From: Cirrosporium novae-zelandiae | Taxonomy: Eukaryota | Assembly: GCA_026023565.1 (NCBI GenBank) | Contig: JAPETS010000016.1 | Location: 620,001 to 665,504 of the forward strand | Direction: 5' to 3' | DNA: 45,504 nt | Part shown: one piece after another, positions 1 to 45,504 of the stretch | How the letters are laid out: every line of letters starts with the position of its first letter | How positions within the stretch are numbered: the stretch's first letter is position 1 | The notes under the pieces: model-generated | The model's database searches: none | Told to the model about the DNA's origin: nothing | Seen by the model: only the letters and a program-made list of their open reading frames with translations | Translations under genes and position numbers: made by a program

Positions 1-501
1 GCTCCGCTTGACCCACCCCCATTTTCTTGTTTCCGTTATTCTCATTTCAAGATGGTCCAGCCCACCGTCTTAACTTTGACCTCTTCTTCTAAATGAGATA
101 TTCCAGACGATGGTGAAATTTCCTTTTTTTTTTTTTTAACTGTTGGATTTGGTGATGAGATTATTTGTGCTGGGTTGATAACACTTTGATGCTGATGGCG
201 ACTGTGGGCTTTGGACAGAGATTCCTATGCGCAACAAACGACTGACTACAGAGTATATATATTTCAGGCAGACCACTCGGAGCAAGCTCAGATCCGCAAT
301 CTCCAGTGCATTATATGGAGCGATCCATAAGATCATGGTCGAAGAGTCATGAAATTGCACATATGCGAAATATATTCCACCTCTGGGCCTTTTTCGTTTT
401 TTTTTTTCAAACCCCAAAAATGACCAATTGGATAACATACATGACATGCATACCAGGTCAATGTTTCTTCTCTTCCACATCTCACCTCACCTCACAGAAT
501 C

Positions 502-1108
502 TTAATCTTGTACCTTCCCACCCACAGTGACCTTCTCCGAGGGCAACACAGTAACCACCATTCTCGCCGTCTCCGTCTCGCTGGTGTTCCTCCACGAGTG
601 CATGGTCCCTCTATGGATCAACACATCCCCGGCACGCAGCCTCCGTGTCTCGCCACTATCAAGAACCAACTCAACTAGTTAATTGCAAGATCCAGTTAGT
701 CAGTGGCTGCCCACATCGTCTCTCTCGGGATCAAAAAAAAAAGAACCAAAGAAATGAAATGAATCCCTTACTCTCTCCGGCCGTCATGACGCCAATATCT
801 AGACTCTGTGTGCGATGCATGGATGATGCCGTGGTAACGCCGGCTTCCGGGGGCCATTCGCAGATGATAGTCGTGCTACCGCTCGTGGGAATCAGACCGA
901 GGGATGGTGATGCGACACGGGTTTCGTGGGCCGTGAGGTCGGCGTCGTTGGTGAAATCAACGGGGAGTGGTCCCGGCTGGCTGTAGAGAATGGCGACGCG
1001 CGGATTGAGCAGCTTGACATTCAAGGATCTGAAGACCGAGTAGCCTTGGGGGTCGTGGGTTGTGATGTAGGTGGTTGGGATGGTTGGGGATGGGACTGGG
1101 GATGCCAT
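502..1108 (-). CDS. Cupin-domain protein (cupin_2-like fungal family), 2 exons
   Basis: Exon 1 1108-772 (MASPVP...MHRTQSLDIGVMTAGE), intron 771-675 (GTAAGG...CTGAC/CTAAC...TAG), exon 2 674-502 (IELVLDSGETRRLRAGDVLIHRGTMHSWRNTS...*). Both cupin motifs are present (MHRTxSxD and GDVxxxRGTMHxWRN). Confidence 0.88.
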
Positions 1109-1691
1109 GGTGAGAAGGAATTGAAGCTGGGCGTGAATTGGATGGACTGATGATAGGCACGTACGGGTGTGGCCATGATGTAGAGTATATATCAAACATC
1201 AGTTAAACTTCTCTTGTTCACGTCCTTAAGTCCGCCACAGATTATAAAAATCATAGGGCTTGTTTGTTGCTAATTCCACAAAGTCCGCCAAGCTAACTGA
1301 GCCAATCAGATCAAAGCAGCCACTATACCCTTAAAGTCAACTCGAACATCAAAGAAGAAATAATAATTACAGTGCTCCTACACAAGTCATGGACACGAAC
1401 AGTTGCATTTAATTTGTGTATTCATCCTATAAGTAAACTAAACTAATTATAATGGTATCATCAATTTCATACACTGTCGTCAAACTTGCATCATCATCAG
1501 CAGACATTAAAGTCGTCTGTCATCAATGGATCATGCTATTTGCTGTGTTTTTACTTTTTTTCTGAAAATTTCACTTTCTTTGCTCCTCTGTTCAAGGCCC
1601 ATGGTCATAACTATACCCAGCAGCAGTCACAACTCTAACCCATGTAGGTATGTATGGATGAATGTATGTGTATATATATGGGTATATATAT

Positions 1692-3431
1692 TTACGCCAC
1701 ACCTTTGTTTGCCTTCTTTGCTCTCCTCTCATTCTTCCTCTTGAAGTCACTGGCCAGCGTCTGGGCAAACTTGCTCCTCTCTCTAAACCAGTATCCTTTG
1801 AAGTAGAAAACATAGATTGGAATGGTCACGCATATCGCAATGCAACCCAATATCGTAGTCGGCCATTCGAGCTTGTACTTGCTGCCAACGTTTTCATAAA
1901 AGGGCATCGAGTACATGGCTGCTACACCGGCTAAGAAGTCTCTGGCGAAGCCGTTTCCACCAGTGGCAGATGCAGAATAGGGACCATAGGCTGCAACCAT
2001 GTAATCGATTGTTGCCATGTAGATGCTGTAGTTGGCGATGCCGACAAGGGCAGAGAAAAGGAGTGGAGCTATCCAGGGAACATTGGGCTAGGAAGGCAAG
2101 ATGTTAGTGAACTGATGGAAACGGGAAGATCAGAATATGCTTACGGGTCCTAAGCTTGTCCATGCGAAGCCGAAGAGACCGATTGTTTCCAGGGGTGCCA
2201 TCCAGAGTAGCCAGTACAATCTCCTCTCGGGTGGGAGTGCGTCTGGATCTATGCGGCGAATCTTCCGGTCCCGATGGATGAATGGAAGGAATGAAATCCA
2301 TGCGATGAAATATCCAACTAATAGAGGAATGAATGCGAGACCGAGAGCGATGGTGCTGAAATTCCATTGCTTGAATACCGGTGTATAAGATTCAAGGAAC
2401 GTGAAAATCAAAGCATCGCTGAAGCCACTGAGCATCGATAGGCACAGCACAATAGGTTCGAAAACAAACATTTGAAAAGGTCGAATCCAGATTTTGACGG
2501 TTTCGTGGAAAGTAAGTCGAGACTCCTTTAGTTCGTCTGCGCCATAGATGTTAGTCTCCCCAGCTTCACGTCGCCTCTTAGCTTCTCTATTGACAAGAAC
2601 AGAGACTCGTGTTTCTGGAACACAGAAGAAATGTAATGCTTGTGTGAAAGCACCAAAAATGAGTTGGAGCCAGAAAATCCAATGCCAGGAAAGGTATGTT
2701 TCCGCAAACCCTCCAACAATAGGACCAACGACCGATCCACCAACAGATGAAAGAACAACATAGGCAATAGCGTATTGCTGATCATCAGCTTCCCACATAT
2801 CAGCCACCATGCCTAACGTGACTGAACCTCCTGCAGATGAAAGACCACCCAGTCCACGACAAACTATTACTGTTCCGAAATTGGGAGCGAGGGCACAAGG
2901 AATCTGCCATATGTTCACGAAGAATAAACTAAGCTGTAAGATAGGCCATCGTCCAAACTCCTCACTCCACGGTGCCCAGAGTTCACAGCCGAATGCATAT
3001 AGAATAAGGAAGACACATTGACCGACTCGAGCACCTTGGGCGCTAATGTTGAATTCGTCCTCGAGACCGCTGACGGCGTTGCCATAAATACTGGCGTTGA
3101 AGTTCATAGAGGTTTGTACGACAAAGATGACTGTGATAATTCCCCATCGTTTCCATCGTGGCCAGCTGAACCCGAGGGCATCGTAGCAATCTTCTTCCTT
3201 GAGTTCGATCTTGCCATCGGGTCGAGGGCTGGTTGAACCAGGCGAGTCGTCATCCTTATCGCTGAGGTTCTCAACTTGACTGGTATGACGACCATCCAGG
3301 ATCTCTCCCGACGAACCTTCCTTAAGCTTCTCGTCATTATCTAAACCGACAGGTCCAACAGACTTCGAGTCGGCTGAAGTTATACCTGAGCCGCTAGAGT
3401 CTTGATCCTTGGACGACATGGTGGAATTCAT
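1692..3431 (-). CDS. MFS transporter, DHA1 drug:H+ antiporter family (polyamine/multidrug transporter-like), 2 exons
   Basis: Contains WPRWKRW, WAPWSEEFGRWP, RGLGGLSSAGGSV, PETR and EPIV motifs and multiple TM segments. Intron 2144-2088 (GTAAGC...CTAAC...TAG) joins WTSLGP to PNVPWIAPLLFSALVG...MATIDYMVAAYGPYSASA. Confidence 0.92.
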
Positions 3432-4112
3432 GCAGGATAAGATGGGGAGGATGAAAAAGGATGAAAAGTTAAGTGAATAAGGAGATTAGAAAACATCACT
3501 TCGAGGAATGATTGACCATTTATATAAAGAATGGGGGAAATCCGGAGAAATAATGGAAAGGCGCTAAATTATGAATGACCGACCGGCAAATGAAAAGTTT
3601 TAGGCTTTGCAAGAAAAGATAAAAGACTTGGGAAGTATAATTGACGTGTAGCACGTAAGAGGGTCCTCAATTCAAGACAGAACCAGCCGGTATCTCTTGT
3701 TACTAACAGGTAATGTTATGCCATGAGACGACCTTGTTACGTCATAGTGACCTCAAATACTTCCCCATTATTTGCCATAGTTATCCGGTGAAGGCCGTAG
3801 GATGGAGATATGGCAGTGGACCCAGTTTTTTCATTCTTAAAAACATTGCTCAACTTTTATCAGAAATTTACGGGAAATTTTTATATCAACCACGAGACTC
3901 GCCATCAAGAGGTTTGAGGCTCTAATAAGCCAAGCTGGACTAAGTAATTGCTAAGAGACAAAGCCAAGTTGAATGGCTGAATACAGTGCAAGAATGGCTG
4001 AAATGGAGGGATTTGACTGATGGACAAGGATCATCCTCCCCGCACTTCTCCTTGGCTTTAGTCGGCTTGCCCCGCACAATTTCCATCTTTAACCGAATTT
4101 GGATAAATCACA

Positions 4113-4167
4113 GAGCCCTAGGCGTGCCCTTAGTGTGCCCTAAGTGTGCCCTAAGTGCGCCCTAGGA
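4113..4167. repeat. Five tandem 11-bp units, consensus GTGCCCTAAGT
   Basis: gagccctaggc gtgcccttagt gtgccctaagt gtgccctaagt gcgccctagga, read directly from the sequence. Confidence 0.85.
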
Positions 4168-7100
4168 TAAGATTCTTGATCTAAACTAAAAATGGTATTC
4201 CGAGACACAATGGAGGTGCATTGGGGGTCAACCTCAATGTGACATGAAGTTTACCACAGATCCATTAAGATTCATCAAATAATTACTATTTTACCAATAT
4301 CTATTATCATATGACTATTTGAGGAGCCCCAGCTTTTGACTAGACTGTTCCCCACGTATTTTGACTTCTCTGTCTACTGTGAAATCATATGTCGGAATTG
4401 GTACTGTGTCGAGTACAATACCCTTTCGTCGTTTGGGAGTTGTGGGGATATCGCGTTTCTCTAACCTCTTTTACCTCATTCATTTCTGGTCCCATGATTG
4501 GCTTGTCATAATACCCACCTATCTGAGAGCCAACCCGCGTCTACTGCGAACTTCTGTTTATTCATAATCCATGTCAATAGGACCAGATCTACAAGTCGAA
4601 GTACGTTATGGAGAAATTCTCATATCTTTTGCCTGACTTATACCCCTGTCACCCACGTTTTTGTATTAAGCAGAAATGTAACCGTTTCGTGTCGCTCCAA
4701 TCTTCTGTCTCCAATCCTACCGCCGACAGTAGTATTGCATAATTTTCTCATCATCCTGGGTCTGGTCACCTGAATCTGATGTTCCCGGCATTCTAGAGAT
4801 TGGCATTTTAAAGGCTCTATGTTTCGCGGGGAATCTCAGAAACCCTTTCATAGCTAGTCGTGGGCTTTTGATGCCTTCTATATTGTCAACGCACAGCTAA
4901 ATCAACTCGAACCTTTGAAGCTTATTATCCACTCAAAATTTGTCAAAGTATCTCGAGTCAAATGATATTCTGGAGAAATATCGGCACAACACGTTAACGC
5001 AAAGGATAATCATTGGAAAGGTAAGGGATATGGCTTAGGAGTTTCACGTTTTAGAATTCGTCATTGGCTGCTGCAAGCTATGGATTTTCACATACGACGG
5101 CTCGCTGATTCTAGCTATCTATCTCTTTTACGATACTCTTCGTGACATTATTTCCATTCCATGTTCAAATGCCGAAAGACTGGAATACGCCGGAGTCCTT
5201 GGTAAGAGCTTTTGAAGGTTAAGGCGTTCAAAGGAGATCATACTTTCCACGGGTAGCAATGGAAACGAACAGACTTTCAAACATTTTTTGGCCTAGTCGC
5301 TTTCATTTCTACTCATTGAGAATATCTAAAAGAACAACCCATCATTATTCTAGATTAATTTGAATCTATGAGTGAAACCGGTGACTAAGAACGACAACTG
5401 ACAACGGGAGCAATTTTATGTGAGTTCGGACTGAGTATTTGCTAAAGTCGTATGGAATGTTTTAAGATACACGGGTCTGAGATTGATCCTAACAACAGAA
5501 GAAGTAGAATCCGTTAGAATTTCAAATTCATAGTTTATGAGACAGCATCAATCAATACATTTCAATCAGCTCAGAGCAATACTACCTACATGCACGTTTT
5601 TAGGGGCGATGAGCTATCTTAAAAGCAAGAGAATCCTAGTGGCTTCGGGGATGTTAGGAACTTCTGTTGCTAAACGGACGGACATGCGCATTATACAAAG
5701 CTCAACGTTTCTAGGAGGTCCAGCAGTTTAGCAGCTGGCAAATTATCAAGGCTTTCCATGCCTAGTTGATGATTGAAAGGTCAGTAATTGCTTAGCTGCA
5801 GATTTCAAAGCTTTAAGGGATTAAACCGAGTTAATTTGATATATGAGAGGTGGTACCCGTCTAGAGTAGGATTATACCAACCTATATTTTGAAGACGGCT
5901 GGACTGGAATAATTATGCCAGAGCAGAATTTTTGATGGCCTTACTTTTGGTAGGTAGAAATGACCGCCACCAAACCGTTGAGAGGCCTTTAGGCAAAATT
6001 AGTTGACTAGTAGATGGTGAACGATACTTGAGTAAAATAATTATGTGGTTGGGTGTCTACTCGAGTCTAATGCATTGTTCCATTCTCGACAAGAGATTGT
6101 TGATGGAGTCGGAGTCTCGGAGATGATGGTATGAAGTCTGGGGTCCCCTCGCGGGGATTCTCGGCCGTTACTACGTAGTAGTCGCTGCTGTAGTCCTTTC
6201 AAACCCAAAGTCTACATCCTATCTCACCTCGTACATGTACAAATCATTATCAGCATTTGAAAGGGGTAAAAACCCGTCCCAATATTCGTTTCGGAGTGGA
6301 TAGATATTATGCACATATGGCCCTTTCAATGAGACGGTCGACTGCTCAGTCTTTCAGACCGAAGAAACAAAAGCCGACCGGTAGTTTTACAATGCTCCCT
6401 GACCTCTATCCTTTTACCATGCCCAAGACATCGCTAAGCAAACTAACGAATCTACAAAGATATTATTTAATGGATACCTTGGTTGGAGTTTAATAAAATG
6501 GAGATATGGTCCAGACAGTCTACGAGGATACTTGTATTCAATGCCCCTGGATAGAATGTGGCTCGAATGACGTTCATGTTGGAGATGCCTTACTGGCTCT
6601 CAATTGCGTGCAGTGATACATTAGAAGCGTCTGGAAGGACAAATAAGCATGTGGCTTGAGGAAAATCTACGCCTAGGTTACTCATAAATATGCAGGTGAT
6701 TTCTTGTTATTATTGAAGTTAAATCAGGAAGGGTAATCACTTTGCCATTCATTTATTAAAGTACTCGCTCTGTTATTCCTCACCAGTATCAAAATAGCAT
6801 CTCCAGTATCCCCCACGAAGACATCCTTCTTAGCTTCTACTATCGCTTACTCCATTTAACTTGGCTAAACACCTGGTCTTAGGGACCCTCATTGCTTCTT
6901 AGAGAGATTTAAATTAATTCTTTAGATTTGGATTTTATTCCTCTATAAGATCAAGTTCATAAATTCCAAGTGTCAAAGCCAACTTCACAAGGTCCTATGA
7001 ATCTTTATATTGAGAATTGTGCTCTGCCTCTTAATAATCATCTTATGAGAAGATTTCCAGAAGGATATGACTATAGCACAATCTGTGGGAAATTATGACC

Positions 7101-7379
7101 CTGCATGAAGTTATACGGCAAAAAAATAATATGCTTTATATTTTCGAGATTATCAAGGCTTAACCTCAGTGACATAACACCTCCTATACACTATCTTCAC
7201 CGTTTCCAATAGTTATAGTGGTTGAGCAGGCTGGAGGAGACAATCAAGAGGGAGAGCGGAGGAGATGCTATGATGAAATTCTTGAAGAGTGTACAGCTAA
7301 CCTTGAAGAAGGCATTGAAGTAAGCCTTCATTTAAATAAGTTCGATACTACTAATTAAGTCAAAACCCATTGGTTAACA

Positions 7380-7939
7380 GAGCGCGCTTAGACAATACCT
7401 AGACATATAGTATATATATCCCGTAAAGAGGATTATAATTTTAAATTGACATCACTTTTCTCCTACTAGACTTGCTAGACTATTGTAACGAAAGCCCGAA
7501 GTTCCTTTGAAGTTGACGCAGGTTGGCTAGAGAGATTTTTAATTTTCTCTTGGACTTATGAACTTTTCTTTTACCTAGTCTATACCTTTCGCTAACTCTC
7601 CTAGATTTATTAATCCTAATCTTGATAACTAGCGTTGTGAATAGCCTGGACTGTCTACAAATTATATAATCTTGCGCGAAGCGCGGGGGGTTTTTGTTGA
7701 ACACTTATTCTAATTCGCAATATCTTATCTTATCTCCAGGTAATTTTATCTAATCCAAACTAAATTTAAAATACCAAGCTCCGATGCCCTTAAACTTCCC
7801 CCATCAACTTCAGTATCACAAAAACCCCCCACTCATTCTATAATTCATGTTTATATCGACCAAATAGACCTTGGGAAACTAAGGTCTATAGATGGTCTAG
7901 GTTAGACCGTCTATTTGGTCAAGTCTATTCGCAACACTG
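7380..7939 (-). mobile_element. Degenerate, RIP-damaged DNA-transposon-like relic (one terminus plus a destroyed ORF)
   Basis: The minus strand begins CAGTGTTGCGAATAGAC (TIR-like CAG start). A 12-bp inverted repeat GACCAAATAGAC lies at 7858-7869 / 7909-7920, with several TAGAC subrepeats. One minus frame 7699-7382 has 14 stops, all TAA/TAG, consistent with CAA/CAG to TAA/TAG mutation. No second TIR or target-site duplication found. Confidence 0.5.
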
Positions 7940-10756
7940 TCGATAACTGAAGGTGATCGTAGTCCTTTTTCCCGCACACAGTTAACTACAGTATAGTATG
8001 AGATATACATCCGTTGATTGGAGGGGATACTGATACCGACATACCTAAGCTTTATACAATATACTCCACGTCGAAACTTACACCCTCAGCAAAGAAGAAG
8101 ATATTCTGTTGTGATCCCCTGTTGAAAATTATTTTGAGATTCGGTCATGTTGATGATCACCGATATCTATGTGGCATCGGCTGCGGTAGTGTGATTTTAG
8201 AGTATTAAGGTAACTCATCCATTGAGTCATAGCTTAAGACCTCTTGTCGCCTCCAATTGGTGCCCGATGGCGAAGACTTTATAGCTACCCAACTGGAATG
8301 CCAATCAACCTCAAGGCCCTATCAGTATCATAGTCCTTTAGAAAGAGGCTCGGATGATTTTATATTTGGTCGGCTCAAATAGCCTTTAGATGAAACGAGT
8401 GTCAGTGTTGTTCTATCCTTGGACGTGGGTACTTATATAATCGTTCTGTGTGCTTTGCTAATATATCTACAGCCATAACAAAATCCATGGGCTCTTTAAT
8501 GTAAGCCTACAAAGCCAACCATCTGTATGGCGATCTAGATTCCCATCACAGGAATCTTCACCCGTAGTTTAACGGGTCGTAACCACGATGGCCGTTTCAT
8601 GCTTTTTCCATTGTCATGCTGATCTTGAGAGGAACAATCGTTTCATCACTGTGTCTTGTGTAGATACTAATCCTACGAAAAGAAAGAAACTGGTATAATG
8701 TGGGCACTCCTCACTCTGCCTTATCCCTTGAATCCTAATCACATTGTTGGTTTTTCACGAACATTGATCGTGCCATCCTGTTTGGAGACGAGAATTGCAA
8801 AAAGGATGAAGGTCAGCTTCATCGTACCTAGGTGAACTTTTCTATACTTTACAGCTTGGTTGTTTCGTTTCCGAACTCCAACTCTACTGATTGAATTTAG
8901 TATATACCTACCCCCTGGATTTCCGAGGATGCGGCGGCGTTTCTGTCTTTGGAGTATTTCAAAATGAACCCATCAAATCAGTTCAAAAATGTTGGATGTC
9001 AACAACTCGAAGCCTCTATAGTGTGGAACGCCTGAGGAAATACTTAACCATACATCTCGTTGGCCGTTCTTTGGTGTTTCATTCCCAAGCCAGACCGACC
9101 TACACCTGTATTAAAGACTACCCGTTTGCAACTAATGAGCCTCCCGAAGAACCTACTCTCTGCGGTATATAAATATTTTACAAGGGACAGTAGCTTGGGA
9201 AATACTGGGTGAAAGCTTATTAAAGAAGACGAGATTTTTTCTGCTTCTAGAAGAAGCAATTAAGTCACATTTTGGTCTATTACAACGAACTGTGGGAAAG
9301 AACTAGATCGTAAAGCTTAACTCAGCTAACATGCTCGTGTTTTGGATAGTGTTAATGGTTAGGGAGGGCTCTTGATTTTTTTGGCATCTTGAGTTTGCAC
9401 TTCCATCTGCTACTGTATCGCCATGATTCATATCACAAGAGCATACTACAGACTCTCTTCTAACCTTTAAATTGGCTTTCAACATGAGAATTCTGAGTAT
9501 AACCAAGCACTTGATTATCTACAATTCCCTTAGTCTAGCCAATCTATAAACGTCGGAGGCTTGATCTGGTCCGACTATCCATTTCCTCGCCGTGAAATGT
9601 TGCTCTTCGATCTAGGCTATTCGCTTTTTCTTCAACAACAAAAATGCCAACTTTGGTGGGTGTACTGTTGGAATGAGAATTTGCAAATAAAAAAAACCTT
9701 GCAAGGTTTCTTTTTCTTTTGTTTTTCTGGAATCTCTCTGAGGGAATCTGGATCTTGTTCTCGTCTCCAAAGACCTTGACACAAACATATTATGTGCCAC
9801 AAGCAAGAGGGCCTAAGGGGGTAGAGGAAAGGGGATTAGGGACACGGATCGGGTGCGGGAGGCATAAGGACATGATGCGAGAAAAGATGCTGGGAAACGC
9901 GTTATAGTCAAAATGAGAAGTTCTTATAGCAAAGGGAAAAGAATGAAGGAAAGGACAACTCTCAATTTGCATACTACTATAGATCCTGCAATTGAAATAT
10001 ATTTTATTCTACGCATGGGCAGCGCCTGTATTCCGCTACCTACGCTATCGTAACCGAGCCCTTGACCTTATTTTATAAGTCTAGAGGTAGTCTAAATCTT
10101 CTAATTAGAGAATCTCTTAGGGGTTCGTTTATATAGGAAGGTATATATATTAAGGATTGTAATCGAGGTGGGAGGAAAGCATTACATTATACTAAATCTA
10201 ATTGGAACATGAATACTGTAGTAGAATTGATGCGTATTGCTCAATAGAAGGATATAGGGGTTGGTCGAGAATTCCCTATTTCTATTTTTTTCCAAAAAAT
10301 CTATCTTAGAATGAAAAATTGAAGTGAAGAAACTCCTCGCTATCCTGGGTAGGTTAGAGTGGGTTCCCATACATATTTATATGGGGAAGCCCTCTCGAGC
10401 TCGGGTGCATACTGTTGAGGGTACAACCCTCCTTCAACCTTTACCCGTAGAATTAACCCATTCACTGCTACTCTTCCACAATACCTCTTGGTGTCCTTTT
10501 CGAAGGGACTATCCTAGTTGTCGATAGGAGACTCTTCGAAAGGTAGGTGGAATCACTGACCCACAGAAGAGTGGATCCCCTAATTGAAGGAGTTGGTGAT
10601 TAAGAAGAATTTGGTTATTCTGAAAAATGGCACCAAGTAGCGCTGGCTGGTGAAGAATATTGAGTTCATCTACTTTGACATATCACAGAATGAGTATCCC
10701 GCTTAGATGGTTGGGTATTCCAAATCGCTAGGGTCGATGAGAACTAATAGCTAGAA

Positions 10757-10780
10757 GAGAGAGAGAGAGAGAGAGAGAGA
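10757..10780. repeat. (GA)12 microsatellite
   Basis: Perfect dinucleotide run. Confidence 0.95.
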
Positions 10781-11503
10781 CCTACTTCTCTATTCCAAAG
10801 ACCTCTGCCACGTCATGCAGATTGAGATCTTGTGTAGCTAAGATTTTTATGTCGTGGAATGGTCCTTCGGCCTAGATTCTTGATCCGCCCGCAATTAAGA
10901 CCTTTGCCACATGGGATGGGGATCTCTAGCGTACCAATTGCAGTCTCATTGATATATGATGAATATAGATTGATTTTCAGCTCTAGTATGTAGTTGCGAC
11001 GATACGGCAAGGGTTTTTTCAATTGTTCAATTAGTAAATCCTTTGATAGTTGCTGTCCCGAGAAGGCCTCCTGGACGAGGAGCGGGAACCACTTCTAAAG
11101 ATTGTAGTATTAGATGGTAAGTGCTGTAAAATGTGCTGTACATCCTGCATAAGTTGCCTCATTATATTGATGCTTGATGCTCTCCAACGAAGAGGGTCTG
11201 GCCGTTGAGCTTAGCACTTTATGAAAACAGGTGAAGATGGAGGCCCTAGAGTTGAAGGTATGGTTTCCAAATCATTCATTCCAGCAACTCGAAAATAGAG
11301 CAAACAATCATCCCGTCTACTGTTAAAGTAAGCAATTTTATAATTCTTGTTAGCCTACAATTTGGTTTAGAAATAGGCGTTGGTAGGCTTCCTTGATATT
11401 GTTCGCTAAGCGAAAAACGTCAACCAAGGATCGTAAGGACTGAACAACGCAAATATACCAAATAACAAGGCAAGAGTCCAACAAGAACATCCAAAAGTCA
11501 CAA

Positions 11504-11599
11504 GCATTAGTGGTTTAATGGTAAAATTCGTCGTTGCCATCTTCATCCAAAAGGTACAGAAGATTCGACGAGCTCCGTGTTCGATTCACGGCTAATGCA
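11504..11599 (+). tRNA. tRNA-Gly (anticodon GCC) with a 25-nt intron (11540-11564)
   Basis: Acceptor stem GCATTAG/CTAATGC+A, A-box TGGTTTAATGGTAAAA, anticodon stem CGTCG/CGACG with loop TTGCCA|T, B-box GTTCGATTC and a downstream TTTT terminator. Removing the intron gives 71 nt. Confidence 0.96.
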
Positions 11600-13323
11600 A
11601 CTATTCTTTTGGTCCTTCACATAAGGAGAAGGGAAGGTGGGGTCGGACTATAGTTGAATTTTTTTTTAGTAGTGGGCTGAGCGGACATGAGCAGATTTCT
11701 CCTCAAAATGGTCAAGGTCACTTAACTTGAAGTTAAAAGCGCTGATAGAATATCGGCTTGTGGTCGAAAGATTTAGGGTATGAGCCCACTTCCGCTTTAG
11801 GAAATCGAAAGAAGGTTAGTCTAAGCAATGTTGAGTAACGGAAAAGGAGATACAAGTATTTCTTAGGTGAATGTGAAGTGTCAATAAAATTTTAAGGCCT
11901 TTGGATCAATAACGATGTGCCTTATTTATAGGCTGCTTACTGGCTGGAGCAGCGTCGATAGAGGGTCACAGGAAACATCCCAAGAGAGGAAAAAATACTG
12001 AAGTATCTGGTGGAGATGGTCTGATGTGTTCTTGTTCATATGTTCTATCGGATCCAATAATTGATGCTAGAGATGAACAAGAGTCCTAGCATCCAGTTAA
12101 ACCAGTTGTGCACCATAGCATCAAACCTTTGATCACGGAAATGTTCCTAGGAGGGAACCAAAACCATGGTTTGGGGAGTAATAGAAATTGGGTATATGTA
12201 TTGATAATAAGTCTATTTCTTGGGTACTATGAAATTGGCGATTAACGGCTGATCGATGTGGTGGATCATGGACACTTGGATGAATGTTGCTGTTGGTAAT
12301 TTGACTTCATGTGAATGACGATGAAAGACGTATTAACAGTAGATAGTTTCGGTATTGGATAATGTTGGGAAGTGAAAGCCATCGTTGATTGAGACCATAC
12401 AAGTGCTTTCTCTCCCCGTTGGTATTTATCGGAATTGCCCTCGTGCAGGTCAGAAGGGCTGGCATCAGGCTTGAAGATATGGAAAATATAAATTATCAGT
12501 ACCTAAACAGAGGATCAACAGCTTTAATTAGACATGATAAAGGTTTCTAGGAAAAATATTGGTAACACAAAATATTATCGGGAGGAACAGCATCAAATAC
12601 TATGAGATTAAGTACCATGACAGTTGAGAAAAAGAGAGCTGTATGCCGAGCCGTTTTTATGTACCACCTGTTCATGTGGTTAAAGAGACGTAAATCCAGT
12701 GCATGACGCTGCTGTGTATGGTGAGAAATTTCAAATTGTCAGCGGCAACAGACATGATTGACACGAATTTACAGGTCGACGTTGGTTTCACTATCAAAGC
12801 CACCTCCTGATCTTCCTATGCCAAGATTTTGTCATGAGCACCTTGCACGGAGGCGGTTAATCACATGGCAAGTAACTTCAACGCACTCGCATACTTGGAA
12901 ATTGGGCCCACACGTTTTGGTATGACATATGCATGGAACTTTTTGTATTTGCCATGTGTGTCTACTGGCCACCACTCTGCCGTCATTCTCTCTCATTCCT
13001 AGTGCTCATCCTCAAATATTTACAAGAAGTTGAGGAGTTCAGCTCATAACCCAATCGTGAAGAAGTAAAATCCCAGCCATGTTCATGATCCCGGTCCATG
13101 TATCGCCACCTCCCATATTTCCACCATGGTACCGTAAATAAATGAAAACTTGCCCCAGGCAAGCTCCCATTTTCAAACAACATAAAACGCCACGTATTTA
13201 TCAATTGATCAAACCATTCTCAAACTCTCGCATACCTTGAATGTTGAGATCAAATATTCCTTTGCCGGAATTTGAATAGGCGATGCGAGTCCCTAAGAGG
13301 GGACGAGGAGATATAGTAAGAAC

Positions 13324-14167
13324 CTAGTTGAAGTACCATTCGATGCCGTCGACGACACCGAGAGCCTCATCTGCAAGTTGATCGAATACGTTGTTTGAGA
13401 GATCAATATGGGCTCCAGTCTGGATGATAGTTAGACAATCGAACTTGAATAATCCAAGGGGATTAGAAAAAGCAAAAGGATATACTTACGCAAGACATGC
13501 ACTTGTCCACAACTTGAGCAGTGGCGGTCTTTTGTCCATTCTTGATAGTGACCCACTTGCCGCAGTATGGGTTTCCGTTGCTCTGTGTACCCATCATGCC
13601 ATAGGGCATGGCAATAACGTCTTCGGAGGTGCTATTAGTCCAACCACAAGCACCCAAAGCGGGTGTGTAGTAGGTGATTTCCCCAGTGCACGGCGAAGAT
13701 TCGGTGCAAGGCAAGCTGGATGAGTCGGACGAGGTGGAAGCGGAAGTTACAGCGGCAGCAGCAGAGGAGACAACCGCGGAGCTGGATGCAACCACAACGG
13801 TGGAAGAAACGGGAGTGTAGGCAGGAACTGCGCTGGAGCTAGCCTGAACGAAAACCGCGGCGGTTGAAGAGCTCGCCGGAGCAGAGCTTACTGGAGCAGA
13901 GCTTTCTACAATGGAGGTAGCTGGAGCAGCAGCGACAGAAGAGGTGACAGCAGAAACCCTGGTGACGGAGACGACAGAGGTAGTAGGAGTGGGATCAACC
14001 CAGACGGTGGTAGTGACATCGATTGTTTCAATTACCTCTTCGGTCACGGTGACCATTTTGACTGCGCGCTTTGGGTGAGGGTGCTGATGAACAGCTCCAT
14101 GGGGAGCAGCAGTAACGAAAGAGGCTGAAGCCAACAAGGCGACTGAAATGGCGCTGAAGGTCTTCAT
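13324..14167 (-). CDS. Secreted Ser/Thr/Ala-rich protein with a C-terminal RlpA-like double-psi beta-barrel (expansin/loosenin-like, Asp f 7-like), 2 exons
   Basis: Signal peptide MKTFSAISVALLASASFVTA, S/T/A linker, then GEITYY.P.LGACG...NPYCGK...A.VVDKCMSC. Intron 13489-13420 is followed by TGAHIDLSNNVFDQLADEALGVVDGIEWYFN*. Confidence 0.92.
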
Positions 14168-17100
14168 CTTGATATGATATTGGAGAGATGATGCGATATG
14201 CTAATATGCTTTAGGTTTTGGGTTTTGCGCGTCGAAATGAGCGAATAGCCAGAATTGGTAGTGGTTATCGAGAGATGCTTGCCGATAAGGTTGAGGTATC
14301 AATCGAAGAAACGACTTGCGACTCTAAATCAAGGTAGTTAAAAGCGACAAGAGTGTGCTTTGAGAAGTGACCTTGGATTGGGAAATAGGAATTTGGGGCA
14401 AATCAATTGCCAAAAAATTCTTATTGTTTTTTTTAGAAAGAATGGATATTGAAGTTACTAGAACCTCATAAGATGATTTTTGATTTTTGTATTTTGGTAG
14501 AGAGCGACGACCAGGATAGAGAATGTTGGCGTTGAAATATCAACAGGAACGAAGGTAAAGTGAAAGTGGTTGGAGGGGGATAGAGGGAGGATTTAAGTAG
14601 CAGAAGATGGACTTCTTTATGGAATGAGTGGAATTGGCATGGGCATGAATTTGGGAATTGGATTGGTGGTACCTGGTCTGGGTAGTGAGAAACAGGGGAC
14701 AGGGAAAGCCACAGCCACAGAAAAAAAGACAAGCTGAGCAGGGCCTAACCCACCGAACCAAAACCAACCAAAGCACCTAAAACACCCCCAGACCCCGGTA
14801 AAATAACCTAACCCAGTAGCAAGCGGGTATAGAATTGCCGGAGAGACCAACCCGAGCGCCACATCAATTCAACCAGAATTTCCAACTGGTCCATGAGATT
14901 TTCAAAACTAATCAACTAATTACTGCAAGGGCAAGGAACAGGACTGGTCCACTGCTACCAAACATCGAATTGGATTTGCCATTGTCTTTTCTTGGAGGCG
15001 TTTGCCAATAGGTTTTACGTATTCTGTACCTGAAGTACTTTCTCCAATTCATGCTTACATCGCTGACCTGAGATCCCTCTAGACTTCGGATAAACCTACC
15101 TGGCACCTTCTCAACCTATTGGCATGAGTTACTCAGCTGTGCCAAATGTTTCATGCTACACCCACCCCTTGCCCCTACATCTGATTTGATCCAGACACAC
15201 AAGAAAACACACGTTTCCTTCAAAAATTTCAAAAAATCCTTTTCATGCGGTGGAGTCCGGGAAAACATTGACCATACAGCTGGCCATTAATGATGATGAT
15301 GATAATGGTGCTAAGAAGCCCTAATAATTTCCTCATTTGCCGATAAGGACGCACTCTGCACATTGTATGCACCGTAAATGCAGGCTTGAAACTTCATCAC
15401 GCCGTACAAAAGTGCTGTCCAGCGCCTCTATATTAATGACAGGAAACGAAAAAAGAGTCGCAGCTGACCTAACAAGGAGTGCTACGTATATCTATACCAG
15501 TTGCACAAGCCTCGCATTTGGATGCTCCCCAGGTTTAGCCTCGTAACTCCGCCTCCCTCTGTGGAATTCGAACGTTCCCCGAAAAACCATGTGTTCTGCG
15601 CCGAGAGCTTGGTGCCAAGGTTAACTTCGTAATTTCTGCAATTTTTGAGTATCATTTGGATCATCTTGTTCATAGGGAAATGTTCGGACGCTGCAGAATA
15701 ATAGACATTGAAGCTTTAGGTATTCTTCATAATTGCTAATCCCATGAGAAATATTCACTTGGAATTCCACCCACACCTTCAACTGTGAAAATAATGACGT
15801 GCGTAGCAGTTTTGATCCAACTACTTACCATCCAATGACTGCCCTGTTTCGAAGCAAAGGCTTTCATTCTGCCTTCGTGATCCAATTCTTCTGTCCCAAA
15901 GAATCATCCAGAGCCACCTTCCAGAACCGACCTCGGATGGCTGGTAAGAGATTACTCGCCGAAGTGGAATGTGGGAATGCCAAAGGCCAAGCCCATGAAA
16001 AAATGTACAGCTCAACAAAGCCATGATGATGATGAGTCATTTTATTTTCCGCATGTCTCTTTTGAGTTATGGCAGACATCAAAACCAACCCTGAAATTAG
16101 GGAACTAAAGGGGCAAAAGAGGATGAAATGAAAAAAAAGGGAGATTCCTGCCATTATGATGAACTCAGAGTTGAGTATTAACTGCTAATGGACGAAGAGG
16201 ATGTGAGATGAAATTTCTCGCTCGATGCTCATCATCCTCGGGTTAATTTAGATATCCCATCTGTCACCCTCTTGACCTACGGCTGCAAATGCAAGAAGAG
16301 CCAAAGTTTCCAGGAGTTGCATTTTTGAATATTTGACCCAAGATCCACTCTCTCATGACTCCTTCTGGCGTTGTGCTTTACCCATGTCCTCTAAAGTTAT
16401 TATCTTCGCTCTTTTAATTTCTTTGATACATATGACTTAATCTACCTTGTCGCGGAGCCATGTATTTTGCTTTTCGATCTACTCCTGCTACCCGACCTTC
16501 TATTGCTCTAGGCTTCTGTTCCCTTGAGGGTTACCCTAGAGGCCTAGTCCAAAATAGAGATTCTCAATAGTTTGTATATCTACTCGACGTTTTTGGAGAT
16601 TTTCTAGCCTCCGCTGGGTTCAACATTGACAACCTTGGTTCTTGGATTTTCTAAAAGTAGTTTATCAAGTGCTCTCTACAGTGAGCTCGTTTTTTTCGTT
16701 TCTTCCTTGTTTGGTTATTAGGAAAAGTGTTTTGATATATCCTTCAAAAAGAGACTAGTTGCGCCTAGACCGCAACCATCCGGCCTTTCCTAGGTTAATA
16801 GCATCATGAAAAACTTCAGAGAGCGGCAAGAAATTCGCTATTTCCACTTTCTCGGATGTGCAATGTCGTAATTCTGCCACCCTCAAGAAGAGTCGTGCGT
16901 TTTCCGGCAATATCTATTGCATAGAGAATATCTTTATCGAGGTAATAACGGATACTTTCTAATTCATCGGCGAGCACTATTTCTTCTAAGGAGCGACCTT
17001 TATCTTTGAAAACTGGGGGGACTGGTTCGGATACTCACTACACAAGCATAGACTAGATGCCCATCATCCAATCCATCAACTTCTTGTCCATCTACAAGCT

Positions 17101-17945
17101 GTTTTATTAGTCAAGACCAACTAACAGTACCCGGAGTTCCAATAACAGTGCTGATTTCTGAGACTTCTGTTATCCTGTTTGAATTTTAACCGAACAGATA
17201 TAAAGCGGTATCAGTGGCGGATATGATAATGAGTAGTTAATCTTTGTGAAAAACGTTTCATGTTTTGGTCAGGTTCGTCTAAGTTATATGAATGTTATGA
17301 ATGTCAATCTATACTTAGAGCTATTTAAAGCATGCTCTCGTTATGGTCATTGCGGTTGTTGATTTAGGAGTGGGGGCGTCAAGAGAAGCTTATATTTATT
17401 TGTCGATTAAGAAATTAAAAAGGGGCGAGCGTAAAGAGATTAATTCCTAAATTGATGGAAAACCCGGGGCCGGCTTCGGAGGAACTTGCCCGAATTTGCA
17501 TAATGAGGCAAACAAGCATGTTGCGTGTCAAATGTTGTGATACCTTTCAACGACTTTGATATTTCATTGTTGTCAAAGGACAAAAAAGACTTTACGAATA
17601 CTTTACATATATAATCACGAATTGAACTCGGGTCCAGAATAAAGTCTGGGATTAATTACTCCTTTGGTACTTATAACCCGTCCAACCCGCAAGCCCCCGT
17701 TCGCCCCGCAAATCGCGCTCCTCTCTCCCGTTCTCTCCGATCTTACCGTGCCTCTACCCCTCCTCACAGTATCAACCCTGGCGCCCTCACGCCCCTCCTC
17801 CCGCCTGAGTTTGATCTCAAGGCATCTTGACCAAAGACCTGCATCTTTACAACTAAATACTCCCTACTCTGCAGAACGACTCGCCGCTCCTCAAGACGAT
17901 TTACCATACACTCCTCTCAGTGCATCTCCACAAGAAATAGCCAAG

Positions 17946-19255
17946 ATGGAACCAACCAAGTCAACACAGGATCCTCATCCTACATTACTCATACCCGGTC
18001 CAATTGAATTTGATGATTCTGTATTGAAGGCCATGAGCCATTTCTCGTATGAACCCACGTCGCCGAAGACAACCTATAATAAACATGTTGACGCTTTGTA
18101 TTCTAGTGAAAGCCATGTCGGCGCTCCATTCGTTTCGATATTTGGTGAAACCCTCACCATGCTACGAAAACTCTTCCAAACTACAGACCCCGCATCCCAG
18201 CCATTTGTTGTCTCTGGTAGCGGTACTCTTGGTTGGGATATGGTTGCTGCCAATCTAGTCGAACCTGGCGATGATGTTCTCGTTCTCCACACTGGGTACT
18301 TTGCCGATTCTTTCGCCGACTGCTTTGAGACATATGGTATCAAGCCGACGCAATTGAAAGCACCAATTGGGGACCGCCCTCAACTGCCAGAGATAGAACA
18401 GGCGTTGAAGGAGAAACAATACAGAATGATAACCGTGACCCATGTGGATACATCGACGGGTGTCCTCAGTGAACTTAAATCCCTCTCAGAACTCGTCCAC
18501 CGAGTCAGTCCAGAGACTCTGATTGTTGTCGATGGTGTTTGCAGTGTTGGTTGTGAAGAAATCTGCTTTGATGATTGGAATCTCGATGTCGTTCTCACTG
18601 CCAGCCAGAAAGCAATTGGCTGTCCAGCTGGGCTATCCATTATGATGTGCTCTGGGCGTGCAATCGAGCGCTTCAAGTCACGTCAGACACCGCCAGGCTC
18701 ATACTTTGCCTCATTCAAAAACTGGCTTCCAAGTAGAGACCCCATTCCATATTTTATGTCCCATTTTGCTAACACTCCCCAGTAATGCAAAATTACGAAG
18801 CCAAAAAGGCGTCCTACTTCGCAACTCCATCACCCCAACTAATCCGTGCTCTTCACATCTCTCTAACACAACTACTCTCTGTTCCTCTGGCCAATCGCTT
18901 TGCTACTCATCATGCTATCTCCCGCCGTATCAAGACCTTTATTACCTCTCTCGGCCTCAAGCAACTAGCCTCCGATCCAATCAACCAGGCAAACGGTATG
19001 ACCACAATATACTTGCCTGAAGGCATCACGGCGCCAATGCTATTACCGGCGCTGGCAAAGAAAGGCGTTATATTTGCGGGGGGGCTGCATAAGGAGATTG
19101 CAACTAAGTATGTGAGGCTTGGACATATGGGAGTCAGTGCCATGGAGGAGGGGAAGGGAAGAAGTGATATTGCGAAGGCATTAAAGGCCCTCGTAGCATC
19201 GCTAGGAGAAGCAGGCTATAGTATCCCCGAGGGGGTGGATGTGAAAAGTCTATGA
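17946..19255 (+). CDS. AGX1: Alanine--glyoxylate aminotransferase (class V PLP enzyme), 3 exons; possible upstream GUG start at 17748
   Basis: Contains LLIPGP, GSGTLGWD, THVDTSTG, VVDGVCS, TASQKAIGCPAG (PLP lysine), YFATPSPQL and RLGHMG. Introns are 18047-18106 and 18733-18782. First ATG at 17946 (AAGATGG). Confidence 0.93.
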
Positions 19256-19604
19256 GTGAAGAAAATATACGAATAGCTAAGCATGGGAGGCTAAAAGTTT
19301 GTGCACGATACGCATGGTATGGATAGATATTATAAGATTTGGTGCAGGCGGCTTGGAGGCATGTTGATAAGATAGAGAAAAGCGGACAATACATGTCTGA
19401 TATCTATTAGTATTGATCAAGCCCTCCATCCATTGGATGCATTTCTTTTGTTTTTCACCCAAGCGACCAGTCTTTTGGCCGTTAGTATCATGATTCAAAC
19501 CATTAAGCCCCCAGGTAACTTAGGTATCATTATCCCTGCTCTCACTCGGCACTTGGCATCTCGTCTTCATATCCGTCTACTTCAATAAACTTAATCTCCT
19601 TGTA

Positions 19605-20325
19605 TTATTCCTCCTTAACCATCCTCCTAAACTGACATCTTTCTATTCTCGTCTGGTCACTCCCATCTTCGCCCTTAATAATCTTGTATATGTAGAGGTT
19701 CAACACATCACCCTGAATATCCATTAGGCAGAATGAGGGTATACACTCCTCCTCTCCCCAACCTTCTCCCACAGCTCCTGTCGCACTCCCAGGGTTTACG
19801 AAAAATCTTCCCTCAAAATCGACACTCTCGACCTTATGTCCACCTCCCCAGATGAGCACATCCACATCCATCTGGCGCGCCATGATTAAGAGGCTGTCAA
19901 GGTCTCCGGGTGGTACAATAGAAGTGCCATGGGTAAGGCCGATTCGGAAGTTGCCATGCGTTACTATTTTGAAAGGTGGAAGGTTTGGGGCATCAACATC
20001 GTAGGGACCTTTTGTTATGTGCAGATCTGGGGCGAGGGAGCGTAGGAAGTCATAGGTTGGACGATCGGTGAGGTTCCCGGTACAAAGGATCTGATGGATC
20101 TTGTTGGGGGTAAGAAGGGTTTTAAACTGTGTAGACAACCAGGTTAGAAGGGGCTGGAGTTAAGAGGCGGAGGTGGTTGAAAATGTACTTTTGCTGGTAG
20201 GTCCTATATAAATTGTCAGCTTCGTCGCAACAGTAGCTAGGTAACCATATTTGTAACGAGATATCACTCACTGGGGCTCTATCGGGGATGAATAGATCCC
20301 CAAGGACTAGGACAAGTCTTGACAT
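19605..20325 (-). CDS. VPS29: Retromer subunit Vps29, 3 exons
   Basis: Exon 1 20325-20272 MSRLVLVLGDLFIPDRAP; 15-nt exon 2 20203-20189 DLPAK; exon 3 20126-19605 FKTLLTPNKIHQILCTGNL...RQMDVDVL...FFVNPGSATGA...PSFCLMDIQG. Confidence 0.96.
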
Positions 20326-21034
20326 GGTGGAGATGGCGGAGAGATGATGGAGGAAAAACCAATGGATTGAAGGTTGGTATTGGGCGCATTACTTTGAGAT
20401 AGATTGAGCTTGAGGAACACCGTACTGCATAAGGCTGGGGGGTTGCGATGAGAGGTTAGCTTGCCGATCGGCCGTGGCATCGGTGTTCTTTCATCCGATC
20501 CCTGACCTTCCGAACATAAATTTTATAACTATCTTAGACAAGGTGAATCATGAGATACTTGAGAAGAAACAGCTTAGACTAATTAAAAGGGCTTGGTTTC
20601 GTGGAGTTTGGGGTCCCCTGGCAAATCTTTTTTATTCCCCACGTTCTACTTTGTGTAACTTCCTTTTGTCGTGCATTTGAGGTCTTCAATTTAAATGCCC
20701 TTGGTGAACTTCCCAGCTATAGACTAAGTGGAATTTTCTTCATTATTTCCCTGTTGGGCATCTTTGCAGAATACCAGTGTTCCTTTGGGGTTTCAACATA
20801 AGTGAAGGTAGCTGAGAGAAGATAGCTGGGATATAGGTATATTTACCCCTTGAGAAAATTCTCTACTCTGCTTTGCTTCACTCTATTCTGCTTCACTCTA
20901 CTCTATCCCCCCTACCATTGTTATCCGAAGGGCATACAAATCGTCTCTGTAGAGGGTTTGGTATGCTCAGATCTATATATCTCTAAGATTAAGCTCACCC
21001 CTTTACTTAGAACCTTGCCTACAACGAACTCAAG

Positions 21035-22357
21035 ATGGCTTCCTCTATGATTCAGTATGCATATCGCTCGAGACTAGGAACTAATAGACTCCTTCGTTTT
21101 CGAGGCCCCCTCTCTGTTTTTGATTTCTCGACGTCTCCCACCAGCTCTCCACGATGGTTTACGACCACAAGTAGATCAGCTGACCCCCCTCGCCCGAATG
21201 GACTACGAGAAAGGTCAGGATCCATACAGACCAATGCGCTTTCATTACAAAATCGGCCCCAAGCCATTTCAGAGCTCAGAGCTAGCACCAACAAGTCCTG
21301 TACTATATCCAAACCATCATATTTCTATTCTAGCCTAGCAGCCCAATCAACTCAACCATCCAAGTCTACGCCTTATATACCACCAAGGATAGGCATTCTC
21401 TCGGCACTCCCAACCTCTTGGGTACCATATGCTGAGCTCATCAGACTTGACAAACCAACCGGAACATATTATCTTTTTCTCCCTTGCCTTTTTTCGACTC
21501 TCCTGGCCGCACCTCTTACAATGCCGTTGGTATCACCTATCCCGGTCATCGCAACCACAGCTCTGTTTGGAATCGGAGCTCTTGTCATGCGTGGGGCTGG
21601 CTGCACAATAAACGACCTTTGGGACCGAAATCTTGACCCACATGTCACTCGTACACGCCTTCGACCGATTGCCCGAGGCGCCATCACTCCTTTCAAGGCT
21701 GTTGCGTTTACAGGATTTCAACTCCTTACCGGTCTAGTTGTTTTGCTTCAATTTCCTTGGCAATGTTTCTTTTACGCCACACCTAGCCTTCTACTCGTTG
21801 CCTCATATCCACTTGCAAAACGTATAACACATTATCCACAGGCTGTCCTTGGCCTCACATTCTCCTGGGGTGCCATAATGGGATTCCCCGCCTTGGGCGT
21901 TGATCTACTCTCCAACACTCCTGCTCTCGCTGCGGCAGCCCTCCTCTATAGCAGCTGCATATCTTGGACAGTTCTTTATGACATGATCTATGCGCATATG
22001 GACGTTCGCGATGATGTTGCCGCAGGTATAAAATCTATTGCTCTTAAGCACCGATATAATCCCAAGACAGTCCTCTCGGGCCTTGCGGGCATGCAGCTAG
22101 CACTGTTGGCTGGAGCAGGGATAGCGGCCGGAAGCGGTCCAGCGTTCTTCGTCGGGAGTGTAGGGGGTGCTGCAATGACATTAGGATGGATGATCAAGAA
22201 GGTTAATTTAGATAGTGTAAGTGATTGCTGGTATTGGTTTAGGAGGGGAGCATGGTATACCGGTGGCGTAATCAGCGGTGGCCTCTTTTTAGATTACCTC
22301 TTGAAGTGGATGGGGATGTATGTTAAGGAAGAGGACGAAGAACAGGTGAAGAATTAG
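21035..22357 (+). CDS. COQ2: 4-hydroxybenzoate polyprenyltransferase (UbiA family), mitochondrial
   Basis: Arg/Ser-rich presequence, then PYAELIRLDKPTG, MRGAGCTINDLWDRNLD.HV.RTR.RP, YPLAKR.T.YPQ and YDMIYAHMD..DD..AGIKS motifs. Single exon. Confidence 0.96.
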   Translation: MASSMIQYAYRSRLGTNRLLRFRGPLSVFDFSTSPTSSPRWFTTTSRSADPPRPNGLRERSGSIQTNALSLQNRPQAISELRASTNKSCTISKPSYFYSSLAAQSTQPSKSTPYIPPRIGILSALPTSWVPYAELIRLDKPTGTYYLFLPCLFSTLLAAPLTMPLVSPIPVIATTALFGIGALVMRGAGCTINDLWDRNLDPHVTRTRLRPIARGAITPFKAVAFTGFQLLTGLVVLLQFPWQCFFYATPSLLLVASYPLAKRITHYPQAVLGLTFSWGAIMGFPALGVDLLSNTPALAAAALLYSSCISWTVLYDMIYAHMDVRDDVAAGIKSIALKHRYNPKTVLSGLAGMQLALLAGAGIAAGSGPAFFVGSVGGAAMTLGWMIKKVNLDSVSDCWYWFRRGAWYTGGVISGGLFLDYLLKWMGMYVKEEDEEQVKN

Positions 22358-22916
22358 ACGGAAGGTAATGACCTGTATTAATATCATCAGAGAACTCGAC
22401 AAGATGGAATTTTCAAATTAGATGCTGCTATTGTATAATGTGAAATACGCTGTTCTCTTCGCTTTGTGATTATCCGTTATCTTTGTTATAGCTCCATTGA
22501 TTGATAGACGTTGTGATGCATCTACTTATTCTCACTGAGAAGATTTGTAGTCCGAGGCAGTAAAAGCTGTCAGTTCAAGTTCAAAAGGAAAGCCTCCTTG
22601 TTATTCAGTTATTTTGATTTTAATTCTTACTCAGATTGTTATTGATATGAGTCCTAGAGCAGTGTAATTACCGTCTCAGATTTGATGAATTTGTAAAGGG
22701 GAGAGCAAACTTGGGATATCTCTCCTCTTATGGCTACTCATTGAGCATTCGATTCCCTTAATCAAATATTTAGATTGAGGATCACAGTTCATTATTACCA
22801 TTTACCAAAATTTTTTAGATAGCATGATCTATGATTTATATTTATGAAGGAGTTGGACCGTAGATAGTACAAATAATTCAAGGCTGGTCGCCAATCGGGC
22901 ATTATTTGCAACGTTT

Positions 22917-23750
22917 ATAATAATACCACGCTGTGGCTCCAATCAGGGCTGGCGACACTTTTATGAGTGCCCTCTTTATCAAGCCTGCGTATGTCACCAT
23001 CGTTAGGCTAGCCATGACTTTGTGAAAGTCCTCCTATCGTTAATGTTAGGATACCCACACTCTAACTTATCAACATCTAGGAACTCACATAGCGAACCCC
23101 ATCCATCTCCTAGGTTGAATACTAGTAGCTGATTTTTGGAACGCTTTTTTCCACGTTGTCGTAATGATTAATATATGCATGTAAGCAATAGTCGCCGTAA
23201 TCGTTATCGCACCCGACTTTGTACGACATATCTAAAATTAATACCTTGAGTTTAATATCTCTAACTTAGTTAATATTCTGGATTAAGCGAAAGCTGATCC
23301 GCCTCATAAAGGAAAACATGGGTCTTGTGCATCGAATTTATTCAGCTATGAAATCACGCGTTGTGAGGATGAATTTTGCGTCAGGGTAGGCTTTGAGGAG
23401 GTCTTCCTAGAACATGCAATAAGGAGTGTCAAGGATAGAGTCGTGATCACTAATGATTTTGGCGAATTCTTCACGGCTCTATCGTGACTCTTTGCTGAAA
23501 AAATCGGCATCCATGTCTTTGCACCATATATTGAAGTCTCGTTGAGGGTTTTGGAGAGCCCCCATCATGTATCATGTGGTAAAGAGAGTACCCAGCCAGC
23601 GAAAGGCGTGGAGCATTGCTGTGTCACATGGCATATTAGATAAGGGATGTGTTTTTGTTGGGAAAGGGAATATTACTTTGGAGGATGGGGGGGGGGGTAT
23701 GTATAAGGCGATGACGGCGAGGTAGAAGAACCCGAGAACAGATCACAAAC
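22917..23750 (-). pseudogene. Pseudogene of a P-loop sulfotransferase-like protein (Sulfotransfer_4 / PF17784-type family)
   Basis: Hand translation: AMLHAFRWLG...ALQNPQRDFNIWCKDMDADFF...SREEFAKIISDHDSILDTPYCMF*EDLLKAYPDAKFILTTRD (AYPDAKFILTTRD at 23391-23353)...AYINHYDNV...LLVFNLGDGWGSLCEFLDV...YPNIND, then a hydrophobic tail. Several internal stops and probable frameshifts. The 5' boundary is approximate. Confidence 0.8.
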
Positions 23751-24921
23751 AATGAAATAAACGTTGTAAGATCACAAAGAAATGGAGGCTAGAGATAATG
23801 ACATACACATGGTCCCTGTCTAGCCCTCTCCTGCTATTATAACTCGAAATAGCGTCGTCCTCGTACATGTTTCCTTATCAATTAGGCTCAACATCCTGAC
23901 GACGGTTGTGGTGAGGATGCCATGGAGAAGTAGGGTGGAGATATGGGACTTGGAGGTTTAATAATTGAGGTGTGATTAGGATGGAATTCCACAGCAGCAG
24001 GGGAGGGAGTAGGCAGCAGTCTTTCCATCATAAGATATTTCGCGATGAGGCCGATTAATTGAGTGGTCAATATATTAGAAGGTCGGGTGTGATCAAATAA
24101 AGGGGTCTCACGGGGCTGCATCTCGAGCAGCAACACCTAACGAAAAGAGGCCTAGGAATTTGACAGATCGCTAGACACATTTACGGTGTCTCGTTTATCT
24201 GGTATTCCTCATTGATTGACAAGATGGGTCTAATGCTCAAATAAGGGACTAGAACCTGGATTTATATGCTGCTTGGTAGGGGCTCGGTTTATGTATCATC
24301 GCCCTCTGGCTAGTAGCGGAGCGGCAGGGTAGCACTCCATTACCAAAATTTTTGGAGGCCATCTTGGTTTTGGATTCTCTCTGGCTCTAAAGGATCGGAA
24401 TCTCCTGCATGTTGACAATTTCAACTGACAAGCCAAGCAGACGTTTAGATGATTATGTGATTATGAACTGGTTGTAACCTAGGGCTCATGCAATAAAATT
24501 CCTGATTACCCAAAGATTGTCCGATGCCGGTTTCCTCATCATAGCTGAGTTAATTAGAGGGCAGAATACCACTTCCATGATGGAGAAAACTGAGGTTTGA
24601 ACGGCCTTGGGAATGAATAGCAGGACAGGCTATCAATAGTCTGCACTAGGCGAGGTGATAACGAGGATTCGATAGAGCACATCAATGCCTCACCACCGTT
24701 AGCCCCCTCGGTATAGATAATGATGACTTTAATGTCTGAGTCTGCCTAAAATTAATATACTTCATTAGCAGTAAGTATGTGGAATGTCAAAAAAGTTACT
24801 GTGCTTTACGTACGTTCACACCGAGCGTTGTTGCTGATTCGATATAGTTAGCACGCAGGCTCTATTACGGTTAACATTTGAAAAATGTCAATTGATTATT
24901 AGTTAATATCTGTTACTGCCA

Positions 24922-25945
24922 TTACTTTTCCTCTACCACTGACTGTCCCTGAGAATTAGGACCAGCTTCTAGTTCCGCGGGCGTGTCCTGGCCAATTGTT
25001 CGATATTTCAATATATCGCCTGCTGAAAGTTCTGAGACATTCTGGCTATCCAAAAGATGCGTTTGTCGAGCGTCAAGTTCGACTTTTTCCGTCGACTGAA
25101 TTTCAGCGGACCTTCCTTGCATTTCCTGCTTGGCCTTAGTATCGTCGTTGTAGCCTGTAGGGAGCTCAGATCTGGGTTCGTGGTCACTGGCTTTGCGGGC
25201 TTTTCGGCGACGGATGATGAGAAGAAAAGCTACAGCTCCGAGTGCTAATGCGGCGATGGGTACACAGACTCCAATTGCTACTTTCGAACCAGTGCTGAGC
25301 GACGAATTAGAAGTGCCAGCGCCAGACACGGCAGAAGTGGAAGCAGCTGCAGCTCCAGTATCCACTGCGCATTTCCCATTCGTACAGATATAATCGTTTG
25401 AGCAATCGTTGTAGGTATTACAAGATGCCCCTAAAGAAATTCATGATTAGTATATTTTAAATCTGTACCATCTCGATTAAGGATTTAAGGCTAAGCCGGA
25501 TCTTACCAATACAATGGCCCAACCAGGTGCATGACGCTGTGGCAGCTGAACTGGTAGAAGTAGTCGAATTTGATGAAGCAGAACCACATTGCCCGTCATT
25601 GCAAACCAAATCATCCGAACAATCGTTATAGGTTGTACATGATGCGCCTGGTAACCGAATGCCGCCTATTAGCACTGATAACCCGTTTTTGCATAGAAAG
25701 GGTGACATACCGGTACAATGACCTTCCCAAGAGCAGGATGTCGAGGATGTCGAAGATGCCGAGGAGGAGACGGAGGCTTTCTCGTGTCAGTCTTGTCATA
25801 TCGTGAAGATGGAGCTGACCAATGTTTCCGCACAGTTAGAAACGAACGAATATTGTGACGAGGTCGATGCGGTAGACAGAGCCAAATTAAATAATAAAAG
25901 TTGCAAAATGGTCCACCTTGTCGGTTCTTGCAAGGAAGAAGGCAT
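24922..25945 (-). CDS. Single-pass membrane protein: signal peptide, two 6-Cys repeats, S/T linker, Mid2-like TM segment and cytoplasmic tail; 4 exons
   Basis: ATG at 25945. A first intron of about 57 nt (GTGCGG...CTGAC...AAG) is less certain; introns 25710-25648 and 25506-25431 are canonical. Repeats are CSWEGHCTGASCTTYNDCSDDLVCNDGQC and CTWLGHCIGASCNTYNDCSNDYICTNGKC; TM is LSTGSKVAIGVCVPIAALALGAVAFLLIIRRRK. Confidence 0.82.
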
Positions 25946-26759
25946 TGTGATCAAACTCAGAAGCAGAAGCGAGAATTAACTAGTAGGCAGTCACAGCAGT
26001 CACAAAAAGAAAGGGAGAGGATTAAGAAGCTCAAGGAAGCCAGGAAATTCAAGAAATTCATGTGGGTCAGCTGAAAGAGTGAGGGGAAATATGCCCAATT
26101 AATATTTAGTGCATTATTGTGGCGTAGAAACCAGCAGGGTTTAATCTTGGGACATCTATTGTAATGACAAAAGATGAGTAGGATATAAGCTACTGATGAC
26201 TTTAATAAAGCCTTGTCCAACAATCGCGCGATCGAAGTCCGGTATGGTGGTACTGTGGTACAATGTGACGGTATGAAGATAACTTTAAATCGACATCATT
26301 ACAGATATAACTTATCTTCTGCGTACATTTCTTGCCATAAAATCATTGTGGGTATCGTGAAGTCTTGGCGCTCGGTGGTTTCTAGATCAGGTCCAGTACC
26401 TAAGTACCTAGGTAGTTATTAGATGGATATACTCTATTAGCTGCAGACTCATATTTTCATCCCTGAGGATAAAGATAGGGTAACACCGCTTTCTCACCAT
26501 ATCTCGTTGTAAGCAATTAGCTCGCTGTGATAAAATCATGAGGATGAGAAAAGAATACGCATGTTATGAAATAACATAATTATCAAAGCACACAACATCG
26601 GCCCATTCTAAAGATTATCATAGACGCTCTAGAAACACCCATTGTACCGCCAAGCGTTCCCAGAATGGAAATAGCTTCAAATATAGCTCTGCAGCCTCCA
26701 CTTTCTCATTACGGTTATAGCCCAGGCTTTATTCTCACGTTTCCAGATGATTCTGTGTC

Positions 26760-27200
26760 ACGAACGTATCCCCAAAGATCAAAGTACATGTACTGTACAT
26801 TACTGAGGCAGCCTGGATCAAATGGAAGAATACTGGTTCTAGGGAAGAAGTTTGAGAATAGGGTGCCAATCACGGGAATAGAAACTGCCAAGGAGCTCAT
26901 TGATGAAAATACAATAAAGAGCAAGGATGTGTTCGAACTCGGATTTAGGGAGGTGGATATCTGTAATACTCTGAAGAACAAGTGGCAAATAACCACTCTA
27001 AGCTTGGGACTAGCTGCTCCTGGATCTTCTTTGCTACTGTCGGGGATACGACAGTCAAATTTGTATGTATCTCATAATGTAACTGGTATTTGTAAAGCGG
27101 TTCGGAAACCCAAGCCAAGCTACCAGGTGTGCAGTACAGGATGACGGGCATATGCGGGCATGACCATGGTAAGTACATTCTCCGTGGACTTTTGCTATAC
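26760..27200 (-). pseudogene. Possible decayed coding relic with weak resemblance to a fungal transcription factor middle-homology region
   Basis: One minus frame reads DIHLPKSEFEHILALYCIFINELLGSFYSRDWHPILKLLP*, reminiscent of the P..(E)HLL.LY...IN start of Fungal_trans domains. It is interrupted by stops; assignment by eye only. Confidence 0.2.
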
Positions 27201-27510
27201 AAGACCCCTGCTAAAGTATAGTATCCTAAAGAGGGCTTTCAGCGGCAATTCCGTAATGGAATCCGAAAAAAGCCAAGGTAGCTTATAGCTTTTCGTATTT
27301 CATCCCGTCACAAAAATGACTTTACGCCCCATGTTGAAATCATCTCACTTAATTATATTCTAACAGGAGATATCTCTCGTTATCGAAAGTGCCTCCAACC
27401 CCACCTATCTCTTGATCCACTCTGTCTGATTCTTGCAATTTGCAATAACCGAGTTACCTAATTATCGATAAAGTACTTGGCTTGCTACATTCCTTGGTCT
27501 CGAATTTCAA

Positions 27511-28611
27511 ATGTCTATAGTATCAGATACGGGTAAAACTCGCCTTCAAGCATCTTTGGAGCGGGCTCAAGCTGGTGGTGCTCCTTCTGTGGGACAATGG
27601 ATGGAATTCCCTGGATATACTCTTGCCAGGACTGTTGCTGAGCTGGGTGAAGATGTAAGTAGCTATCTCCAAAGTGATGTAGCCTTATTCTACCCAGGGC
27701 CAATTTAGGCCTAAGCCTGTCTCGAATGAAGGTTGATTGCGTTTCTGATATTGATTCTACAGTGGGTTCTCATAGACTGTGAGCATGGAAATATTTCTGA
27801 CGATTCTATGTATCATTCCTGCAACGCCATTGCTTCTGCAGGCGCTTCTCCGATTGTGAGAATTCCTGCTAGCGAGCCATGGCTCATAAAGCGTGCCTTG
27901 GATTGTGGTGCACATGGAATAATGGTCCCGATGTGTGAAACAAAGGTTCTGGACCCCTTCCCCTTCTCCTTATGCTTTTCACCATTAGTAAACTACCAGG
28001 AAGTATAAAAAAGAGTAGAATTATGATCGACTAAATGAGTGTAGGCACAAGCGGAACTTATAGTCCGAGCAAGCAAGTATCCGCCTCAAGGCATACGGGG
28101 TACAGGAGGATTGTTTGCACCATCGCTCTTCAATCAAACTGGTCCTTCGTATACAAAGACTGCAAATATCAATGTCACAATAATTGTCCAGATTGAAACA
28201 CGTCTCGCCGTGGAGCAATGTGAGGCGATTGCCACTGTTGACGGGATAGACGCGTTGTTCATTGGGCCAAATGATTTGGCAGCTTCGATGGGATATTTTC
28301 CGTTTGATCATCCAAAGATTCCTGAGGTGCAGGAAGCCGCAGCAAGAGTATTGGAGGTGGCAAAAAAAGCTGGAAAGTGGGCGGGACATTTTGCTTTAAG
28401 CGCTGAGATAGGTTCGTGAGCCGTTCCCCATCGATAACTTAGGAGTGGGCTGATGAACGAGGTAGCTGCACAGAGAATCAAACAAGGGTTTGATTTTGTG
28501 AATTGCGGTGCCGATATTGTTGCTATTACTGGGTGGATGAGTGGAGAAATGGGCAAATTGAATAGGCTCTTAGAGGAGGACGAAAAGGATCACAAGGTAG
28601 ATGCATCATGA
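27511..28611 (+). CDS. HpcH/HpaI-family class II aldolase (2-keto-3-deoxy sugar-acid aldolase-like), 4 exons
   Basis: Exons 27511-27654, 27763-27945, 28045-28411 and 28466-28611. Motifs: WVLIDCEHG, PIVRIP, IKRALDCGAHGIMVP, YPPQGIRG, VQIET, DALFIGPNDL..SMG. Confidence 0.93.
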
Positions 28612-28675
28612 GAGTCTGGAGATGTTCCGAGTCGTTTGAATAGAAGGCGTTAATTTTTATGGATAAAATGAAAGC

Positions 28676-29993
28676 TTATTCTTGGTTCATAACAACGATC
28701 TTAATATCATTATGGACATTCTGAGCTTTGAATGCCTCGTTCGATCGAGTCAACGGATACGTCGAGGTGATTAGCGGCTCAAGGTTCACCAGCTTACGGT
28801 CAAGCATGTCAATAGCATCAGCGAAACATCCAGGGGTATATCGTACAGTGCCTATGAGAAATGAGAATCAAGTTATATGAATTTGTTGGAATATGCTATG
28901 TAAAGTCAAACTGGGAGTCGTACCTTTGAGATTAAGCTCTTTTGCTGTAACTAGGAACATTGGTACAGAAGATAGAGATGTTCCTAGACCCGCTTGAATG
29001 ACTATTTGAAATGAATGTTAACCAAGTTGAAAATATGGTAAAAGGAAGTTCACTCACTTGTTCCCCCCGGCTTCGTCATCACCACAGCCATTTGCATACA
29101 GGTGTCTGCTCCGCTAGCTTCGATGGCTAGGTCAACCCCAAACCCAAGGCCTTCTTGTTTCACAACATCCTGGACAAAATCTGTAGCAAAGTTCAGAGGT
29201 TCTTGACTGTCTTTGTTGAGAGGGCAAACAATCCCGACATCGGCATAGTATCTCTTCGCAAATTCAACACGTGATTGCTCTATATCAAAGACGATGGTCC
29301 TTTTAACACCGTATGCTTTTGCCACAGCCATGATCAATAAACCTAGAGGGCCGCAACCACTGGAAAGCACAAGTTCAATGAGCACAGAGACCTATCCAAA
29401 TCTGAAGGTCTTCAGACTCACAAGATAGCGACTGTTTGGTGCGCACGCATATTGGCCCGTCGACCAAGTTGGACAGCGATAGCCAGAGGCTGAATGCACC
29501 CTGCTTCCTTCCAGGAAATGTCTTGAGAAATGGGGATGGTCATCCATGATGGACAAACAAAATATCGACATAAGGTACCAGGAGTCGGTTCAAGGCCACA
29601 ATATTTCAGGTTGGCACAGGTGTTGGGGTTCCCTCTCAGGCAGAACTCGCATCTATGCAAGTTAGCTAGCTTTCATCTTTTTAGAGATTTAGTATATAGA
29701 TAATACTTCATGCATGCAAATCCAGGTTCAATGGCCACTCTCTGCCCGATCGATCTATCTTTCACCTCAGAGCCGATTTGCGTAATCTCCCCAGCCGATT
29801 CATGCCCCATTACCAGAGGTTTTTTAATCTTGTCGCTTTTCCAATTGTGATAGTCAGATCCACATATACCAGTTGAAATGACTTTGACTCGGACATCCTC
29901 ATCTCCAAGGGTAGAAATAGCATGTTCCCTTAACTCAACCGTTTCCTTAGCAACCCAAAAGCATGCTAGATTTGACGTGGGCTCTGCTTCCAT
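28676..29993 (-). CDS. Zn-dependent medium-chain dehydrogenase, sorbitol/xylitol/sugar-acid dehydrogenase-like, 5 exons
   Basis: Exons 29993-29707, 29652-29422, 29359-29058, 29001-28924 and 28851-28676. GICGSD, GHE, structural-Zn CMKCEFC...C, Rossmann FGCGPLG, FDIEQSR (acidic residue suggests NAD), GTVRY. Confidence 0.92.
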
Positions 29994-30543
29994 TTTGTCT
30001 GTTTTCCGAGCAAGCAGCGAAATCGAAGGTCGCAGGTTGAAGATGGCCGTTTAGCTAGGGTCCATAAGTAAGCCATAATTATTGCTGGCTGATTCAGCCT
30101 CGATTAATGTGAGGAGAAGGTCTTTGACCAAGGTTGATGGAGAGGGGGAAAGTGAGCTTCGGAGATTCTTCAGACACCACCACCGTTGCAACTCCGCAAC
30201 AGTGCATAGCGACCATCGGAAAAATGTCAGCCCTTGGCTCTTAGCCCTCGTTTATTGCCATGGTTTATGACATCTTTCCATGAACATGCCCATACTCTGC
30301 ATTACCGTCGCAAATCAAATGCGATTTCATCAAAATGAGGACTAGAATCCCCAATAGTCTGTGGGATGATTACATCTAATCCTAGAGCATACAGATAGTC
30401 ACAGTTGTCTGAGTCTGCTCCGATAAATTAACCATCCATTCCGCATTCATTGCGCATTTTTTTCCTTATAATTGTTACAGTTTCTAGCTATTTATTCTCT
30501 TCTGACTCGTTATGGTAATTTAAGTACAAGATAATCTACTGTT

Positions 30544-32163
30544 ATGCTTCCACATTCTACAAAGAAGGAAGACGTTGTTCTCTCAGCAACCGGCGCCGAG
30601 GTGTACCATGAAACAGTTTTTACCTGGACCCAAAAAGACGAGAAATTACTCGTTCGCAAGATTGATTTCCGCATCTTTCCAGTAATGGTTATTCTCTTCA
30701 TCCTTAATTTCATCGATAGGAATAATTTTGCCAATGCTCGTCTCAAAGGCCTTGAGGATGATTTGCACCTTACCAACGTTCAGTATCAAACTTGCATATC
30801 TATTCTTCTCGTAGGATATGTTGGTATGCAAGTCCCATCAAACATGTTCTTGAATTCAATATCTCATCCGAGCTTGTACCTTTGCTGCTGTGCTACTATC
30901 TGGGGTATGATATCTGCTTGCACTGCAGCTACACACAGTGCCACAGGAGCTATACTGTGTCGGTTCTTTCTAGGGGCCGTTGAAGCTGCTCTATTCCCTG
31001 GCACATTACTCTACCTCTCAAGGTGGTATACTCGTAGTGAAATGCAACTACGTGTTACCCTTCTTAATGCAGGCAATCTTCTCGCCCAGGCTTTTGGTAG
31101 CTTAATTGCGGCTGGTGTCTTGTCTGGTATGGAAGGGGTAGGAGGAATCAAAGGGTGGCGCTGGCTTTTCATCATCGAAGGGGTGCTTACGATCGCTTCT
31201 GCCATCATTCTTCAACCTGTTCTTCCCGATTACCCATCGACAACTCGTTGGCTATCGCAGAAGGAACGGCTTATTGCGCAGAAGCGTTTGGTTAACGATG
31301 TTGGGATTGCAGATGATGACGAGGAAACTTTGGCATTCTCCGGCTTGAAGATGGCTTGCAACGATCCTATAGTTTGGGTCCTGGGGTAAAGATGTCGCCT
31401 AATAAGAATATAGGAATCAAGGATTTGCTGATGTTAAGCTAGAGTTACGTACTTCCTTACAATCATGGGACTGTCGTTCAGTCTCTTTTTCCCAACAATC
31501 ACGGAAGCCTTGGGATTTGATACAACCACGACGCTTCTTCTCAATGCACCACCTTGGATCTGGGCCCTCTGTGTCTCTCTTCCTAATGCATGGCATGCTG
31601 ATAGGACGGGGGAACGATATTTTCATTACCTGTGGCCGGCAGTTGCATGCATGGTCGGCTATCTTATCTCTGGCACCGTACATTCCGTGGGACCGCGTTA
31701 CTTTGCCTGCTTTTTGATGACAAGTATGTGCCTCCTTTATTAACCATAACTTTCCTAGTACTTACGATGATATCAAGCTGGTTATGCTAGTGGCTTTGTT
31801 ATTCTAGCTTGGATATCAAATACCATATATCGTCCGACATCTAAACGTGCCGCTGCCATTGGGATTATCAACGCTATGGGCAATATAGGAAGTATCCCTG
31901 GCTCTTATATCTGGACTACTGAATGGGGTCCTTATTATTCAAACTCATTCTGGATCGTTTTTGCTATACTTGGGTCAGGATGCATTCTCGCATTTGGCCT
32001 CCGTCAATATCTTATTTGGTTGAACAGAAAGTTGGATCAGAAAGAGAGGGCGATTATTGGAATTAGTGAAGCTGGACTAAAAAACACCACAGCCTTGAAC
32101 AGCAGCAGCAGATTCACCGAAGAGACTGCGAAGCCGATGGAGAGGTTTAGATACCTTTATTAA
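30544..32163 (+). CDS. MFS transporter, anion:cation symporter (Dal5/Tna1/Fen2-like carboxylate permease) family, 3 exons
   Basis: EKLLVRKIDFRIFP...LNFIDRNN.ANARL.G, RFFLGAVEA, LSRWY.RSE..LR, GWRWLFIIEG, LPDYP.T.RWL. Introns are 31386-31442 and 31724-31777. Confidence 0.93.
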
Positions 32164-35100
32164 GCTGTTATCTCCACGAAGGGATCCTGTTCGCTACTGA
32201 TCCAGATATTATTCCTATTGTTTCTATAAGGTGGAATGATGCTTATTAATGCAACTGACCCATAGAGCGATGTCGACCAAAGGTTCATAAAGGGTAAGTG
32301 GGTGGTATCGCATCTGCAAACAAAGTGCTTACCTCCTCATGCCCAAGGTCAGAAGTAGTATAGTTCCGAGTTATATATCTAAAGTCTTAGAATTAAGTTT
32401 CCTACAAGGTCATGACACAAATTAAGTATCTTGGTTCTTGACGATGACCTGCTCTCTATGAGAATTGAGAGAAAGTAAGTTGCGCCCATCTATGCCGTGT
32501 TTTATAGACAGGTCTCAATATATGCCTCTTCAATCTAGGCAATTACTTCATCCTGAATCTGTCGTTGGTATATTGCTGGGGGCCTTGCTCCCGTGCCTCT
32601 TTGATTTCTACTGTTATCTTTATCGTTGCTGCGACGGGTGCGGTAGTTTAGAAATCTATGGCGACGGCTATAGTTTAGGAACTTGGACACTGTCTAAGTT
32701 GGACAGGGGCGACAGGATTGGCGAGTCAATTTCAGAGCTCAATAGTGGATATTAAGGAACTTGTGTTTCCATGAGCTTTTCACCTTGCTCCTCCTAGTTC
32801 TTTAACAGTGGACACCTTTGGTTGACTTCCCTTGCAAGCTAACTCTGGTGTTAACTAATGTTAGCTTTACTGTAATAACAAGAGAAGTAGAGTATTCGGC
32901 TTCCATTGGACGACCCAAATTAAGGCATTCAATCTTAGGCGTGGTAGATCATATGAGGCTATAGGTGCCTGGTGATAGCTATACTAGGTAATTTTTGATG
33001 CGTTTGAAACGCGTTCTCATGCTCAATCACAGAACGGTGAGATATCATTCCTGGTCATCTTTGGGTAGCGAAAAAATGCAAGCCATGGCCAGGATACATT
33101 CAATATCTGGTCATGAATCACCCGAAATCTTTTTCGTTGTTCTCGTTTCGATTGTTTTGGAACTTGGAGATGAATGACGAAGAATGCTGGTTTAATCAAT
33201 GGACCTATAAGGAACTCCTGCTTGTCTACGGGCAAGATAACTAGCCTCTAGACGAGGAAAATTATCGTTTAATTATACGCCTTTAAGGCTAACGGCGATG
33301 CAACCTGGTGGGCCCTTACTTGAGCTGTGCATGGAGCGGTCTTTGTTATGATATTCATGAATTCGGCTATTTCCAGGCTATTTCCGTGTTCTAAAGCGAC
33401 ACCTCCACTTTACAAGAACATAGTATACAGAGTGTAGTAGATATGTAAACCGGTGATGACTAACTGGAAGTAAAACATTGCAATTATGATTGTGATGGAC
33501 ACATAGGAAGAATATAAACTATCCGGGAAGATTAATTATCTGCAGTCAGAAAGATGGGGTTGTCAAATCCGCACGTGCCGGAGTGTGGAGAAACTCGGAA
33601 GCTACCTAGGCACTCTTTGACACTGTAGATTTAGTTTTGTAGTTATTGCATTGCTGATATTCCCATAATTTAATCATTAACACATTTTCGATCTATCCAG
33701 ACTTGGAATCCCTTTACCTCTCTACTTTGATCAACCGTCTTTGACTTCTGCTCTCAGTGACCTCTTTTGTGTTCGCTTTCCCAACCAAGTCTTGGATCGA
33801 AATACCTTGCTCGCAACCATTCTCGATCTACTAAAGGAACCTATCAGCTACCCTCTTTTGAATATGGAATTGGCAATACCTTTGTTAATTAGTTATGTTG
33901 AAGATCAAACCCTGAATAGGCACAAAATATCAAAATTCCTGCGAAGAGGGGCAATACGAGGGATAGGAACAACGCCAAGGGAGCGCTGGGGACAGCAGAG
34001 AGGTTGCAGCGCCCCTTTAGTCTGATAAGAGCGACTAGAGATGGGAAGTTGATACTACAATTGAAAATCTCGTTGAAGGAAATTTAAAAGAAGACCCACA
34101 AAATTGGTATCATTAGCAATGCTATAAGTCTAAGGCTACAAGACCATGCGGATGGTTGCGACTTTGATAAGCATCTTGTCACCGGTATTATCAAAAATTT
34201 CCTAGGTGACATGTTTATCATTTACTGACCTCTTCTTATCTTACAAGACTACTACTTCTCTGATCAAAAGCTTTCTGAGCCTTTCCTTCATGGTTTCGAA
34301 AGTAAATCGCATGATCCTCTCAATACTGGTATAAAACCACATAGTTGTTTCAGTAACAACTTCTTAAATTTTCTCATTGTGAGATCAACTATAATGCCTA
34401 GAATACCAACCCTCGATATCTCCACGACCGATGGCCTATTCGAGATTACTAGTAATGCATTTGTGAAATGAATGTGCTGTGGAAGACTTTGGCTGGACTG
34501 ATGTTGGCATAGTCCTAAAAAGGTAATAGGTGGCAAGATTTAACACTTAGACGTGTGACTAGGGAACTGCCGACAAAGAAACTAGCACCCAGGACTACCG
34601 TGTACATACTCTATTTAAGGGACGTGTAAACTATATGTCACCACGTATCTATAACGCGGAACGGGATAGCGTCATGCTTCCTAAGCTCATCCGCTGTCTG
34701 GAATGCGTTACCGGTCTTCTTGATGATCCCGGAGTCCCCGTGGTAGTGCCTGGATTTGTTGGGCATGGAAGTGTTCAATATCTCAACCGGATAGTCGGAG
34801 CCGCCTCGGATACAGTGGAGAAGAAGATTGATACTGGTGTGCAATGATTAGCGCTCTTGGGAACCAAACCTAACCTAGTGTTTATGGCATCCCACAAGTG
34901 AGACTGGAACCGACGGCCGCGAGGCCGATCCCATTCAATGGTGGATACAACAGACTAGATCTGGTTGACAACAAGGACAGACGGAAATATTTTTGTGGTT
35001 TGGAGACCAAAAAGGGGGAATTAAAATAGACTAGAGATGAATTCGACTGATAATCCTACAATAACCTGGCTAAAAGTATCCGATTTTTTTTTTCAACTTT

Positions 35101-35460
35101 GAAACATTCGGCACTGAAGTCTAACGTTATCTAATCGCGACTGAGAATTTCCCGACGATGGAGTGGCCTATTTTCTGGTACCGATATTTGGATCTCGGAC
35201 TCGGTAGAGGTAATGGAGTATGCTGATCCGCCACAAACTACCAAACTCGGGTTATACTCTGGATTTAAAAAAGTTCTAGTCTATGCTTCTAGACCCTGTT
35301 TTACCGATTCCCTTCAAAGTCTCAAGTAAGAAAGAACCTGGGATCCTTGTTCAAGCTTTACCGGAACATGCAACTGCCCAAAAGTTTAAAAGCCGCAGGA
35401 GAAAATCCAAATATTAGTATCACCAAACGAAGAATCATAAGGCATCGCTTGGGTCCTTAG

Positions 35461-36886
35461 TTAACTTCTCACAATCCTTGCCGCCTCCCCTCCATACCGG
35501 GATGTGGTCATTGAATAGAAGGTGTTGCCAGCTAGCAACACGAGAATCGCATCGACGTATTTCCACTCCTCTAGCGTTAGCTTGTCTTCCACTTTCATCC
35601 GCTCCAGTTCTTTTCGGATCTGATCCTCATTCAACAACTGCAAAGTATATGTCGTAGCTTTTGCATCAGGAATGCTCAAGCCACACGCTCTCCGTACAAC
35701 ATCCACCGCATTGATTAATACTACCGTTTTGCCGGATTCGAAGGCGCGAAGCTCTTTATCAAACGATGCTAGATCATTGACGAGCGATATGTTATCACCA
35801 GCGAGACGGAGGAAGGGGGCCAGCTTCGGGTCGCTTAGGTTAACATCGGACTCGATGGAGAATTTGGAACATGCAAACAACCAGCTACGTTCATTAGTAG
35901 ATGAGATTTGAAGTAATCAAAGGAGATGGAACTCACGCATTTGCAGCATCACCCCATCGATAATCAAGGTATTCTCGTACATTGTCGAACCTTTTTTCGG
36001 GTTGACTATGTAAAATCCAGTCTAGCATGGTATCAATGACATCCTGGCCCCCATTTCCAGCAACCTTATCTGCAGTATGGAATCTCTGGATGATGTTGTC
36101 TATCCGGGCTTGCAGGGGACTTGATTCGGTTGATATGGTTGAACCATCGTGCCTGAGCCGCGAGACGAAATCATCTTGGACGCGTTTCAACTGCCGCCGA
36201 AATTAGTCATGGCGCGAAGGAGCTAATGTTACTGCTACTTACCGCTTCCCCAGGAGCTTCTTCCCATGAATCTAAAATATAGTATTAGTCTGCGATTCAA
36301 GATAACTTTAATCCAGTGTAGCCAACCCCTCCAATTCAGAAGAGATAAGAAAAAATTTCGATGTCCACATACCGTCAAAAATGACAACAAACATGATTCC
36401 GGCCGCTATCAATTGCATACGCTCTTCATTGGCCTGTGGGAAAAGGTTGATGGCAAACTTGATGAACCGCTCTCCTTCTGGCTTCTGGAGATCGCGTCCA
36501 GCAATGCTGGCCAGGGTGCCGCCGCTCGTAAGCTTTGCATCTTTAAAACTTTGGTCATTTGCAAGGAGTTCGCAGAGCTCGGCTGATGCATCTAGTGCTG
36601 CTTTCCAGAACCTGTTGTGGCGAGTTGTGGTCAAACCAGTATGAAATGGTAAATTCGCGGCTTTAGGGTATATGGGAAAGGCATTCTTGTAGGTCTTGTC
36701 ATCTGTCCTGTTCTGGTCGATTGGATTTTCGAAGGTCCAATCTTGCGTGATGAGGAAAGATGACATATCGGGGAGATAATCCCAGGAGAAAATGACTGGG
36801 CAGACTGAACCCTCGTTCTCTGGATCCGCTAACTTGCTCAATTGGAGCTTTTCGAAATGCGACGAAATGCGCCCGTTGGTAGCCAT
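35461..36886 (-). CDS. Class I terpene synthase (aristolochene-synthase-like alpha fold), 4 exons
   Basis: Exons 36886-36373, 36271-36243, 36190-35937 and 35884-35461. Splicing creates the Asp-rich FDDSWEE (DDxxE). Also YLDYR..D, NSE triad NDLASFDKE and C-terminal GN..YS.TTSRY. Confidence 0.9.
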
Positions 36887-38084
36887 ATTGTGCAGATTCT
36901 AATCTTGACAATGGGATACAGCAAGGTTACGGTGAAGAGTATGATCAAACAACATACATTTTCGAACCGTGGGAAGAAGTTGACTATATACTCATACCAT
37001 GCCAGTACTACTTATCGCTCACTCATTGCCAGCGCAACAAGGTTCTTGCGATGTTCCGTGTCTCCATGCCTTCGTCAACGGCCAGGGACGCCAAGCTCAA
37101 AGCCAAATCCCTAAGATAACCATCGGAACGGAGCTGGGCTCAACCCGGCAAGCTTCAGAACGAATGTCGGTCTAGCGTCTAAAACTCATGGCCCTTCACA
37201 CTAACGTAGCAATGGGTCTCGTGCTTAACTTCTTAAGCCTCGTTTCAGAATTCAGGCCAGCTCTGAGCTATTTGAACTACGAGAGTATCCTTGCTTGAAG
37301 CCTCCCATCGAATGATGATAAGACGAGTTCAGCGTAAAAAAATGCAGCTCCAAGATAAGACCGATTTCCTCGAACAGTATATTATATCAAGCGTTAGGAT
37401 ACCTTTCTCTCTCGTCTGTTAAGGCTACTTAACCTAGTAAAGGACGACTGCCGACTTTAACCCGATGACGTGTCGGCCGAGGCCACTAACAAAGTATAAC
37501 GTTGAAATAGACTTCCCACCGTTTACCTGTTCCTTCGAAGCCGGATTTTGACCTTTGCCCTATTTAACCTAACGGAGGCTAAAATATCGTACCCTTTAGA
37601 TTCCATAAGTGTACTGAAGTATACCAGGTTCTTATCAGAGTAGCCCTTGTGACAAATTAGCCGGACCAGCTTAAGCGCTAAACTCTCGGACCTTTGAATT
37701 ATGCGGCTAGCATTAGAAATCTCCAATTGAAGAAAGCGAGGAAAATAAAATCTCATAGTGGAGGATAATGAGGATTGCACGGAATATGGAGCTATCCGGA
37801 CTTCAGGGCCACTATAACCCCAGACAGATGTGAAAATGCTATTACAAACGGTAGGATTCCACGACGACTTAATCGGGGCCTTCATCAATTCAATGATAGG
37901 AATGGCGCCCCACATCCTAACTAAGAACCACCTATATAGGCCACTGAGTGGAGAGGGAGCTTTTATTGATGCCCTGAGACATGCTTGAACAATCGGCAGA
38001 CAACCATAAAGATTGCCTCTTCCAGCAAGTTTTTCACATTTTGCTTTAACAATCCCCAACATTTGACATTAAACTACGATCCAG
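36887..38084. promoter_or_regulatory. Putative bidirectional promoter shared by the two terpene synthase genes
   Basis: About 1.2 kb between head-to-head ATGs, with a TATA-like palindrome CCTATATAGG at 37931-37940. Function inferred from geometry only. Confidence 0.5.
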
Positions 38085-39746
38085 ATGGCTACTACACAGA
38101 TCCGGACGCTCATCTTCGATATCGGTGACGTGCTATGCACTTGGAACCCAAAGACCTCCACCTCGCTACCAGGAAAACTCTTGAAGGAGTTTCGTCTATC
38201 GCCTATCTGGTACGAGTACAATTGTGGCCGCATAGGTGAGGAAGAATGCTACACACGGCTTGCTGCGAGCTTCTCCGTCCCGTACGCTGAGATCGAGGAA
38301 GCATTTTCCCAGGCGCGGAATTCTCAAGCGGGTAATGATGCCATGGTAGCTGCCATCCGGGAGCTCAAGCTTGCACATAAAGATTCTCTTCGCATTTATG
38401 CAATGTCCAACGTCTCAAGGCCGGATTGGGAGATTCTGAAAACCAAGCCTATTGATTGGTCGATTTTTGATCGCGTGTTCACATCAAGCGAAGCTGGAAT
38501 GTCTAAACCTGAACTCCAGTTCTACCGTTATGTCCTCAGAGCTACAGATACTGCCCCACAAGAAGCTGTTTTCGTTGACGACAAGGCGGACAACGTGCTC
38601 GCAGCTCGCTCCCTTGGTATCCACGGTATACAATTTGACAACTCGGCCAATGTCCTTCGTCAGCTACAAAATATACTGGGAAATCCAACACAAAGAGGCA
38701 AGAAGTTTCTCTCCAGTCATGCCCACGAGTTTCATTCCGTCACCGATCAAGGCCATGTAGTCCCAGACAACTTTTCACAACTGCTCATGCTGGAGGCCAC
38801 TGGCAATCCGTAAGTCTTATTTCATTCCTTGAATGGTACTACAGTGGCTAAGGGTACACTCTAGGGATCTTATATCTCTCGAATATCATGAAAAAAGCTG
38901 GAATTACTTTATTGGTGAGTGTAACGCATCATGCTACGACAGCGAGGGTATAAATTGATGTTCAATACAGGAAGCCCATTCGGAACCACCAAGACCTATC
39001 CGGATGATGTCGACACAACTTCGCTCGCATTAATGTTGTTGTCGGTTGATGATAAGGTAGCACATTCAGTTTTGGATGACATGCTAAGACATCTGAGTGC
39101 TGATGGAATTGTCATGGTATGTATTTGGGGATGATGACTGTAAATATATAAGACAAATACTTATGGATAACAGATATACTTTGATGAATCAAGAGCCCGA
39201 ACGGATCCAATCGTGTGCATAAATGTGGTCCGTCTATTTTATCACTATGGACGCGGCAACCAACCAGAATTACAGCCAACCAAGAATTGGATCTGCGAAG
39301 TCTTATTAAATCGTGCATACCTTGAAGGAACTCGCTACTACACCTCCCCGGATGTCTTTTTCTACTTTTTCTCTCGCCTTCTCGAAGAGAACGGTGGTTC
39401 TGACATATACCAAGCCACGGCATCGCTGTTGAAAGAACGTTTGCAGGAACGTGTTGGTGCTAACGGAGACTCCTTGGAGCTTTCGATGCGAATCCTTGCA
39501 TGTTATTCACTTGGTATCAGGGATGAAATGGGTCTGAACAAACTATTATCTTTGCAGTGTGAGGATGGTGGATGGGAGATTGGATGGTTATGCAGATATG
39601 GCAAGACGGGAATGAGGCTTGGCAATAAGGGAGTTGGCACCGCGCTCGCTATTAATGCCTACCAGGCATTACGAGGTAGAGAGAAATCTGTTGCGGATTC
39701 GGACGAGGCTATTTCAATGACTCCACGACGAGAACCCACTCCTTGA
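38085..39746 (+). CDS. HAD-like hydrolase fused to a class II terpene cyclase beta domain (drimane-type sesquiterpene synthase family, AstC/DrtB/AncC-like), 4 exons
   Basis: Exons 38085-38809, 38865-38914, 38971-39116 and 39174-39746. HAD motifs LIFDIGDV, MSN, KP and FVDDKADNV. Cyclase motifs DNFSQLL, WNYF, YPDDVDTTS (DxDTT), YFD..R.R.DP.VC.NV, GTRYY.SPD.F and QCEDGGW (QW motif). Confidence 0.92.
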
Positions 39747-42700
39747 CCAAATTTTAGAGGAAAGAGGATCGACTGATATTGACTGGCAAGCAATGTTATT
39801 ATAGGCTACAATTCCCCGGGAACAAAGGAAGGCATGCAGGAATTTGGTATTGAATTTTTTGAAATCTCCAAGAGCATCTGGTCGAGCTTTTATACAGATA
39901 AAGTACAGATTATTGTTATAAAATATTCTGGTATCATAGTATTGTTGTAGCTGATGTAGAGATGTTTGGCTATGCAGAGCTTCTACAAAAAAAATATTAT
40001 TTGGTAGTAAATCCACTTTGCTTTTTGGGCCTTATGTATTATCATCAACTTTTCTCATAAGGAGCCTAAACCCTCCAGCCTTATGAGAGATTTACAACTT
40101 CTTAGAAAGAGCTTAAGGAGATTCACTAACCAATTATCCAAATCCCCGAAATGAATAAAATCCACTTCAGGGTAGGCGTGGGATCAAAGTCAAAGGATTA
40201 ATCACAAAGGGGTGAGTGGCGCAGTCGTTTATAAACCTTAGGAGCCTCCTGGCCTGTTGCCTTAGGCGCAGCTCGCCTAAACCTGGATCGGCGGACCGAG
40301 GCTGCAAGCTTTCATACCAAATCCTTCCACTTGTTTAAAGTAGCCGTTCTTTGAACGAACCTTGTCGCTGAAAGCTTGTTAGCACTTCAGACTTTCAATA
40401 TCTAACCCTCTTACACCATTCATATAGTCTTTGCACTTATACGTAGTGAAAAGGATATATTATGTGGTTGTGATGTTGACTAACACTTGATCAAACAGAG
40501 GCTTGCCTCCCTTAAAATTAATCCAACTTTACAATGTCATTACAAATCTAAACGTCGAGGCACAGTTTCTAGGAACGCAACTATCTTCAGGATAGTATTT
40601 TGGCTAACGTGAATCCGTTTGCCCGTGAAATGATCTGCCCGCCACAAGTATGTGCACGATGAACCGTTTTAGCATAATGTTTAACAGGCGCTATGTCGCC
40701 GCAAGTCAACTCTATCCATGACCAGACTCTAGCCTGACAGACATATTGCAAACGAAGAAGATGCTTTGGATGATGCTAAGTCATTGGTGTACAGTGATGG
40801 AGAAAATCTGAACCAGCCAAGCGTAACATTTTCCACAGAATTCGTGCTCCTTCAGATGAACTGTGACGAACGGAAGTTTGGTGTTATTGTTTGCATTGGC
40901 ATGTCTCTAACCCATCTTAATGCCTAATATCCTAATCTAAGCTACAGGATGCCTTTATCTTTCTGTTCCTAGTTTCCATTTCATCAAGTATATGTTTCTC
41001 GCGGTGTCTCCATCTGGGTTTCTCGTCCAATAGCCTTATCATATATTATGTACTATAACTGAAAATCTAGGGATTCTTCCATATTGACGTCGGATTCTAC
41101 AAGGGGAACCCAACCTGCGGGCTACGAGTCCATGAGCTACTGGAAATTAAAAAATTATGCGTACACTTTTAATTCGTACCTTGATAAATTTTAAGACATT
41201 TGGACTAACCTACCTAGCTACTCTTATGTTGTACTTGAAGCTAAGCTGACTATTTCCATCCTTGCTGGTACCTCAACAATAATGATAATGATGACATGGA
41301 CGAAAGCGATGGTACACCACCCGAAGATGCACCCGACTGCTGAGCAGCCTTCGAATGAATGTTAACTCTACTGCATTCTCTATGAGTTGAGGCTTTCGAT
41401 GTCATACATTCATGTATGTTTCTAGACTGGAGTTTCCAGGGTTAGATGTGTAGAGAAAATGTCGACTTAATTACAAAGCTCCAGCAAGTGAGAATTACGG
41501 TAAATATGATCAGTGTCCCCAGAAAGAGTGTCGGGATCGGATGGTTCATGAAGGTCAAAGTGATTCTCATCTAGCATTACCGGATTATCTGAACAAAATC
41601 AGATAGAGATTCTCACAACAACACGTTGCTAGGCGAAAAAAGCTTGCCTGGACTGGACCCAAGAATAGTACTAGTGAATTTCGTCAGTTCTTTGTCGGTA
41701 ATGGCTTCCCCAATATTAGGACTTTTGTATACGAGCTTAAACTCTACAACATTGGAATCTCTAGACTGCTGAAGATGATTATCACAAGAAGAGGATTGGT
41801 TGAAAAATAAAAGAATGATAGTTTCGTTGTTATCGCCATCATTATTGTAACCGTGAGCCTGGCTGATAATGTCGATGACCAGTGTTTCTATGTTTGTTAG
41901 ATAAAGGCACCTTGACATAGACAGATTCAAACATACCGGAAACTTCTCTCATGGATATTGAACCCTGGGCTACCCCCCAACAACCAAAGAGGAACATAAG
42001 GAATAGAATAGGGACATCATCTGCATCAGACCCATTTTTCGTAATTCGCCTTGATGGTAGTATTCCGATATTGTCGCCTCGCTATCTACTTCATCACGTC
42101 ACATCTATCATCATTTGCTCGTCCGGTACTTTCTGAGAAGGCATCATAGATTGATTCATTGAGATCGCTTTGTTCGACTATTTTGCTTTTGGATCCAGAG
42201 AGATTCACTCTATCCTCGAAAAATTCGTAATCTCAACTGCATTATCGCCTAGTACTGATTCCTAAGAAGACCCATCCAAGGAATAGTTACAAGCTGGATT
42301 GCTCATCATACGACCGATTTGAGGATTCACGGTTCACTTTTTCCATTTCCACCCTACTAAGTAGACGCTGGAATTTAGAGGTGGATATTTGGATCAGACG
42401 AAGCTCTATAGAGACTGTTTGCTTGCTACGTAGGATTATGGCAAAAATAAAAGTATTCCTGATCCCTATACTGTGGCATTTTTAAGATTGGTCTTCTCGC
42501 ATAGGACTCAGGAGACAGCCTTGTGAGGGTATTAGATAGTACGGAGAGCTTGGCCGTCGGAGACAGAAACAGAACACCAAAAAGACAGATAAACAACAAA
42601 AAAAGGGCATAATGTTTCGTGATATTACAGAGTATGTCTGAAGGTATATCCGAAGACAATTTGGAGAAAACTAGAAAGACGAGAGATACCAAGTGATGAG

Positions 42701-43025
42701 AATGATCGATTTTTATATGCAAGTAGTATTTGTGCAGATAAACCAGTCAGTGTGATTAGCTTGGGTAGACGGGTGGGCTAGTCGAGAAGAGAATTATTAA
42801 TTTTTTAAATATACAACGATAAATATGATGGGATAGGGTCGAAAGATATGGTGGGGCAATTTATGAGAATAGATTGGCTCAGCTGTGGCCTACAGTATCT
42901 ATACCGAGGCTATTAAGGGTACCTTCGGTCTATACGAAAATACTTTGTAGCAACGTAAATAATCCTCCCATTTGAGATCTCATATAATAGCCTATGCAGG
43001 TCAGCTAGCAAAATAATCATTGGCC

Positions 43026-45207
43026 ATGGCGTTCTGTGCAGACTGCCAGAACATCGGAAATGATAATTTTGGCGCTGATTCTAATAGTACCGTCACATTA
43101 AAAAGTACTTTTGAGCATCTTAGACTTTCTGCACATTCTAGTCACTGTGATTGCTGCTCATTTATTTTGTCTGGTTTACTACAAGCGGCCCAAAATGATC
43201 GTGTCGAGGTCAAGAGCTTAGACAAAGACAAAGTGGAATATTATTGGAGAAAAATGACACCAAACGTTGCCAAGGAACGCAATAGTCAAAGGACTTCTCA
43301 TGACGAAATCAATTTAAAGCACCGCTATGTGACTTGCTTGTTGGTAATAACTGGAAATACTCGCGCTGCTTTTGAAGCGGTTGTGCATGATGGTATGTAT
43401 ATATATCTATTTTGGTTTGCCTGAAGTCTGTGAATTGAATCATGTGCTAGATGACCCTGCAATGAATGATGACCGAATAATTGGCCGTCCAGTAGCCAAG
43501 AGAACCGGGGATGAGGAGGCTTTGGAGCACATTAAATTATGGCTTCATGAATGCTGCCAGCATCACATCGAAACGTGTGGTAAAACAGAACTTAAGAAGA
43601 TGCCCACACGGGTTCTTGACCTACGTCCAGACAGCGTAGTCTATCCTGGGAGCCTAAGGCTGTTAGATGATCTTCAAAATCGAAAGGAATATTATGCTAC
43701 ACTAAGCTATTGCTGGGGTAAACCTTCAGAGTCGAATGTTTTCTTCACCACGACAAAAGAGACATACGCTAGCAGAAGGGAAGAAATCGAACTTAAGGAG
43801 CTGCCGAGAGCATTGCAGGATGCAGTCAAGGTCGTCCGATACCTTGGTATCCGTTATCTCTGGGTCGATGCTCTTTGTATCATTCAGCATGATATTGATG
43901 ATTGGGGTCGAGAATCGGTGCAGATGAGTGACATATATGAGAATTCACTATTGACCGTTGCCTCCGCAAGCTCTTCGTCATCAAACGAGTCATTTCTGGA
44001 AAAAGACCGAGGCTTCAGTGATCAACCACGGTTTCATGTTCCACTCAAACATGGGGGAAGCAGTCTTTATTTGCTCTCAATGACAGAGACCCAGGTACTT
44101 GGATTAGGACCATCCTTGTCGGATCACTGGAAGCAACCTCTGCAGGCTCGGGCTTGGACTTTGCAGGAACGATTACTGAGTCATCGAACCATATTTTTTG
44201 ATCGGCTTCAACTTGTTTGGGAATGTCCAATGGGCCAAGCTCTGGAGAGTCGACGACTATTTATCTCGAATTATGTTGGTGCAGACTTTCTTGCGAAATT
44301 CAAGGGAGTAAGAAAGCTTAATGAAGAGGACCTCATGAAAAGTAACAAACCAATGGTCAGTGAGTTCCATATCGATGACTCGATAGTATCCAAACCTGTC
44401 GACTACGCGCAGTGGTACAAGCTTCTGGATAATTATATCTCTCGACAACTTACCGCAATCGACGACGCCTTACCAGCAATATCTGGTCTAGCTGTCCGAT
44501 GGCAGCGTATGACAACAGATATATATCTTGGTGGTATCTGGAAAGGGGATATTCTCAGTGGGCTTCTTTGGAGCTGCTACCCTAACCCCGACCATCTTCC
44601 TCGTCGATCTATATTTGCACCTTCTTGGAGTTGGGCCAACTCAGATAAATTAGGCACAGTTTTCTGTGCTTGTAACGTAGAAGATAGTGAGCTGCAGGTA
44701 CATACAAAGACAGCGCTATTGTTAGATCACCAAACCATACCTAGATTCAACAATGCCAATAACTTCTTTGGCCAACTACAATCAGCAACCCTAACATTCC
44801 AAGGATGGCTGACAAAGGTATGGGCATCCCCGAAGCACGACCCACATGCACCGTACCCTCTCTTAGCATGGAAAATGGATCACCAGCTGAAGTTCAAAGC
44901 ATCAATTGATAATATTGATGATCTTGTGGATCGACTTTATAGTCATGGTGAGGGGGCTAGGGAATCGTTCTATGTCTTCATGCTAGGCATTTGGAGAGAA
45001 AAGACAACGTTCCAACCTCGGACAGATATTTGGGGTCTCGTATTAAAGGAGACGGGAGAAACCCAAGGGCCAACAAATCTAAAGGTCTATAATAGAAAGG
45101 GATGTATAGCCATTAACCTACTACCATATGGAGGATGTGGAATTGAAAGCTTAGATCTCATCGATTTTTGGGGTGATTGGTGGGAGGCAACTATCATGCT
45201 TGCTTAG
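43026..45207 (+). CDS. HET-domain (heterokaryon incompatibility, TOL-like) protein, 2 exons
   Basis: ATG at 43026 (MAFCADCQ...CDCC), intron 43393-43450. Motifs: WLHECCQHH..C, PTRVLDL, YATLSYCWG, LPRALQDAV...LGIRYLWVDALCIIQ..DW..E...M..IY, RAWTLQERLLS, LPAISGLA, YLGGIW, APSWSWA. Confidence 0.95.
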
Positions 45208-45379
45208 CTTCATGAAATCATCTGTATATGGATCTACTTAATAAAAATCACTATAAACCACTATATATTGATTTACTGTTGTGAAAGAGTAATAGGGTTG
45301 GTGTCAAGGTTGGGGCTCTGATAATGTAGGTAGCGATGCGAATAGGTAGTGTGTCCATATCGTAGTAATATTGAAATAA

Positions 45380-45504
45380 TAGGGTTAGGGTTAGGGTTAG
45401 GGTTAGGGTTAGGGTTAGGGTTAGGGTTAGGGTTAGGGTTAGGGTTAGGGTTAGGGTTAGGGTTAGGGTTAGGGTTAGGGTTAGGGTTAGGGTTAGGGTT
45501 AGGG
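45380..45504 (+). repeat. Telomeric repeat (TTAGGG)n, chromosome end
   Basis: TAGGG followed by 20 perfect TTAGGG units running to the window end. Confidence 0.98.

Follow-up and report, generated by a model that had tools for sequence, protein, structure and literature searches.

A conserved upstream extension with a putative PTS2 signal and a candidate CUG start codon in the alanine-glyoxylate aminotransferase gene of Cirrosporium novae-zelandiae and related fungi

Introduction

Alanine-glyoxylate aminotransferase (AGT) connects the glyoxylate cycle, glycine synthesis and the redox balance of peroxisomes. Its location within the cell matters: for primary hyperoxaluria in mammals, and for the function of the appressorium in a plant pathogen. 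In C. novae-zelandiae, the AGT gene is annotated to start at an ATG at position 17946 of the window, i.e., the entire 45,504-nucleotide stretch of DNA that was analyzed here and to which all positions refer. Its reading frame is open further upstream, and a nonapeptide resembling the peroxisomal signal PTS2 is encoded there. A preliminary description of this DNA proposed that translation can start at a GTG in this upstream segment, which would yield a peroxisomal form of the enzyme besides the cytosolic one. The locus thus raises the questions of whether the segment is coding, at which codon its translation starts, and where the resulting protein would go.

The AGT Gene and Its Upstream Reading Frame

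With two GT..AG introns removed, the annotated open reading frame encodes a protein of 399 amino acids (Table 1). Exon 2 matched the Pfam family Aminotran_5 with a score of 61.3 bits (cut-off 21.5; E 1.1e-16), the top match among solved structures was the yeast alanine-glyoxylate aminotransferase 1 (AGX1; 2bkw, E 7.2e-57), and the homologs carry the name alanine--glyoxylate transaminase. The protein also contains the SQKAIG motif, which is conserved in the homologs and the lysine of which we take to be the Schiff-base residue that binds PLP. By these matches, the gene is predicted to encode an alanine-glyoxylate aminotransferase (AGT/AGX1). The public model P0001 keeps intron 1 unspliced. No PTS1 tripeptide is shared among the AGT homologs, the C-termini of which differ.

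As read directly from the sequence, the frame of the annotated ATG is open back to an upstream TAA, which leaves 101 sense codons (17643-17945). The open frame reported earlier is therefore real, but its length had been given as 94 codons. The absence of ATG in any frame from 17664 to 17945, which had also been reported, holds and indeed extends back to 17535; the nearest ATGs 5' of this stretch are located at 17455, 17503, 17518, and 17532. When 17643-17945 was subjected to 20,000 mononucleotide shuffles, 101 open codons were reached in 5.3% and 66 open codons in 14.9% of them, whilst an in-frame RLx5HL appeared in 0.48%. Judged in the window sequence alone, the combination of open frame and motif is only mildly unusual. 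The upstream features go beyond chance because they are conserved in relatives.

Table 1. Features of the AGT locus, in window positions
Feature	Position	Strand	Basis
TATATAA, possible TATA box, ~165 nt 5' of CTG 17778 and upstream of both starts	17608..17614	+	Role inferred only
In-frame TAA closing the frame upstream	17640..17642	+	Direct reading
In-frame GTG of the preliminary description, ACC GTG C	17748..17750	+	Present; no conserved counterpart
Proposed near-cognate start CTG, context ACC CTG GCG (A at -3, G at +4)	17778..17780	+	Homologous position in 60 loci
N-terminal extension of 56 codons: M-APSRPSS, PTS2, conserved NTPYSAER / DDLPYTP part, variable tail	17778..17945	+	Conserved in relatives
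PTS2-type nonapeptide RLSLISRHL	17802..17828	+	Fits (R/K)(L/V/I)x5(H/Q)(L/A)
Conserved block NTPYSAER (consensus NTP[F/Y]S[T]ER)	17856..17879	+	Conservation across 35 lineages
Annotated/internal AUG, start of the short (catalytic-domain-only) isoform	17946..17948	+	Public model P0001 begins there
Exon 1 of the annotated CDS	17946..18046	+	Alignment with homologs
Intron 1, 60 nt, GTATGA..TCTAG, in frame and stop-free	18047..18106	+	Its 20 would-be residues are missing from homologs
Exon 2, class-V aminotransferase core	18107..18732	+	Pfam PF00266
Intron 2, 50 nt, GTAGAG..CCCAG	18733..18782	+	Splice junction gives back NWLPIMQNYEAKK as in homologs
Exon 3 and TGA stop, C-terminus ...VDVKSL	18783..19255	+	Direct reading

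Conservation of the Upstream Segment

Among the 120 best protein matches, 73 carry an N-terminal extension with a nonapeptide of the form R[LIV]x5[HQ][LFIVA], which is exactly RLSLISRHL in 24 of them; conservation of the motif, on which the proposal in the preliminary description hinged, was thus found. In 11 more matches, an extension is present but the motif does not pass this filter: the gene model cuts the motif in seven, the variant still reads R-L-x5-H-L in two, and it is absent or off-consensus in two. The other 36 begin at the internal Met. Metagenome loci were taken as the best 80 of 191 relatives. The extension was present in all 59 distinct related loci of this set, with third-position wobble and no in-frame stop, and the nonapeptide in all 78 loci with a recognizable core, although the share of AGT genes without an extension cannot be read from these numbers, since the loci were ranked by a query that included the extension. 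Clustering at 88% nucleotide identity yielded 35 lineages, counts over which are not fully independent because the lineages are related to each other.

Within ungapped anchored blocks, pairwise differences at codon positions 1/2/3 were determined over the 35 lineages. They amounted to 0.28/0.09/0.60 for the PTS2 and 0.18/0.15/0.59 for the NTPFSxER block, next to 0.11/0.02/0.58 for the catalytic core. In-frame stops were absent from all 2138 codons of the extensions, as compared with 59 in 2103 codons in each of the other frames. The region 5' of the annotated ATG thus reads as coding sequence that is conserved across Pezizomycotina under purifying selection. In these 35 lineages, N27, T28, and P29 of the extension are invariant, and E33 and R34 are at least 90% conserved; the window sequence retains all invariant residues of the module. 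Frame-shifting indels were also compared upstream and downstream of the start. Gaps that are not a multiple of three dominate on both sides, and the alignments of distant pairs are too gappy to interpret.

The extension matched no family in a Pfam search. A word search with the extension only gave 12 proteins at E <= 0.01 among 85 candidates, all of which were AGT-type. A profile search of 1.84 billion representatives, again with the extension only, gave 130 matches at E <= 0.001, 75 of them at E <= 1e-10, mostly fragments of 70-380 amino acids. At the level of these hit lists, no second protein family with the extension was apparent.

The nonapeptide RLSLISRHL had been put forward as an exact match to the PTS2 consensus in the form R-L-X5-H-L. 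It also matches the wider consensus (R/K)(L/V/I)x5(H/Q)(L/A) (PMC3798809; PMC7214817), with the consensus positions conserved in the orthologs. Numbered from the CTG at 17778, the 35 lineages are invariant at H16 and L17 and at least 90% conserved at R9, S11, I13, S14, and R15. Within the nonapeptide, lineages differ at positions 3 and 4 but retain R1, L2, [ILFV]5, [SA]6, H8, and L9; RLNLFSRHL, RIDQISKHL, and RLTAISSHL are examples of variants in relatives that keep the consensus. Presumably, RLSLISRHL is a working PTS2.

The Start Codon of the Extension

In the relatives, the start position was defined as the aligned codon preceding GCN. In the 60 distinct loci (from the best 80 of 191 relatives), CTG is found in 42 cases, GTG in six, and ATG in 10, i.e., six at the aligned position and four a few codons off, whilst two loci have none of these. 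Counted by lineage (35), the figures are 25 for CTG, seven for ATG, and three for GTG. Leu codons other than CTG never occupy the start position. In the same extensions, CTG accounts for 107 of 471 Leu codons (23%), and for the conserved Leu at position 2 of the PTS2 all six Leu codons are in use. The context is equally uniform: in the 28 non-ATG lineages, the base at -3 is A (24) or G (4), and G at +4 and C at +5 are found in all 28. Relatives that share the downstream peptide can differ at the start, which is ATG in L003, GTG in L005, L020, and L024, and CTG in L002, and a 33-lineage tree calls for a minimum of six codon switches. Coding periodicity sets in at the codon homologous to CTG 17778 and is not seen upstream of it, the differences in the nine codons 5' of the start being 0.63/0.67/0.65 in the 35 lineages. 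Since the conserved start position aligns with CTG 17778, the extension is most likely 56 codons long, which would put the PTS2 at residues 9-17. The distance from start to motif in relatives is 5-13 codons.

These data bear directly on the GTG at 17748. As reported earlier, it is present in frame as ACC-GTG with A at -3 (cttaccGTGcct), and the 66-codon translation from it is as quoted. If it were the start, the extension would comprise 66 additional residues with the PTS2 at residues 19-27, and CUG 17778 would merely be a Leu codon. The frame is indeed open from 17643, and GTG does serve as the start-position codon in six of the 60 loci, but there it aligns with 17778. Furthermore, GTG 17748 has a C at +4, the relatives have neither a conserved NTG 10 codons 5' of the conserved start nor any upstream periodicity, several lineages have in-frame stops 20-21 codons 5' of the conserved start, and, were CUG 17778 a plain Leu codon, it would be unexplained why no Leu codon but CTG is used at its position. 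Thus, of the conserved features anticipated in the preliminary description, the frame, the RLx5HL motif and the synonymous changes were recovered, but the GTG was not. We consider it unlikely that the extension starts at GUG 17748, which could be used alongside CUG 17778 as a minor additional start at most; CTG 17778 is the more likely start.

Further 5', the relatives have no conserved near-cognate codon. An in-frame ATG is absent back to the upstream stop in 18 of the 28 non-ATG lineages. Because nine of the 28 have one 40-163 codons farther 5', a longer form may exist in some lineages. Some lineages are also conserved 5' of the CTG, e.g., by an in-frame Y-P located 6-9 codons upstream. A longer translated leader, considered on account of the conserved 'Y-P' and 'LCRRPL', was rejected, as there is overall no upstream periodicity in the 35 lineages. 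In lichen-type loci, a conserved upstream block is present at the nucleotide level, and it is out of frame in one group. A hairpin aiding initiation, with a 5-bp stem GTCTC..GAGAC within the PTS2 codons, was rejected as well. At least four of its five pairs can form in 19 of the 35 lineages, but covariation does not support it: for the two stem pairs joining synonymous sites, 25 were observed vs. 24.6 expected, and 18 vs. 14.7 expected. Folding of 17778-17860 gave a z of -1.96, and eight of 200 shuffles folded equally well.

Avoidance of ATG Triplets

If ribosomes are to reach the internal AUG after passing the start of the extension, ATG triplets in between are of relevance in all frames. Over the 35 lineages, only two out-of-frame ATGs were observed in the extension, where 38.3 are expected from base composition and 20.3 +/- 4.0 from shuffles of the codon order (minimum eight in 500 shuffles). 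An equal length of sequence 3' of the internal ATG contains 96 ATGs. The choice between synonymous codons follows the same pattern. NAY codons in the extension that precede a G are NAT in one case and NAC in 53, vs. 93 NAT and 132 NAC before other bases (Fisher p 5e-10), whereas exon 1 shows the opposite trend, with 61 NAT and 30 NAC before G. The internal Met itself is found a few residues ahead of the HPxLLIPGP block in 57 of the 58 loci analyzed, and the context of its AUG has A at -3 in 31 of the 35 lineages. ATG triplets are thus selected against throughout the extension, the pattern that marks leaky scanning through it to the internal AUG. Such scanning had been proposed earlier, and its sequence signature is borne out by these two ATGs vs. 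~20-38 expected.

A Model for Dual Targeting

Combining these observations, we consider it probable that a single AGT mRNA gives rise to a peroxisomal form with PTS2, started at CUG 17778, and a second form, started at AUG 17946, that is presumably cytosolic. In this model, some of the scanning ribosomes would initiate at the near-cognate CUG, favored by its optimal context. The product would have 455 amino acids, i.e., the 56-codon extension followed by the 399-residue spliced reading frame, and would begin with M-APSRPSS-RLSLISRHL; the PTS2 would be bound by Pex7, leading to import into peroxisomes. Most ribosomes would skip the CUG, scan 168 nt without AUG in any frame and initiate at AUG 17946, yielding the 399-residue protein, which lacks the signal and would remain in the cytosol. 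We infer that CUG 17778 is within the transcript and used, and likewise the destination of each form.

Alternatively, the extension could be translated and act as a mitochondrial presequence or another N-terminal signal, in which case the long form would be mitochondrial. An Arg/Ser-rich amphipathic N-terminus can also serve as a mitochondrial presequence, and the extension starts with an Arg/Ser-rich segment in which D18 is the only acidic residue up to position 20, a composition compatible with this role. Agx1 of yeast appears in mitochondrial proteomes, and some public models prepend a basic leader (MLRR... or MLNSLS...RAV.RLR). However, the character of presequences is usually conserved rather than their sequence, whereas conservation of the extension is position-specific and tracks the PTS2 nonapeptide, which is a better fit to a PTS2. 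Mammalian AGT is mitochondrial, peroxisomal or both, dependent on the species (PMC4585086; PMC3798809), but AGT1 of Magnaporthe oryzae co-localized with a peroxisomal marker (PMC3338719). A mitochondrial destination of the long form is therefore regarded as improbable.

A conventional AUG on an upstream exon that is spliced into the extension would make a non-AUG start superfluous. A pyrimidine tract followed by CAG, 9 nt 5' of CTG 17778, resembles an acceptor (cctcctcacag, ending at 17769), candidate ATGs are available at 17455-17532, and several public models of relatives splice unrelated upstream exons onto the extension. Yet, the N-termini of these models mutually disagree and several cut into the PTS2, and no acceptor or upstream exon is conserved in the relatives. 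Judged by eye, the sole phase-compatible donor 3' of ATG 17518 is a weak GTGTCA, and the intron would span ~245 nt and include the TATA-like box. Moreover, where an ATG is found near the PTS2 on its 5' side, as in the 10 of 60 loci mentioned above, it is at the aligned start or a few codons away. We regard an upstream exon as very unlikely. Equally little credence is given to the segment being a mere 5' UTR with an unused relic or chance motif in C. novae-zelandiae: although public annotation begins at 17946 and stops are rare upstream because the region is C/T-rich, as reflected in the shuffles, a relic would decay, whilst here the module has kept every invariant residue, the CTG sits in an optimal context, ATGs are absent and purifying selection acts on the module across the 35 lineages.

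More speculatively, and with appreciable doubt, the model of a CUG-started peroxisomal form may be extended to Pezizomycotina as a whole. The PTS2 module would then be the main route of AGT to peroxisomes, and the start codon would act as an evolutionary rheostat, in which repeated switches between CUG, GUG, and AUG (at least 4-6 in 33 lineages) reset the distribution between peroxisome and cytosol, while the ban on ATGs preserves the cytosolic form. In some lineages, an upstream AUG may add a mitochondrial presequence, resulting in three destinations per gene. If true, this would change the view of peroxisomal targeting of the virulence-linked AGT1 in plant pathogens.

If the CUG-started form exists, the public 5' ends of AGT models in filamentous fungi are systematically wrong, either because they start at the internal Met or because they contain spurious upstream exons, some of which truncate the signal, and peroxisome inventories built on annotated N-termini miss AGT. 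Enzyme families in which a non-AUG start leads to a PTS2 would then number two, Pgd1 having been the first. The comparative signature stands out by its clarity, with only CTG, GTG, and ATG at one position and avoidance of ATG at synonymous sites, and the same signature may be used in genome searches for hidden dual-targeted proteins.

Comparison With Known Systems

Differences in the location of mammalian AGXT arise from alternative start sites. AGXT belongs to the same enzyme family as the fungal AGT, and in both the location depends, or in the fungal case would depend, on whether an N-terminal extension is present. In AGXT, however, the peroxisomal signal is C-terminal and of the PTS1 type, and the N-terminal extension is mitochondrial (PMC2120593; PMC4585086), whereas the fungal extension bears a putative PTS2 and its proposed start is non-AUG. 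Searches of open PMC papers and bioRxiv turned up no fungal AGT for which a PTS2 or initiation at a non-AUG codon has been described.

AGT1 of M. oryzae, a Pezizomycotina AGT of the same class, was reported to be peroxisomal (Bhadauria et al., 2012; PMC3338719). Its location was demonstrated solely with a GFP-fused C-terminal fragment, residues 340-385, ending in QKA, to which it was ascribed, and this counts against the N-terminal PTS2 reading of AGT. In that study, full-length fusions gave no signal and an N-terminal signal was not considered (PMC3338719).

Near-cognate initiation in Pezizomycotina has been described for cpc-1 of Neurospora crassa and other genes, which have conserved N-terminal extensions (Ivanov et al., 2017; PMC5487733). 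As in AGT, the near-cognate codon is conserved and flanked by A at -3 and by G at +4, and the extension is under purifying selection in the frame of the main ORF. Unlike AGT, cpc-1 encodes a transcription factor, and its extension bypasses uORF control and carries no organelle signal (PMC5487733); the terms aminotransferase, glyoxylate, peroxisomes, and PTS2 each have zero occurrences in PMC5487733. Gnd1 of Candida albicans, as AGT in our proposal, is a cytosolic enzyme with an N-terminal PTS2 in a minor isoform, but this isoform is generated by alternative splicing and not by start-codon choice (Strijbis et al., 2012, as cited in PMC3798809).

The closest likeness is with the 6-phosphogluconate dehydrogenase Pgd1 of Ustilago maydis, where initiation at a non-AUG codon leads to translation of a cryptic PTS2 in the 5' UTR (Kremp et al., 2020; PMC7214817). 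A fungal 6-phosphogluconate dehydrogenase had been invoked as a precedent in the preliminary description, and the precedent does exist. The PTS2 of Pgd1 is encoded 5' of the annotated AUG and is not preceded by any AUG in frame, related fungi share the motif, and one mRNA yields a minor peroxisomal and a major cytosolic form, as proposed here for AGT (PMC7214817). Pgd1 is another enzyme from another fungal phylum; its start is a tandem AGG AUU with ~2% use, and its PTS2 begins 39 nt 5' of the AUG (PMC7214817). In contrast, AGT would use a single CUG, or a GUG or AUG in other lineages, in an optimal context, and its extension is 49-77 codons long and contains extra conserved blocks.

The AGT gene and its upstream region

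The class-V aminotransferase (AGT) gene lies on the forward strand from 17946 to 19255 and comprises three exons, separated by two GT..AG introns of 60 and 50 nt. After splicing, the protein counts 399 residues and ends in KSL, as described before; among solved structures, yeast alanine-glyoxylate aminotransferase 1 is the nearest (2bkw, E 7.2e-57). An identical public protein, P0001, from a Cirrosporium novae-zelandiae assembly (Xylobotryomycetes), is a 419-aa model that starts at ATG 17946 and retains intron 1. Since this intron is in frame and free of stops, the model has 20 surplus residues (YEPTSPKTTYNKHVDALYSS), which are missing from the other 19 homologues fetched.

The internal Met of the window (17946-17966) is located three codons upstream of the usual site (MEPTKSTQDPHP versus the consensus MSSQxxHP). 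In a lichen-type group of metagenome loci (L034, L042, L044, L045 and L048), the usual Met is absent and replaced by one ~12 residues upstream. Convergent with the 3' end of the gene is an ORF of 184 aa, which by eye resembles the retromer subunit Vps29.

Positions of features in the window
Feature	Position	Strand	Remarks
TATATAA	17608-17614
RLSLISRHL nonapeptide	17802-17828	+
NTP(F/Y)S(T)ER block	17856-17879	+	3' of the nonapeptide
DD(L/I).Y.P block	17895-17915	+	3' of the nonapeptide
AGT exon 1	17946-18046	+
AGT intron 1	18047-18106	+	60 nt
AGT exon 2	18107-18732	+	Pfam PF00266, 61.3 bits, cut-off 21.5
AGT exon 3	18783-19255	+
Downstream ORF	19605-20159	-	Calcineurin-like phosphoesterase family PF12850, 42.9 bits

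The preliminary description had reported an open frame of 94 codons upstream of ATG 17946; the frame is indeed open, but over 101 codons, back to TAA 17640. Its other observations hold: ATG is absent in any frame, in fact over 411 nt (17535-17945), GTG 17748 is in frame and preceded by ACC, and RLSLISRHL is encoded. The region consists of 39% C and 15% G, and shuffling it produced a 101-codon open frame in 5.3% and an in-frame RLx5HL in 0.48% of cases. By themselves, these features of a single sequence are not compelling. The TATATAA is found ~165 nt 5' of CTG 17778 and 3' of the last upstream ATGs (17455-17532), a position that would fit a leader holding both starts without an upstream AUG.

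Conservation of the extension

Comparison with relatives indicates that the extension is translated, conserved coding sequence beginning at a defined point. When the read-through translation of 17748-18731 served as a protein query, 6592 of 8000 candidates scored at E ≤ 0.001. Among the 120 best matches, 73 have an extension that includes a PTS2-type nonapeptide (exactly RLSLISRHL in 24), and 36 begin at the internal Met, which precedes HPxLLIPGP by a few residues. The extension is also present in the other 11, with the motif outside the filter: seven are truncated by the gene model, two carry a variant that is still R-L-x5-H-L, and in two the motif is absent or off-consensus. Going by their names, the sources represent Lecanoromycetes, Dothideomycetes, Leotiomycetes, Eurotiomycetes, Geoglossomycetes and others. 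The module has the order (M/L/V)AP..., RLSLISRHL(D/E)QRP, NTP(F/Y)STER, DD(L/I).Y.P, variable tail and internal Met. The extension matched no Pfam family.

Metagenome contigs were scanned with the catalytic-side patterns LLIPGP[IV]E and FDD.VLQ.M; 222 stretches matched, 191 of which code for a relative; of these 191, the 80 top-ranking ones were retained. A recognisable core was found in 78 of the 80 (not in L053 and L080) and the nonapeptide in 78 of 78, in a set that leans to module-bearing genes, has related members and, since the query used for ranking contained the extension, is uninformative on the frequency of its absence. With the window, these loci represent 60 distinct sequences; a start codon was assigned in 58, which form 35 clusters at 88% nucleotide identity (lineages).

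Pairwise differences by codon position in 35 lineages
Segment	Codons	Position 1	Position 2	Position 3
Upstream of start	9	0.63	0.67	0.65
PTS2	9	0.28	0.09	0.60
NTPFSxER	8	0.18	0.15	0.59
Catalytic core	14	0.11	0.02	0.58

No stops occur among 2138 in-frame codons of the extensions, versus 59 stops per 2103 codons in either of the other frames. Together with the codon-position pattern, this points to translation, with a coding signal from a defined point. Downstream of the nonapeptide, the N, T and P of the NTP(F/Y)S(T)ER block are invariant in the 35 lineages, and the DD(L/I).Y.P block is conserved as well.

The probable start position of the extension

Across lineages, an aligned codon followed by GCN (Ala) is located 4-13 codons ahead of the nonapeptide Arg. 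In the 60 sequences, it is CTG in 42, ATG in 10 and GTG in six, with two unassignable (L062 and L076); by lineage, the numbers are 25, 7 and 3. No Leu codon other than CTG occurs at this position in the 60 sequences. CTG makes up 107 of the 471 Leu codons in the same extensions, and for the conserved Leu at nonapeptide position 2 all six codons occur (CTG 16, CTT 11, CTC 19, TTG 10, CTA 3, TTA 1). CTG in 25 of 25 lineages would have a probability of ~1e-16 if these were independent, which they are not, though synonymous sites in the alignment are near saturation. Close relatives sharing the peptide APQSRLSLISRHL have ATG (L003), GTG (L005, L020, L024) or CTG (L002) at the start position. A maximum-likelihood tree of 33 lineages, with L003 and L078 left out for their short exon-2 match, requires at least six changes of start-codon type, four of them forced by well-supported branches, and CTG is present in every major clade.

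In the 28 non-ATG lineages, position -3 is A (24) or G (4), +4 is G and +5 is C in all, and +6 is T in 20; in Pezizomycotina, this context has been reported to be optimal (PMC5487733). Between the upstream stop and the start position, 18 of these lineages lack an in-frame ATG, and one reaches the contig end.

In the window, the aligned codon is CTG 17778 (ACC CTG GCG). GTG 17748, which the preliminary description had proposed as the start, has C at +4 and no conserved counterpart in relatives, whose 5' regions do conserve the frame and the PTS2-type motif, with wobble at third positions. Since near-cognate starts are decoded by initiator tRNA, M-APSRPSS-RLSLISRHL would be the N-terminus of the long form, which counts 56 codons from CTG 17778 to the internal AUG. 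GTG 17748 may make a small extra contribution to initiation; any start there would likewise yield a PTS2-bearing protein.

Avoidance of ATG between the two presumed starts

If ribosomes need to traverse the extension before they arrive at the internal AUG, selection against ATG in all its frames is expected. Between the two starts, the 58 loci contain three in-frame and two out-of-frame ATGs, where composition predicts 62.6 out-of-frame; an equal length downstream of the internal ATG contains 158 ATGs. With one sequence per lineage, two out-of-frame ATGs compare with 38.3 expected from composition or 20.3 +/- 4.0 from codon-order shuffles (minimum 8 in 500). Synonymous sites offer the cleanest test, since NAT followed by G makes ATG. 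NAY codons of the extension are NAT in one and NAC in 53 cases before G, versus 93 and 132 before other bases (Fisher p 5e-10); in exon 1, 3' of the internal ATG, the numbers before G are 61 and 30. ATG, judged by these counts, is selected against in all frames of the extension, matching the prediction of leaky scanning, and this argues that a transcript with the CUG in it truly gives rise to the short form.

The candidate PTS2

RLSLISRHL fits the PTS2 consensus (R/K)(L/V/I)x5(H/Q)(L/A), as quoted in two papers (PMC3798809, PMC7214817). In the 35 lineages, the H and the final L never vary, and conservation is 90% or higher at R1, S3, I5, S6 and R7; variants such as RLNLFSRHL, RIDQISKHL, RLTAISSHL and RLQLLSQHL are altered at x positions and keep the defining ones. 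On this alignment, conservation of the nonapeptide tracks the consensus. In the predicted long form, it would sit 5-13 residues from the N-terminus. The homologues' C-termini vary and share no PTS1-type tripeptide.

Magnaporthe oryzae AGT1 is reported to be peroxisomal, but the part that was localised is a C-terminal fragment alone, with QKA as its last residues; no signal was obtained when the whole protein was fused to GFP (PMC3338719). In a peroxisome proteome of Histoplasma, the protein G217B_3587 ('aminotransferase, putative', KAG5294259.1) is enriched in wild-type peroxisomes (log2 fold change 2.05), is not enriched there in mutants of pex7 (-0.695) or pex5, and has no PTS1 or PTS2 noted (PMC13343957). 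The Histoplasma AGT model P0123, which may or may not be the same protein, bears the RLSLISRHL extension.

Possible longer forms and leader elements

In the other nine of the 28 non-ATG lineages, an in-frame ATG is found 40-163 codons upstream of the NTG. Such an ATG or a basic leader occurs in L032, L056, L040, L051, L059, L071, L019, L033 and L068 and in proteins P0014, P0027, P0123 and P0126. Several public models open with basic leaders, such as MLRR.YPAI (Leotiomycetes) and MLNSLS..RAV.RL (Histoplasma, Blastomyces). Some lineages show additional conservation upstream of the NTG; the pooled data reveal no codon periodicity there. Possibly, some lineages produce a third, longer, perhaps mitochondrial form.

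A block conserved at the nucleotide level, GTCAT(C/T)CTGGC ... TTTGCCGA(A/G)GACCCCTC, is common to lichen-type loci, 40-65 nt upstream of the CTG (L019, L022, L026, L027, L030, L033, L037, L047, L004, L034). In one group, its frame differs from that of the extension, and the block is thus not coding. Two other groups (L005/L020/L003 and L063-L074) have a conserved CCAAT box ~85-100 nt upstream. These may be promoter or leader elements, in which case transcription would start shortly upstream of the NTG.

Comparison with known systems

The open PMC and bioRxiv literature yielded no PTS2 or non-AUG start for fungal AGT; an earlier mention may exist elsewhere. In 28 of the 73 extension-bearing public models, the first Met is at most 13 residues from the motif and, with ATG just before the motif, an AUG-started form is already implicit in annotation. 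The precedent of fungal 6-phosphogluconate dehydrogenase invoked earlier is confirmed: in Ustilago maydis Pgd1, the one direct precedent for the mechanism, initiation at AGG AUU, used at ~2%, leads to translation of a PTS2 that lies in the 5' UTR, in a paper that does not mention aminotransferases (PMC7214817). For cpc-1 of Pezizomycotina, conserved near-cognate extensions are described whose start has A at -3 plus G at +4, like the AGT start, in a paper that mentions neither AGT nor peroxisomes (PMC5487733).

Follow-up and report, generated by a model that had tools for sequence, protein, structure and literature searches.

The analysed window, a stretch of 45,504 nucleotides from Cirrosporium novae-zelandiae, contains two intact terpene cyclase genes that diverge from start codons 1,198 bp apart and whose proteins are not homologous to each other. 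The minus-strand gene (35461..36886; exons 36886-36373, 36271-36243, 36190-35937 and 35884-35461) encodes an AaTPS-like class I terpene synthase of 406 aa without internal stops; three GT-AG introns, 101, 52 and 52 nt long, separate its four exons. The plus-strand gene (38085..39746; exons 38085-38809, 38865-38914, 38971-39116 and 39174-39746) encodes a HAD-like class II terpene cyclase of the AstC family, 497 aa long, also in four exons (introns of 55, 56 and 57 nt). The NCBI records M1834_002091 and M1834_002092 of the same species have the same lengths as our models and are 100% identical to the query exons, class I exon 4 included, and the class II record is annotated with PF28380, PF00702 and PF13419. 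Gene models and records thus agree with the sequence-only reading, which had described two intact, differing cyclases diverging from a spacer of about 1.2 kb. This shared intergenic region (36887..38084, ATG-to-ATG) is presumed to be a bidirectional promoter; its frames gave no Pfam match, and its repeats are only short and at chance level.

Hidden or decayed tailoring genes were sought in the flanks and none was found: across flanks and spacer, 0/61 stop-to-stop frames of at least 45 aa rose above the Pfam family cut-off, with two of the 61 giving sub-threshold matches (E ~0.03). Of the genes that can be recognised, the closest are that of an MFS transporter, whose end at 32163 is 3.3 kb off, and one with a HET domain at roughly 43017-45207, so the earlier statement that no recognisable P450, oxidase, acyltransferase, transporter or TF lies within 3 kb is true only by a small margin. 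The contig ends 5.8 kb from the locus, and the adjoining repeats recur near other contig ends. Paralogue searches of the same genome with each protein and with PF19086 matched this locus only, which sets a lower bound, and a TRI5 search there returned no match, as did its control.

Active sites of the two enzymes

The class I enzyme carries D171DSWE, a motif split by intron 1, together with the NSE metal-binding motif N302DLASFDKE310 (35752..35778, minus strand), the R259 sensor and an R395-Y396 pair, all characteristic of class I synthases (PF19086); N302, D303, S306, K309 and E310 are invariant in alignments of 24 and of 36 sequences. Its structural model (pLDDT 78) adopts the all-alpha isoprenoid synthase fold, with a Foldseek match to 6LCD at E 6.7e-23, a TM score of 0.71-0.72 at 43-44% identity to 6LCD/6LCC, and a TM score of 0.6 to aristolochene synthase. 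At the sequence level it matches 6LCC at E 2.9e-98. A role as a chain-elongating prenyltransferase was rejected, the enzyme having DDxxE and NSE motifs and not two DDxxD motifs.

The closest characterised class I enzyme is AaTPS, the 7-epi-alpha-selinene synthase of Alternaria alternata (6LCC/6LCD, PMC7414894), a stand-alone cyclase that uses FPP alone. The two have in common the fold with its N-terminal extension, DDSWE, NDLAS(Y/F)DKE and the F146 position, but N147, G163, W239 and W267 of the query correspond to Y, T, F244 and Y272 in AaTPS, and its DAANAW to DVAFPY. These four query residues occur in 29/29 members of its clade and in 0/9 AaTPS-like proteins. Orthology with AaTPS was rejected, as Y152, F244 and Y272 are not kept and the query clade is separate from AaTPS-like proteins, which serve as proxies in a quick tree from which AaTPS itself is absent. 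AaTPS also has a cryptic indole prenyltransferase activity, 5000-fold weaker than cyclisation and restricted to DMAPP, and prenyl transfer is common to most class I enzymes tested (PMC7414894). The earlier suggestion that the class I enzyme may transfer the class II product to a nucleophile thus has a precedent, but one that is weak, restricted to DMAPP and generic. The indole activity was rejected as a guide to the natural role of the enzyme.

The class II protein consists of an N-terminal HAD phosphatase domain (about aa 1-200; 38085..38684, plus strand) and, fused to it, a class II beta domain that carries the acid/base motif D271-V-D273-T-T (39006..39020, plus strand; aligned to AstC D271xD273T), N324 and the catalytic Tyr, as in the AstC family (PF28380). 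It matches AstC 22TZ at E 1.3e-121, and the AaTPS, AstC and structure matches together uphold the family assignments of the sequence-only reading, a class I synthase and a HAD-class II cyclase. ESM Atlas returned family names only.

HAD residues of AsDMS are reported to be essential for phosphatase activity (PMC12365925). By comparison with AsDMS and AstC, all seven HAD catalytic residues (D12, G14, S108, N109, K141, D165 and D166) are intact in the query and in 16/16 linked cyclases, and the query carries the residue set of AacA (albicanyl monophosphate synthase) and AsDMS (drimenol synthase), namely D, G, S, N, K and DD across HAD motifs I-IV. The class II enzyme should thus remove diphosphate, unlike AstC, whose phosphatase is dead (E13 against the canonical D12, G14, S108 and D166 of the query), and we rejected a diphosphate-releasing cyclase of the AstC type, with its degenerate HAD site. 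To Neofusicoccum, the HAD domain is 64% and the cyclase domain 60% conserved.

AstC, the drim-8-en-11-yl diphosphate synthase of Aspergillus oryzae (22TZ, PMC13244436), has the same build as the query and shares D271xD273T, N324, Y361 (query Y363), F230, Y256, F257 and R316, but its F, F, F, Y and H are replaced by Y268, Y309, Y362, C447 and R448 in the query. C447, which replaces the A-ring aromatic AstC Y446, is found in 16/16 linked proteins versus 9/133 others, Y256 in 16/16 versus 8/133, and Y268 in 15/16 versus 20/133. The phosphate-binding loop is altered as well, and the pocket is a mix that matches neither AstC nor AacA, the two enzymes with which the C447/Y268/Y256 combination was compared. 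Among these residues, Y268 and C447 are a hint that the product may not be a standard one. By numbering, Y268 would map to AncA Y283, which we take to be half of a monocyclisation gatekeeper, although we found no mention of that residue in the literature searched; at the site of AstC F360 the query carries Y, where AncA presumably has F. At AacA positions 253, 306, 357 and 444 the query equals the F444Y variant of AacA, in which 60% of the albicanol, a non-allylic product, was retained.

Linkage of the pair across fungi

Orthologues of the two genes have consecutive accessions or locus tags in 12/12 Apiospora and 2/4 Neofusicoccum assemblies, that is, in 14/16 assemblies where both proteins were seen; in the remaining two Neofusicoccum assemblies the orthologue numbers are 3 and 9 apart, on equal-sized contigs. 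Linkage outside Cirrosporium was judged from this numbering, and the head-to-head arrangement was read at the Cirrosporium locus. With Cirrosporium, Neofusicoccum and Apiospora, the linked pair spans three fungal classes, a recurrence that places the adjacency far beyond chance. The sequence-only reading had held that unlinked orthologues would speak against it; their linkage in Apiospora and Neofusicoccum instead supports a functional connection. The phylogenies it had called for also agree, with the linked proteins forming matching clades in the class I and class II trees. In a ranking of 154 class II proteins by their identity with the query, the linked ones take places 1-7, 10-16 and 18, and class I and class II pair distances correlate with a rho of 0.92 (n=14), a value inflated by shared ancestry.

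Some relatives appear unpaired. Six HAD-cyclases with much of the linked signature (from Helotiales, Diplodia, Phyllosticta and Mariannaea) have no class I partner among the matches listed, nor do class I clade members of Lasiodiplodia, Macrophomina and Botryosphaeria have a HAD partner among them. The class II partner search scored 7,999 candidates and covered the best 120 of 182 matches, and a search with class II exon 4 missed the Neofusicoccum and Apiospora proteins that it recovered; because these searches are leaky, a partner not seen is not a partner absent. Metagenome loci gave a HAD-cyclase match in 0/16, but they do not test linkage within the clade, since relatives in the long loci are distant (35-37%) and the sole same-clade locus is 1,135 bp. 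The more distant AaTPS-type loci adjoin P450s and have no HAD-cyclase; an AaTPS-like metagenome locus has P450 neighbours where the query has a HAD-cyclase.

Relay or parallel products

The two cyclases probably work together on one sesquiterpene, and perhaps one hands its product to the other. The sequence-only reading had suggested that the class I enzyme may ionise a bicyclic diphosphate made by the class II enzyme, a proposal that gains from the linkage and is cut back by the intact HAD site of 16/16 linked proteins and by the chemistry of its candidate intermediates. Drimenyl-PP and albicanyl-PP are homoallylic and a class I enzyme cannot ionise them; a relay through either was therefore rejected, and a relay requires a monocyclic or delta-8 product.

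We tentatively favour a branched class II-to-class I relay that competes with a live phosphatase and stems from a conserved two-gene sesquiterpene unit. One divergent promoter region would drive both genes. The class II enzyme would protonate FPP via D273 and stop at a cyclic, still-allylic diphosphate, most plausibly monocyclofarnesyl-PP and otherwise drim-8-en-11-yl-PP. This intermediate would be partitioned: the live HAD domain would convert part of it to monophosphate or alcohol, and the class I partner, which may dock on the cyclase, would ionise the rest with Mg2+ and then cyclise, eliminate or add water to yield a second skeleton. The scheme would carry the class II-then-class I order of labdane biosynthesis over to C15, in branched form. 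In labdane diterpene biosynthesis (CPS then KS), as in the SodC/SodD relay to sodorifen, cation-initiated cyclisation leaves an allylic diphosphate that the class I enzyme ionises, and the class II-then-class I relays known are mainly C20. The proposed logic resembles theirs, but in this pair the first step would fall to a phosphatase-fused cyclase that has a beta domain only, the pair is probably C15, and its relay is one that we infer. It is also a serious possibility that the pair is a natural C15 counterpart of the labdane system, in which a dedicated, physically associated class I enzyme of the AaTPS family captures monocyclofarnesyl- (or drim-8-enyl-) PP ahead of the fused phosphatase and builds a skeleton that takes both enzymes to make, in a unit conserved in Xylobotryomycetes, Botryosphaeriaceae and Apiospora.

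Several observations are consistent with a relay. Both enzymes have clade-specific pocket residues, the flanks hold no tailoring gene whereas the distant AaTPS-type loci adjoin P450s, and monocyclic products are known from HAD-cyclases (AncA and Termitomyces DS3 give monocyclofarnesyl alcohols). There is also room for competition between HAD domain and class I enzyme, because published kinetics give 0.015 per uM per s for the AacA HAD on its diphosphate against 0.14 for AaTPS on FPP, and channelling in AsDMS is termed relatively modest. A predicted complex of the two proteins scored 0.41 (best of three controls 0.00; partner pLDDT 76), with at least 67% of contacts agreeing between runs, which lends weak support to an association; the mark is reached at 0.60 or below by 5/78 solved complexes, by all 4 passing mismatches of 180 and by 7/44 blind neighbour pairs.

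Nearly as likely as the relay is that both enzymes take FPP and make co-regulated parallel products, the HAD-cyclase a cyclic sesquiterpene alcohol or monophosphate and its class I neighbour a separate hydrocarbon or alcohol. Linkage would then be kept for a blend of two compounds, or to supply tailoring genes that sit elsewhere or, in other genomes, next to the pair. Each enzyme holds all motifs for acting alone, AaTPS does act alone on FPP, AncA and AncC yield different products within one cluster, and unpaired members appear on both sides among the matches listed. The live-type HAD site in 16/16 linked proteins, as conserved as the cyclase domain, points the same way, for by analogy with AstC an obligate relay should let the HAD domain decay; the likeness to the albicanol-forming F444Y variant, the Y at the AstC F360 site and the AacA precedent, in which the intermediate crosses the dimer to the HAD site, likewise count against a relay. 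Parallel production accounts less readily for the adjacency of precisely these two genes in three classes, for the agreement of their trees and for the matched changes in their pockets, and the weak pass of the modelled complex would not be expected from it.

An improbable variant couples the enzymes in the other order: the class I enzyme would release an isomerised or cyclised FPP diphosphate for the class II enzyme to cyclise and the HAD domain to dephosphorylate, or would prenylate the class II alcohol. Linkage with a live phosphatase as the final step, the lost aromatic at C447, the altered phosphate-binding loop and the ability of AaTPS to prenylate nucleophiles would all suit it, but the class I motifs are of the cyclase type, cyclase-type class I enzymes rarely release diphosphates, and transfer by AaTPS has the 5000-fold, DMAPP-only and generic character described above. 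Least probable, and in our view quite unlikely, is that the genes became neighbours once and have since co-travelled by inheritance or by horizontal transfer of a subtelomeric block, with no functional tie. The patchy distribution and the subtelomere-like setting of the Cirrosporium locus fit this history; one genus also contributes most of the pairs counted, which leaves only three independent lineages. Between-lineage protein identities, however, are only 55-65% (Cirrosporium comparisons), which makes the pair old, and neutral gene adjacency seldom persists so long in fungi.

No description of a class I and HAD-class II pair was found in the literature searched. In the parts of the sources covered, no class I partner is reported for AacA, AsDMS, AncA/AncC, DrtB or DS3, and fungal HAD-class II cyclases in the literature read end in an alcohol or phosphate; the class I neighbour likewise sets the query apart from AstC. 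If the favoured branched relay is true, it would make a further tier of sesquiterpene scaffolds accessible at C15, provide engineering with a class I enzyme able to act on C15 diphosphates that are already cyclised, and reveal how a fused phosphatase and its partner enzyme divide an intermediate between them. Even if the products are parallel, the pair represents an uncharacterised clade in either family, one whose pockets are remodelled and which occurs in common endophytes and plant-associated fungi.

Gene pair and conserved linkage

Gene models confirm the two intact, divergent cyclases around a spacer of about 1.2 kb that had been read from the sequence alone: an AaTPS-like class I terpene synthase gene at 36886-35461 on the minus strand (4 exons, 406 aa) and a class II HAD-cyclase gene of the AstC family at 38085-39746 on the plus strand (4 exons, 497 aa), with an ATG-to-ATG distance of 1,198 bp and GT-AG borders at all six introns. 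The NCBI records M1834_002091 and M1834_002092 of Cirrosporium novae-zelandiae (class Xylobotryomycetes) equal the models in length, with query exons 100% identical, and genome searches with each enzyme returned its own locus as sole match, as lower bounds. The noted lack of a recognisable tailoring, transporter or TF gene within 3 kb also held, narrowly: none of 61 frames (at least 45 aa; flanks and spacer) reached the Pfam cut-off. On the left, the nearest neighbour is an MFS transporter at a distance of 3.3 kb; on the right, near the contig end, it is a HET gene (43017-45207) at about 3.3 kb.

We read linkage in other fungi from accession or tag numbers, which carry no strand information and, where consecutive, point to neighbouring genes. 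Class I and class II numbers were consecutive in all 12 Apiospora assemblies: A. hydei (KAK8062624/5), A. arundinis (KAK8848562/3, KAK7990513/4, KAK6852077/6, KAK8006989/90 and tags PG987_006188/7), A. phragmitis (KAK8058190/1), A. saccharicola (KAK7992727/6, KAK8052940/1), Apiospora sp. TS-2023a (KAK8131745/6) and A. marii (KAK8018920/1, KAK7932654/5). Adding Neofusicoccum ribis (KAL1637918/9) and N. parvum (GME25115/4) brings this to 14 of 16 assemblies; in the other two, both of N. parvum, the numbers lie 3 (GME58531/28) and 9 (EOD45492/83) apart, on contigs listed as equally long. The independent lineages behind this count number three rather than sixteen. A FastTree phylogeny of 155 HAD-cyclases of at least 420 aa placed every linked protein inside one clade of 22 (support 0.91), and the branching order, Cirrosporium, then Botryosphaeriaceae, then Apiospora with a sister group, agreed between the class I and class II trees (for class II the sister group consists of three Helotiales proteins, for class I of three proteins of unstated source). 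Conserved linkage is a new and solid result.

The class I proteins from Lasiodiplodia, Macrophomina and B. dothidea showed no HAD-cyclase partner, and the HAD-cyclases from Rhynchosporium, Cadophora, Oculimacula, Diplodia, Phyllosticta and Mariannaea no class I partner; as the searches are known to overlook close relatives, the missing partners argue only weakly against tight linkage. No HAD-cyclase turned up at any of 16 metagenome loci bearing a class I relative. Both long loci whose neighbours were scanned (L006, L015) contain P450s: at L015 (with L016) an AaTPS-like synthase lies between P450 genes on both sides, and at L006 a more distant relative adjoins a P450 and a short-chain dehydrogenase. 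These are uncharacterised tailoring clusters.

Features of the two enzymes

Both enzymes belong to known families and neither is orthologous to a characterised enzyme. AstC is the closest solved relative of the class II enzyme (E 1.3e-121), and the alignment shows both acid/base residues (D271 and D273) retained, together with N324 and the activating tyrosine (roles per the accessible text of PMC13244436). According to the same text, AstC has a dead phosphatase and releases allylic drim-8-enyl diphosphate, whereas the Cirrosporium enzyme keeps D12, G14, S108, N109, K141, D165 and D166, matching by motif all the essential phosphatase residues of AsDMS (PMC12365925, accessible portions), and is predicted from these motifs to be active. 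The seven residues are complete in 16/16 linked proteins, 6/6 sister proteins and 112/133 others.

Pocket residues also mark the linked set: C447, replacing the A-ring aromatic AstC Y446, occurs in 16/16 against 9/133 other HAD-cyclases, Y256 in 16/16 against 8/133, and Y268, possibly equivalent to the monocyclisation gatekeeper of AncA, in 15/16 against 20/133. The exception, A. phragmitis P0177 (KAK8058191.1), lacks the DxDTT segment through an apparent frame change at an exon junction, so that the gene model is faulty or else the copy, next to an intact-looking class I gene, is broken. Four Penicillium/Aspergillus HAD-cyclases (P0079, P0081, P0197, P0201) combine degenerate phosphatase motifs with Y268 and are candidate diphosphate-releasing enzymes. 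Four other positions of the class II enzyme are identical to those of an AacA variant that still produces albicanol (PMC13244436). The tree in the AstC paper (PMC13244436) holds one uncharacterised A. arundinis HAD-cyclase under a different accession.

The class I enzyme has AaTPS as closest solved relative (E 2.9e-98; Foldseek TM 0.71-0.72, identity 43-44%) and intact metal-binding motifs. AaTPS accepts FPP only and forms 7-epi-alpha-selinene (PMC7414894, accessible portions). A quick tree covering 76 proteins of 330-480 aa, built without AaTPS itself and six near-duplicate Paecilomyces rows, placed the query as sister (support 89) to a clade containing Botryosphaeriaceae and Apiospora (support 100), separate from the AaTPS-like group. 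N147, G163, W239 and W267 occur in 29/29 members of its clade and 0/9 AaTPS-like proteins, which together with the tree rules out orthology to AaTPS. In the AaTPS pocket, W239 and W267 are represented by F244 and Y272, so the enzyme likely differs in product or substrate.

Possible relay or parallel products

Class II-then-class I relays operate in labdane (CPS/KS) and sodorifen (SodC/SodD) biosynthesis, and at best guess the pair, as a putative relay, would work like these. Neither the pair nor any C15 relay from class II to class I in fungi was found described in literature lying mostly outside subscription journals, where such chemistry often appears and where earlier publication is possible; the accessible text of a fungal sesquiterpenoid review (PMC8705726) mentions neither.

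A class I terpene synthase must be supplied with an allylic diphosphate. Among known HAD-cyclase products only drim-8-enyl-PP (AstC; PMC13244436) and monocyclofarnesyl-PP, from which the alcohols of AncA and DS3 derive (PMC12001456, PMC10608071, PMC10126200), are allylic, as far as the accessible portions of these papers go. The proposal that the class I enzyme ionises a bicyclic class II diphosphate is partly supported: conserved linkage and the family assignments favour it, and the narrow choice of usable products and the intact HAD residues in 16/16 linked proteins speak against it. Conservation of these residues indicates that dephosphorylation is still under selection, and a live phosphatase, as predicted, would work against a relay but remain compatible with it, because AsDMS channelling is modest and by proximity (PMC13684600) and the phosphatase efficiency of AacA (0.015 per uM per s; PMC13244436) is about a tenth of that of AaTPS on FPP (0.14 per uM per s; PMC7414894), each per the accessible text. 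A complex prediction made without alignments scored 0.41 against 0.00 for the best control (at least 67% contact agreement between runs; partner pLDDT 76); in calibration, 5 of 78 solved complexes and all four passing mismatches (of 180) reached the mark at 0.60 or below, as against a pass for 7 of the 44 neighbour pairs taken blind. We count the prediction as weak support, a small nudge.

A branched relay, in which the class II product would be shared between its own HAD phosphatase and the class I partner, is a live but unproven hypothesis that we hold tentatively, at somewhat under even chances. Nearly tied with it is the possibility that the enzymes make parallel, co-regulated products, which the intact phosphatase would fit. 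Reverse order, or prenyl transfer by the class I enzyme, seems unlikely; in AaTPS, indole prenyl transfer is a weak side activity (PMC7414894). A pair without functional tie, against which the conserved linkage stands, appears less probable still.

Surroundings and a probable indole-diterpene cluster

An HpcH/HpaI aldolase, a zinc alcohol dehydrogenase and an MFS transporter lie together at 28021-32163 and probably form a cluster for sugar-acid catabolism that has nothing to do with the terpene pair. An 80-bp dispersed repeat at 34817-34900, with 77-87% identity to at least 19 places on other contigs, is possibly a small transposon remnant. A decayed copy at 41505-41950 has 76% identity to a stretch of contig C48 overlapping an ORF with a Myb-like end (labelled by eye). 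The repeat at 42452-42813 is common to several contigs, and some of its copies (C61, C68) lie about 1 kb from where the contig begins. Together with the HET gene (43017-45207), it suggests a subtelomeric setting. Elsewhere in the genome, loci L035 and L038 (contig C73, about 124400-130300) comprise a prenyltransferase gene next to a second one, and a gene for a small membrane protein, which we take to resemble PaxG, PaxC and PaxB, a probable indole-diterpene cluster.
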